Origin: Octopus sinensis
Lineage: Eukaryota
Assembly: GCF_006345805.1 (NCBI RefSeq)
Contig: NC_042997.1
Span: forward strand, 155,868,001 to 155,932,000
DNA length: 64,000 nucleotides
Reading direction: 5' to 3'
The notes under the pieces: generated by a model
The model's input: the letters and a program-made list of their open reading frames with translations, nothing else
What the model was told of the DNA's origin: nothing
Databases searched by the model: none
Shown here: one piece after another, positions 1 through 64,000 of the stretch
Layout: each line of letters opens with the position of its first letter
How positions within the stretch are numbered: the stretch's first letter is position 1
Translations under genes and position numbers: made by a program

Positions 1-610
1 GGATGTATAAAGTAATACGCATTTTTGTTGAATATTGATGATGTAATTTTTTTATTTAAAATAAGTTTCCTGTGTTTCAATAGCTACCATAGCATAATCA
101 TTTGTTTGGTCAATACTATTTATTTTTCTTTCCTGGAAACTTTTTTCTTGAATAGTTTTCTCATTTTCTGACCATTGTTCAAGCAGCAACTTTCTTCTGT
201 TAAATATGAAACTTGTGCAAGAGTAGTTTAGGGTTCTGCATATATAATTAAATAGTGAATTCATCATTTGCTACAATTACCTCTTCCCCATCTCTAAACA
301 TCTCACTCTCTCTCATATAACAGCCCCCTTGATCCTCTTTGTACCACTTATATTCACCACCCCCATACACTGTACCTTGTGGGTATGTCATGAAACATCT
401 CCATCATCAATAACCCTGTCTGTCTCTCTATCTTACTTTCTAACTATCTCTGTTTCCTCTCCTTTTTTTTACCTACTGGAACAGCCAAATATCTCCTCTA
501 CAGTAAGACACCCATCTCTATACCCCCATTATACTTTAACTCCTCAACCGGCACTCTGGAACAAAGTCACCTCCCTCAGCACCACTCTCGTTCCCAGCTG
601 AGGGACCCCA

Positions 611-789
611 CTGGTGCTGGTGCCACATAAAAAACAGCCAGTATACTCTGTAAAGTGGTTGGTGTTAGGAAGAGCATTCTGCCAAAGCACACCATGTAGG
701 CTGGTGTAGTTGTATGGCTTGCCAGCTCCTATCAAATCATCCAACCCATGCCAGCATAGAAAACAGATGTTAGATGGTGATGATGATGA
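611..789 (+). mobile_element. RTE LINE 3' UTR fragment with (TGA)n tail
   Basis: aaagtggttggtgttaggaagagcatt...aacccatgccagcatagaaaacagatgttagatggtgatgatgatg; same module follows the RTE ORF end at 14100-14418. Confidence 0.8.
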
Positions 790-876
790 GTGAATAAACT
801 AAGAATTATATGGATATAGGGCAACAGAAACTCAGAAACCCTGTGCTAAGAGGCAGTTAAAAACTTTGATAACTGT

Positions 877-1257
877 CATCATCATCATTGTTGAACATCC
901 ACTTTTTAGGCTTGCATGAGTGTCAGATGGAATTTGTTGAGGTAGATTTTTCCATAGTCAAATGTTCTCCATCTGTTTCCAAGTAAGGTAATATTTCCCC
1001 ATTGCCAGGCATATTTTGCATGGAGGATTGGAAATAAACAGCATCACTTTTGTAACAGTGACGCTCACTTACAATCATCACAGGATGTCAAGTCAAACAC
1101 CCACATACACAACAATCTTCATCCAGTTTTTGTCTACCAAATTCACTCACAAAGTTTTTGTTGGACTAGGGCTGTGGTAGAAGACACTTGCTCAAGGTGC
1201 TATGCAGCTAGACTAAACCAGCGACCATATGGTTATCAAAAAGCCTTTTAATATATC
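877..1257 (-). mobile_element. Degenerate tRNA-derived SINE, head plus RTE-like tail (tail type B)
   Basis: Head motif ctaccaaattcactcacaaag...gtagaagacacttgctcaaggtg at ~1134-1200; (CAT)n at 877-888 is the minus-strand (TGA)n tail. Confidence 0.7.
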
Positions 1258-1745
1258 AACATTTTAAGTACATCTGAATTGAAGGACAAACTTGGACAAA
1301 AAAAAAAATCTATTTTTAATTGTGGTGGAGAAGGTTGTCACCCACCCCACCTGCCTTTCTTGACTAGAGTTAGTCATTAAGATAATGATTGGTAATTTTC
1401 ACTTAGATTGTAATTTTAATTGAAATCTCTTGGCTTACTACATTAAGTCTATTAATGCCTACTTTACTAATTATTATCAGCTTATATTATAAGACATTTG
1501 AATATGCTTATTCTGTCTATGTAGATACAATTGCCTACAGTTTTACTATTTTTAAAAATTTTATTTTATTTCTATTATTTCTGAGACTGTGATATCTTCT
1601 CACTTCTATATTTTCCTCTTCACACATGATTTCCTTAATAAGAACATCTTTTGCATCAATGGTATACATACATTTTCTGCTTTTAACTTTTCTCTTAATT
1701 GTATTGTTTTCCAAAGTGATAAAAAATATATTTCAGCTATATACC

Positions 1746-2115
1746 TTTTACTTGTTTCAGTCATCAGATAGTGGCCATGCTGGGGCACCGACGTAAAGAA
1801 TCATTAGCCAAATGAATTTACCCCAGTTCCTAATTTTGTTAAGCCTGGTACTTATTCTATCGGCCTCTTTTGCTGACCCACTAAGTTACAGTGACGCAAG
1901 TGCACCGACACTAGTTGCCAAGCGACAGCTGGGGACAAATATACACACACACACAACAGGCTTCTCTCAGTTTGTCAACCAAATTCACTCACAAAGCTTT
2001 GGTTGGTCCAAGGCTATAGTAGAAGACACTTGCCCAAGGTGCTGTGCAGTGGGACTGAACCTGGAACCATGTGGTTGGGAAGCAAGCTCCTTACAGCACA
2101 GCCATGCTTGCACCT
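1746..2115 (-). mobile_element. Full-length tRNA-derived SINE (tail type A)
   Basis: On the minus strand: A-box-like tggctgtgctgt, B-box-like ggttcagtccc, CORE-like ccttgggcaagtgtc, internal (TG)n, then tail gtccccagc...tgactgaaacaagtaaaa; many similar copies in the window. Confidence 0.85.
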
Positions 2116-2444
2116 CTAAAACATGTCAACAGCCAGTATGTTACAAAATTTTAAAGTTTCTCTAAGTTATTATATTCTGAGATATCAGCTCACTTTAGTT
2201 TGCTAAATTTTGACCTGTCTAAATGTTTCTGACATTTCCCTTTATATTGTTTTAGTCACATTTTCCACACATGACCAACAACTCACTTAAATGTAATGTG
2301 ACAGTTTTTGTGATCAACTTTCACACCACAACACTGTTTTTGAATTTCAGATGCTTCTTATTTATATCCCAATTAAAATATTAATATAATACACACATAT
2401 ACAAATAATGGTTATGTTTGTAACTGAAATTCTGCCAATACATA

Positions 2445-2590
2445 TCACAGCCTCCTTTGCTTCCCAACCATATGATTCCAGGTTCAGTCTCACTGCGTGG
2501 CACCTAAGACCAGTGTCTTCTACTATAACCTTAGGCTGACCAAAGCATTGTGAGTCGATTTGGTAGATGGAAGCTGAAAGAAGCCCATCA

Positions 2591-2637
<47 letters not shown>

Positions 2638-2970
2638 GCAAGTGTCTTCTACTATAGCCTCGGGCCGACCAAAGCCTTGTGAGTGGATTTGGTAGATGGA
2701 AACTGAAAGAAGCCCGTTGTATATATGTATATATATGTGTGTGCGTGTATGTATGTGTGTCTGTGTTAGTCCCCCCAGCATTGCTTGACAACCGATGTTG
2801 GTGTGTTTACGTCCCCGTCACTTAGCAGTTCGGCAAAAGAGACCGATAGAATAAGTACTGGGCTTACAAAGAATAAGTCCCGGGGTCGATTTGCTCGACT
2901 AAAGGTGGTGCTCCAGCATGGCCACAGTCAAATGACTGAAACAATTAAAAGAGAGAGTAAAAGAGATATA
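2445..2970 (+). mobile_element. tRNA-derived SINE (tail A) with a second partial head inside its microsatellite
   Basis: Head 2445-2590, (TA)n, partial head starting tgggcaagtgtcttc at 2635, microsatellite, tail 2760-2970. Confidence 0.85.
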
Positions 2971-3034
2971 TATATATATATATATGATGAGCTTCTTTCA
3001 GCTTCCATCTATCAGTCACCATGATAGATTGGTA

Positions 3035-3192
3035 GCCACTACACACATATTTTTTTTCTCTCCTTGTTTCTTTCTGTGAAAGAGCATAGGCTCGAAACGT
3101 AAAGACTTTTTCAATTCCCGAGTGTTATACTAATACATCTGTTTGTTTTCTACACCATCTGTCTTCGTCTTTTGTTTTTTCGTGAATTCTCC

Positions 3193-3195
<3 letters not shown>
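3035..3195 (+). mobile_element. Penelope-like element terminal fragment
   Basis: gagcataggctcgaaacgtaaagactttttc motif, flanked by (TA)n; the cgaaacgt motif is typical of PLE termini (recalled). Confidence 0.5.
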
Positions 3196-3230
<35 letters not shown>

Positions 3231-3239
3231 TATATATAT

Positions 3240-3385
3240 AGTATATGTTTGTGTGTCTGTTTGTCCCCACCACAGTCACTTGGCAACTGATGCTGGTGTG
3301 TTTATGTCCCTGTAACTAAGCGTTCAGCAAAGTGACTGGTAGAATAAGTACTAGGCTTTTAAAACAAATGTCCTGGGTTCAATTT
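3240..3385 (+). mobile_element. SINE tail A fragment
   Basis: gtttgtccccaccac...tagaataagtactaggc matches the tail at 2760-2880. Confidence 0.75.
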
Positions 3386-3720
3386 CATCATCATAATCAT
3401 CCTTTAACGTCCATTTTCCATGGTGGCATGGGTTGGACAGTTTGACTGAGGTCTGGAAAGCCAGCAACTGCACCAAGCTCCAATCTGATCTGGCAAGGTT
3501 TCTACAGCTGGATGCCCTTCCTAATGCCAACCACTTCGAGTGTGTAGTGGGTGCTTTTTATGTGCCACCAGCACAGGAGCCAGTCAGGCGGCCCTGGTAT
3601 CAATTACGTTTGGATAATGGTTTTTACATGCCACTGGCATGAGAGCCAGTCAGGGGGCATTGGCATCAACCACGTTCAGATGGTGCTTTTTATGCACCAC
3701 TGGCATGGGTGCCTGTCAAG
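3386..3720 (-). mobile_element. RTE 3' UTR fragment with internal tandem units
   Basis: catcatcataatcatcctttaacgtccattttccatgg...ggatgcccttcctaatgccaaccacttcgag is the reverse complement of the RTE tail. Confidence 0.8.
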
Positions 3721-4075
3721 GGCAATTTGTTCAACTAAAACCCTTCAAGATGATGCCCCATCATGGCTGCAGTCAAATGACTGAAATGAATAAAAGATAA
3801 GAGATAAGGTAATGTCACAAGAGCGATCAAGTTTTTTAAAACTTCAACATTCAGATTACTGTCAATTGTAATGCTTGTTTAATTACACTGTTTTAGTACC
3901 TCCTCTGTAGCAAGATAATTCTCTCTCTCTCTCTCCCAACTTTCTTGTCCTACTGGTGTAGCCAAGTGTCTCCTCTGAATTAAGACAGCTATCCCTGACC
4001 TTCTATCATACTCCAACATCTTGCCAGGCAGACAGCCATTTGGCGACTCAGTGGGTACTGGTGACACTTAAAAAG

Positions 4076-4293
4076 CACCCTTGCCAGTGCCACATAAAAC
4101 GGTACCTGTGCTGGTGCCACATAAATAACACCCATGCTGGCACCATGTAAAAGCACTCATTACACTCTGTAAAGTGGTTGGTGTTAGAAAGGGCACTCAG
4201 CCATAGAAACCATGCCAAAATACAAGACTGCTAGCTCTAGTCAAACAGTCTAACCTGTACATGTATGGAGAACAGATGTTAAATGATGATGAT
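4076..4293 (+). mobile_element. RTE 3' UTR fragment
   Basis: ~21-bp gtgccacataaaa units, then aaagtggttggtgttagaaagggc...gttaaatgatgatgat. Confidence 0.8.
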
Positions 4294-4329
4294 TTAAATT
4301 TATCTACATTATCTAGTATCTAAGATTTT

Positions 4330-4457
4330 GATGACATGATTGTTAATTTTTAGAATGACATTATATGCCAGGTGTGAGAGGCCAAATCAGGCTGGTTCAA
4401 ACATAAAACAAGAAGAATATTTGGATTGGATATGGTCAGTTTAAATGCTAAAGGGTC
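4330..4457. mobile_element. Partial piggyBac-type MITE
   Basis: Ends aatgctaaaggg; internal sequence matches the reverse complement of 62621-62760. Confidence 0.6.
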
Positions 4458-4708
4458 AAGGTTTAAGGATATATGCTTTTTATCTATTAACACTTTGAAA
4501 TACTAGGTTGTGAATTTAACAAGCTATTTTCTTTTTTCTGTAGTCAAAGTCACAAATGAAGACATATAGAACATTATTGACTGTTCACATGTCACACAAT
4601 TCTATCTATTATGAAGATGAAACCTAGATTACTAAGAGGCAAGGTTAATTTACATGGTATTGATGATGAAGTTCACCAATTATTGTTAGTTATAAATTTA
4701 TATCAGAT

Positions 4709-4885
4709 ATGCGTGTCCATTCTAAAAAGCAAGACAAACATGCAACTAGAAAAGTGAGAAATGAAGAGGAAGTGTTGACAAAAGAACATGCTGAGAGAGA
4801 GAAAAAGAGAGAGAGAGAGAGTGGGATGAGGAGACACTATTTCGAGGATGACCAAATGGAAGTAGATGACATCTCACATGACTGA
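4709..4885 (+). CDS. Possible short ORF or terminal exon MRVHSKKQDKHATRKVRNEEEVLTKEHAEREKKRERESGMRRHYFEDDQMEVDDISHD*
   Basis: 58 open codons after tatcag|, but purine-rich and includes a GA run, so stop-poor by composition; no recognised homology. Confidence 0.15.
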   Translation: MRVHSKKQDKHATRKVRNEEEVLTKEHAEREKKRERESGMRRHYFEDDQMEVDDISHD

Positions 4886-4965
4886 CAAACTGGGGAAAAC
4901 ATGGTTTTGTTTATGTATTACTGATATTTGTTATATCATGTTGGCTATACACATTAGATATATAG

Positions 4966-6606
4966 ATTTAAGATAAGCATCTGTATGGTGGGACGGATAA
5001 AAAAAAAGTAAGGTTGCTCCACATATATATATAATTTGTTTGTTTCTGAGATATTGCTATTGCTGTAATGTTATTTTGAGAGTTATATGATAAGTGTATC
5101 TAAGGGGAAAAAATAAAGGAAATAATCTTGGTTTATTGCTGATCAGTGCGAACAGTGACACTTTAAATCTAGTTGAATACAAGAGGGTATAGCACATTGA
5201 ACACACAATTTGACCTAATGATGCCAACTAACTTCAGTATGAAGGTAACCAAAGCATGAATGAAGATTTTATAAGATAGCAAATTATTCGATGTGACAAA
5301 TGCTTTCAAGGTAAAAAAAAAATTGCAACAGTATCATCATCATCATCATCATCATTTAAGATCTGCTTTCCATGCTGTTAGGCATTAGATGGTTTGACAG
5401 GATCTGGCAAACCACAGGGTTGTGTCACCTTTAATGTTAGCTTGGCATGGTTTCTATGGCTGAATGCCCTTCTTAATGCTAACCACTTTACAATGTGTAC
5501 TGGGTGCTTATTTTGTGTCACTGGCACTAGTGTGATTGCAAAATAACTTGCAAGACAAGAACAGTATGAGTCTTTTCAATATTTTTTGCACCTCTATATT
5601 ACTTTCTACTAAACTTGATGTCAAGATCTGGCATTTTGTTAAAGCTGGAAAATGTTCGAATCCATTTCAAATCACCATTGAATTTCAATATCTGATCTCA
5701 TAACCACCACCTCTATCTTCTTTCTAGCTACTCCCACCCTTATATAATGTAGGGTGGCCATGTGTCTTCTCTTTAGCAAGACACTTGGGCTTGTCTCTTT
5801 ATCATACTTTAGCTTCCCAATACCTGGCATAAAAACCACTGCCTTCATACCCTAAACACATACACATTTGAGAGACCTTTTTCCCGTTCTTGCCTTGCAA
5901 GTTATTTTGCAATCATACTAGTGCCAGTGACACAAAAAAGGCACCCAGTACATATTGTAAAGTGGTTAGCATTAGGAAGGGCATTCAGCCATAGAAACCA
6001 TGTCAAGCTAACATTAAAGGTGACACAACCCTGTGGTTTGCCAGATCTTGTCAAACCATCTAATGCCTGACAACATGGAAAGCAGATCTTAAATGATGAT
6101 GATGATGATGATACAGTTGCAATTTTTTTTACCTTGAAAGCATTTGTCACATCTAATAATTGCTATCTTATAAAATCCTCGTTCATGTTTTGGTTACCTC
6201 CATACTGGAGTTAGTTGGCATCATTAGGTCAAATTGTGTGTTCAATGTGCTATATCCTCTTGTATTCAACTAGATTTAAAGTGTCACTGTTCACACTGAT
6301 CAGCAATAAACCAAGATTATTTCCTTTATTTTTTCCCCTTAGATACACTTATCATATAACTCTCAAAATAACATTACAGCAATAGCAATATCTCAGAAAC
6401 AGACAAATTATATATATGTGAAGCAACCTTATTTTTTTTTTTTCATCAATTCCAACATACAGATGCTTATCTTAAATTAGATATTGAAATTCAGTGGTGA
6501 TTTGAAATGGATACAAACATTTTCCAACTTTAACAAAATGCAAGATCTTGACATCAGGTTTAGTAGAAAGTAATATAGAGATGCAAAGAATATTGAAAAG
6601 ACTCAT
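4966..6606. repeat. Complex inverted duplication: A(4966-5562), rc-B(5566-5693), rc-S(5694-5885), rc-A(5886-6477), B(6479-6606)
   Basis: Read by eye: 4966-5562 is the reverse complement of 5886-6477, and 5566-5693 of 6479-6606, with scattered substitutions and small indels. Confidence 0.95.
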
Positions 6607-6700
6607 CGAAGAGTAGCATGGTTTCTGTTTCGATTCACTGCACTTAAAATGGGAACCTGTCAGTCTTTTGATTCTTGTAAGACATAAGTTATCTAACAAA
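6479..6700 (+). mobile_element. Degenerate non-LTR RT C-terminal fragment (CR1/L2-like)
   Basis: Translates to KWIQTFSNF...DAKNIEKTHRRVAWFL with stops, resembling the CR1 DIxxLExVQRR motif; the upstream part lies inverted at 5566-5885. Confidence 0.4.
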
Positions 6701-7859
6701 TCAGTCTAACCACCAACTCCCCACCCTCAGCGAAAAAAAAAAAAGAAAGGAAAAGTCTTTTGTAATTATCTTTATAGGCATCATATTGAAAAATCAAACT
6801 TCAAGAAAATGTCAGTGAGTGAAATTGTTCCACAATGATATATTTCCTTAATACTGTAAAAAAAAAAAAATCATTGAAAAGAAAAAATTTATTGATTATG
6901 ATTTTCTTAAAAAAACAAAAAGAAAGTTAGAGGCGGAGTGTCAGTGACCTTTGCAGACCCTCCCAGACTAGTGAGATTGATGTGGTTGATCTTTAGTTTA
7001 AAGATCTGTAGGCAGACATCAACTACAAAATAATAATAAATAATAAGAAAGGAAACCGTTGGCAGATATAGTTCTAGGAAGGAAAATGAAGTGTTTAATG
7101 TGAGATCCAATCACAATAAGGATTATTTTTAATGGGTTAGTCAGAAGATAAAGGTATTTTAAAAGGTTTCTAAGTATGGTAGTTGTAGTGAGGGGAAGGC
7201 AGAAGAAAGAACAACATGCAAATTATCCTGAAACTAGAGATTTGGTTTAAATGCTTGCAACTGGGTGAATTCTGCTAAAGTACTCAAAGGTATGATAGTT
7301 AAACTGGGCAATAAAGTCAACCACAGTTACAGCTTCACTCACAGAGCTTGGGTTGACTCAAGGCTACAGTAGAAGACACTTGTCTATGGTACCATGTCAT
7401 GGAACCAAGCTATGTACATGCGGTTGCAAAGAAAACCTCTTTACCACACAGACACAAGGAAGAGAGAGAGAGTGTATTGGCTCAGTTAAGATGCAGCTAG
7501 CTACCTGAGAAGCTGTTGTGATAGTTCTTGTAGCATGTTGGAAAGAAATAGCACATACATTAATGTAGTAAACGAAAAATATTTCTGCATCCTCAAGTAT
7601 ATTAAAAATATTTTAAACTAATGTGGTTGTGGAATGAATCCTCAGAATATATGCTGTGTTCTTGTGAAAATAGCAATTAGCTAAGCAGCATTTATTATGG
7701 ATTAAAAAAATTAACAGAACAGTGGAGTTGAGTGGAACCTAATATCAGTTAACAAAACAAGAAACTGCTTCGATACACATCATTTTGTCAAAAACATGGC
7801 ATAAAATATACCCAGATGTCACTCCACAGCAATACTACATTTTGAGCTAATGAGCCTTG

Positions 7860-8050
7860 ACATAGCTGAAACTGCTAGAAACAGCAACCAAATTAACCTT
7901 ATATTACAACTGTCTTAATAAAAGGAAAACCACATTAGATAATGTAGTCCAGGATACTCCTAAAAAGACAGGGTTGTTATGGCTGGAATGTATTTGGTCA
8001 TAGTTCTGTTCAGTCAGTATTGTCGGGCCTAGGGCTAAACAAAAACAACC
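7860..8050 (+). mobile_element. SINE-like repeat with (AAC)-type tail
   Basis: aaacagcaaccaaatt...cacattagataatgtagtcc...gggctaaacaaaaacaac; related pieces at 26175-26320(-), 47280-47490, 55460-55560 and 63270-63310. Confidence 0.65.
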
Positions 8051-9929
8051 AGTTATGTTTTAACCATAAGTTGGTTTTGGAGTACAGATTATAGTTTTGT
8101 ATTTTATTAACACTTAATCATCATAATGCATATTGTTTGACTGGTGGTTCACATGCGACTTGTTATGAAAAGCTAAGTAAAATGTTTTGATAGGTGTTGT
8201 TTGACAGTATTTGGGCAGATGTAAAAGAAATAGACCTAATCTAAATGAGATAGAAAGCTGGGAATTATAGCAGGGATCAGAAACAAAAACAGATGTTGAC
8301 ACATGCTAACACAAGGAAAATAAAAAAGTGAATCTTTGATAACTGATAAGGATGCTGACAAAATGTTCTTATATATACTAAAAAAAAAAAAAAAAAAAAC
8401 CTATTTGTTTGGGGGTCAACAAATTCAAAACAAATTAGAAACCAAAGTAGCAGCTAGATTACCTATCTATAGCTCAGTTTTACACAAATTACAAAGCAAT
8501 TTGCACACTTTTCCCAGTTACCCATCCATCAATATCACGAGCACAAATACACTACACATTATTCCTTTAACAATTGTAGAAGACTTAAAAAATTTCTTCA
8601 AATATTTAAGAAGCTTTACTTTTTGGATTATAGATATTAACATTGATAATTTAGCCTTAAAGTCTTAGTCTGCTACCATTTGCTATCTAAATATGTTTTA
8701 TTATTGTTGCTAGTTTCTAGAGTACCTAATAAATAGCAACCAATTATACACTGATCCCAAAAGGACGAAAGGCAAAATTGACCATGGTTTCTGCAAAGAG
8801 ACTGAAGAAATGTGGCAAATCATTTTGCCCAGTGGGTTAATGATTCTACTAGCTCACTGCAAGCCATTGGAATCTTTTTGCTTATGAACTCAAACAGTAC
8901 AATGGAAACAAAGAACACATCATGTTGCTATCACTCATGCCAGAGCAGTACTTTGAACATTGTTCCCCGGTTGGGCCTGCACAAACAACCACTTATGGGG
9001 GAGTGGAGTAGAAGGCAGTTAGGAACATGAAAGATTGCAATCCATGCACAGTTGGACTGAAGCCAGAGGGAACACTGATGAAAATTCAAAATGCCTCAGA
9101 TGTGCAAATTGATTGCTGGAACAGAGTGTAGAGGACAAAGACCAATCATGTTGTCTGGTAGTTGGCTTCTCAAAGTTTCTCTCGGGATAGTTGGTGCCAG
9201 TGGGAAAATGATATAGAGTTTCAAGTGGTAAAGAAAATAGCTGAAGGCCTTTGGGATATTGATAGCCTTAATCTACTCTTGGACTCAGAATAGGTGAAAT
9301 AGGTTGCTTCTCTCCCATAATTGCTTAATATTAATTACTATACAATTCAGATTAATGTGTTAAAGAATTAACTCCAAAAAATATCATTAGAATATTTTCT
9401 GTCATTTGTGAATCATTTATATTTTATAGCCATTTTTAAAGTATGTTAGATAGTGTTGCAGAATTACTTCTCTTTATCTTAACTCTTCTACGCAACTAAG
9501 TTACATATTCCTTATGTTCTAAGTTTTCATCTAAAGATTTTCAGTAGCCTACCATAATTCTTGCTACCTTTAATCAATCAGCAATCTAATGAGATTTATT
9601 CAGCCAGTTCTCAACACCAACTTTTATCATATAAACCTGAATCTAAGAGACTTTCATGTTTCTTCATTATATAATTAAATAGATTTTAACTTTTCACTCA
9701 CATTAGTAAATTAGAAAGAATGTTATATAAACTTTCAGATTTTTTCCCCCGATTAACTTCAAATAAAAAGAACTTTGAACTAAAATCTTAATATCATGCA
9801 ATTTGAAAATTAATTAGTTTTCTACATCTAAAACATTACACACAATTTCTTAAGTAGATTCTGAGACATACTCAGGGTCAGTAGACTACCACAATATTCT
9901 TTTGCTATCTTTAATAATTTTTTCTTTTT

Positions 9930-10035
9930 TCAGGCCCTCAAATCTTGGTGGAGTTCTTGAAGTGCTGTGACATATGGTGTCCCTTGGACAGATGAAACAC
10001 AGTGGAACCCATCCTTCTGCAGTCCTGAACACTGC
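9930..10035 (-). CDS. Candidate 3'-terminal exon of an unidentified gene
   Basis: GC-richer island after a ~45-nt pyrimidine tract and aaacag| acceptor. All three frames stay open for about 100 nt (QCSGLQKDGFHCVSSVQGTPYVTALQELHQDLRA*, AVFRTAEGWVPLCFICPRD..., SVQDCRRMGSTVFHLSKGHHMSQHFKNSTKI*), so the frame is unresolved. Confidence 0.4.
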
Positions 10036-10499
10036 CTGTTTCTTCCAGAGAAAAAGATTGAGAAAATGAGAAAGAAAAAGAGAGAAAACTATTGATTCAG
10101 TATTTGATACATAGTTTATTGACCCTCAAAGAACTCAGAACAGAGAACTGTAATGAATACCACAAAGCATTCTAAGTTCTAATAACTCTAACACTGCATT
10201 GCCTCCACCCAATAATTTACATAGTCATGAAACTCGATACTTTTGAGAGGAAAAGAGAAATTAATCTTTTTGATACTAACCTACCCAAAACTACACGTTC
10301 TATGACACAAAATTATTTTCAAGTGGCCTATATTAAAAGTTTCCATCTACATTTCATATTAATTTATGCTCTATTTTACCAAATACCTTGTTACTTTTAA
10401 AATTAAGAGAAACAAAAGCATCATGTTTTAACAGAAATATGGTAACAAGAGGGTTAAAATATGTGTTTCCTCGGAGTAGCAGCTAGTCGATTTAATCTT

Positions 10500-11110
10500 T
10501 TACCTAATTTAATACTACTACCTTACTCTTGAGGCTTTTTGTAGAGCCCACTTTATTGCAAGCATTCAGATCATATCTTTGAGGACATCAAAATCTTTAT
10601 AATCTTCACCCCATCAATAAGCATTACCAATATAAATGAAATGAAAGAGTCCATCCAAATGTCTGAATATACAAATCCATCCAACTTATAGCAACATACT
10701 GACAATGTGAAAATGCTTTTAGAAGACTTCACTCAAATCATTTTAATTCTACCATAATTAATTAATCACAGAATTTATCAGTTCTAATAGCATATTTCTA
10801 CAAACATAGGTTTCTTTTTTAAAGTGGTTTGCCATTGATATCAAGAATTACTCCTACCTTTGTCAAGAATTACTAAATGAACGTCATAAGAAAAGCGCTT
10901 TTATTTGGTTAAATTTTGAATAGAAGCATTTTATTCTGTCTTTAAACTGTATGTGCTCTATATCAAATCTAAACGATAGTCCAATGTTAGTATTTCCTCT
11001 ACCAGTCATCTTGTCAATCAGGTCTTTATGCACTTAACTACCATTCACAGATAATTGAGTATTTTTTCTTGTAAAATTGAATGGATATGATACTTTCGAG
11101 GAAACATTGA
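10500..11110 (-). mobile_element. Highly degenerate non-LTR RT fragment (possibly L1/Tx1-like)
   Basis: TQLSVNGS*...GRGNTNIGLSFRFDIEHIQFKDR and a YDV remnant loosely fit VNG...G.RQG..LS..F..IE and YADD; many stops. Confidence 0.3.
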
Positions 11111-11385
11111 GAATAAAGATTTCTTACACAGGCACAAAACTAATTGCTAAAGTGGAGTTGTATAACTAATATAATTAATACTATTATACTGATGTACTTA
11201 TTTTTTTTTACGTGTACAGTGTGCAGACAATCAATCCTGAAAGAATTTGACAGAACTTGAGGTCTGGATGCTATGGTCAGATCAAAACTTTGGCTCATTG
11301 TTTATCTTTCCTCAATATGTCAAGAGCTTTGATTAACTGAAGTATTTTTTGCTTAGAAATTACTTTGCCAGTTTTAAATTAAGTT

Positions 11386-11413
<28 letters not shown>

Positions 11414-11420
<7 letters not shown>

Positions 11421-11489
11421 TCGCCATACTAATATGGCATTCTTATAAAAATAAGAATAAGAATGCCATATTAGTATGGCGATAACTAT
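11414..11489. repeat. Perfect 33-bp inverted repeat with 10-nt loop
   Basis: atagttatcgccatactaatatggcattcttat (11414-11446) versus ataagaatgccatattagtatggcgataactat (11457-11489). Confidence 0.97.
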
Positions 11490-12074
11490 TATTTTCCGGG
11501 AACGCTGCCGCTGTTCTCTTTTAGAGAGACTTAGTAATTTTAATATTTCTATTATATATATATATATATATATATATTGTTGGACAATACAGAAATTGTT
11601 CCTGAGCTAGACCTGCTATTTAGTCTTAACACCTAGCTATATTTTCATTAAAAAAAATAGTGTACCCAATAGCAAGGAATGTGATTTCAACCATCCTTTT
11701 TGATATTTTGAGCAGTATATCTTAAAAAAAACCAAAAAAACAGTAAACTATTTTCTCTTCATCTTTACAGCATGATTGAGAACACACATTTTGTGTGTAT
11801 ATGTATGTGAACATACACAAATGCACACATGAAAAAGACAAGAGATCATTTGTATCTTGAGGAAGCACTAATGGAGACATAGCAAAGTAGTCCAAGTAAA
11901 AATAGCAGACAGTTCACAGTGAATGAATATATGGCTAGTGGTTTATGTGGCACTGCAGGTGAGCAGTCTCATTAAGCATATTTCTGGAAAACACTTTTAG
12001 GGATAGTCAATATATTCACTTTTTTTTATTTTTTAACAAATGTTCATGTGAGAGCAAGCAAATGCACAAGTTTT

Positions 12075-12245
<171 letters not shown>

Positions 12246-12874
12246 ACAAAGAGCATTAGTTGAATGTGTATAAATAGGCATGTACTTTTGAAAAATTATA
12301 AAACTGACAAATTTACTCAAGTGTGAGAATTTAAAATCTGCAACTATCTACTGAAATTATTTCAATGTATTTCTTGATCTGACTGCTGCCTCCTGTACAG
12401 AATATAGAGCTTTGATGAATAACAGACTAAACCAGTCAGTACTGACTGAATATCAGCGCATCTTTGCAGTTCAGCAGAAATAATTGGCACCAATGAGGAA
12501 GCTGCAAAAGGTGGTCAGTCAACCTGCAAGAAATAGCAGCCAAATCTTAACCTACTGCCTTAAATACTGTGGGATAGGTGAGAGTAGCTAAAAAGAAGAC
12601 AATGATGGTGGTGATGAGGTGTAAGAGCATACTCCCAAGATACAAGAAGGTGAATATAAGTGAGGATATAGACAATACAGGAAGGGTGGATGGATAACGT
12701 GATCAGAGTATGAGAGGAGAGTGACAAATGGTTAGAGGTGACTGTAAAGGTGAAGGTAATGAACAGAACAAGGGTGGTGGTAGTCAACTGTAAATATCAG
12801 TATAGTATGGGGTGGGATGAATTGGCAGTTCAAGAAGGGAAGAGAGCAACAGTATAACAAATCTGTAAATGATG

Positions 12875-12916
<42 letters not shown>

Positions 12917-13894
12917 TGTACAATGACAGAGATAGATGTCAGAGGTATGTAGGAGTGACAATAGCGAAAAAGGAAAAAAAAAAAAGTGGGCAGGGCCATG
13001 GATGGCAGATATGCCAGGGCAAGGAGAACAACAGCATTGCCCTGGCATAGCTTACTTTGATAATAAATCAGAATTTTGAACCATAGTGTTTACATCATTA
13101 ACCATGATGTTTTTTTTGTTTCTTTTTTCAATATATGCAATGTAAGATGAACTTGAAAGTTAATTCTTTTCAAACCAATTCAAACACAAACAGATCAGCA
13201 ACTCCAAATCTAATACTGACATTAATAGAAGATTCTAATAATATTCTTTTTATAACTCTGACCAAGTTAACTGGATCTAAGGGACAAAGGGTTTATTTGC
13301 TTTAAGGAGAGGAAGAATTATGAAATATTTTATATCCACCTAGGAAATGATATACTTTTATATGTAAAAACTCAGCCAAACATTTTTCAATAAGGTTAGA
13401 ACCTAAACTGATAAACCATCTTGCAGAACACACAAAAAATAATAATGAACCTCTGGTTGCTCACACGAACATACTTGAAGTAAACATCATAATTAAGTAA
13501 CAAAGAGAAACTTAAGACTTTCTGTCTTTAGCTAATCCAAGCATTTTTCGTATCCTTATAGTTTCTGTAACAAGCTCATTTTAGAGAATGTAATCTGACT
13601 GAATTTCAACTAATGACGTCCAAAATATTCTTTTGGAGAAGATCCATACTACTATGATTGCCAAGTTAGTTGTTAAAGCTCACTACCAAAAATTACAGAA
13701 TTTGTTTCAGTACTGAAGGGCTTTAAGATGACATTTCTTGGTTCTGAGTTAAACTCTTTAATTTCACTTTCAGTAATTGATAAAGGAATAAACTGCAAGA
13801 TTTATAATGGATAAATGTAATATATACAGTCACCTGTACAGTAAAAGCTGATAGGAAACATTATTAATGTAGAGTGACTGCTACACTGGTAAAA

Positions 13895-14090
13895 TTGGTG
13901 GAGCATTGAACAAAATACTTTGCAATATTTGTTCCAGATGTTTGTGTTCTGAGTTCAAGTCCTGCTAAAATCAACTTTGCCTTCAGAGTTGACAAAATAA
14001 GTACCAATTAAGTACCAGGGTTGATTTAACTGACTGACCCCTTCCCAAAATTTGAACCCTTGTGCCAATGTTAGAAACTACTATTATTTT
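13895..14090 (+). mobile_element. tRNA-derived SINE with Meta-like central domain and (ATT) tail
   Basis: gagttcaagtcc...actttgccttc...gacaaaataagtacca...cttgtgccaatgttagaaac; family also at 8735-8830(-), 30835-30975, 43920-44070, 46800-47005(-), 52790-52980(-), 63100-63240(-). Domain name is from memory. Confidence 0.7.
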
Positions 14091-14099
14091 TGTTACAGC

Positions 14100-14418
14100 A
14101 CCGTTCGAGTGTTGGACCTCATGGAGGCAGTAGCAGGTGACTAAGACCTTTGGTAATATACCGTGCTTGTGGAGACCTATCAAGCCAAGTGAGACCATAG
14201 TCGTGGTCAATGCTGGTGTCATATCAATAGCACCTGTGTCAGTGGCATGTAAAAAAACACCCAGTACACTCTTGGAGTGGTTGGCGTTAGGAAGGGTATC
14301 CAGCCTTAGAAACCATGCCAAATCAGATTGGAACCTGGTGCAGTCCCCTACTTACCAGTTTTCAGTTAAACTGCCCAACCCATGCCAGCATGGAAAGTGG
14401 ATGCTAAATGATGATGAT
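14100..14418 (+). mobile_element. RTE LINE 3' end (ORF end plus full 3' UTR)
   Basis: 5' part ttggacctcatggaggcagtagcaggtgactaagacctttgg matches the end of the RTE ORF at 39357-39405 and continues into the tail ending atgatgatgat. Confidence 0.85.
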
Positions 14419-14419
14419 A

Positions 14420-14580
14420 TTTCAAGATGGTATGCTGGCAGAATCAGCAGAGAGTCAGAAAATATGCTTTGTGGTGTTTCTATCAGCTCTTTACACACTA
14501 GGTTCAAATTCTGCCAAGATCACCATGCTAATGATTCTGCCAGCTTGCCAATAATAATAGTAATAATAATAATAGTAATA

Positions 14581-14619
<39 letters not shown>

Positions 14620-14830
14620 GTAAAAACAATGGGTTCTAATTTAGGCCTAAGGCCAATAGTTTTGGTGGGAAGGAATTAGCTGATCTCATCAATCCCAGGA
14701 GGTGACTGGTAATTTCTTTCATTGGACCCTTACATACTTTCGGGGTTGATAAAATAAGCACCAGTTGAACGCTAGTCCCCCACCTCAAAAAATTTCAGGC
14801 CTTGTGCCTATAACAGGATTATTAACATCA
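14420..14830. mobile_element. Nested Meta-like SINEs with an (AAT)n run
   Basis: Plus-strand head 14420-14530, (AAT)n 14560-14616, minus-strand piece 14625-14730, plus-strand body and tail 14735-14830. Confidence 0.65.
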
Positions 14831-16184
14831 TTATTATTGCTACTATTATTATAAGCAGTATTGTGTTACTAAGACATTAAGTTCACGAGCAAAATTATCT
14901 CTAAAACTTTCTGAAAATCTTCAATTAACTTCAGTCAGGCCTCACATAAATATAAGGTTTTCTTTCATTACAGAATATGAAGAAACTACTTGAAGGAGAA
15001 GAGTGGGCGAGTGATTGTGTGTGTGTGGTGGAGGAGAACAGTCAGCCATCTCAACTAACCATTAATACAAAACTGATTAATACAGTTCTGATGAATAAAA
15101 TCAAATCAAAAGCTATCTAAAGCAATCAATAAATTGCAGTATAAAATAAACTGAAGAATTAACTTTGAGATCTTTTGTTTATATTTCATTTATTGGTGTC
15201 TCAATATGGAAGACTAGAATTGGTGGAGATGACAGGTAAAGGAGATTATTCTGTCAGGTTTATAAACTAACAGACTGAAAATAAACCATTTTTAATGGTA
15301 GTATATTTCAGAAAATAAATTTAATGTGAACATTAAGTTCTCAACCTGCACTTTGGGAAAGAAACACAAGTTAGGAACATAAAAATAGCTGATTAGATAA
15401 CTAAAAAAATCAGCTTATCACTAAGAAACTATATTATAGTTCTTTTAAAGCAATCAACAGTTTAAAAAAGAAAAAAATGAAATAAAAATGAAGTAAATGG
15501 AAGGTGTGGTTAACAGGAAGAGCATATTGGAAGCTAAAGGCGCCAGTGGCAAGATTAGATTCTATACAACAAATGGGAAAGTTTACACAAACTGGTCAGA
15601 GGATCAATGGCATTTGATAAGATTAAGGAAAGAAAAACCTTAAGAAATAACCTCTAGATGCCTGAAAGCTGATCAGTGTTTGGAACAAAAGGTATTCCTA
15701 AACTCAACTTCGTGTAGTGGTGAGGTGTTGTCAGAGAATGTAGTAACAGAATGCACCAAGTATAGAAAAAAAGAAAAGGGCAAAAAAGAAAAGGGCAAAA
15801 AAGGTTAGAAATTCAGAGATAAGCAGACAATGCAATCAGTGAGTATATACAATTCAGTTAAGTTTTTTTTAAACAGAACAGCTAGGCACTTAAACTCCTA
15901 GAATGGTAAACACATTGCTTCAGTAACAGTTTTCATTCAAAGACCACAGTCTGCAACAAATGACTCCCTAGAACTAATACAAATGATTGCTAACTTGAGT
16001 AAACTGAACACTAATGTCCAATGACAATATGATCACAGGTGAGTGAAAGTTCAGCGAATTCTTTATACTTAGGAGTGCATTACAGTTTGATTTATTAAAT
16101 ATAATGTGAAATGAAGATAAAAGTAAGGTTTAGAATGTTATCAACAGTTAACTTCAAAAGAGAAAAACAGAACAATCAACTTGA

Positions 16185-16460
<276 letters not shown>

Positions 16461-17603
16461 GGATAAAGTGATTTGAAGAGACAAACTTAGAGTGAAATAA
16501 ATAAAACCTAAGAAAAGTACTGAACAAAAAAAGATGAGAAACACCTAAAAGATGTGGGAGTTATATTCATGAAAATGGATCCAATATGTCCTTGCAGAGA
16601 AACTAATGATGGCCAACAAGGTTTTCACTGACAACTGCTTTTTTCTTCAATTGGAAAACATTCGTGTTTATCAACATTCAAATTAATATTAGGTGTAGTG
16701 TGTGTTACCGATAGCAGAAACTGCAAATTAGCCAAAGCAGAATGCATGATTGTAATTTTAAATTAGAATCACAGATCATTACTTGCAGTATTTTTCCTTC
16801 ATTTTAATTGGAAATTGTAGCAACAACACTGACAACAACAACAACAGGTGACATTTTCTGTGATTGTGTCCCATAAAATGGAAAAAAAAAAGAAAAGAAA
16901 AAAAGTAATAATAGAAAGCCTGCTTAATAAATAGTATGCAAGTTAGACTTGAACAGATGTCAGATAAAGTAATTAGTTGTTTGATAAATAGCTACTGTAG
17001 TAGGAATACAACACTCCCTAGCATTAGAGCTGGAAGTTCCAATAAGATAAACAATAAGGTTACAATGTTGGATAGGTTGGCAAATATTCCTCTTTTATTC
17101 ATTATTGATAAATGAAGCACACACACATACAATGGGGGAAAACTGAATTTGTACATGGTGGTAGCAGCAACAGTAGTAAGTAGTATTATGAAGATGAAAT
17201 GGAGGGGGGGGGGAGCCTGTGCTCAGAATATTAAGTCAGACTAGAAAATAAAGATAACCAGGAAGAGTTAATGTTAGAGATACGTAGTTGGACAGAAAGG
17301 AAGTTGCAGCAAAGTAATGAGAGGAAGGACAAATAGTGTTTAATGTGAGCTCCATGGAAGAAAACAGCTGGATGACTGTAAGAAGAGAGGCAGGTACAGC
17401 GAAGGGATTTAAATGGAAGTAGTAACAATCAGTAAATTTAGAGGAGCAGACCCCTGTGAAGAAAGAGGAAGAGAGAAAGGATAAGAAGGATAGCTCAATG
17501 GATGGTGGGTTGCTGTGTCTTGTTGGAAGTAATTTTGCTAATCAAGTGAATAATTTTCTTGGGATGCAGCCTAGAATATTTGGGGGGGGGGGAGAGAGTG
17601 AGT

Positions 17604-17638
<35 letters not shown>

Positions 17639-17642
17639 TGTG

Positions 17643-17700
<58 letters not shown>

Positions 17701-18279
17701 TTCTGTGGTGAAATGTTCCCTTCCAATCATGTTTGCAGCAGTTATCAAGGAATTATTCAGGATGAAGAATTTGCTGACTTTGAAGGAGAACCTAGTATTA
17801 TAAGACTCTTGGTTATGTGAAGAATGCATGAGATGTATGTATCCATGCATGGTCAGACCTAATATTCTATAGAGTTTGATTGTCATAAATAAATAACAAT
17901 TGGAGGAGAGAATGCAATGGTATGGGTGGTTTATTTTGTCAAAGAGTATCAGCAGCATTGTCAAAAAGAAGCCTTAATAGGGCTACCTGGTCTGCTGAAT
18001 AAGAGCTAAACAACAGAAAAGTTCATTTCTGCAGAAAAGAAATTAAATTTGAAGTATATAAAAGACAAAAAGAAAAATCTTTACATTTCCTTTAAGGAAG
18101 AGAGAAGCATGTGATCTTAAGATATTCTAAACTGAAAACTTAATAAAACATGAAAGAATTTTTCAGAAAATTGAAACTGAATTCGTTAAACAGTTGAAGA
18201 TAAAAATAATTTCTCCCCAGCCCAGAGCAATAAATAATAAAAAAAAAAAGAGAGAAAAAAAGAGGGGATATATACTTTT

Positions 18280-18720
18280 GTGATTCTTGACATCAGCAAA
18301 GCTTTCACCTGTGTGTCTGGCATGCAAATCTCCTGTCAAAACTCCCAGCTTGCAGAATCCACCAGTCTTCTGTATTTATTGGTGGCTTCCAATGAGATCA
18401 CTCTATCATGGCTTCTTAACTGTACTATGCTCAGAGTTCAGTTCTATCCTCCATGCTCTTCCTTCTATACAAGGATGACCTACTGTCCTCTCCAACAATG
18501 CCCACTCCTATGCAGAAGACACAACACTGACCCCATGAACAGAAATCTTGGAAACTCATTCTAATGGAATCATGACAATCTTGTCTCCTTCAACAGTAGA
18601 GAATACAATCATTGCAAACATCGAGAAAACATGGTATCTCATTCCTCTAAATATGAATCAATGCAACCAAAACCCTTGGAATCACTTTAAATATTAGGTT
18701 TTACTACCACTAAGGATCTC
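18280..18720 (+). mobile_element. Degenerate Jockey/CR1-like RT fragment
   Basis: LDISKAF..VWHANLLSKLP, QSSVLSSMLFLLY and HSYAEDTTL (YADD) across frameshifts. Confidence 0.8.
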
Positions 18721-19208
18721 ACCCAGTCAGAGGTATTACCAGGTTCTAAAGTTAGTGAGAGTGTGCACATAAAAAAAGACATGCCATGACATATATCAAA
18801 CAATTTTTAACTCATTTCTCTTATATTGTGTGAAATATTTCATTAGTTATAATATAAGTAATTGTATTTACATTCATTCTTTTCATGCTTCAGTAAATGC
18901 CACTGATGTATGAAACTTCATGGGATTGTCCAGGGTCAAGAGGTTATGATGTCAGGGTTTGTTTTGGTTCTTAATATGTCAGCAATACATCACATGAGAT
19001 TAATCAGACAGTTCAAAAAGGTTAATCAAATAAAGTAATGACTTCAAAAAGTTCTCCCAAGGTCATGTGATTAAGAAAAAAAAAAAAAAAATTGACTTTT
19101 ATTGCACAAGTGAACTAATGAGTTGAAAAATAATTGTTACAAAAGTACCAATTCTGTGGGGAGTTGTCACTTCCCTTGCTCTCCTACTAGCTATACCACT
19201 GCTTCCAG

Positions 19209-19652
19209 TGATCATCATCATCATCATCGTTCGACTGTGGTCGAGACAATGGAATTTACTATATTAAACCAGACTTCACGGTCCATCATAACATTACGGA
19301 GGTCCTGTTGCTGGATGCCTGTATCCCTGGCGATTACATCAGGGTAGGAGAGTATGTGCCCTCTGGTATTGCGAGTAGATGGCTTTCAGAGGAGAAGAGC
19401 AGAAATTACCTCGTTTTCAGCTCTACAACTATGTCCTGCAAACTGGACTCTTCTACCTTTCACAAGAGATGATACAGGTGGTAGTTTCCCATATATTTGT
19501 ACTTTGGTTGGATGACGCTTCTACGAGAGATTTTGAGCTCTCATTAGGAGGCGAGCGTAAGTTCCATCCAATCGCCTCTCAAGCTTCTTTCATAACGTCC
19601 AGGTTTCTGAGCCATATAGTAGAATTGGTTCGACTGTGGCTTTGAAGTTTTC
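19209..19652 (-). mobile_element. 5'-truncated RTE-clade LINE with (TGA)n tail
   Basis: KATVEPILLYGSETWTL*...RRVQFAGHSCRAENEV...DREVW, followed by gatgatgatgatga. Confidence 0.9.
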
Positions 19653-20174
19653 AACATAGCAAATTTTCTTCATAAAGATAACCCTTTGTTTCCGAATCAG
19701 AAAATACAGCAACTACTAACTCCCTATTCAGGTGCTCAGTTAAGATTCACAGAGTTTTGCTCCTACATCTAAGACAGTGCTGCAACTACACACAGACATT
19801 TTAGAATGTTCTCAAAGAAAGGCCCTTCAACAAATAAATATGAAGCAAATCACAAACACACTCATTCCTCTCTCTTTTTTTCTTTTTACTGTTAGTTACT
19901 ACAGTGGCCTCTGCTCCATGAGAGTTGACTGGTCATGTTTCATGTTCATCCAGGAACTCCCAGCTCATCTTACCTCTCTTCTTTTCATCACCCAAACAGT
20001 GTCTGTCACTATCTTTACACTACTATGTCTCATCTGTCTGTGCACATCTTTTCTTACAACTGTCAACTGTTAGCATTTGGAACATTAATGAAATCCATTT
20101 CATTGGGTTCAGTGGGTCTGTAAAGACCATGAGAACAACCTCTTCTTCCAGGTTAAACTATATCTTGTACTTAT

Positions 20175-20495
20175 TTTAGTCATTGAACTCTTGAAGTGTT
20201 TTAGTCAAACAAATTGATCTCAGTTTTAAGTTCGGTGCTTATTATTATATTGGCCTCGTATGCTGAATCACTAGGTTATGCAGACATAAACAAACTAACA
20301 CCAGTGCAACAAACACACACACACATGCATGCATGCGCACACACATACACGACTCCTCAGTTTCTGTTCACTAAATTCCCTCACAAGGTATTGGTCATCT
20401 TGGGTTATAGTAAAAGATACTTGTGCAAGCAAGTAGGAATGAACCAGAAACCACATAGTTGTGAAGTGGACTTCTTAACCATACAACCAAGCCAA
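20175..20495 (-). mobile_element. Degenerate SINE (tail A)
   Basis: Tail, (CA)n and head motifs in the same order as 1746-2115. Confidence 0.7.
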
Positions 20496-20672
20496 ATACA
20501 TAAATAAATAAATGGCTCAAAAAAAAAAAAAGGTAAAAAAAGATATACTGTCAATGATTGTATGATAAAACTCTATTAAAAGAAGAGTGTCTACATTATT
20601 CTTCCTTTAATCAAAAAAATATTGATAATCTAATTTATAGTTTGGAAAAATATTTTACAAAAAGTAACGTAA

Positions 20673-20937
20673 TCCTTTTGTGACCATATTTTTGATAAAA
20701 TATAATGTTGATATGTTTCAATTAATTTTGAAAATAATCAAAAATTTGGAAGGATTTGATAAAATAACCAACTTTTCAATTTATTGGTATATTAAACTGG
20801 TGCTTGGAGTATAAACATAACTAGAGATTCTTATGTAATATAATGGAAAATTTTAATTGAAGTATGAACAGTTTAAAACAAGAGTTTTCTGTATCAAAGA
20901 ATCAGGAGTGGTCTCTGGTGATTTGGTGTCATAAGGG
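20673..20937. mobile_element. Probable piggyBac-type MITE
   Basis: Right end gtcataaggg|ttaa; left end gtaa|tccttttgtgac is a degenerate inverse. Confidence 0.45.
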
Positions 20938-22272
20938 TTAACTTCAGTTAATTAACCCTCTCGGAAACATCTTTATTTCAAAGGTTAAGAATAAAATACA
21001 GTTTAAACTTAAGGGAATCACTGAACTTTTTCAATATTATAAACGGCATATACACAGACATATGCAGTTATTGTTAACTGAGGAAAACAAATTTATGGTA
21101 GACATAAAATAATAAAAAGAAAAAAAAGAAAAAGTAAAAAAAAAATATTTACTGTAATGTATGGAAATATCCAAGAGCTGTTAAACAGCACAATAAATCA
21201 GTTGATGCTATTGCCAACCACCATATGTGAACTTGCATTTTTCTCCACAAAATAGAATTTTTTTTAAAAATCAGATTTTCTTTATTTTTCTTTATATATT
21301 TCATAAAATATAAATTTTATTAAAGATATTGCCTGCCACTTTTAATAAATATAGAAGGAATATATGCACACATACACACACGCTTGTTGGAAACCTTACA
21401 AAATGTTAGCCAACTCCTGAGAGCAGTACAGAAAATTGCATACTGCTAGTGAGATCAATAGCTATTCTTGCAAGGTGAAGGCAATTTCACCAACTCAATA
21501 GTTTAGATGTTTACATTGAACAAGTGATAGCCATAAAAGGATCAGAATGTTATGGCATTCTAGATCTTCCAAATTAATATATGTCTGTCACATGGTACAC
21601 ACACGAGAGAACAAACAGATTACGCTCAAACATGTACACATCACAGCACCATACCACACACACAAAAGATGATAGTAGGACAGCTGAAGTTTGCAATAGG
21701 AGTCTTTAGTTTAATCTTAAACATCCATTACTCTAACAACGTTCTGGCAGTTGTCAGAGTAATGGCATTTCGTACAGCAAATTTGAGCGATTACATAACT
21801 TGGGTCTTCCTTACAATGACAAATCAGGCATTCCAGGATAGCAAAGTATTCCCTATCCAATTAGGTAGGAATAAGACAAAATATACTCACACATCTAGGA
21901 ACCAGCAGATGCTACACACATCCTAGATTGTATTCAAACTGACATCACATTAGTAAACAGCAAACCACTTCACACAAAAATGTTTTATCCCTGTCTCTAC
22001 TCTTACATTACAAGAGTTTTTGCAATGAACTATTAAGCTGTGACACCACATCCATCCAAGCCTTCATCCCAACTGTGTCCTCTGTCCTAATCTTGTACTA
22101 AATCATTTTTCCATATCCTTCCCTGCAAGTAGTCAACTGGAACTCCTTCCTAGTTCACTCTTTTATGACAAGTATCATCTAATCAATAGTTCAAGTACAC
22201 ACAAACCATAATGATGCCATTAGTCCAAGAGGCTTACATATGCTATGGATACTGCCTCTTTTAGAACTTATA

Positions 22273-22486
22273 CAAAGAAGTGCTGAAAAGTTCTTGGCTT
22301 TAAGGATATCAAAACAGGCCTGGTTGGGGGCCCAACCTTCCAAGCTCTTTTACAGGGCTTAGAAAAACTGAAGGACTGTTGCAACAAGTGTGTGATTCTG
22401 AGAGGAGAATATGTTAGATAAAATCATAATTAATTGATCCTCCTGTATTTTCTTTTAACCAAAGCCAGGAACTTTTCAGTACCCTT
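22273..22486 (+). mobile_element. Mariner-derived MITE (~215 bp)
   Basis: TIRs gtgctgaaaagttcttggcttt / aaagccaggaacttttcagtac, TA flanks, and internal LEKLKDCCNKCVILRGEYVR resembling a mariner C-terminus. Confidence 0.8.
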
Positions 22487-22530
22487 TATTTTTAAACATA
22501 CACATTCACAAAACCAAACAGGCACTACTA

Positions 22531-23668
22531 CAAGGTGTTTGGGCAAAATTTCACGATATTTTAATACCTTCATTTTTCAGGAACAGCTTGATGTATTGGT
22601 GATCAAGCAATGGTGTTGGAGAACATAGAGATTAAAATTGTAGTTGAGAAAAAGTTAGCTGATATGGAGGACTGCAAGCTATTTGAATATTAGAAATGAG
22701 CTACCTCTATCATGATGATTTGTGCTGGGTGTCAAAATGCTGACCTCAAGACTGCTGCTCAGTGCTCTGTGAACACTGTAATTGCTGTTAAATGTGACAG
22801 CTGTAATGGAGACTATGAAACTATGGCCAACAATAAGGGTTACAGCAGGCATTCTGATTGTGTCTGCATGCTGGAATTTATCCAACCACTTCAGGACAAG
22901 ATGATGGAAGATCTGAGCAAGGAAATGCAAACTTTGGTGAAAGAGATGGGTGTTGGAGTTACCACCATGAAGCTAGCCCTGAGTAAGGACCTTCACAATG
23001 ATTCATACAAGAGGTGCAAGGGACAAACTAAGTTTCCCCAAACTTTCAGCATCTCCAGTGATATCATGCTGACCCACATCTTTGAACAAGCCTTAACTCA
23101 ATTCAGACAGCTGGGTGAAGCTGTTGGAGACTGTGGTCAAACCCTGGCTTGAGAGGGTTGTTCCTGGAAGGCCATATGTGTGGTAGCAGGATTCAGCTCC
23201 TTGCCATACCGCTGGAAAGAAATGAGTGGTTGTTGAAGAATTTCTATGACTTCACCAGCCCCAATTTCCAGCCTTCTAATTCTCCTGGCTGTTAATCCCA
23301 TGTATTACTGGGTGAGGGACATGGTTGAGAAAGACACCTGCTGCTCTGCCTGCAATACTAAAGCTGAGATGGTGGCTAAGATCAAGAGGGTGTTCAGAGA
23401 TCTTTCCAGGGATATAATGAGGGAGACATGCACTACATTCTGGAGCTGTCTTGAAGCTGTGATAGCTGAGGGCAGCTACTTTGAGTAAACTGTTGTCTTC
23501 CAGCCATAATGAAGTTGATATTTTTTAACTTTTTAAAAAATACTTTTATTTACTTTGTTTATGTATTTGGTTTGAAAGACTATTGGCATAATGACTCCCA
23601 AGACAAAACAAAATAATGTGTTTGCTTTTTCTTTTATGCAAACTCTCAAATTTAGTTTGAACACCCTA
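22531..23668 (+). mobile_element. Defective Tc1/mariner element, DD37D (maT)-like, internally deleted
   Basis: Degenerate TIRs caaggtgtttgggcaaaattt / aaatttagtttgaacacccta; translation LLETVVKPWLERVVPGRPYVW*QDSAPCHT, FYDFTSPNF..NSP, CLEAVIAEGSYFE; the first catalytic D region is missing after YKRCKGQ. Confidence 0.85.
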
Positions 23669-25217
23669 CATAAATAAATGATCGCCTTACGCTAAATGGG
23701 TGATGGATCAATGAGGAATCCTCTGCACCATCATTTGACCTAGCTACACAGCTATGCCTGCATCTATATGTGGGTGTATGATTTGTCTGTCAGATCACTT
23801 TATCCCTTTATATTAGTCATCCTGCTTCCTGTTTGTTTTTCCATTATCAAGAGAGAGAGAGACTAAGTGTAGTTATAACATTCTGAACGAAGAGTTTATC
23901 AATGATATTGATTTGCTGTGGCACACAACTGAGATCTGAAATACCTCACACAACATACATTACTACATATTTAACCTTCTACTTTAATTCAAGCTACGTT
24001 AAAGTTTATTATCCAGCTTCCCATCTAGCTTGTAGATAAAGGTTTGTCATTCACTTTGACAATTTTAAAATTCAACTTTTAGCTCTTCCAACAAATGTTC
24101 TTAGGTTATAGTGCCTTTTACAATCTATTTTCCATGCTGACATGAATGAATCTATTAAAGACCAGATTTGGTATCACTACGATATATAACATATTTTATA
24201 ACTTCAATATCTTACATGTGAGGAAAATGAAAGGGGATTTGAAATTTGGATCTAGTTCTTGTGTTTATTGGATTGTATCAACCACCACAAAATATCCACA
24301 CCAAGACTAAATATGGTTAACAAAGAAAAAAATTTATGGCATTGGTACAACAGATACAATTCTGTATATTACAGTATATTTAATTGACCAAAAGTTATAT
24401 TGTAGGGTTTCTCTTCTTTAGAATACAAGAATAAGAAATGTGATCATTAATACCTAACTTGGCTTTAGGGAATACTTAGACTATGGAGCACATTGTTCTA
24501 TAGAGAGAGAAATGGTAATTTAGTAACTAATGATGGAATACATTCAGTTCTGGTTAAAGGAAAGTAAATAACTGAAGATAATGCCTGAATCAACAAAATT
24601 TTTGTGATGGGAATTTTATGAAAGTTCTTTTGAATATGTGTGTGTGTGTGTGTATGTTACGATTGCATTGTCGACGCTCATGCAAAACTGCACACTAACA
24701 AATTCTATTAATACTACTACTAGTTATATATCTGAAATAGTCCAGATCAGATAATAATAAAAAGAATTTTATTCTAAAAAAAAAAGAAGAAAATAAAGAG
24801 CTATTCAGATTCCTACCTCCAAGGTAGATGGGGAGGGATAACAACAATAATGGTTAATTCAAAGTAACATAAATGCAAAAGGAAAATTGTTGATGTGAAG
24901 AATATTTATTACACACCATCTGCCATTATCATTCATAATTCATACCATTTACCCCTACCCAATATTATGTTGTATGTCTTTTTTATTTGATGAAATTTTA
25001 GCAAACTTTAACACTTGGTCACTTATTAAATGCAATTACTGCATTCAGGTTTTTCTGAGCTTATTTCTTTATTCTGGCTATCACTGAGCAGTCCTACTGC
25101 TTCTTAAATAGCTCATTCAATTTAGAATAGCTAACATTAGACAATGTGTAAATTTGATTATAAAAGTAAAATACTGTCTTTACAACTGTACTTAGTTAAT
25201 TCATTCAAAGCTGCAGG

Positions 25218-25254
<37 letters not shown>

Positions 25255-25892
25255 ACACATTTGAGATTGTTTATTTTTGTTTGATTTCTCACAAGGCCCA
25301 TACAGAAATGCAACTCAAAATGAAGTGCAGAATTAGCAGTTTGTAAAGAACTTATCTTAAATGCTGATTCTACACAACTGCAACAACTATTTATAAAAAA
25401 AAAAATGTTCAAAGAATATCAAAAGCAATGTTCAGAATTGAAGTTTATGTAATCCCACACAGTATTTTTATAAAGTTAATTATTTCAAAAAGAAAATGTT
25501 ATCATATCAACAAGATGTAAATCAGAACCAGGCTAGTCAATTTCCTAATGTTTTTATTATGAAGAGAACTGCTAATGAATGAAAATACACACACAAACAC
25601 ACAAACTGAATTAATTTAGTACTGAGATATCTAGTTTTCAGACTATTAAAACCAAATTGACTGAAGTTATGACAGCAATTTTTCTTATCACTATCAGCAT
25701 TTTGACAGGCTGTAGTTAGCTCTTTAACATCACAAGGTCCGGTCCTTGTAGCAGTGTAATTGCTAGCTTGTGTGTCTCAATGAGCGATAAAACTATGCCA
25801 GCAAAGCATAAGCTCCTGGTAGGACCTTCTATGTTGGACAGGCCAGAGACCAGACTAATATGGACCACCTTCTCCCAGAAGTAAAAATCAGT

Positions 25893-26745
25893 CCACAGAC
25901 ATGGACCACTTTTCTACACCAAATTTGAAACAATTATTTCATGAGTAAAACTTAACCTTACTAACACATTATTTTGCTGTTTTTACATCCATCACCCCGT
26001 TTTGGCTACCCCCACCTAGAAAAAAAGTTACAGAAGTATTGATATCAATTCAGAACCAACAAGAACAGGGAGAAGTGAAAGTTCTCTTAGGGAAACATAT
26101 GATGTGGAAGAATGGAATAAACAGGGGTCCAACTAGAGAGAAGCAGAAAAAACAGCCCAGAGTTGAGAACAATGGAGAACAGTCATTGATATGACAGTGA
26201 AGGGCTTAAGCAGTATTAAGTAGTTTAGCCCAAGGTCAGCTCTGACTGAGTGGACCTATGATTAAAGGCACTCTAGTTATGGTTATGCTGTCTTTTTGTA
26301 TTTCTATGACTATAGTGCTTGTCAATTTTATAACTCAAGACAGTGGGGGTCTAATCTGAAAACCTAGTTATTACTTCTAGGAAGCTGGTTGACCATACAT
26401 ATATAGGAGTCTATATTGGCTTGTATTGTGTTGAGTGTTTGCATGTTGTTATGGCTTGAATCAATAAATAATTGTGCAGTTTTCCATGAAGACTCAACCT
26501 TGAAACAAATCTAAAATATATTTTTACAACATTACATGGCATAAATCAGTGCCTAAACATTTTGGGGCCGCTGTTTCCTTGGCACCCAGGCCACTTTCCT
26601 ACTGTTACTCCTCCTTTCACCACCACAAACATGGACCACTTTTCTGCACCAAATTTGAAACAATTATTTCATGAGTAAAACTTAACCTTACTAACACATT
26701 ATTTTGCTGTTTTTACATCCATCACCCCGTTTAGACTACCCCCAC
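25893..26745. repeat. 123-bp direct repeats (25893-26015, 26623-26745) flanking 607 bp
   Basis: 4 mismatches counted, no indels, constant 730-bp offset. Confidence 0.97.
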
Positions 26746-28319
26746 TTTTCTTCAGCACCATAACTTGAAACTGTCAGTTTTGTGCTGTCACTCAGCATTT
26801 AGCAACCATGCCTTGCAGTTATTCAGTCACTGAGAAACCAATAATTTCACAAGCCATATTTCTGTGTTTAGAGATAAAATATTGTCTTTTCAGTCTTAGG
26901 TGAGCAGCTCATACTCAGTGCAACCTAAATACATTTCTACTAAAATTAGAAAATGTCATGGATGTTTTATCCAAAAGATCAAAGAGATTATCTTGTACAT
27001 GATGTCAATTTAATTTTATGATTTTAAGATGGACCTGGTGGAAAAGTTGAGAGGTCTGAGTGTAAGAAAGTAGTCAGAAAATGCAGAGATACTTTAGCTA
27101 CATTTTTCACAGTAAGCAACAGGAGTAGAAGAACCTGAATACGGGGTGGGTGGGGGTGGGTGGGTAACAATTGTGGTTTAGGTGGCAGAAGTAGACTCTT
27201 ACAGATAGTGGTTGCTGGAATAGGTGACAGAATTAAAGTGGAGATTCAAAGGTCAGGCAATTTGGAACAATCAATGGGATCTTTGTTTATTCCCACCAGT
27301 AAAATTAAAAGACAATATGAAGAAGCAGTTCTAAGGAGGCTTATTTGTAAACTACAAAAAAAAAAAAAATAATATTCTAACTGTCAATTCCCATGGTAAA
27401 GTTGATAAATGCTAAGGCAGAGTGAGGGACACAGAAGCTATAGCTACGGTACAAGAAGTGAAGAAGGTTTGAAGACCCGGGGGGGGGGGGGAACCTACCA
27501 GACAACTGGTCACCTATATTCAAGTGAGAAGTGTCAAATGCAGGAATAACAATGAACAATAGCAGGAAGTTGAGCAATAGAATTTAACTAGTCAAGAGGG
27601 AAGATATGAGTAGGTCCCTTAATGTTTTGCGTTGGCAAATGGGAGACATGAAGTAGTCTGAATTACAGTACTATAATGACACTAGGATGTCACTGAGGAA
27701 AAGAGAATATGAACACTTCCAGACACGCTCTCATTGTCAGGGAAATGAGATATGTAATGAATAATGTGAGAGGTTGTTGAATAAGAAATATGAATGTGAT
27801 TTGAATTTCATATCATGCAAACAAGATCTCCAGAGTCTCGTGAATATACAATTAGCCAATGCTGTGTGTAACCTGAACCTAAGAATTATATTGGGGATAA
27901 TCATTTCATCTTTTGGTTACAATGATTGGAAATGAATTCCGATTAATGTAAAACATGTAAAAGTGTTACATCAAAGCAGTGTTACTAACACTGATATGGC
28001 AACAGTGTAGTATGCTTACAATTATCAAAAGTTCTATGTATTGGGTTGCTTGCTGGATTGATCTTAGACGTTGTAAACAATATTAAAATAATTTTAACAT
28101 GAAAATGACTGACATTAAGCTGAAGGATTTAAAAATATGGCAAAATATGTTTGGTTGTCATTCCCTCTACAACTTTGTTTGAAGTACATATCTGTTAAAA
28201 TAATTAAGTCTGTCACTGTTGCTATGTCTGCAAACAGACAGCAAATAACATTGACAATCAAGGACAAAGAATACACATACTCTGCAGCAGAGGTGTTAAG
28301 ACCGGTTCCTCTGATGATG

Positions 28320-28590
28320 AAAAGCACTCATGGTAGTGCCATGTAAAAGCGCTTGTGTGGTTCCACATAAAAGTGCCTGTGTGGTGCTATGTAAAATTGC
28401 CTGTGCAGTGCCATGTAAAAGCACCCAGGACACTCTGTAAAGTGGTTAGTGTTAGGAAGGGCATCCAGCTGTAGAAATCATGCCAAACCAAAGTCTGGTG
28501 TAGCCCCCACTCCCACTTGCCAGCTCTGGTCAAACCGTCCAACCCATGCCAGCATGGACAACAGATGTGAAATGATGATGATGAAGCATG
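28320..28590 (+). mobile_element. RTE 3' UTR fragment with about five ~21-bp tandem units
   Basis: Repeated gtgccatgtaaaagc-like units, then aaagtggttagtgttaggaagggcatccagctg...atgatgatgatg. Confidence 0.85.
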
Positions 28591-30834
28591 ATGAAAAGTC
28601 AAAGGCTGCGCAGAAATACAACATAGTAAAACTCATAGAATTCTGTAATGTTTTTTTTTTTAAAGTAATAATATTCAGAATGGTATTTTTTTGTTTATGA
28701 TCAGATCAGTAATCTGAACAAAATCCACCTTGTCTGGATAATTGCAGTTTAACATGTAGAAGCATCACAATAAAATGTATCCAAAACACACTGCAAAGTA
28801 CTTGGATGGTGATGAATAAAACAACACAGTATAGAAAGGATTTCTTAGTTTTGCTAGGACAAGAAACCTATCTTGCATTGGTGCAATGATAACATGCACC
28901 CAGTAATTCTGTGTAGTGGGTGACAATGAATAAAGATAATGCAGAGAAGAGCAGGCTCTTTGGCCTTGCTGCAAACAAGACAGCTTTTCTTGTGCAGGAA
29001 ATGGTAAAGTTTAGTCTCATACATTTGGGCCACACAGACAAAATGAAAAGATTGAGGAATGGCAATATACCATGCCAAACACTCTTCCAACACCAGAATG
29101 GGAAAATAGTTTTTCAAATGATGATGATATGAATAAGATTGAAAACATTAAGCTGAAGTTGAAGTTCTTTCAAGACTTAAGTGGGGAAAAATGACTTCAA
29201 AATAACATTTTCGATTTACAATTTGTATTTTTAGTTATCATCACATTTAGTTCATTGCAGTTTAACAAACTACACAACCTATGAGAGTTCATTTATTTCC
29301 TAATATAGCAAGAAAATTCCAGCGTCTTTGTATGATGCTATTTTCCCTCTGTAACTTAATATAGTAAAATAACTACAGGTGTTTGCTCTTTCAAACAAGA
29401 TATAACTTCATGTGTAACCCACATGGTGTAAAATACTGAATCAATTTTTCCAGCATATGATTAGCATTCCTCCACATTGTTGTAGACTTTTACCTTTGGC
29501 CATACAGAGACACTAGCTTGAAAGGTTTTAGTCAAACAAATTGACTCCAGTACTTGTAAGTGTTATTCTATCAGTCTCTTCTGCTGAAGTGCTAAGTCAT
29601 GAGGACACAAACAAACCAACACTAGTTGTCAAAAGGTGGTCGGGACAAACATAGAGACACACTTGATTTAATTTCCTCTTCATAAAAATTCAATTTAAAA
29701 GAGAAGTCTATGATTTGTACTTATTTTAACATGCTATCTTGAAAGTGACAGTCTTTTTATTACATGACTTAGTCAGAAGAAGAAGGGCAGCAATCTTGAC
29801 AGTTTTTCTCTCATCCTCTGAAACTTGTGGGAAGAAGGGAGAAATTTATTCTCAGACCAGAGTCTTAGCCTGAACATTTGCAACAGAGTGAACTACTACT
29901 AAAAACACCTAAGAGACAGGATATGGTATAAATCGTTATGAGAAATTAAGTCTACCACCCCAAAACAGGAACAACCATTTCAAAGTCTACCAAACTTCAT
30001 CTACAATACTTTGATCATACTCAGGTTATGATAGAAAACACTTGTCCAGTATGACATGCAGTAAGACTGAACCTGGAAGCATGTAATTGCCAAGTGGGCA
30101 TCATAGCCATTGCAGTTACACATGTGGCCTTAGTTTGAAAGCTAATTTCCATTCAAACAGGAATAAAAAAAAAAAAAAACATTTACTCTAATAAATAAAA
30201 AAAAAAACAAGCAAACAAAACCTGGAATCTGAAACAGTTCAGCTCCAAAAAAACCAGAATTCATCTCTCGCAATGATGCACACATATTTTATAAACTACA
30301 CAGTAATTAAATTAAAAACTAATCAAATGATAAAGTTCAACAAAAACAGATTAAATTTGAGCAAATGGCTCAATGGCAGAACATGACAATCTGTTTAGCA
30401 ACTTAAATTCTTCATTTTATTATAATAAGTTCAGTCATTCCTCCTCCTAAATTTAAATAAAATAAGCTCTTAATTCATACTGACAAATCTGATTAGAGAT
30501 TGAGTTCTAATCTGAAAGAGAATGAACCAATATAACAATTGAGTCTAAAATTAATGATTTAGTAATTAATTCTCTCATTTGTAGCAATGTATTAAAATAT
30601 TTTTACACTTTACTCAATAAGTTTGAATATTCTTTATGGTTTAGTTTCCAAAGAATACCAAAAATCATAAATGCTCAAACAGAGGATTCTATTCAGATAA
30701 ATTGGAGATATTCTACAGAAATGAAGCCAAACAATCCCTTATCAGAAAGCAGCAACTGCAAAGAAGTCTTCAGAATAAAACATGATTTAAAAAATAAATA
30801 ACTGACAAATCATATTATCTTCAGGGTGATGGAT

Positions 30835-31200
30835 TGGTAAAATCATTAGTGCATTGCAATATTTGTTTCAGCTCTTATATTTTGAGCTCAAATCCCGCCA
30901 AGGTCAACTTTACCTTTCATCCCTTCATAGTCAACAACATAGAGTACCAGGGAAGTACTGGAGTCAATGGTTGTCAAGTGATGTTGGGGGGACAAATACA
31001 GACACACAAACACATGCGCACACACACACACACATACATATATATAATGAGCTTCTTTCAGTTTCCGTCTACGAAATCTACTCACAGGGCTTTGGTCAGC
31101 CCAAAGCTATATACACTTTCCCAAGGTGTCAAGCAGTGGGACTGAACCCGGAACCATGTGGATTATAAGCAAGCTACTTACCACACAGCCACTCCTATGT
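30835..31200. mobile_element. Meta-like SINE (+) abutting SINE A (-)
   Basis: ctttcatcccttcatagtcaac...agtacc up to ~30965, then tail A remnant, (CA)n and head on the minus strand to 31200. Confidence 0.75.
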
Positions 31201-32143
31201 TTAAAAACTCCTGCGCCTACATATATATATATATTTATTAATTTTTGCATAGTCAATATGTTTATTGACATCTTTCATTGACACTTGTACAATGTTCACT
31301 TTAACTGTACTAATGAACAGAAGAATTCATTGTTCATATTAGATGAATTTTTGTTGTTAATCCATAACAAGTCTGAATACTATACAGGAAAGTAAAAAAT
31401 AAGTCATATATATGAACTGCATAAAGAAAAATTTTTCTTTTTCAGCTCAATAAATTTCTGTTTTACAGCTACTGGCTTAACTAAATTAAACATAGTAATT
31501 AAAGTGAGGAAAAAAAGTTAGACATTACTTATTTGTTTTTAGTAAATCAAATTGACATAGCAGACAACATATCACAAAGGACAGTTTTATTGCCTTTTGG
31601 CAACATGCAAATACCAAGTTGTACAGAAGTAGGGATAGTGTTACTTAGCTTATCAACATGGGCTAGATGAAAAGCTAAGCTGGCCAAGGCAGCTATTTAG
31701 CACAGAAGTACAAGTTTCACCAGATCAGATAGTATATAATGTTATAGTTTAGTACATCAAGGTCCTGAGTTTAAAGAGTGTCAAACTCAATATAATATCA
31801 TTTTTGAGATCAATAAAGCAAGTGACAATAACCCAGCTTTTTGGATTATAGCCAATAAAAGAGCAAGCTTTAGATGTTTCCAAAATTAAGACTTCAGAAT
31901 ATAAACCAACTACTTTTTATACAAGCTAAAAATCAATTTGTTATCTTTTCAGTTGAGAAATTTCAGAAAAAAGAAAGTTATGTGATCTGAAACATAAATG
32001 GACAAAACTGTGTGTCAATGGTTTTTTTTTTTCCAAATGACGACAGCATATTGTCAAAGAATACATTGGAAATAAACTTTAAAAAAATTCTTGATTTAGT
32101 TGTAAGAAGTTAATACAGACATATATTATTGATGGACAGAAAG

Positions 32144-32189
<46 letters not shown>

Positions 32190-32421
32190 GGAGTTTAACG
32201 CAGGTATAACTCAAATACGTTTACTTCTGACACATGTCGGAAGTAAAAGCAAGGAATTACGTCTTTACTTGTGTTATTTTTTGCTACCCTGGTAACTATT
32301 TATCTATTTTTTCTGTGTTAATTGTTAACAAGGGAAAAATACACTCATCTATATAAATATATATATATATATAAGTATTAATAATTGGACCTTGTATTAC
32401 TCTGTAACTTCTGCTGATTAT

Positions 32422-32460
<39 letters not shown>

Positions 32461-33521
32461 TCGTTTTAAGTTCTAGTCCCTTATTTACATCATCAAACTT
32501 TATATAACTACAGATAAAACAACTACAGTTGTTTGTGGGTAAGTAGACGGATGCATAAAAATGTTCTGGAGTTACTGATGTTTACCTTAGTAGAACTTGT
32601 AGTTGGCTTTAGAGTTTCTGTAGTAGAATATTAGGTAGTTCTTACGAGATTAAAGAATAAATTATTTATAAGCCTTGGCAAGGAGGGAAAAAAAGTAACT
32701 TCAAAATATATTTAGGTAAAGTATGTTGAAACGCTTCCAAATCAGATAATATTGATGATCTATATTGATAATGTATCTAACAGTATAAAGTTCAAAATGT
32801 ATATTATGAACCTATTTAAAAACTGTTTGATAATCAATTCTAACTATTGGAATAATGAAAGAGGTTAGAAAGGGGTGGGGGAGCCTTTCCAGGAAGGTTC
32901 TTCATGAATTAACAAAGTAAGCAAAAACATAAATAACTAAACTAAAATGAAAAATCTATTAGTACAGATGCCTCTGTAAACTGCAAACAAAATTCAAAAG
33001 AATACAGCAAGTTATAGGTTGCAGCTTTGCACACTCAGCAATAAAAAGATGCAACAATGTCAAACAATTAACAAAATGAAGCTGAAAATATGCTTTTTTT
33101 TTTTTACATTCCATATGAGAGCAGCTAAGAAGTAACTATAAAGTTGAATAGCTACAATTAGGATTCATCCTAGCAAGTGTGATTTTGATAATGTTATTAC
33201 TGGTCTTACAGCAAACACATAGAAAAGAAAAAAAAAATTGCAAGCAATTTCAGTGAATGGTGTTCATATTTTGTTTCCTTTTTATAAAGTTGTAATATGA
33301 AAATTCAACACTGTCTTCATTATTGTGACAGTGACTCACTTTAAGTGTTTCCAAATGAGATAAACTATTGACTAACCAGCATGCAGAAGCAGTCAATCTT
33401 AAGTAGTAAAATAACACTTTGAAATTCTGCTTTCAACCAAAATGCTAAATATAAAAGTAAAATAATTTCTAAATCATCATCCTTTATGATAAAATGGGTC
33501 AAACAAATCTTGAAATATTTT

Positions 33522-33566
33522 TTAATCCTTGGCTTTAACAGAGGCTCTCTGCAACAACCACTTATT
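33522..33566 (-). CDS. Candidate terminal exon NKWLLQRASVKAKD*
   Basis: Acceptor atatgtttcag|; a second frame stays open longer (ISGCCREPLL...); no homology recognised. Confidence 0.2.
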   Translation of the reverse strand, partial: NKWLLQRASVKAKD

Positions 33567-35396
33567 CTGAAACATATACATATGTAGTAATATATACTAA
33601 ACAAAAGTTGAGATATGGGCACAAAGAGGAACAAAAGGAAAAAAAATACTTCAAAATATTTTGGAAATTATCATCTATTAGATATCATTCATGATGTAGG
33701 AAGTGAAAATCTTATATTCTGTGGAGTGTTCTTTTTTCCATTTTTACACTATGCCATTGCTGTTAGTATCACATTGATAAGAGATACTGGAAACTATTAT
33801 GTTAACACATATTTTTCACTCCTCATAACTTGATATTTTACTCTCCTGTTGCATCTTCTCTCATTCCAATAGAATAAAGCAGTGAAAGAAGAAAACCTTC
33901 CCATGGAAATATGATTATATAACTGCAGAAACAAGTGTAATTATTCCTTCATCATTATTCTTTGCTTCGCCACAACCATCTTTCATTGTTTTCACACACC
34001 AAACAATATTGCTATTTCTTTCTTATTTTTCTTTTTATCTAACAGAACTTTTCTGATGGTAATATAAAATAAAAGAAGTTAATGTGATGAAGGAAAAAAA
34101 AAAAATCAGCTTGTAACAGAAAAGGAATTCCATTTGATGGTGAGGTGGGGTGAAATGTCAGATGATTTGATAAATATAGCAATTGTAGATATGCAAAAAT
34201 ATTAACATTTGAAATAATGGCTAAAGGTAGAGAGTACTTTACAAAGTGAACATCTACAAGAGGTAATAATATGGTAGAAACAGAAAAAAAAAAAAAATAA
34301 AAGCTAGATTGAAGTACTGATTAATAGGTTTTAATAGTCATTTGGAAAATTACTTTAAGATATAAAGAAAAAAAAAATATTGATATTTTATGAAGTCACA
34401 TAGCTTAAGTTAAGAGGAAGAGTATAAGTCAATTATATTGACTCCAGTAATTTACTGGTATTTATTTTATACCCCCATCCCCATCAGGAAAGATAAAGGG
34501 TAGTTTGAAAATTATTGTGGGATTAAATCTTTTTTATTTCCATTATTGAAATGCTAACGATTATTTCATGGCAAAAAATATGAATTTGATGCATGGAACA
34601 TTCAGATAATATATATATATATATATAATATTTGTTTAGTATATCTTCTGGTTGCTTCTATCATTTGCCATCATCACAATCATTTAGATGATTATTAAAA
34701 CTACTGAAAACAATGTTTAGTTAGCTAGAGGAGAATAATAATTATTGTTTTTAGCATAAGAAATATTTTTTCTATTTCCTAAGTCTCTTAACAATCATTT
34801 GGGATTTTATGACTAAAAAAAAAAACCTAACATAAATAAAATAATCAATAGCTATTATTCAAAGGAACGCTATTTTGGAATATAAACATTTCACTATTAA
34901 ATATACAACAATATATATTTTATTAAATTATTTCTGGCAAATCAAATCTGGAACTTGGTTTCAATTCCATGCCGGAACCATTCTACTTACATCATAAATA
35001 ATATACTGTTGAGAAGAAGTCAATTTAAGTTCTCTTATATATCCAAAACTTTAGAAATTGGTAATTTATATATTTGTATGTATAGAATTCTTAGAATTCA
35101 TATTTCTCTTCTGTTAAAAATAAATGGTCTGAACCATGCTGAGATTTAAAAGCAAATTCATAAAGAAAAATAAGTAAATAAATACAGTTCGGAAATTCTA
35201 ACAAAACTACATAAAATGATTCAAAGAAAAGTGTTGCTTTAGAAATATAGTTTTTGAGGTTTCCAGCTTTGAAATAATTTACTATACCTTTCATATTAAT
35301 ATAAATATCTTTTGCAATATTGGTATTCCAACAGAGTTTCAACATATTGAATCATAATGCATAAAGATGCAAATAATGAATACAACACAAGTACAC

Positions 35397-35427
<31 letters not shown>

Positions 35428-35463
35428 GAAAATGAATACACACACATATATATGAAAATGAAT

Positions 35464-35511
<48 letters not shown>

Positions 35512-35804
35512 TTCCTGTTATTATCCTGTTTTTCACAATGACTGCTAAAATATTCTAGTTTCGAAAGGTCTTAATTGCCATTAGTAAGTTGGCTGGTTGC
35601 GATGAAGAATGCTATTATATTGTCTATATATACACACACATGCACTTTTATACACACACACATATATATATATATCAATTTTTTCCCACCTTGATTGTTG
35701 ATGTTGAACTTAAAAATGGTCTATGACTATTTAATTTTTTCCCACTAGGCCGCTGGTGGCAAAAAAATTCTACAAAATTTTTTTTGCCACCCTATATTGA
35801 TTAA

Positions 35805-35837
<33 letters not shown>

Positions 35838-35904
35838 CACACACACATATATATATATATTTATATATATACACACACAAACACACATACACATACATTC
35901 ACAG

Positions 35905-36845
<941 letters not shown>

Positions 36846-38780
36846 ATAGATCATCATCATTGTTTTAAATCCACTTTTCCATGCTTACATACATAAAAAT
36901 ATGCATGTATGTATGTATATATAATCATTTTAGTATTTACTTTTTGATGCTTGCATACCTTTAAATATGTATACATCTATATTTATCTATGTATCTATTC
37001 ATCCTTGTTTCAACATTCACTTTTCCATGCATGTATGTATGAATTCATATACATTATATACTAATATGAAAGGCATGATGCTATGGTTTTTGTCAGAGAG
37101 AAAACCTCTTCATAGACATGCTGTGTTAAAAACAATATAGAGTGGAACTTTGGTTTATGAACAATTTTTTGAACATAATACATCTCGAGTGATGAACAAT
37201 GTCTTGAGTAACAAACATGTAAGCCAGTAAGAGTTGGTGACAAGCAGGGACTATCAGCAGGAGAGTGTCAATTATTGTTTAGCTTTCATTTAGTGCACAT
37301 CCCCACTTGAATTTGCTGTGCCTCCTCTTCAATTTCCCATGAGAAAAATAGTTTCAGCTTATGTGTATTTAGCGTGATGAACAGCCTTCAGGAACTGAGG
37401 TTTGTCTTGCAGTGAGCCATGAGAACACCCAATGTGTCTTGGTCTTTTTGGGACTTGAATAAAACTGTATTATTATTACTATATAATATATTATTCAGGG
37501 ACAGGTTTCATTTAGGCATGTGAGTATCAGGTAGATATCATTGGCAAGCTCTAAGGAGACCAAAAATTGCATCTGATATTCTTGTGGGATGGTATTCATT
37601 TCACTCTGATATATATTTTGCCATTATAAAACAGCATGTATATGGAAAGATTTTCTCTCAGACAAAAACTGCAGCATCATGCTTTTCAGTGTTGTATATT
37701 CATTCAATATGACATAGAACTAGCTATTTTAATATTGATTCAGTTGTAAATACTAAGTTTTATATATATATATATATATAAATAAATAAGATTTTCAATA
37801 AGCAACCATAGTAAACAGCACAAAAGAATGTCCTCAAAAAAACTCACTGTTACAAATGGAATTGGTATATTCAATTATTCTTTCCTTAAAATATGGATAG
37901 ACATTTATACCACAGCCATCATTTTGTTTAGGTCAAAATTTTCTGCAAGACCTACATATTATGTAGAAAGTAAAGAGTGCCTGGTTTGAGACCAGGTTGG
38001 ACCAATATTAATTATTAAAGCTGTGAAATTAAAATTCTGCAGAAGCTGTGGCCTTAAGCAACTTGATTATTATTTCACATATCTCAATCAAGCTAGCTGA
38101 AAAGATATCACAACTCTTTCTTCACAAAGTAATAGTTGGTATTAGAAAGGTAACTCAGCTGTAAAATTACTTGCTTCAACAATTCATAAGCTTCACAAAC
38201 ATTTGTTCAATCTATTACAGGAAATAGATGTCAGTATGTACGTATGATACCACATATTTATGCTTGCGCACACAAATTTTCAAAAGCATATTCAGATGTG
38301 TGTGTGTGCATGTGTAAGGCACATACACCGGCTGGCCCATCTAGCCAGTGGGATGGCATCGTTTGAAAGCTAAAACAGCACAAGGCGCATTGTGAACAGC
38401 AGTGTGTAACAACATCTGATAGCCTGGTCAATATGGTGACACACACACACACACACACAAACAATACTGATGTTTCAAGTTCAAGTAATTCAAATTTCAT
38501 TATTATCTGCATCTTTTCACACATTCAGCCTAAGGTGAAAAGGTGAGACCCGGATTAGGCTGTCAATTTTTGATATAATAAACAATCCACCTTATATAAT
38601 GTATTGAGTTCTATATCAGATGGTGTTTGCACTCATTTTCATCATCCTCATCCTCACATCCACTTTCTGCTTACATGGGTAAGACAGAATTCATTGAGGT
38701 ACATTTTCTATTACCTCAATGCCCCTCCAGTTGCCAATTCTCACTTCTTTCCAAGCAAGGTATTTTTATATATATGTATA

Positions 38781-38842
<62 letters not shown>

Positions 38843-38844
38843 AC

Positions 38845-39408
38845 TTCTGTCATATTCCAGGGAGAAAAACTACAAGTAGTTGACAGCTTCTGTTACCTAG
38901 GTGACCAAGTCAGTAGTGGGGGTGGATGCTCTGAAAGTGCAGCTGCTAGAATAAGAGTAACCTACCTCTGCTGGTGACCAAGGGACTCTTACTCAGAGTA
39001 AACGGTAGACTGTATGATGCGTGTGTACGAACAGCCATGCTACGTGGCAGTGAAACATGGGCGATGGCAGCTGAGCACATGCATAAGCTTGCAAGGAATG
39101 AAGCTAGTATGCTCTGCTGGATGTGTAATGTCAGTGTGCATACAAGACAGAGTGTAAGTGCCCTGAGAGAAAAGTTGGACCTAAGAAGCATCAGTTGTGA
39201 TGTGCAAGAGAGATTACTGTGCTGGTATGGACATGTGGTGCGAATGGATGAGGACAGCTGCATGAAAAAGTGTCACACCCTAGCAGTTGAGGGAATCTGT
39301 GGAAGAGGTAGACTCAGTAAGCGCTGGGATGAGGTAGTGAAGCACAACCTTCAAACATTGGGCCTCACCGAGGCAATGACTAGTGACTGAGACCTTTGGA
39401 AATACGCT
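38845..39408 (+). mobile_element. RTE-clade LINE RT C-terminal fragment
   Basis: GEKLQVVDSFCYLGDQVSSGGGCSESAAARIR, then GRLYDACVRTAMLRGSETW...WYGHVVRMDE...GRGR..KRWDEVV; small deletion or frameshift after ARIR. Confidence 0.93.
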
Positions 39409-40290
39409 AATATTAAGCTAATATCAATAAAATTTTAACTTTATACAATAAGACAATATTGTTTGAAATGATAAATTACTTGATTTATCTCTTTCTTAAA
39501 TGGCTCTACCCTCCTGATCTTAGTATTTATAAGGTCTTTTATATAAATAATCCTGCTAAATAAGTACCACTAAGAAACTATAAATAGCATGTAGGGAGTA
39601 ACAATAATAACTTCTTAAACCTATAATATAACCCTTTGTTTTTAAAAAAAGATTAGTGTAAAATACGAAAGTTCCATATCTTAAATATTGCTCTAGCTGA
39701 TACCAGACATCAGTCTTTTATTGATATTAGCTAAATAAGTAAATACATAATTTTTAGTCTAATATATTGTGAATTATTATACTTTTTCTATAAACCTTCT
39801 CTATTGGTGTTAACAAGCTACATATACTTTACCATAGTATTAGTAATTAAGCTATTTTATTCCTTTTCTATGGTGTTCTGCCCTACTTGATTATTTTATT
39901 TTATTTCTTTATTATTTTATAATTAATCTAATTTTTGTATCTCTATAAATTCCTCAATACTCCTTTATTAATACCAGTGTATACCAATTAATCAATATTC
40001 ACAAATACCACCTGATGAGTTAGTATTTAAGTGTACAATATGTATAAATATTAAACTATTTCTGGATAATTTCTTACTCAAAAGTATCCATAAATTTCTA
40101 TCCTTTCGTTATAATATTCTTCTTAATAATCCTCTGAATAACCCTAAACTTTAACTGTATACAATATAGCAACATTGTGTAAAATATTTAACTATAGCAC
40201 TACATAATAAGACTTCTCCTGTTTCATTATCAATGGTCTGCTAGTGGGCGACCCCTTAATTGTCAGCTAACATCTTGTCTTAAGTTTTCC
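39409..40290 (-). mobile_element. Very AT-rich, probably ancient non-LTR RT remnant (R4/Dong-like, uncertain)
   Basis: Ordered weak motifs RNYPEIV*YLYILYT (cf. NYRPI.CL..YK.YT) and YKY* (cf. YKYLG); stops in all frames. Confidence 0.3.
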
Positions 40291-40484
40291 TTTACCAAAC
40301 CTCATGATATTGCTTCTAATAAACCTTGATTTTTATGACTATATCAACTATGATGTCTGTCTGCTCCCTCATAAATTGATATATATATATATATACTTAC
40401 ACACACACACACATATATATATACATACATACACACACACACACATATATATATACATACATACACACACACACACACATATAT

Positions 40485-41070
40485 ACACAATGCCACGCAT
40501 CTATTTCCAAGTAAGTTTTATCTTAATAATTTCGATGCAACACTTATTCTCTTTCCCTCTCCCTTTTTGTTTCCTCTCTCTTCCCTTTTCTAATTCTTTT
40601 TATCTCCTGTTTTCGCATTTTTCTCTCTCATCCTTTCTCTAATTCTTTTCCTTTCCCATTTGCTGTTCTCTGTTTGTTTCTCATTGTTCCTCCTTTGCTC
40701 TCTCGTTCGCATGTGACGATCGGCCATCTTTTCTTTGTTTCCTTCTGATCAGCCGTAGGGACAAGATGCATTCTTGTCTGTCGCCTGTTAGAGCTTGTTC
40801 CTCCACGTTCGCCAAATCACCTATTTTAGGCTTAGCAGCCCTTCCTGTTTGTTTTCATTGTCCTGTTTTTGTTACCAACTTTGACCCTCTGCAAAATCCC
40901 AAATTTTATTTAATTCGCTTTGTGGGAGCAACTGTTTTATCGAAAACCTATCTTGTCATCAATTGCTTGAAATGCGGATTAGTAAAACAGCCGACAACTG
41001 ATGAAGGGTCATATTCCATGTTTACGTATTTCATGTTGTTTATGTTCTGCAATGTCCTGTGCCCATATAT
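40485..41070 (+). mobile_element. Penelope-like terminal/UTR repeat, copy 1
   Basis: Pyrimidine tract, gtgacgatcggccatc, actgttttatcgaaa, aacagccgacaactgatgaagg; an inverted relative lies at 49265-49915. Confidence 0.55.
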
Positions 41071-42018
41071 GCATATATATGTAAGTATGTACATATATGT
41101 ATGTATATATACATATATACACATACATACATACATATACATACACACATATATATATATACATACATATACATACACATATATATATTATGTACATACA
41201 TATACATACACATATATATATTATGTACATACATATACACACACATAAACACATACATATATATTAGATATGAAACAAAAATAAGCTATACTCAGAGTGG
41301 TCAGTGGGAAAATACAACAAAAATTCTTGATTTATTGAAACTATTTCTGCTTCTGGAAGACATGTTATAATTAGTAAATGGCAACTGAATATAGCTTCAT
41401 ATGAGAAAGGAAGCTAATCTCAAGAATTTCTCTAAAGATGACATGTTACTGATGAAAAAAGAGGAAAGTTGTGGATATGTGTTTCTGTCTTAATAGGCAT
41501 CATCAGTATGGTTATTGCCCTACCATACTCCACAGGCAAAGAATTTAAACAAAAATTTATACACTAAACATGGTCCCTTTCCCCCCAACCCCATCAGCAC
41601 CAACAATGATAAAACCTCTGGTATCATATATCTTCACATGCTATAAAAAGCTGAATTCTTCATTTGTAATGGACTGTTTCATTTCCTGAAGAATTTTGAG
41701 GATGCAATGGTATATTCCATTGAGAAGTGTTAAAGCAAGCTGTTGTGTCTACATTCCTTCAGTTTTGAAAAAGTCCACTCAACAAATGCTTATGTATATG
41801 TCAAAAATGATGACTACCATTGATAGTATTTTAAACACAATTTTGAATAATACATAAATAGTTTTACATGGTTATTAAATGTTGATTATTTTTTTGTTTT
41901 TGAAATTACATGTTTATACACCTCATAAAATCATACACATGTACAAAAAACCTAAACTTTCAGCCTCTCAAATTCATAACCAACCTTAATTGACAAAAGC
42001 AAAAGGAAGTCTACTTAC

Positions 42019-42078
42019 CTCAATTGCATATTGGGCCATTAAAGAAATATCTCTTTCATCTAGCAGTGCATATTTGGA
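42019..42078 (-). CDS. Candidate internal exon SKYALLDERDISLMAQYAIE of an unidentified gene
   Basis: Acceptor ctgttttttctttaatttcag|, donor GAG|gtaagt, 60 nt, phase 0-0, only one of three frames open. Confidence 0.7.
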
Positions 42079-45000
42079 CTGAAATTAAAGAAAAAACAGA
42101 TTGAAATTAATTTACTATAAAAGCTTTGCAAATTCAATATTAGCTTTGAAACAAATTTTCCTTTAATTATACTGATACAAAAATCAAACTAATTCAACAT
42201 TTTGGAACATTTAGAGAAAACTTCAAGAAACTATAAGAAATAAGAATAAACCAAAAAGTTTCTTCACTTACATCCGGTTTCCATGGAGAAATGAAAGCAA
42301 AATAACTGACTGGACAAAATATTTGACAACTAGCTTAGAGATCCTAAGTTCGTATTAGCTGCAAATCTTTCTCTGGGTTAGACATGACTATAGAAGTAAC
42401 TGCAGTGTATAAGGTACCAGATTTTCTGGGAGCGATTATCTATTTAATGCTACAGAATCTGGTACAAAACATTAGATTATATTCCTCCTCTTAGTTCATA
42501 GAGACATCATTGCTCATTATTTAAATGCTAGCATAAGCTGTGCAACTGTAAATTAAGACATTCACATATATTGTTGGATGCATTTTAACAGCTAGATTTT
42601 AAAAACAACGGTTGCTGCCAATGCCATTGGTTAGAAGATTACCACCTAGACTAGACTGCCTGTCTGTCCACATACACACATCACAGACAGTATAGTAAAG
42701 GTGATTATGTGTATATGGAGAGAGAGAGATTTTACTGTTTAGTCAGGAAAAGAAGGGCAATAACTATATCTCCTACCATCATTTGCTTCTGGGTCTGGAA
42801 GTGGAAACCTGATCTAAATGCTTGCAACAGAATGATCACCACTTAAGACATCCAAAGATCAGATGGGGATATTAAAATAATATACAAATGGTATTTTCTC
42901 AATCAAACTGGTATTCACAACATCTATGCTACATGTGTATGTGTGTACACACACATATACATGCCTGCGTTTAGTTCACACACGCACCAAGTACAGAAAA
43001 CCCAATAACTGAACAACTACCATACTAGTTTACCATGAGTACAGTGTTAGAATTATTTCATATTACAAACTATAAATAATTAAAAAAATGTTATATAGTC
43101 ATCAGAGCTTGCTAGGAAATGTGAAAAACAATAAAAGGAGAGAATGAACAAGATTATTTCCACTTGGCAGTTTCTAACAAATCAAAAATTTACTTGTTAA
43201 TTATCTCCAAAAAGATAATTAACATTTTCATATAGGCTTAAAACAAAATTGAAAACATTATAAAGATCTTTAGAGAGAAGTGGCAAAAGTAAAACAGTTT
43301 GTTTCAGATGCCACCTGTTCAAATCAAAAAAACATTGTTGTTCGGAATAATAATTATAATAGATTCACTTGAGAAAGTACTTGAGCAGTAGATATGAAAA
43401 CAAAAACAAGATTTGGATAATGCTCCAATGAAGGAGGAATATTTATAGTTAAAATTAAAAGCAGGCTTTCATTAGCATCCTCTTAACTGCTGCTTCTTTT
43501 GTTACAGATGATTGAGTATTCATTCACAGACAAAGAGAAAAAAAACCTCCCCAAAAACACATAACCAAACAAAACAAAGAACTTCATGGTCACACTCCAC
43601 CTATTTCTACAAAGGAATTTTACTGAAACAGATTATGGGAAATAATTGAAGTTTGGAAAGAAATAACTTACAACAATGTAAGACTATAATTAGATATTAA
43701 TTTCCATCATTATCTAAATTTACCATACATGATAATAAGAATCTAATATCACAAAGCATAATTTTATTCCTATGAAATTGCCTGTATGACTTAAATTCTT
43801 TGTATAGTTTGTAGTAATCAGCTCTATACTGAAATTTAACTAAATCTTATATTGCCAGTTGATTTTTTTTTTTTACATGTTCACTATCTTGTTAGATGGT
43901 GAATCATTAGGCAGCCTGTTGGTAAAGGTTGTATAAGATGGATTGTTTTGCAGTAATTATTCTAGCTCATTGAGATCTAATCCTGCCAAGGTCAACTTTA
44001 CATTTCACTCTTTCAAAGTCAATAAAAAAAATACAAGCCAAGCACTGGAGGTGATTCTCCTTTTCCTCAAACTATTATTAAAAAAACAATTATCCTGTTT
44101 CTTTCCCTCCTTCTAAAACAGATCAACTATGGTCAGACCTGCAGAAGAATAGACTTCCCCAGCCATGCCATATATCATGACAATGCTGATACAATTCCAT
44201 CAAAAACTTAAGAGTCCATGGTGTGACACGGAATTTTAATTATTTTGTATGTAGGGGCTACAAAATAAAAAAACCCCACATGTATTGCCTTTAGTTATTC
44301 TGAAGACAAAGACCATGTACCGAGTATTTTAGTGGGTTCTACTAGACATTCCTGGGGAAACATCTAAAATACAAAAGATGACAATCTTGAAGATGATGAG
44401 TAACAAGAAACTGACAGATATTCTTCTTGTTAATGATTATTTTTCATGCACAATTCAAGTTTTTGGCAAGAGGACAAATTCTATCACTCTTCTACTTTGC
44501 CAGATTATAGCAAATCTTTGTGTTAGCATATATGATTGGCAAGGAAACTAGTAAACAGCACACCTGCTTTGGGCAGTTTGACAACCTGATAATCAGAGTG
44601 ACAAGAGCCAATTATATAAAGAAGGTAGGTGCTAAAGAAATAAATCAATATCATACCTAATCAAGCAGGAAATACACAAACTTTTTTTTAATATACATTC
44701 CAAGAGAAGTTAAAAGATATTAAGTGGAGAGTATAACAAGAAAATCCTTTGGAATTTTGTTTCTGATACCAAATTAGTTCCTTAGAAATTATAAAAACTT
44801 AGAAAGACAGTGTATGGAATAGAAAGATATATAAATTCCCCCACCCCACCAAACTAAGATCTCTTAGAGCTATTTTACATTCTCATGTATGAAGTTACCT
44901 TTGCAAAGTGAAAATTAAAGCAAAACAGAAATAGATAAGCTCTTAAAAATAAAAAGTATCAAACAAAAAGTATGCATATATCTTCAAGATTTCTCTGCCA

Positions 45001-45799
45001 GCCAATTAAAACATTCTTCACTTTAGTGCTTAGATGCTATCAAGGGTTTTTTTGTAAAAATATTAACAGCAAAAATAGCTTAAGATTTGTAGCAAATGCA
45101 ATACTTCTAAATAAATGCAGAAAAAAAGAGAATTTATTAAGGATTGTAAGTTCTTGGTGGGATTTTAAATATAAATTTTTAGATTTTTTTAAATTCAAGG
45201 ATAAAATAAAAAAACAAATCAAGAATTATATATGCATATTTTCAAAATATAAACAAAAATTCAAATATTTTCACTGAGCATTATCAATTTTCTTACATAG
45301 CAAGCTAAATACACCATCCATTTTAATACCATCACCTGGATTTTGGGTGCGTTTCCTAAAGTTCACTCTTATGTATATATATATTTAGTTAGACTAGACC
45401 CAGTCCCCTCTTTGTTTACTTTTTCCTTTCAGACATTAGACCACCTCCCACTCCCAAATTCTCCCAGTTAATTGCAGGGATTTATTCCCTATCCTTTTTC
45501 TGTTATGCAACTTATTTGGCAACCCTTCTAGTGCTGGTGGCACACACACACACACACACACACAAAAAAAAAACACTAACACACTGTAAAGTGGATTAAG
45601 TGTTCTTCAACTAGAGTGGAAATAACCTATTTAAAACTTAATCTTAATCACCATTTTAATGCCCATATATCTTACATTGTAAGCAGAAGAACACTTTTTT
45701 CTTAGAAAAGATATCCAACCATACATGTTCATCCCAGTACATACACTTCCCCTTCATAAATCAGACTGTTTTTTTTTTTTTTGTTATTTCTATTAATAG

Positions 45800-45888
45800 T
45801 GCATTCAGGAGGAAGTGCAATATTGATGTCCTTCGTTGGTCCTATGAGGGTGATGGATTGATGAAGATGATGTTTGGTTTGAACATTT
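45800..45888 (+). other. Candidate plus-strand exon (AFRRKCNIDVLRWSYEGDGLMKMMFGLNI if coding)
   Basis: Long T tract and attaatag| acceptor, donor ttt|gtaagt, one open frame; no homology recognised. Confidence 0.25.
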
Positions 45889-46242
45889 GTAAGTTAACAC
45901 CTACAGGAAAAAAAGTAGATGAGGAAAGGGCTGAGACTCAGGGGAGAAAGAATCCAGAAAAAACGGTTAGTTTTGGATGATGTGAGATGGAGATATCTAT
46001 TACTTGAGAGAAAACAAAAACAAAAAATTAAAAAAAAACAGCAGAAGAAAGGCCGTGTAGTCTGAAATAAACATAACTCTGTTTAATCAGTGATCTGGAG
46101 ATAAACAATAACTCAGTTTTCATGTCACATGTGACTGGTACACACCTTTTCATAAATAGTCTATTTTTCTAAACCAAACTCATATCAAGAATATAATTCT
46201 TCTAACTATTTATCCCATTTTTAAAGATAAAACATCTATTTT

Positions 46243-46561
46243 ATATTCTGTTGTGTTTGGGGAGAGTCATTTTCTTTTTGTGCCTTATAATGTAACATAC
46301 TCACCGGTAAAATTTCCATTTATTTTTATTTTCCTAAAATGTTCGTTGCATTTTGCAACCTTTTCAATAGTCTTTTTATTTTCCTAAATTTTTCGTTGAG
46401 TCTTGCAACCTTTTCAATAGTCAAGACTATTGAAAAGGTTGCAAGACGCAATGAAAATTTTAGGAAAATAAAAATAAGAAATAAGTGGAAATTTTACCAG
46501 TGAGTGTGTTACATTATAAGGCACAAAAAGAAAATGACTCTCCCCAGACACAACAGAATAT
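46243..46561. mobile_element. Foldback (palindromic) MITE-like element
   Basis: Arms meet at a 2-nt loop (46423-46424); the left arm carries a 50-bp tandem duplication (46323-46372, 46373-46422). Confidence 0.9.
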
Positions 46562-46799
46562 GCAATATGCTTTAACACACAAACTCATATAAAGAATCTT
46601 GCAAACCAAATCCAAAAACGAAATCTATTTTATATTTATATTTTCAATTTCTATCAGTTTGATTACTGGTTGTCATCAAGCATTTTTTCTTGGCTGCATA
46701 TATAGTACAAGACTGGATTAAAAGAATAATATACCCCACCTGATGGTGAACAAAGATGAGGCCAATCAAAATATAGAGTAGATTTTCTTTTTTTTTTAT

Positions 46800-47005
46800 A
46801 AATATTGGTTTCAAATTTTGGCATAAGGCCAGCAATTTTGGGGGAGAGGTTAAGTCCATTAAATCAACTCCAGTGCTCAACTGGTACTTGTTTAGTCTAC
46901 CCCAAGAGGATGAAAGGCAAAGTAGACCCTGGCAGCATTTGAACTTAGAACATAAAGTCATAAGAAATACTGCTAAGCAGTAACAACTCTGCCAGCTCAC
47001 CAACT
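46800..47005 (-). mobile_element. Meta-like SINE
   Basis: tttcaaattttggcataaggcc...ctggtacttg...ggatgaaaggcaaagtagacc...atttgaact. Confidence 0.75.
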
Positions 47006-48591
47006 TAATGTAGATATAAACGTTAAAAATAATATTCATATGTAACAATCAAGTTAATAGTCCGAGCAATTATAATCATATTAACAATTCTTCAACTTAG
47101 ACACTTAGCCAATTAATGATCTAATTAACATTTAACTCAGATTTTTATCAACAGCAGTTCCACTGTCTGCATCTTAATGCAGGTGATCAGGAGGAAATTG
47201 GTTTTCTAAGCTGACTGGGAACACACACACAACTCTACACTAACTCACCAAAATTATTTACATGAACTCTATGTGGTCACTAAATGTAGTAGAAATAGCA
47301 GCCAATCCCTCTCAGATCATACTCCAAAATACCATAAAAATAGGAAACATGTCTATCCAGGATAACACTCATGTATACACTACTCCTTAAAAATATGAAA
47401 GAAAAAAAAAAGAGAGGACAGTCATGTTTTGAATGTTTTTGATCAAAGGTCTATCCGGTCATGGTTGACCTAGGGTTAAACAACAACTTGACTAAACTTA
47501 TTGATTACATTTAAAGTTGTGTGTACTAATCTACAGATGTTCCCAGCAGGAAACATCTGTAAGAAAAAAAAGTCACAGCTAAATAACTAATCAGGTAATT
47601 TTAATGATGCCATTGAGATTTTACTGTTATTGTTCATAAGTTGGAAGTGAATTTAAAAGAAAAAAAAAAACAAAAACAAAAATGAATTCTATGATTAATA
47701 AAAACTGGTGTCATTAAAATCAATTTACTGGAAAAAAAAATTTTTTTGATATCTAAAAATAATAATCATTTCTAACATTTTCTAATATTGATTTTTAGAA
47801 TAATAACAATATGTAAGACAGAAACTGTTGAAAACTTAAAAAAATATACATACAATACAAAGAAAGCTATTTTCTTGCATTGTCATTTTTTTTTGTAAAA
47901 TTCTTTTGAGAAAGTAAACATCTCCTGTTTATCTTTTATTGCCATAGAAGATATAAAAGCTATCCTAGTTAGAACAAGTTTAAAATATCCATAAATCATA
48001 GTTTTAGGTATAATACTTGAAAAAAAAAAAGGAAAATAAAAAAAAAATGTGATGCATTTTAACAGTTTTTAAAAGAGGCCTTATGAATTGCTGAGTAGAA
48101 GACAGAGCTGTCTTTGTCTGTAAAAGACACATTTTTATTTAAGAGAATTGATATATATATATATCAATATATATATATATATATATAAAACACAAAACCA
48201 AACAGAAAAATATAGCTATTTCTCTCTGCTTTGCATTTTTTTGTCAAAATATAGTCTTCAATATTTGAAACAGATAAAATAAAAACTATGTCACAGATGT
48301 CCATCATAGTTCCATTCACAGAATAATACTTGAGAAAAATTTCTTCAATTTTATTATTATTTTTTTTTAACAAACTAGCAAACACAAATTATTCTATTTT
48401 ATTTATGCTGCTAAGTGAATGACAGTCTTAACCCATGGCTTTCTGAAAGTTCATGTTACTAAAACAGAAATATTACACATCTGCTCAAAATGTTCCACTT
48501 ATTACTTAACAATAAAGATAAAGAGAGGAAGCAAATGAAATAAAAATGTTCTCCACACTATACATACTAATGGATGATGAAATTGTTTTTA

Positions 48592-48781
48592 ACCCTTTAG
48601 CATTAAAATTCCTTTCTCAAATGTAATGATCATTTATTCACATTGTTTTGAATTAATTATGCATTATCTTTAGCTTTGAGATTTCAATGATGTAATTATT
48701 TATTTTTAGAATGACATTGTAGGGTAAGTATGAGAGGCTGGATCTGACAGGTTTCAACATGAAACAAGTAGAATATTTGGT
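48592..48781. mobile_element. Truncated piggyBac-type MITE
   Basis: ttaa|ccctttagcat start; body is the reverse complement of 62621-62839. Confidence 0.7.
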
Positions 48782-48919
48782 CCCCTCTAAACTGTGTGAG
48801 AAATTAATTTAGCAAAATCAACTTCAATGGATTTATAAAAATGCATAGTATAGATATTAATATACCAAACAAACATACAAGGGCCTGTTTTTTTCTGATT
48901 TGGATTCTAAGTTGACTAT

Positions 48920-49105
48920 GCACGCATGCACACACACACACACACACATGTATGATGAGTTACTTTCAATTTCCATCTACCAAATCCACTCACAAGGCTT
49001 TGGTTGGCCCAAGGCTATAGTAGAAGACACTTGCCGAAGGACTGAACCTGGAACCATGTGGTTGGGAAGCAATCTTTTTACCACACAGCTAAGCCTGCAC
49101 CTAAG
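48920..49105 (-). mobile_element. SINE head
   Basis: ctaccaaatccactcacaaggctttggttggcccaaggctatagtagaagacacttgcc...accacacagc. Confidence 0.85.
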
Positions 49106-49264
49106 AATTGAAAAATCATTTTTTGCTTCTGGAAAGCTTTACAAGAAATATAATATAGTCATGTCCAAAAGTCTAACTTAAACTAAATATGTCCACCCAT
49201 TACATTATTCTCTCTCATAAAGATGCCTCATATATACATGCATATATATATATGTGTGTGTGAG

Positions 49265-49915
49265 TGTGTGCGTATATGTGGGTACAGGACATCACAAAAC
49301 GTGTACAACAAAAAATACGACGTATGAGTACATGGAATATGAACTATTTTTTCGAACAACGAAAGACACAAATGGAAAACCAGACAAACAATATAAAGAA
49401 TGATCCTTCATCAGTTGTTGGCTGTTTATCTACTCTTGTATTTCAAGCATTTAACAACAATATATACTTTCGATAAAACAGTTGCCCTCGCAAAGCAAAT
49501 TAAATCAAATTTAAGATTTGCGGAGGGTTAAAATTCGTAACACAAACAGAACAGTGAAAACAAACAGGATGGACTGCTAAGCCTGCACAAAGTTGTATTG
49601 GTGAATGTGTAAATCAAGCTTGAACAGGAGGCAGACAAGAACATGTCTTCCTTGATTCAGCTACAACGGAGAGAAAAAACTGAAACACAAGTGAGAAGAA
49701 AGATGGCCGATGGTCACGTGGGAGCCACGTGAGCAAGGGTGGAAGAATGAGGGAGAGAGAATGACAAACAGAGAACTATGAAGGGGAGAGGAAAAAATTG
49801 GAGATAGGATAAGTGAGAAAAAACAGGAGGGGGAGAAGGGGAGGTAGAAGAATAAGAGAAAGGAAGAGAAAAATGAAAGAGTAATAGGATAGAATGGGAG
49901 CCACATGAGCACATT
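49265..49915 (-). mobile_element. Penelope-like terminal/UTR repeat, copy 2
   Basis: Reverse complement shares blocks with 40485-41070 and has an extra ~60-nt segment absent from copy 1. Confidence 0.55.
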
Positions 49916-51042
49916 ATACACACATACACACACACACACACACTAATAAGTAAAGAGTTCTAGAACTTTATCGTGTTTAGAATGCTAAAGCAAAAGAAAC
50001 AAGCTGACACTAAGACTATAAAAATGATGATGAGGTGTTTCTATAGGATAGACACTAACAAGCCTCTTTCACTTCTTCTCCTCTTAATAATACAGCTGAC
50101 AGTTTGTACAAACCTGGTGCAGCAGAGCAACAGAGAGGATGAGGAAGGCATAAGCTGCTGTTTTGTAAACTGACTAGGTTTATTCAACAGCAGGAAAATA
50201 GGATCGATACAGATATCATCAGCCAGTCTAGTATTTATCTAGCTACACCAGGTTTCCAGCTGAATGGAACAAAAGTCTGTTACTGCTGTAGACAGGAATC
50301 GACCAGACATGCAATAAACAGTAGGATCCAAGTAAAGCTAGAAGAAATGAAGAAAGCAGAATGCTAGAGAACCGATAACAGATGGCTCTAATGAAACTCC
50401 TCAAATTCTTCTTTGGTTTGAAATATTAACAAGAAAATGAAAACTAAAAATGAATTTGGTAATCAGGAAACTTGTGAAAAGAACGGTCTATTTTTCCAAT
50501 TTTTTTTTTTCTTTTTCCATGTATATATTAAGCCTCATACTACAGTAAATAATGAAATTTTGAGCTCAAATATTTAGGAAATAAGATATTAGATCTATGG
50601 TTTAAAAAAAAAAAATGAAGAACAGAAATCATTTTGAAGTAAAATTTATAACATTGTCTGAGTTTCTCTAAAAGGTTTCATGTATTCATATACAGAAGAA
50701 TATTTTAAAAGCACATTTTATTTAATAAAAATCCCCCCACCTCCCTTTCAAAAAGTAAAACCTTAAAAATTCTTAATTCTATTTTTTCACTTCTTTCTTT
50801 CTTTAATTTTAAAAATAATGAAGAAAAGATTCTGTTAATAACATTAAGGTATGTAAAAATAATAAACACCGAACCAACTTTATTTTATATTTACTTAGAT
50901 ATTAATGCCTATGAGCAAATCTTCAAATATCTTTTGCCATCCTAATAATGTTATTATGCTCAGTAATCAACTTTATTTCATAATAATAGCTGCCTGAAGC
51001 AAGATAAATTCCTTGGTTTAGACATAATTTTTAGTTTCACAC

Positions 51043-51526
51043 ATACATATATATATATATATATACATACACATACATATATGTATACACACACACATAT
51101 ATATACATACACATACATATATATATACATACACATACATATATGTATACACACACACATATATACACACACACACACATATATATATACACACACACAC
51201 ACATATATATATACATACACATATACATACACATACACATATATATATACATACACATACATATATATACATACACATACATATATATACATACACATAC
51301 ATATATATACATACACATACATATATGTATACACACACACATATATACATACACATATATATATACATACACATACATATATGTATACACACACATATAT
51401 ACATACACATACATATATGTATACACACACACATATATACATACACATACATATATGTATACACACACACATATATACATACACATACATATATATATAT
51501 ATACACACACACATATATACATACAC

Positions 51527-51561
<35 letters not shown>

Positions 51562-51625
51562 TACACACACACACACATACACACATATATATATATATGC
51601 AAATATATATAAACACACACATACA
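51043..51625. repeat. ~580-bp compound TA/CA satellite with higher-order units
   Basis: Recurrent tacatacacatacatatatgtatacacacacacata-like units; source of ORFs 50978-51668. Confidence 0.97.
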
Positions 51626-53146
51626 CACACTCTTTGCAAAATTAAAGTCTCAATATGAAACAAACTAATAATTAATTGTATTATTGTTTTAATTAAAATT
51701 TACTGAAAGGACTTTTTATGACTATTATTTATTTGTTCAAAAACCACATTTAGCAGAATTATATAATAAGAAGGAAGGTGCAGTGAAAACAAAAGTAAAC
51801 AGAGGAGGAGGAGGAGTAGCAAAATCAATACTCTAACATAGTAATATGATTATCTTTAGAAGAGATTAGAGAATTTTTCAAAAACAAAAAAAAAAAAAAA
51901 TAAAAAATAAAAATGTAAAATGAATGAACAAAATATCTTTCTTAAAACAATTATTAATTCCACAGCCAATTAGCTTTCAGTGAAATATTGATCATGTACT
52001 AGGACTAGTTAGGCAACAAACCACAATTTGATTCTGTCTAACAAAGATAAACAATAACCAAGCGGAGAAGTTTTGAACTAAAAATTTCACTTGAGCAAGC
52101 AAATAGCTATCTTTTAGTGCTTTGTTCATTTAAGATATATATATATTGTTGCTTACACATGCAAAACACATTAGAGAAGAATGTAAGAAATTCCAATTTC
52201 CCTAAATAATCACACCATAAAAAGTATTTGGAGGGAGAGGAATTATTTTAGAAGGAATTATGAACAAGTAAAAAAATAAATTAAAAAAAAAGAAAGAAAG
52301 AAAAGAAAACCTATACCTGTCACTCACAAGTAAACATGACCTAGTAATATGTACCACATTTATGTTGATTGTTTTTATGGCACCAATGAAGCTATGGAGC
52401 AGATATGTACACATGGACACCCTTGCAGTTCTCCCACCCATGACCCTGCGGAACATACAGATGGGACAACTGGAGGGAGAGATGGTCGCATCAACACTCA
52501 GCTGGTACTCATTTCAGCTGAGTAGGCGAAAACACAGGGAAATGATGTTTTTTACTCTAAACATAACACGCTTCCTGGTCCAAGAATTGAACCCATGACG
52601 TTATGATTATGAAACCGACACCCTAACCTCATAGCTACACATCTTCACATTAGGAAGAGATAAGCAGTTAAAGTAGAAACACTTAGAACTATTACTAATC
52701 AACTTCTGTCATTTTATTTTTATTAATTTGTTTACACATTAGTATTAATACTCTATTACTGTGGTGGTACCTTCACAGGTCTTAGTTGTTGATAATGACC
52801 CCAGTACATATTTCAGCCAGATACTAGCAATCTCTATTGAATTATATTACATTTATTTTTATCTACTAGGACTCAAAGACGGGAAGGGTGTCAATGACTT
52901 TTGCAGGCTAAGACTGGTGAGATTGAAGCTTTTAATGTTCCACTTAAACTACTGGAACCCAACACACTGTTCCACAGCAACACACACGTGACAATCTTCT
53001 GCACAGTTTCTACTCATCAAAATTGATCCACAAAGTAATGGTCAACTTGAGACTAGAGTAGAGAACATGACAAACAGCAGAATCAAACAGGGAAACACAT
53101 GTAGTTTATATGTGAGAGATTTATTTTTCAGTTAAAATATAAAGAA

Positions 53147-53321
53147 ACTAGCAGTATCGCCCGGCGTTGCTCGGGTTTGTTTCGACCCTTTAGAATTGGA
53201 ATTTTTGAAAAGTAAAAATTTTGCATTATGTAGCTTGTTATTCTCTTTAAGTGAACATTTTTCTGGTTGAAATACACCGACAGACACACAGACAGACAAA
53301 CTGCCGTTTATATATATAGAG
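53147..53321 (+). mobile_element. Non-autonomous Helitron/Helentron-like element
   Basis: 5' actagcagtatcgcccggcgttgctcggg with a subterminal hairpin; 3' (CAGA)n then ccgtttatatatatagag. Architecture recalled from Lep1/DINE-type elements; CpG-rich, so probably young. Confidence 0.6.
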
Positions 53322-53415
53322 AAGATATATATATAGATTACTTGCAAATGAGATGTTAACTAATTCAACTGTCCAACAATCACTAATATATAAACATATA
53401 TACATGGCAGAAGTG

Positions 53416-53700
53416 AAGGTGTGTAGCTTAGTGGTTGGGAGTTTGATCCCTGGTGGTACATTGTGTCCTTGAGCAAGACACTTTATTTCACATTGCTCCA
53501 GTCCACTCAGCTAGCAAAAATGATTAGTACCTGTATTTCAAAGGGCCAATGTTGTCACATTCTGTGTCACACTGAATCTCCCTGAGAACTACCTTAAGGG
53601 TATGTTTGTTTGTGGAGCGCTCAGCCACTTGCATGTTAATTTCACAAGCAGGCTGTTCCATTGATCAGATCAACAGGAACCCATATCAGCATAACTCATG
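53416..53700 (+). mobile_element. tRNA-derived SINE with CORE/V-like central motif
   Basis: gtgtagcttagtggtt...gtttgatccc...gtgtccttgagcaagacactttatttcacattgctccagtccactcagc. Confidence 0.7.
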
Positions 53701-53726
53701 AAGTTCCAGTTTTTTTTTTTTTCACC

Positions 53727-53849
53727 TGACAGAAAGTTACAAAAGTTTACTCAAGAGATGAGTTTTTATGTGTATTGCACTTATTTGAACTTTAATATGT
53801 GCAATGTACAAAACTCTCAGCATTTGAGTCACTTTTGTAAATTTTGTCA
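53727..53849. repeat. Imperfect ~123-nt stem-loop
   Basis: tgacagaaagttacaaaagtttactcaa...tattgcac pairs with gtgcaatg...ttgagtcacttttgtaaattttgtca. Confidence 0.8.
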
Positions 53850-54009
53850 ATTAAAAAAGTATAAGATTTGAACTCAAATTGTAAACAGACGTAAACCTAA
53901 TACCATAAGGGAAAGTGTCTGCTGCTTTGCCAGATCTACTTATCCACCATCCTAATAATAATAGAAGGAAGAAAGACAGAGAGAGAAAGAGAAAAAATTT
54001 CTCTTTTAC

Positions 54010-54098
54010 CTTTTCCTGGAGCTGAGAAATGATCTAAAGATTGTAACTTATCCTTGTTTTGCTCATGAATTAGACTAGCGAAGGAATAGTGTTGATGT
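54010..54098 (-). CDS. Candidate exon HQHYSFASLIHEQNKDKLQSLDHFSAPGK
   Basis: Donor AAG|gtaaaa, weak acceptor ctcttcag|, one open frame. Confidence 0.25.
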
Positions 54099-54601
54099 CT
54101 GAAGAGCTTGTACACTTTCATAGTAGGACATAGTTAAGGAATGTTAACAGTTTTAGCTATATTTAACCAAAGGAAAATTCTTGGAGATCATACTTTAAAA
54201 ACAATGTATAAACAACAAAACCATCTACACCAAAACAATGAAAGCTATCTCAACTATCTCAATTTTCTGCTTCACATTCATTCATTACACAGTCTTTTTA
54301 AGAAAGATTTTTCACTACCACTGTCCACATTTTATTCATATAATAGCTACTACTATTCTACTATGTATTACTACCTATAAATACTGAGGTTGTATGGTGG
54401 AGCTTCAATGCAGTCAAATGATCTGATAAAAATAGCAACCGACCTCTAGCTACACCCTATCATCATATGAAACCCCATTCATATAAGCAAACTGACGGAG
54501 ATGTACCAAATTTAAACTAATTGGTCCTTAGTCATACCTGTACTTAATAACTAGGAAGAGTCTACTACCACTGTTACTATTTGAAAACTAACTACTAAAT
54601 G

Positions 54602-54651
<50 letters not shown>

Positions 54652-54711
54652 CACATACATACATACATAGATATACATACATATATATATATATACATAC
54701 ATACATACATA

Positions 54712-54766
<55 letters not shown>

Positions 54767-54814
54767 GTATATATAAATATATATATGTATATAAATGTCT
54801 GTGCATATATATAT

Positions 54815-55172
54815 ATTCTTTTGTTTCAGTCATTTGACTGCTGCCATGCTGGAGCACAGCTTTTAGTCAAGCAAATCGACCTGAGGACTTATTCTTTGTA
54901 AGCCTAGTATTCTATTAGTCTCTTTTCCTGAACTGCTAAGTTACAGGGATGTAAATGCACCAGCATTGGTTGTCAAGCAATGTTGGGGGGACAAACACAG
55001 ACACACATATGATGGGCTTCTTTCAGTTTCCATCTACCAAATCCACTCACAAGGCTTTGGTCAATCCGAGGCTATGGTAGAAGACACTTGCCCAAGGTGT
55101 TATGTAGTGAGACTGAACGCAGAACCATGTAGTTGGTAAGTAAGCTACTTACTACACAGCCACTCCTGCGCC

Positions 55173-55175
<3 letters not shown>
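54815..55175 (-). mobile_element. Full-length SINE (tail A)
   Basis: Complete tail and head as at 1746-2115. Confidence 0.9.
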
Positions 55176-55209
<34 letters not shown>

Positions 55210-55406
55210 ATGTATATATATATATATATATATAGGTGGTTGTCTATTCCTTATGCAGAGTTTGACCACCTCCTGTACCTACACCTGAGCACACACACAC
55301 AAACACACACACATATATTCACCTAACTATGAGCTGTGTGGACCATACCAGATTGACTTGGTGCCTCAACTTAAGTACCTAATTCAACTGAATCTTAATT
55401 ATTTCT

Positions 55407-55437
<31 letters not shown>

Positions 55438-56325
55438 ACAAAGATGCTCTGATGTGGTCATTTGACATGCTAAAAATAGCAGTTATGCCTCTCGTGAATA
55501 ACATACATCATTATTAACAACATAAATATTGGATAATGTAGTCCTTGATTCAGTATGTTTAGGGAAAAATAAGATGAGATGTTAACCTGTTCAGTCATGT
55601 CAGATTTAATAACAACAACTGCCACTGTCATCGCCAAATAATTAGATATCAAAATTCCATAACTATTTATATTATAAATACATCACATACTTCTGAACAT
55701 GCTCCCTTTCTATTTTATACTCAGTTATTTGAGCTAACATGTATCAGAGAATCCTATACAATAAGGGTTGCCCAACCTACCAGAAATAAATAAACTCAAA
55801 CTATTCAATCCTTCCCTTGTATAAATTTATTGCAAATTCATTAACTAAAAACGATTTTCTTTATAAAGAATTCTGTTCTTGAAAATAGCATGATATAATC
55901 TGGTCACAATATGTAATAAAATACACTCAATAGCAAAATAAATCAGATTGAAGACAGGGACTGTTAAAGTTACAATGTCAGTTATTGTATACAGTAATTA
56001 ATTTTAATGTTACAATTTATTAACATTGATTTTAAATAGTATACAGTTATAGTAGTGTGTGATTTTTTTTTTTTTTAGTTCTTTTGCTATTTTTACTACA
56101 ATTTGTGTAGTAGAAAATTGTGTTGTTATACTTGTAGGAGGCCTCTTATGTAATAGAAGTTTTTGTGTATCTTTGGGTTTATTAAAAAAAAAAAGAAAAA
56201 ACAATGTGACAATCACAATGCACCATTAATGTAGTCATCAATATCTGAAAAACATTGTATATAACTGTGTGTCAATGTATTTCTATTGCCTTGTTTTTCA
56301 TATAATATTCATTCATACAACTCAC

Positions 56326-56386
56326 AGGTCTTCCTGTATATGTGACACTTTGAATAGCAATGAACAACAACTTAGTATCCAAATAA
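56326..56386 (-). CDS. Candidate exon (YLDTKLLFIAIQSVTYTGRP or alternative frame)
   Basis: T tract with ctgtaaag| acceptor, donor CCT|gtgagt, two frames open. Confidence 0.25.
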
Positions 56387-57783
56387 CTTTACAGAAAAAA
56401 AAAAGCATCAAAGTTGGTGGACAGGTGTGGGGAGTGGAAATTATATTGCTAAAATAAATCATTGATGAATAAATTTGAGCTTCCTAACTTTGGTAGTTAT
56501 ATATTGGTATTTAACCCCAAAAGATCAAAAGGTGTTCAAGCTGAGACCATTTTGTCTTCTTTAAGGCCAACTTTGTAAAAGGTAAGTTTACACTGTGTTT
56601 TTTAGTTGAGTATAAAGCTATTTAAAATATAATGCAACCTACACATTTCGTACCTAAATATCAATAATATATTTTATCCTCATATTTATAATTTTACACT
56701 CAAATATAATAATGCTACCCAACAATTTTGACTCTGATATTATGTATTAAATTGTTTGCATTGTATGTGGTAGTTAATGCTGGGCAACTGAGACAATTAT
56801 TATAAACAGTAAACTAATCTTACTTGGACACATTCTGACTTGAATGTTACAGTAACAAAAAAAAAAAACAAAACAAAAAAAAACAAAAAAAAAACAATGT
56901 GACTACAGTTAGCAATCACCAAGGAGGAAAATTTTTACAGATGTATGCTTAGGGAAATGGACAGATCTACACACAGAAGGAAAATACAAAAACAAATCAC
57001 TTAGCAAACATAAGTGAGCATTTTCTCAAGAAATAAGGGAAAATAAGGTATTTTTCTTGCATTCCCATAATTTCTGAAGAAGCATCAACCAAAATAATTT
57101 TGGAACAAAATTGCTTCACCTAGTTTCTTCAGGAAAGTAAAATGAAATACCTAAACATAATAGATAAGAATAGTAAAAGACACATTTAGAGAGAAAAATA
57201 TAGAGATTGTGAGAAAATCATCAACAAAGAAATCTGTAATTCATTTGATGAAGCAAATGAAGCAACATCCAGAATATTTTCAAAACCAATCTTGAAAGTT
57301 ATTTAGGAGTTTGTTTCTATAGTAAATTTATGATTTTTTTTCTACTTCTTTATAGGAGTCTATGTTAGAAATATAAACAGTAATAATTTACTTTGTTTCC
57401 AACTGTGTCTCACTACCTAGTAGCATCATATTCTTTATGCACACCTCCATGGATAGAGAAACTCTTTGCTGCCAGCAGAAGGAACAGCTATCGTTTACAA
57501 TAAACCACTCTAGCACTAGTTAGATCCCCTTGGTAACAAACTATCAGCTACATCAGGTGAGTAGCTTGAGAAGTAGTTAATAGATTTCATTTCATGGAGA
57601 TTCCTAAAGTTAACTACACCTGTACATTAATATATTTGAAATCTCGATCTAGTTAGTGTGCAGCATGTGCGTCCTTGTTGTTTGAACTTTCTACATAAAC
57701 CATTTTTCAGAAAGCAACAAGATAGTATTTAATTTAGATTTTATCATGTTGACCATAAGACACTACTGGACTCTAGGCTTTTA

Positions 57784-58000
57784 TGAGGGTGGGCTGAAAA
57801 GTTCATGGGTTGATTATAATGCTAGAGCTGTCAAAACTTGCATGCATTAATTTCAACTCTTATTAATAAATGCATTGCTTCTTTCCAGCCAAACTGACAT
57901 CTGACTGTTCAAAGAAGACTTCAAAAGTGGTAGTGACTTCTTTTAAAAAATGGACAGAATTTGGCATCTTGGTGCTATTAAGTACCTGCAGAAAAAGGGG
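57784..58000 (+). mobile_element. 5' fragment of a mariner element
   Basis: ta|tgagggtgggctgaaaagttc resembles the TIR of the 22273 MITE; MDRIWHLGAIKYLQKKG resembles a mariner N-terminus. Confidence 0.7.
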
Positions 58001-58271
58001 TGAAAAATTAACCTCATTTGGTCACATTCCATGAGAGTATCTTGATCGGATTATGATCTTTCGAGCCAACCCATGTTATTCAGGTTTGGAATTTTTGCAG
58101 TTTTTTAAAATAAATTCTGCAATGGAAACCAAATCACATTTCTAACAATATTCACTACTGAATCCTTGCATAATTCTTTCAGCAATGATTTATTTGGCTC
58201 AGTTTTATTGTGTGACATGCTATGTAAAGCCTTAAGAGTGTATGTGGGAGATAGAAAAAGAAAAAAAGCCC

Positions 58272-58521
58272 ATCATCATCACTGCCATCATTTTAATGTC
58301 TATTTCATGCTTGCATGAGTTGGACAGAAATTTTGAGACATATTTTCTATGGCTGGATGCCCTTACCAAGCAAGGTAATAGTTCACAACAATCAAACATA
58401 AATACTAGAAATCAATGACATTGCTTGTATGACAGTGACAACTATTTTACAGCTACCATGTGATGTCAAGACATAAACATATACTCACACACACATATAC
58501 ATACATATTTATACACACACA

Positions 58522-58576
<55 letters not shown>

Positions 58577-59838
58577 CGTCCCATAAATAATGTGATTTTT
58601 TTTAATTGCATGAACTAAAAGTCGGAAGGGGACGGGATAAACTACCTGCATCAACTTACTATAAAAGCAAGTACTAATTTTACCTTGTTTTTATTCTTAG
58701 TGCAAGTTTTGAAGAGTGCAGTTCAATTCTAACAGTTAACTTTTCAAAGCTGTAATGGAAGTGACAAAGGAGCATATTTGGCATATTTTGCTTTATGAGT
58801 TCAATAAAGGCAACAAGGCAATGGAAAGTGTGAGGAATATTAATGCAATATATGGGGATCAGACAATAAGCATAAGCCAGTGTTGACAGTAGTTCCAGAA
58901 ATTCCGGGCTGGAATCTACAGCCCAGAAAATGAGCTTTGTCCTGGAAGATTTGTAGAGCTCGACGAGGACATCCTGCAAACCCAGCTGGAATAAAATTCC
59001 ATTGTAACTGTTGAGGAATTAGCAGAGAACCTTCGATTTGGTCGGTCAACCATTCATTGACATCTGCATGCCATTGGAAAAGTTAGCAAATAGGATTAAT
59101 TGGTTCCTCACAAACTTTCTGAGTCTAATAGCATGCAGAGAGTGAATGTGAGCTCCTCTTTGCTGCCACATCTTACGAATGAACCTTTTTTGGACTGAAT
59201 AGTGACTAGTGACAAGAAATGGGTTCTCTATAAAAATGTCAAGTGCTGAAGACAGTGGATAGAGAAAGGAGAAACACCAACACTCTAAGCTAAAGAAGGT
59301 CTTCAACCACATAAGGTGCTGTTATCTGTTTGGTGGGATATGTAAGGTTTAGTCCACTTTAAACTTTTAGACCCAAACTAAATGATAAAGATCTACTGCG
59401 AGCAGCATAAGTCTGCACTAAAAGAAAAACGACCATCTTGGGTTTCAAAACAAAAGGTATTCTTCCATCAGTATAATACTCAGCCACATACAGCGAGAAT
59501 GTCATTTCAAAGGCTGGAGCAGTTTGAATGGGAAACAATGCTCCACCCACCATTTTCTCGGACATTGCCCCATCTGATTATCATTAATTCTGCAGTCTTC
59601 AAAATCATTTGGACAGAAAAAATATGAATTCTGTAGACAAGATCAGAACAGTACTGGAAGAGTAGTTTTCATCATAGACAAGTGAATTTTGGGAGAGAGG
59701 ACTTGCAAGTCTACCAAATAGATGGAAGAGCATTGTAGAAAATGCAGGAGAATATATTTTAGATGAAAAAAGTACTTTATCTTAATTCTGAAAAATAAAA
59801 GAAGTATAAAAAAACTGCATTATTTATGGGAAGACTCA

Positions 59839-59879
<41 letters not shown>

Positions 59880-60035
59880 ACTGGCTTTTTTCAGTTTCAT
59901 CAACCAGATCTACTCACAAAAGTTTGGCTGGCTCAGAGCTATAGTAGAAGACACTTGCCCAAGGTGTTATGCCGTGGGAATGAACCCAGGAGCATGTGGT
60001 TGGTAAGCAAATTTCTTACCATACAGTCACAGCTG

Positions 60036-60036
<1 letters not shown>
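58272..60036 (-). mobile_element. SINE (tail B) split by a mariner insertion
   Basis: Tail 58272-58480, microsatellite on both sides of the mariner, head 59878-60036. Confidence 0.7.
58571..59839 (+). mobile_element. Full-length defective mariner (DD34D), 1269 bp
   Basis: TIRs tagggtcgtcccataaataatgtg / tgcattatttatgggaagactcaa with TA flanks. Transposase from ATG 58755: MEVTKEHIWHILLYEFNKG..., VPHKL, VTSDKKWV, FHQYNTQPH, HPPFS.DIAPSDYH; multiple stops and frameshifts. Confidence 0.95.
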
Positions 60037-60069
<33 letters not shown>

Positions 60070-60072
<3 letters not shown>

Positions 60073-60275
60073 ATGTGTCTCCTTGTTCTGACATGGAAAT
60101 GAATGTCATTTTCAATATTCTGCAAAAGCATGATTGGTCATGGGGAAATATTACTTTGTTTGGAAACATAAGTGCTGTCAGAATAAGGGCATCTGACCAT
60201 AGAAAATCTGCTCAATAACTATGGTCTGACCCATCAAACTTGGAATAGTGGACATAATGATGATGATGATGATAC
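60070..60275 (+). mobile_element. SINE tail B with (TGA)n
   Basis: Similar to 36590-36845; ends tgatgatgatgat. Confidence 0.7.
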
Positions 60276-60545
60276 AATAATAAAATATTTACGTTGGTTT
60301 TCAGATGGAATGAAATGAAGTGAAAACAGAAACATTTGAGAAAGGACATTCACATTAACCTAGTTCAATGTGTAAGGCAATTATTTAAATCTAAAAGTTA
60401 ATGTGGACACAAAAAAAACATGTAATATATTTTACAATTAATAACATTTGGAAGAAAAAACAACTATGTAAATAAAGTTTAATTTGTCAGATGTGAAAGT
60501 TAAAATAAATATATGAATATTGCAAGTTGGGTATAAAACTGGTTA

Positions 60546-60578
<33 letters not shown>

Positions 60579-61209
60579 GATGATGATGATGATTATACGT
60601 GTGTAGGAAAATGAGTATAATTTTAATACAATGAAAATATTAATTCAGCAGGAAAGTAAAAACAAAGGAAGGGAAACAAATTATAATTATTCAGACTTCA
60701 GAACTGAAACTGAAGGAACACTTCATGTTGATTGCTTATAGAGAAATAAAAATACAACAGTGAGTTAATTTGAATAGAAGTGAACTTTCCAAATACACAA
60801 TAGATACAATGGCCTTGAATCTCACACAGACAAACAAGGGGTCATTGACTTGGGAGGAAAATGACATCTCTAAATTAAATGAATGAAAACTAGACTGCAG
60901 ATTCTTCCTGATTCTAGAAAAGAAATTAATTGGGTTTGAATCAGTTAATTTAGCATGGCCATTATTTTCTAAGTATCTCAGGTCATTGAATGAAAGGGTT
61001 TGTCTTATTCAATTTTTAAACAAAACAGCATTTCAGAAGAAAGACAGAAGACTCATCAGCTACAATGTACCAAAAGGTTTGGAAAGCAATAAATAAGTAT
61101 TGTATGGTGTTGGAATGGAATCGGATATTTCACTGATGCAAAGGTATTAGTAATAATAATGAAAAAGTAGAAAACAATGCTTGAAAGACGGAATGTCAGT
61201 CTATTTATA

Positions 61210-61433
61210 ATTCTTTTATTCTTTTACTTATTTCAGTCATTTGGCTGTGGCCATGCTGGAGCACCGCCTTAAAGCATTTTACCCGAAGAAATCGATCTCA
61301 GACTTATTTGTTGTAAGTCTAGTACTTATTCTATCAGTTCCTTTCACTGAACTGCTAAGTTACAGAGATGTAAACACACCAACATCAGCTGTCAAGCAAC
61401 GGTAGGGGGACAAATACAGACACACAAAAATAG

Positions 61434-61471
<38 letters not shown>

Positions 61472-61615
61472 ATGGGCTTCTTTCTACCAAATCCACTCAC
61501 AAGGCTTTGGTCAGCCCGAGGCTATAGCAAAAGACACTTACCCAAGGTGCCACACAGTGGGACTGAACCTGGAACCATGTGGTTGGGAAGCAAGCTTCCT
61601 ACCACACAGCCACTC
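61210..61615 (-). mobile_element. Full-length SINE (tail A)
   Basis: Tail, (TA)n and head; well preserved. Confidence 0.9.
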
Positions 61616-62345
61616 TAACAACATCATGTATACCAAGTGATGTTCTATTTTGTAACTTTATAAAATCTAAGGATTACTTCAAAAGTCTAAATTTTGGACT
61701 ATGAAAGAAAAAAAAGAAAGGGTCTGCTTAAAATAGAAACATCTGGTTTCCTAGTAACTAGATTCATAATGAATTTTGTATAGGTTGCTGATCACCTTAG
61801 AATGTACTAATTAAACAAAAGTAACACAAAATATTAAAAGAAACTATTTCAATATGTGGCATAGCAATACTTAATGAGATACAAAGAAAATTTTAACAAA
61901 AATTTTGGCCATTTCTAAGTTGGTGTCATGGTAGCAGTCAAAACAGAATCATAAAGACAACATAATGTATTTATCAAAGACTAGAGTTTTCAATTATTAC
62001 AAATGCACTCATTAGTTAATGCTTGCTTTTACAAGATTACCAAGGTTCAAAATGAAGATTGATGAGTGATATGGTTCTTGAAAATGACATACAATATTTT
62101 TAATAGGACGTATAAAACACCAAAATCATATTAATGGACTGTAAACTAGCAAAAACATTTCAAAGCTAAATTACTGGCGAAGAAAATTTCCAATATTTTT
62201 TCTTATTTTTACCACCCATCAGAAAATGTTTCCTAATGAACATGGAATACACACACAGCAACATAGTGACCATTATATCTCAAGATATAAACTGAGAAAT
62301 TGCAACAATCATGCGAAACGAGTCAATTAGGGAGTCTCTTATTAC

Positions 62346-62408
62346 CACTCATACAGCAAGAGACCACACCCTGCAATCTCAAACACAAATACGTTCAATA
62401 AAGTAGCC
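62346..62408 (-). CDS. Candidate exon ATLLNVFVFEIAGCGLLLYE
   Basis: Acceptor atttgttttgtctag|, donor GTG|gtaata, 63 nt, symmetric phase 2, only one frame open. Confidence 0.35.
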
Positions 62409-62620
62409 CTAGACAAAACAAATGATGGAATGATCATGAACATCTTTCTTCATAAGTTTGGTTAACCCAATCATTGCCATATTTTTGTTGAAATACACTA
62501 TCTTCTATTTTAATTGTTTTCGAAAACAAAAAAGTTTTTGATAACTTGTCATTGTTAACCAGATGTATGGAACATAAATTAGCACAAACATTTGATAGAT
62601 TTTAATACAGTGCATTTTAA

Positions 62621-62839
62621 CCCTTTAGCATGTAAACTGGCCATGTCCAGCCTAAATATTTTCTGTTTTATATTCAAACTGGCCAGATCTGGCCTCTCAC
62701 ACCTATCCTATATAGTGATACTAAAAATAAAAAGTCACATCATTGAAATCTCAAAGCCATGAGATACTATATGATTAATTCAAAATAATGTGAATAAATA
62801 AGCATAACATTTGATAGAGTAATCTGAATGCTGAAGGGG
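62621..62839. mobile_element. piggyBac-type MITE (219 bp)
   Basis: TTAA|ccctttagcat ... atgctgaagggg|TTAA. Confidence 0.85.
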
Positions 62840-63539
62840 TTAAACAAGAAGTTTGTCACAGAACTAAGGGCAGTCCTGGGCAGATTGGTATCAAAATGGT
62901 TAAAGCAGACTGAGCTGAGATTAAACAGCAACAGACTGAGTGGATTTATCCTACCTAACTTTGCTTACATTACCATTCAACTCTCAGTATACAAAAACAA
63001 AACATGAGCCAAAGCAAGAGCATATATGGTGTCTATCAATTTGCTAGATACTACAGTAAAATCACCTTTAAAACATACCCTATTTATTTCTTTATTGCCC
63101 ACAAGGGGTTAAACACAGAGGGGACAAACAAAGGGATTAAGTCGATTACATTGACCCCAGTGTGTAACTGGTACTTATTTAATCAACCCCAAAAGGATGA
63201 AAGGCAAAGTCGATCTCGGCGGAATTTGAACTTGGAACGTAGCGTACCCTACTGTCATACAAAATGAAATACACATTAGATAATGTAGTTAGTCCTAGAT
63301 ATACAATGCTTGGAAAATAGATTTAAAAAAAAAAAAAATGGTGGTGGGGGGGGTGACAAAGTGATTATGGCTCAAATACCTTTGTTTTATCATTAGTTTA
63401 CTTAAAAAGGGATGACATGGCACTCAACAGCAAAAACATAAAAACAAAATTATTTGGATAATAAATAGAATGTACACACTGTGAAAACAAAAGGAAAAGC
63501 AATGGACAGCTTCTAATTCACATGTGTAAGGCAAATACT

Positions 63540-63880
63540 CAACATCAAGTGGCTGCAAAAGGGTCTGAAATGATACAATTGAAATGACAACAGGCATCAA
63601 CAGGATCAGTGATGAAATACGACATAGATGCTGGAAGTGGATCAGACACGTCCTCAGACAAGATCAACCGAGTGATTGTATGGTAGCACTAAAGTGGAAG
63701 TCCAAGGGGAAAAGAGCAGCAGGGTGCCCTAAAACCACACGGTGAAGGACCATTGACAAGAAAAGGAGATAAGAAGGGTGGAGAAGCTAGAATGAGATCA
63801 GAACAATGGCGGAAAACAAAGCTGGTTGAAGAGATCATACTGTGGCCTTATGTGCCTTATAGCATGGAGAAAACTAACAC
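63540..63880 (+). mobile_element. RTE-clade LINE 3' fragment (third RTE lineage in the window)
   Basis: ISDEIRHRCWKWIRHVLRQDQPSDCMVALKWKSKGKRAAGCPKTTR*RTI...ALCAL*HGEN*. Confidence 0.85.
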
Positions 63881-64000
63881 ATTTATTATGACACAAGACC
63901 AATCATAAAACATGAGAGAATGTGACCCAGAACTTGAACCCTAGGCATATTTGCAATGCTTTACAAGATGTTTAAAAGTGAAAAGGAGGACATTACTTTA

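What the first reader, a model, noticed from the sequence alone, without database searches (positions are those of the whole stretch)
4966..6606. Duplication-inversion-duplication with a reconstructable ancestral allele
The order is A, rcB, rcS, rcA, B, C, which is not a simple palindrome. It is exactly what results if the ancestor was A-S-B-C and a reverse-complement copy of A-S-B replaced S: A (~595 bp) and B (128 bp) are duplicated in inverted orientation and S (192 bp) is inverted. The A-S, S-B and B-C joins read continuously (S-B-C looks like one LINE remnant). Only two junctions are new: 5563-5565 (agt, apparently untemplated) and ~6477-6478 (1-2 nt overlap). This fits a double template switch or staggered-break inversion. 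The arms have diverged, so the event is old, and the RTE tail inside A predates it.
Basis: partly seen in the sequence, partly recalled or inferred. Interest (0 to 1): 0.75.

Follow-up and report, generated by a model that had tools for sequence, protein, structure and literature searches.

The report
Small inversion flanked by inverted duplications
A 1.6-kb non-coding stretch of an octopus-like genome carries the scar of one old copying or repair accident that flipped about 190 bases and duplicated the sequence on both sides in reverse; this kind of mutation is well known and shows no sign of function here.

Summary
The order is A (4966-5562), a 3-nt filler agt, rcB (5566-5696), rcS (5697-5885), rcA (5886-6477), B (6476-6606). 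The A arms are 95.6% identical and the B arms 93.1%. They are the only inverted repeats of at least 80 nt and 88% identity in the 64-kb window.

New internal support comes from a roughly 400-nt SINE-like retroposon with an (ATG)n tail. It is intact in the central copy (5711-6112), crossing the A|S join, and is cut off at 5562 in the outer A copy, so junction 1 is derived.

S is the 5' half of the same element as the "RTE tail" in A. It is not part of an S-B-C LINE remnant, for which I found no evidence.

Arm divergence is transition-biased, falls on both arms, and is the same in A and B (p=0.26). That fits one old event, roughly 6-10 My, and argues against mis-assembly. No orthologous allele could be reached. 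The class is already known (dupINVdup, staggered-break inversion, template switch type 3-1-4-2), so interest is low to moderate.

The parts
4966..5562 (+). A, outer copy (597 nt). 4966-5332 is single-copy flank. 5333-5562 is the 3' 230 nt of a SINE-like retroposon in minus orientation, cut off at 5562.
   Evidence: 95.6% identity to 5886-6477, reversed; retroposon homology
5563..5565 (.). Junction 1 filler 'agt', matching neither the continuation of A (S) nor the continuation of B (C).
   Evidence: alignment; sequence
5566..5696 (-). rcB, the inverted copy of B (131 nt).
   Evidence: 93.1% identity, 9 mismatches, no gaps
5697..5885 (-). rcS, the single-copy middle segment, inferred to be inverted (189 nt). 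5711-5885 is the 5' half of the SINE-like element; 5697-5710 is 14 nt of non-repeat flank.
   Evidence: colinear alignment to copies at 426-789 and 3919-4293; S-only homology reached by 2/1000 and 0/1000 shuffles
5886..6477 (-). rcA, the central inverted copy of A (592 nt).
6476..6606 (+). B, outer copy (131 nt). Its first 2 nt overlap the end of rcA; this is junction 2, with 2 nt of microhomology, possibly 3.
   Evidence: sequence
5711..6112 (+). Intact SINE-like retroposon of about 400 nt with an (ATG)n tail at 6093-6112. It spans the rcS|rcA boundary at 5885/5886.
6607..6750 (+). C, the right flank, taken as ancestrally contiguous with B. It is single-copy in the window and has an A-rich tract at 6731-6744.
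   Evidence: no other copy; contiguity is inferred by parsimony only

Best explanation
This is the fixed scar of one complex structural mutation in non-coding, repeat-rich DNA of an octopod genome. The ancestral order was L-A-S-B-C. A carried the tail half and S the head half of one SINE-like retroposon of about 400 nt lying in minus orientation. In a single event the 917-nt block A-S-B was copied in reverse complement and joined between a retained A and a retained B. The result is L-A-(agt)-rcB-rcS-rcA-B-C, 724 nt longer than the ancestor, with two new junctions. I lean (about 55:45) towards a double template switch within one replication fork. In that model synthesis leaves the template at the end of A, resumes on the opposite strand at the end of B, copies back to the start of A, and returns to the start of B through 2-3 nt of microhomology. 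The other route gives the same product: two pairs of staggered breaks, fill-in, and end-joining of the middle piece in reverse. Shown here: the segment order, both junctions, that junction 1 cuts a retroposon that is intact in the other copy, and that the arms diverged afterwards on both sides. Inferred: the ancestral state of L|A, S|B and B|C, that it was a single event, and the molecular route. I see no evidence of any function, so it is most likely neutral.
For: The window has no other long high-identity inverted repeat. When the reconstructed L-A-S-B-C is searched against the rest of the window, hits to other copies of the retroposon family run unbroken across the A|S join (positions 740-1137 of the reconstruction; join at 963/964). 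Three long copies (5711-6108, 426-789, 3919-4293) start at the same point and are colinear. Homology of S alone is significant. A-arm and B-arm divergence are statistically the same (4.4% vs 6.9%, Fisher p=0.26), with 28 transitions to 7 transversions and 6 differences at CpG sites. Using the retroposon family as an outgroup, about 6 changes are derived in the central copy and 3 in the outer copy, so both arms drifted after the duplication. [quoted passage not shown]
Against: No outgroup allele and no reads were available, so ancestral contiguity of L|A, S|B and B|C rests on parsimony (two new junctions against three or more). The junction signatures are a 3-nt filler and 2-3 nt of microhomology. 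These fit both replicative and end-joining routes and may have mutated since the event. The 917-nt reverse-copied block is much longer than the short events catalogued as type 3-1-4-2, and the 189-nt inverted core is far smaller than Drosophila or human examples. The B arms are nominally more diverged than the A arms.
Confidence: 0.72

Rival explanations
1. Two or more successive events. One example is a first template switch giving A-rcS-rcA-B (one inverted repeat with an inverted spacer), followed by a separate inverted insertion of B. Another is a first event giving A-S-B-rcA-B-C, followed by recombination between the A arms that flipped the spacer.
For: B-arm divergence (6.9%) is nominally higher than A-arm divergence (4.4%). 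597-nt inverted arms can in principle recombine and flip the spacer without leaving a new junction (inference).
Against: The divergence difference is not significant (p=0.26). The first variant needs a second breakpoint to fall exactly on the first junction. The second needs a switch order in which point 4 precedes point 1; PMC5453318 never observed such orders, and it also needs an extra recombination step.
Confidence: 0.12
2. The composite is, or is part of, a multi-copy mobile element. Examples are a foldback or long-terminal-inverted-repeat transposon with A/rcA as its arms, or a twin-primed retrocopy (rcB-rcS-rcA + B-C-polyA).
For: There are long inverted arms. An A-rich tract lies at 6731-6744, downstream of C. 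'TAGATAT' occurs near both outer ends, at 4955-4961 and 6478-6484.
Against: A-unique, B and C have no second copy in 64 kb. The 7-mer is offset by 4 nt on the left, so it is not a flush target-site duplication. A foldback element would not carry in its loop a copy of the sequence next to its insertion site. Twin priming explains rcB-rcS-rcA-B-C but not the adjacent outer A. Breakpoints are not at element ends: junction 1 lies inside a SINE. No transposase or reverse transcriptase signal was found.
Confidence: 0.06
3. Assembly artefact: a chimeric or fold-back long read, or a false join.
For: Inverted duplications are a known artefact of long-read libraries (general knowledge), and no reads were available to check.
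Against: Artefactual fold-backs give near-identical, simple palindromes (X then rcX). Here the arms differ by 4-7%, the differences are transition- and CpG-biased, and derived changes occur on both arms relative to an outgroup. The arrangement is interleaved rather than palindromic. There are no gaps or N.
Confidence: 0.04

Closest known systems
dupINVdup complex structural variant of human genomes (Brand 2015; Collins 2017 PMC5338099; gnomAD-SV preprint 10.1101/578674; case P4 in PMC6286558)
   Same: The allele structure is identical: the reference runs up to the end of the first duplicated block, then, optionally after a filler, the whole interval is read in reverse from the end of the second block back to the start of the first, then the reference resumes from the start of the second block. 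There are two new junctions with microhomology or small insertions, and the class is attributed mainly to FoSTeS/MMBIR.
   Different: Scale and setting differ. Here the blocks are 597 + 189 + 131 nt, against hundreds of kb in the cited case. This one is fixed and old in an octopod rather than a polymorphic or de novo human variant. Its ancestral allele has not been observed.
Inversions flanked by inverted duplications from staggered breaks (Drosophila melanogaster group; Ranz et al. 2007, PMC1885836)
   Same: The inverted segment is bounded by inverted duplicates of ancestrally single-copy sequence from both breakpoints. The duplication sizes here (597 and 131 nt) fall inside their 46 bp-1.9 kb range. 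As in their work, the duplications allow the polarity of the change to be inferred.
   Different: Their inverted segments are chromosomal in scale, whereas this one is 189 nt, shorter than one of its own flanking duplications. No sister-species comparison is available here.
Short-range template-switch mutation, four-point model type '3-1-4-2' (Loytynoja & Goldman 2017, PMC5453318)
   Same: In ancestral coordinates the switch points fall in the order 3 (start of A), 1 (end of A), 4 (start of B), 2 (end of B). [quoted passage not shown]
   Different: Their catalogue targets mutation clusters with copied fragments from about 10-14 bp upward and treats long-range events as out of scope. Here the copied fragment is 917 nt. 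They found the type to be rare (1% of events).
DUP-TRP/INV-DUP and ODIRA inverted amplifications (PMC11293582, PMC10766183)
   Same: Both are replication-based template switches between strands that produce inverted copies (abstracts).
   Different: Those use pre-existing inverted repeats as switch substrates and yield triplicated segments or hairpin-capped intermediates. Here nothing is triplicated, and no pre-existing inverted repeat is seen at the switch points.

Membership tests
dupINVdup / inversion with inverted duplications at both breakpoints | Two blocks are each present twice in opposite orientation, interleaved as A ... rcA and rcB ... B in the order A, rcB, middle, rcA, B. | tested here: met
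   A 4966-5562 / rcA 5886-6477; rcB 5566-5696 / B 6476-6606
dupINVdup / inversion with inverted duplications at both breakpoints | The first predicted new junction (end of A joined to the reversed end of B) is derived, not ancestral. | tested here: met
   The SINE-like element is intact across rcS|rcA (5711-6112) but cut at 5562 in the outer copy.
dupINVdup / inversion with inverted duplications at both breakpoints | The second predicted new junction (reversed start of A joined to the start of B) is derived, while L|A, S|B and B|C are ancestral. | tested here: inconclusive
   No repeat or other marker crosses these joins. The retroposon head stops 14 nt short of S|B, and the upstream homology tests are at chance level. 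Support is by parsimony only.
dupINVdup / inversion with inverted duplications at both breakpoints | A colinear single-copy A-S-B-C allele exists in an outgroup or in the population. | not testable with these tools
   There was no hit for the locus in the protein-indexed assemblies or in metagenome, prokaryote or viral contigs. No cephalopod genome collection is available.
Four-point template-switch mutation, type 3-1-4-2 | The reverse-complement fragment 2->3 overlaps both point 1 and point 4, giving the order 3-1-4-2. | tested here: met
   The ancestral-coordinate reconstruction matches the definition in PMC5453318.
Four-point template-switch mutation, type 3-1-4-2 | The event is short-range, on the scale of a mutation cluster (copied fragment of tens of bases). 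| tested here: not met
   The copied fragment is 917 nt (131 + 189 + 597). The same topology applies, but this lies outside the size regime the catalogue was built for.
Replicative (FoSTeS/MMBIR) origin specifically | Microhomology at the junctions, templated insertions, and excess point mutations next to the breakpoints. | tested here: inconclusive
   Junction 2 has 2-3 nt of microhomology. Junction 1 has a 3-nt filler with no convincing template. The mismatch cluster at 4988-5019 next to junction 2 is not significant (scan p about 0.1).
SINE (for the embedded element) | A short non-autonomous retroposon: many copies, a common 5' end, a 3' simple-repeat tail, no coding capacity, and a pol III (tRNA, 5S or 7SL) head. 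| tested here: inconclusive
Seven further matches (six or seven copies) in 64 kb, an (ATG)n tail, a common 5' start in the three long copies, and no ORF or Pfam hit. No tRNA-like head was detected.

The most novel reading that the evidence does not exclude
Kilobase-scale double template switches may be a recurrent way in which cephalopod genomes create long, near-perfect inverted repeats. If this one is transcribed, its A arms would form a roughly 577-bp RNA duplex. Such a duplex could be a substrate for the heavy A-to-I editing or small-RNA pathways of octopuses, and while the arms were young their recombination could have made the 323-nt spacer a flip-flop inversion. Nothing here shows transcription, editing, polymorphism or recurrence.
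Probability: 0.06. Interest if true: 0.6.

Novelty: new member of a known kind. Interest (0 to 1): 0.28.

Why it matters
This is a clean, fully resolved example of a complex mutation class at an unusual scale. It sits between the tens-of-bases template-switch clusters and the kilobase-to-megabase dupINVdup variants and inversion breakpoints described in humans and flies. That supports the idea that one mechanism works across scales and across phyla. It also shows a practical point: a retroposon split by a junction can act as an internal outgroup, so the direction of a rearrangement can be inferred from a single genome. For octopus biology the locus itself is probably neutral. It would become interesting only if long inverted repeats of this origin prove to be common or transcribed.

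Tried and rejected
1. Reaching an orthologous or alternative allele failed. Exact look-ups of the two longest local ORFs and a homology search with the B-C ORF found nothing. So did DNA pattern scans of metagenome, prokaryote-genome and viral contigs with stretches conserved between the arms. I ran no further search on the A-unique ORF. The reverse-transcriptase query returned only 6 hits, none from read-archive assemblies, so octopus genomic ORFs are evidently not indexed.

2. The 'S-B-C is one LINE remnant' claim found no support. There is no second copy of B or C in the window by BLAST or nhmmer. There is no Pfam domain in the local ORFs or in a six-frame translation of S-B-C plus 800 nt downstream. 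There is no homology upstream of the retroposon head into B.

3. Break-proximal hypermutation was not found. The cluster at 4988-5019 is not significant.

4. I looked for a template for the 'agt' filler. 'CAGTATGA' also occurs at 5235-5242, but an 8-mer match in any of several frames within 2 kb is expected by chance about one time in three (my estimate), so I dropped it.

5. Structured-RNA explanations gave nothing. Rfam at gathering score gave no match, and the permissive search gave only a chance-level bacterial sRNA match at E=0.41. No tRNA was found.

6. A literature search for the retroposon core sequence returned nothing. Brand 2015 is not held in the library.

7. Foldback transposon, twin priming and mis-assembly were each considered and judged unlikely, as set out under the rival explanations.

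Full report
**What is there.**

- A is 4966-5562 (597 nt). It pairs in reverse with 5886-6477 (592 nt): 26 mismatches in 589 aligned columns (95.6% identity) and five short indels, all in homopolymer or microsatellite runs.
- rcB is 5566-5696. It pairs in reverse with B at 6476-6606: 131 nt, 9 mismatches, no gaps, 93.1% identity.
- Between rcB and rcA lies a single-copy segment, rcS, at 5697-5885 (189 nt).
- The order is therefore A, agt, rcB, rcS, rcA, B, then the flank C. This is an interleaved arrangement, not a palindrome.
- In a self-comparison of all 64 kb, only three pairs reach at least 88% identity over at least 80 nt: these two inverted pairs and one unrelated direct pair near 26 kb. 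The pattern is far beyond chance.

**The junctions.**

- Junction 1: A ends at 5562. The three bases agt (5563-5565) match neither the continuation of A seen in the other copy nor the continuation of B into C. rcB then starts at 5566.
- Junction 2: the last two bases of rcA and the first two of B are the same 'AT' (6476-6477).
- The next base, T at 6478, is C in both possible sources, namely the complement of 4965 and the complement of 5694. The microhomology was therefore 2 nt, or 3 nt (ATC) if a later C>T change occurred there. That last step is inference.

**The main new result: a retroposon crosses the A|S join.** I rebuilt the proposed ancestor L-A-S-B-C and searched it with nhmmer against the rest of the window.

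- Multiple and pairwise alignments show an element of about 400 nt with an (ATG)n tail. In the central copy it runs from 5711 to 6112 on the plus strand.
- The three long copies begin at the same point and are colinear throughout.
- The homology of S alone to the 5' halves of the other two copies is reached by only 2 of 1000 and 0 of 1000 dinucleotide shuffles.
- So S is the 5' half of the same element whose 3' half sits in A. The element is whole in the central copy and cut off at 5562 in the outer copy. This shows, without an outgroup, that junction 1 is a derived breakpoint.

The same result contradicts the claim that S-B-C is one LINE remnant.

- B and C have no second copy in the window.
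- No Pfam domain appears in the local ORFs or in six-frame translations of S-B-C and 800 nt beyond.
- No homology extends from the retroposon head into B.
- I could not name the element or its LINE partner. No tRNA-like head was found, and no octopus repeat library was available.

**Is it one event, and is it real?**

- A-arm and B-arm divergence do not differ significantly (4.4% vs 6.9%, Fisher p=0.26).
- The differences are 28 transitions to 7 transversions, and six sit at CpG sites. That is the signature of evolutionary decay, not sequencing error.
- Within the retroposon part, using the other family members as an outgroup, about six changes are derived in the central copy and three in the outer copy. 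Both arms have drifted since the duplication.
- Together with the interleaved, non-palindromic layout and the absence of gaps, this makes a chimeric-read artefact unlikely.
- The retroposon copies differ from one another by 25-40%, far more than the arms do. Both A copies carry the element at the same place with the same 367-nt flank, so its insertion clearly predates the rearrangement.

**Dating (rough).**

- The window is octopod. A reverse-transcriptase-like ORF at 38974-39390 finds Octopus vulgaris and O. bimaculoides proteins.
- One octopus repeat study equates a Jukes-Cantor distance of 0.09 with 25 My (PMC13282606).
- With that calibration, the pooled arm-to-arm distance of 0.050 gives about 7 My, with a range of 6-10 My.
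- This is a minimum if the arms have undergone gene conversion.
- It is younger than the 13-33 My split quoted there for O. vulgaris and O. bimaculoides. A congener may therefore still carry A-S-B-C, which is a testable prediction.

**Parsimony.**

- Each homology boundary must be ancestral in one copy and new in the other.
- Junction 1 is now shown to be new.
- Any history that keeps rcA|B ancestral needs at least three new junctions, because [A, rcB] is not the reverse complement of [rcA, B].
- Two-step histories are possible. They need either coincident breakpoints or a switch order that was never observed in the human catalogue, plus an extra recombination step.

**Mechanism.** The product is what a double inter-strand template switch gives: synthesis leaves at the end of A, resumes at the end of B on the other strand, copies back to the start of A, and returns to the start of B. 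[quoted passage not shown]

- It is equally what two pairs of staggered breaks with fill-in and reversed rejoining give (PMC1885836). There, duplications of 46 bp to 1.9 kb flank 59% of the inversions studied.
- It has the same breakpoint grammar as the human dupINVdup class, including a filler at the first junction in a published case (PMC6286558; PMC5338099; 10.1101/578674).
- The junction signatures do not separate the two routes.
- A cluster of differences next to junction 2 is not significant.
- I lean slightly towards the replicative route. Everything lies within 1 kb, and the staggered-break route would need a 597-nt overhang to be unwound; Ranz and colleagues themselves note that difficulty.

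**Consequences.** If transcribed as one RNA, the A arms would form a duplex of about 577 bp (minimum free energy -1038 kcal/mol). The rcB:B stem cannot form at the same time, because the two pairings cross. I found no evidence of transcription, coding capacity or a known structured RNA. The most likely status is a neutral, fixed scar.

**What could not be done.** No cephalopod genome or read collection is reachable. Exact ORF look-ups, one protein homology search and DNA pattern scans of metagenome, prokaryote and viral contigs all returned nothing for this locus.

**Verdict.** The core interpretation is the best available and is now supported at one junction by internal evidence. One of its supporting arguments is wrong. 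The class of event is well known, so interest is low to moderate.

Noticed in passing
window 25893-26015 and 26623-26745: The only other long high-identity repeat pair in the window: two direct copies of 123 nt, 97% identical, 730 nt apart. It could be a small element with terminal direct repeats or a local duplication.
   Followed up: partly
window 427-790, 3363-3579, 3929-4294, 14191-14432, 28406-28594, 36103-36144, 36228-36406: Seven further matches (six or seven copies; the two near 36.1-36.4 kb may be one broken copy) of the same (ATG)n-tailed SINE-like family. They share a 3' core of about 200 nt. Only the copies at 427-790 and 3929-4294 share the 5' half with the copy in the finding, which suggests several subfamilies with one common tail.
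   Followed up: partly
window 4070-4149: A 27-nt unit is repeated three times in tandem (67-74% identity) inside the retroposon copy at 3929-4294, in the same variable middle region where junction 1 falls in the copy under study.
   Followed up: no
window 58740-59624 (+): Remnant of a mariner/Mos1-type DNA transposon. The ORF at 58740-58883 matches the Mos1 transposase HTH domain (PF17906, E=2e-13). An ORF at 59382-59624 looks by eye like the C-terminal catalytic region, but it had no Pfam hit.
   Followed up: partly
window 38627-39390 (+): Two adjacent ORFs resembling the C-terminal part of a LINE reverse-transcriptase protein. The second has 45-79% identity to hypothetical proteins of Octopus vulgaris and O. 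bimaculoides. This is the only evidence here for the organism. It had no Pfam hit.
   Followed up: partly
window 50978-51668 and 16141-16527: Very long compound dinucleotide microsatellites, about 690 nt of TA/CA/TG-type and about 390 nt of (GA)n-type. They create spurious long ORFs in several frames.
   Followed up: no
window 1812-2165, 2362-2781, 59826-60218 and others: Another high-copy repeat family. It is recognisable because its copies translate to a recurring peptide (...IYQIHSQGFG...AIVEDTCPRC...) and are often next to dinucleotide repeats. It is unrelated to the finding.
   Followed up: no
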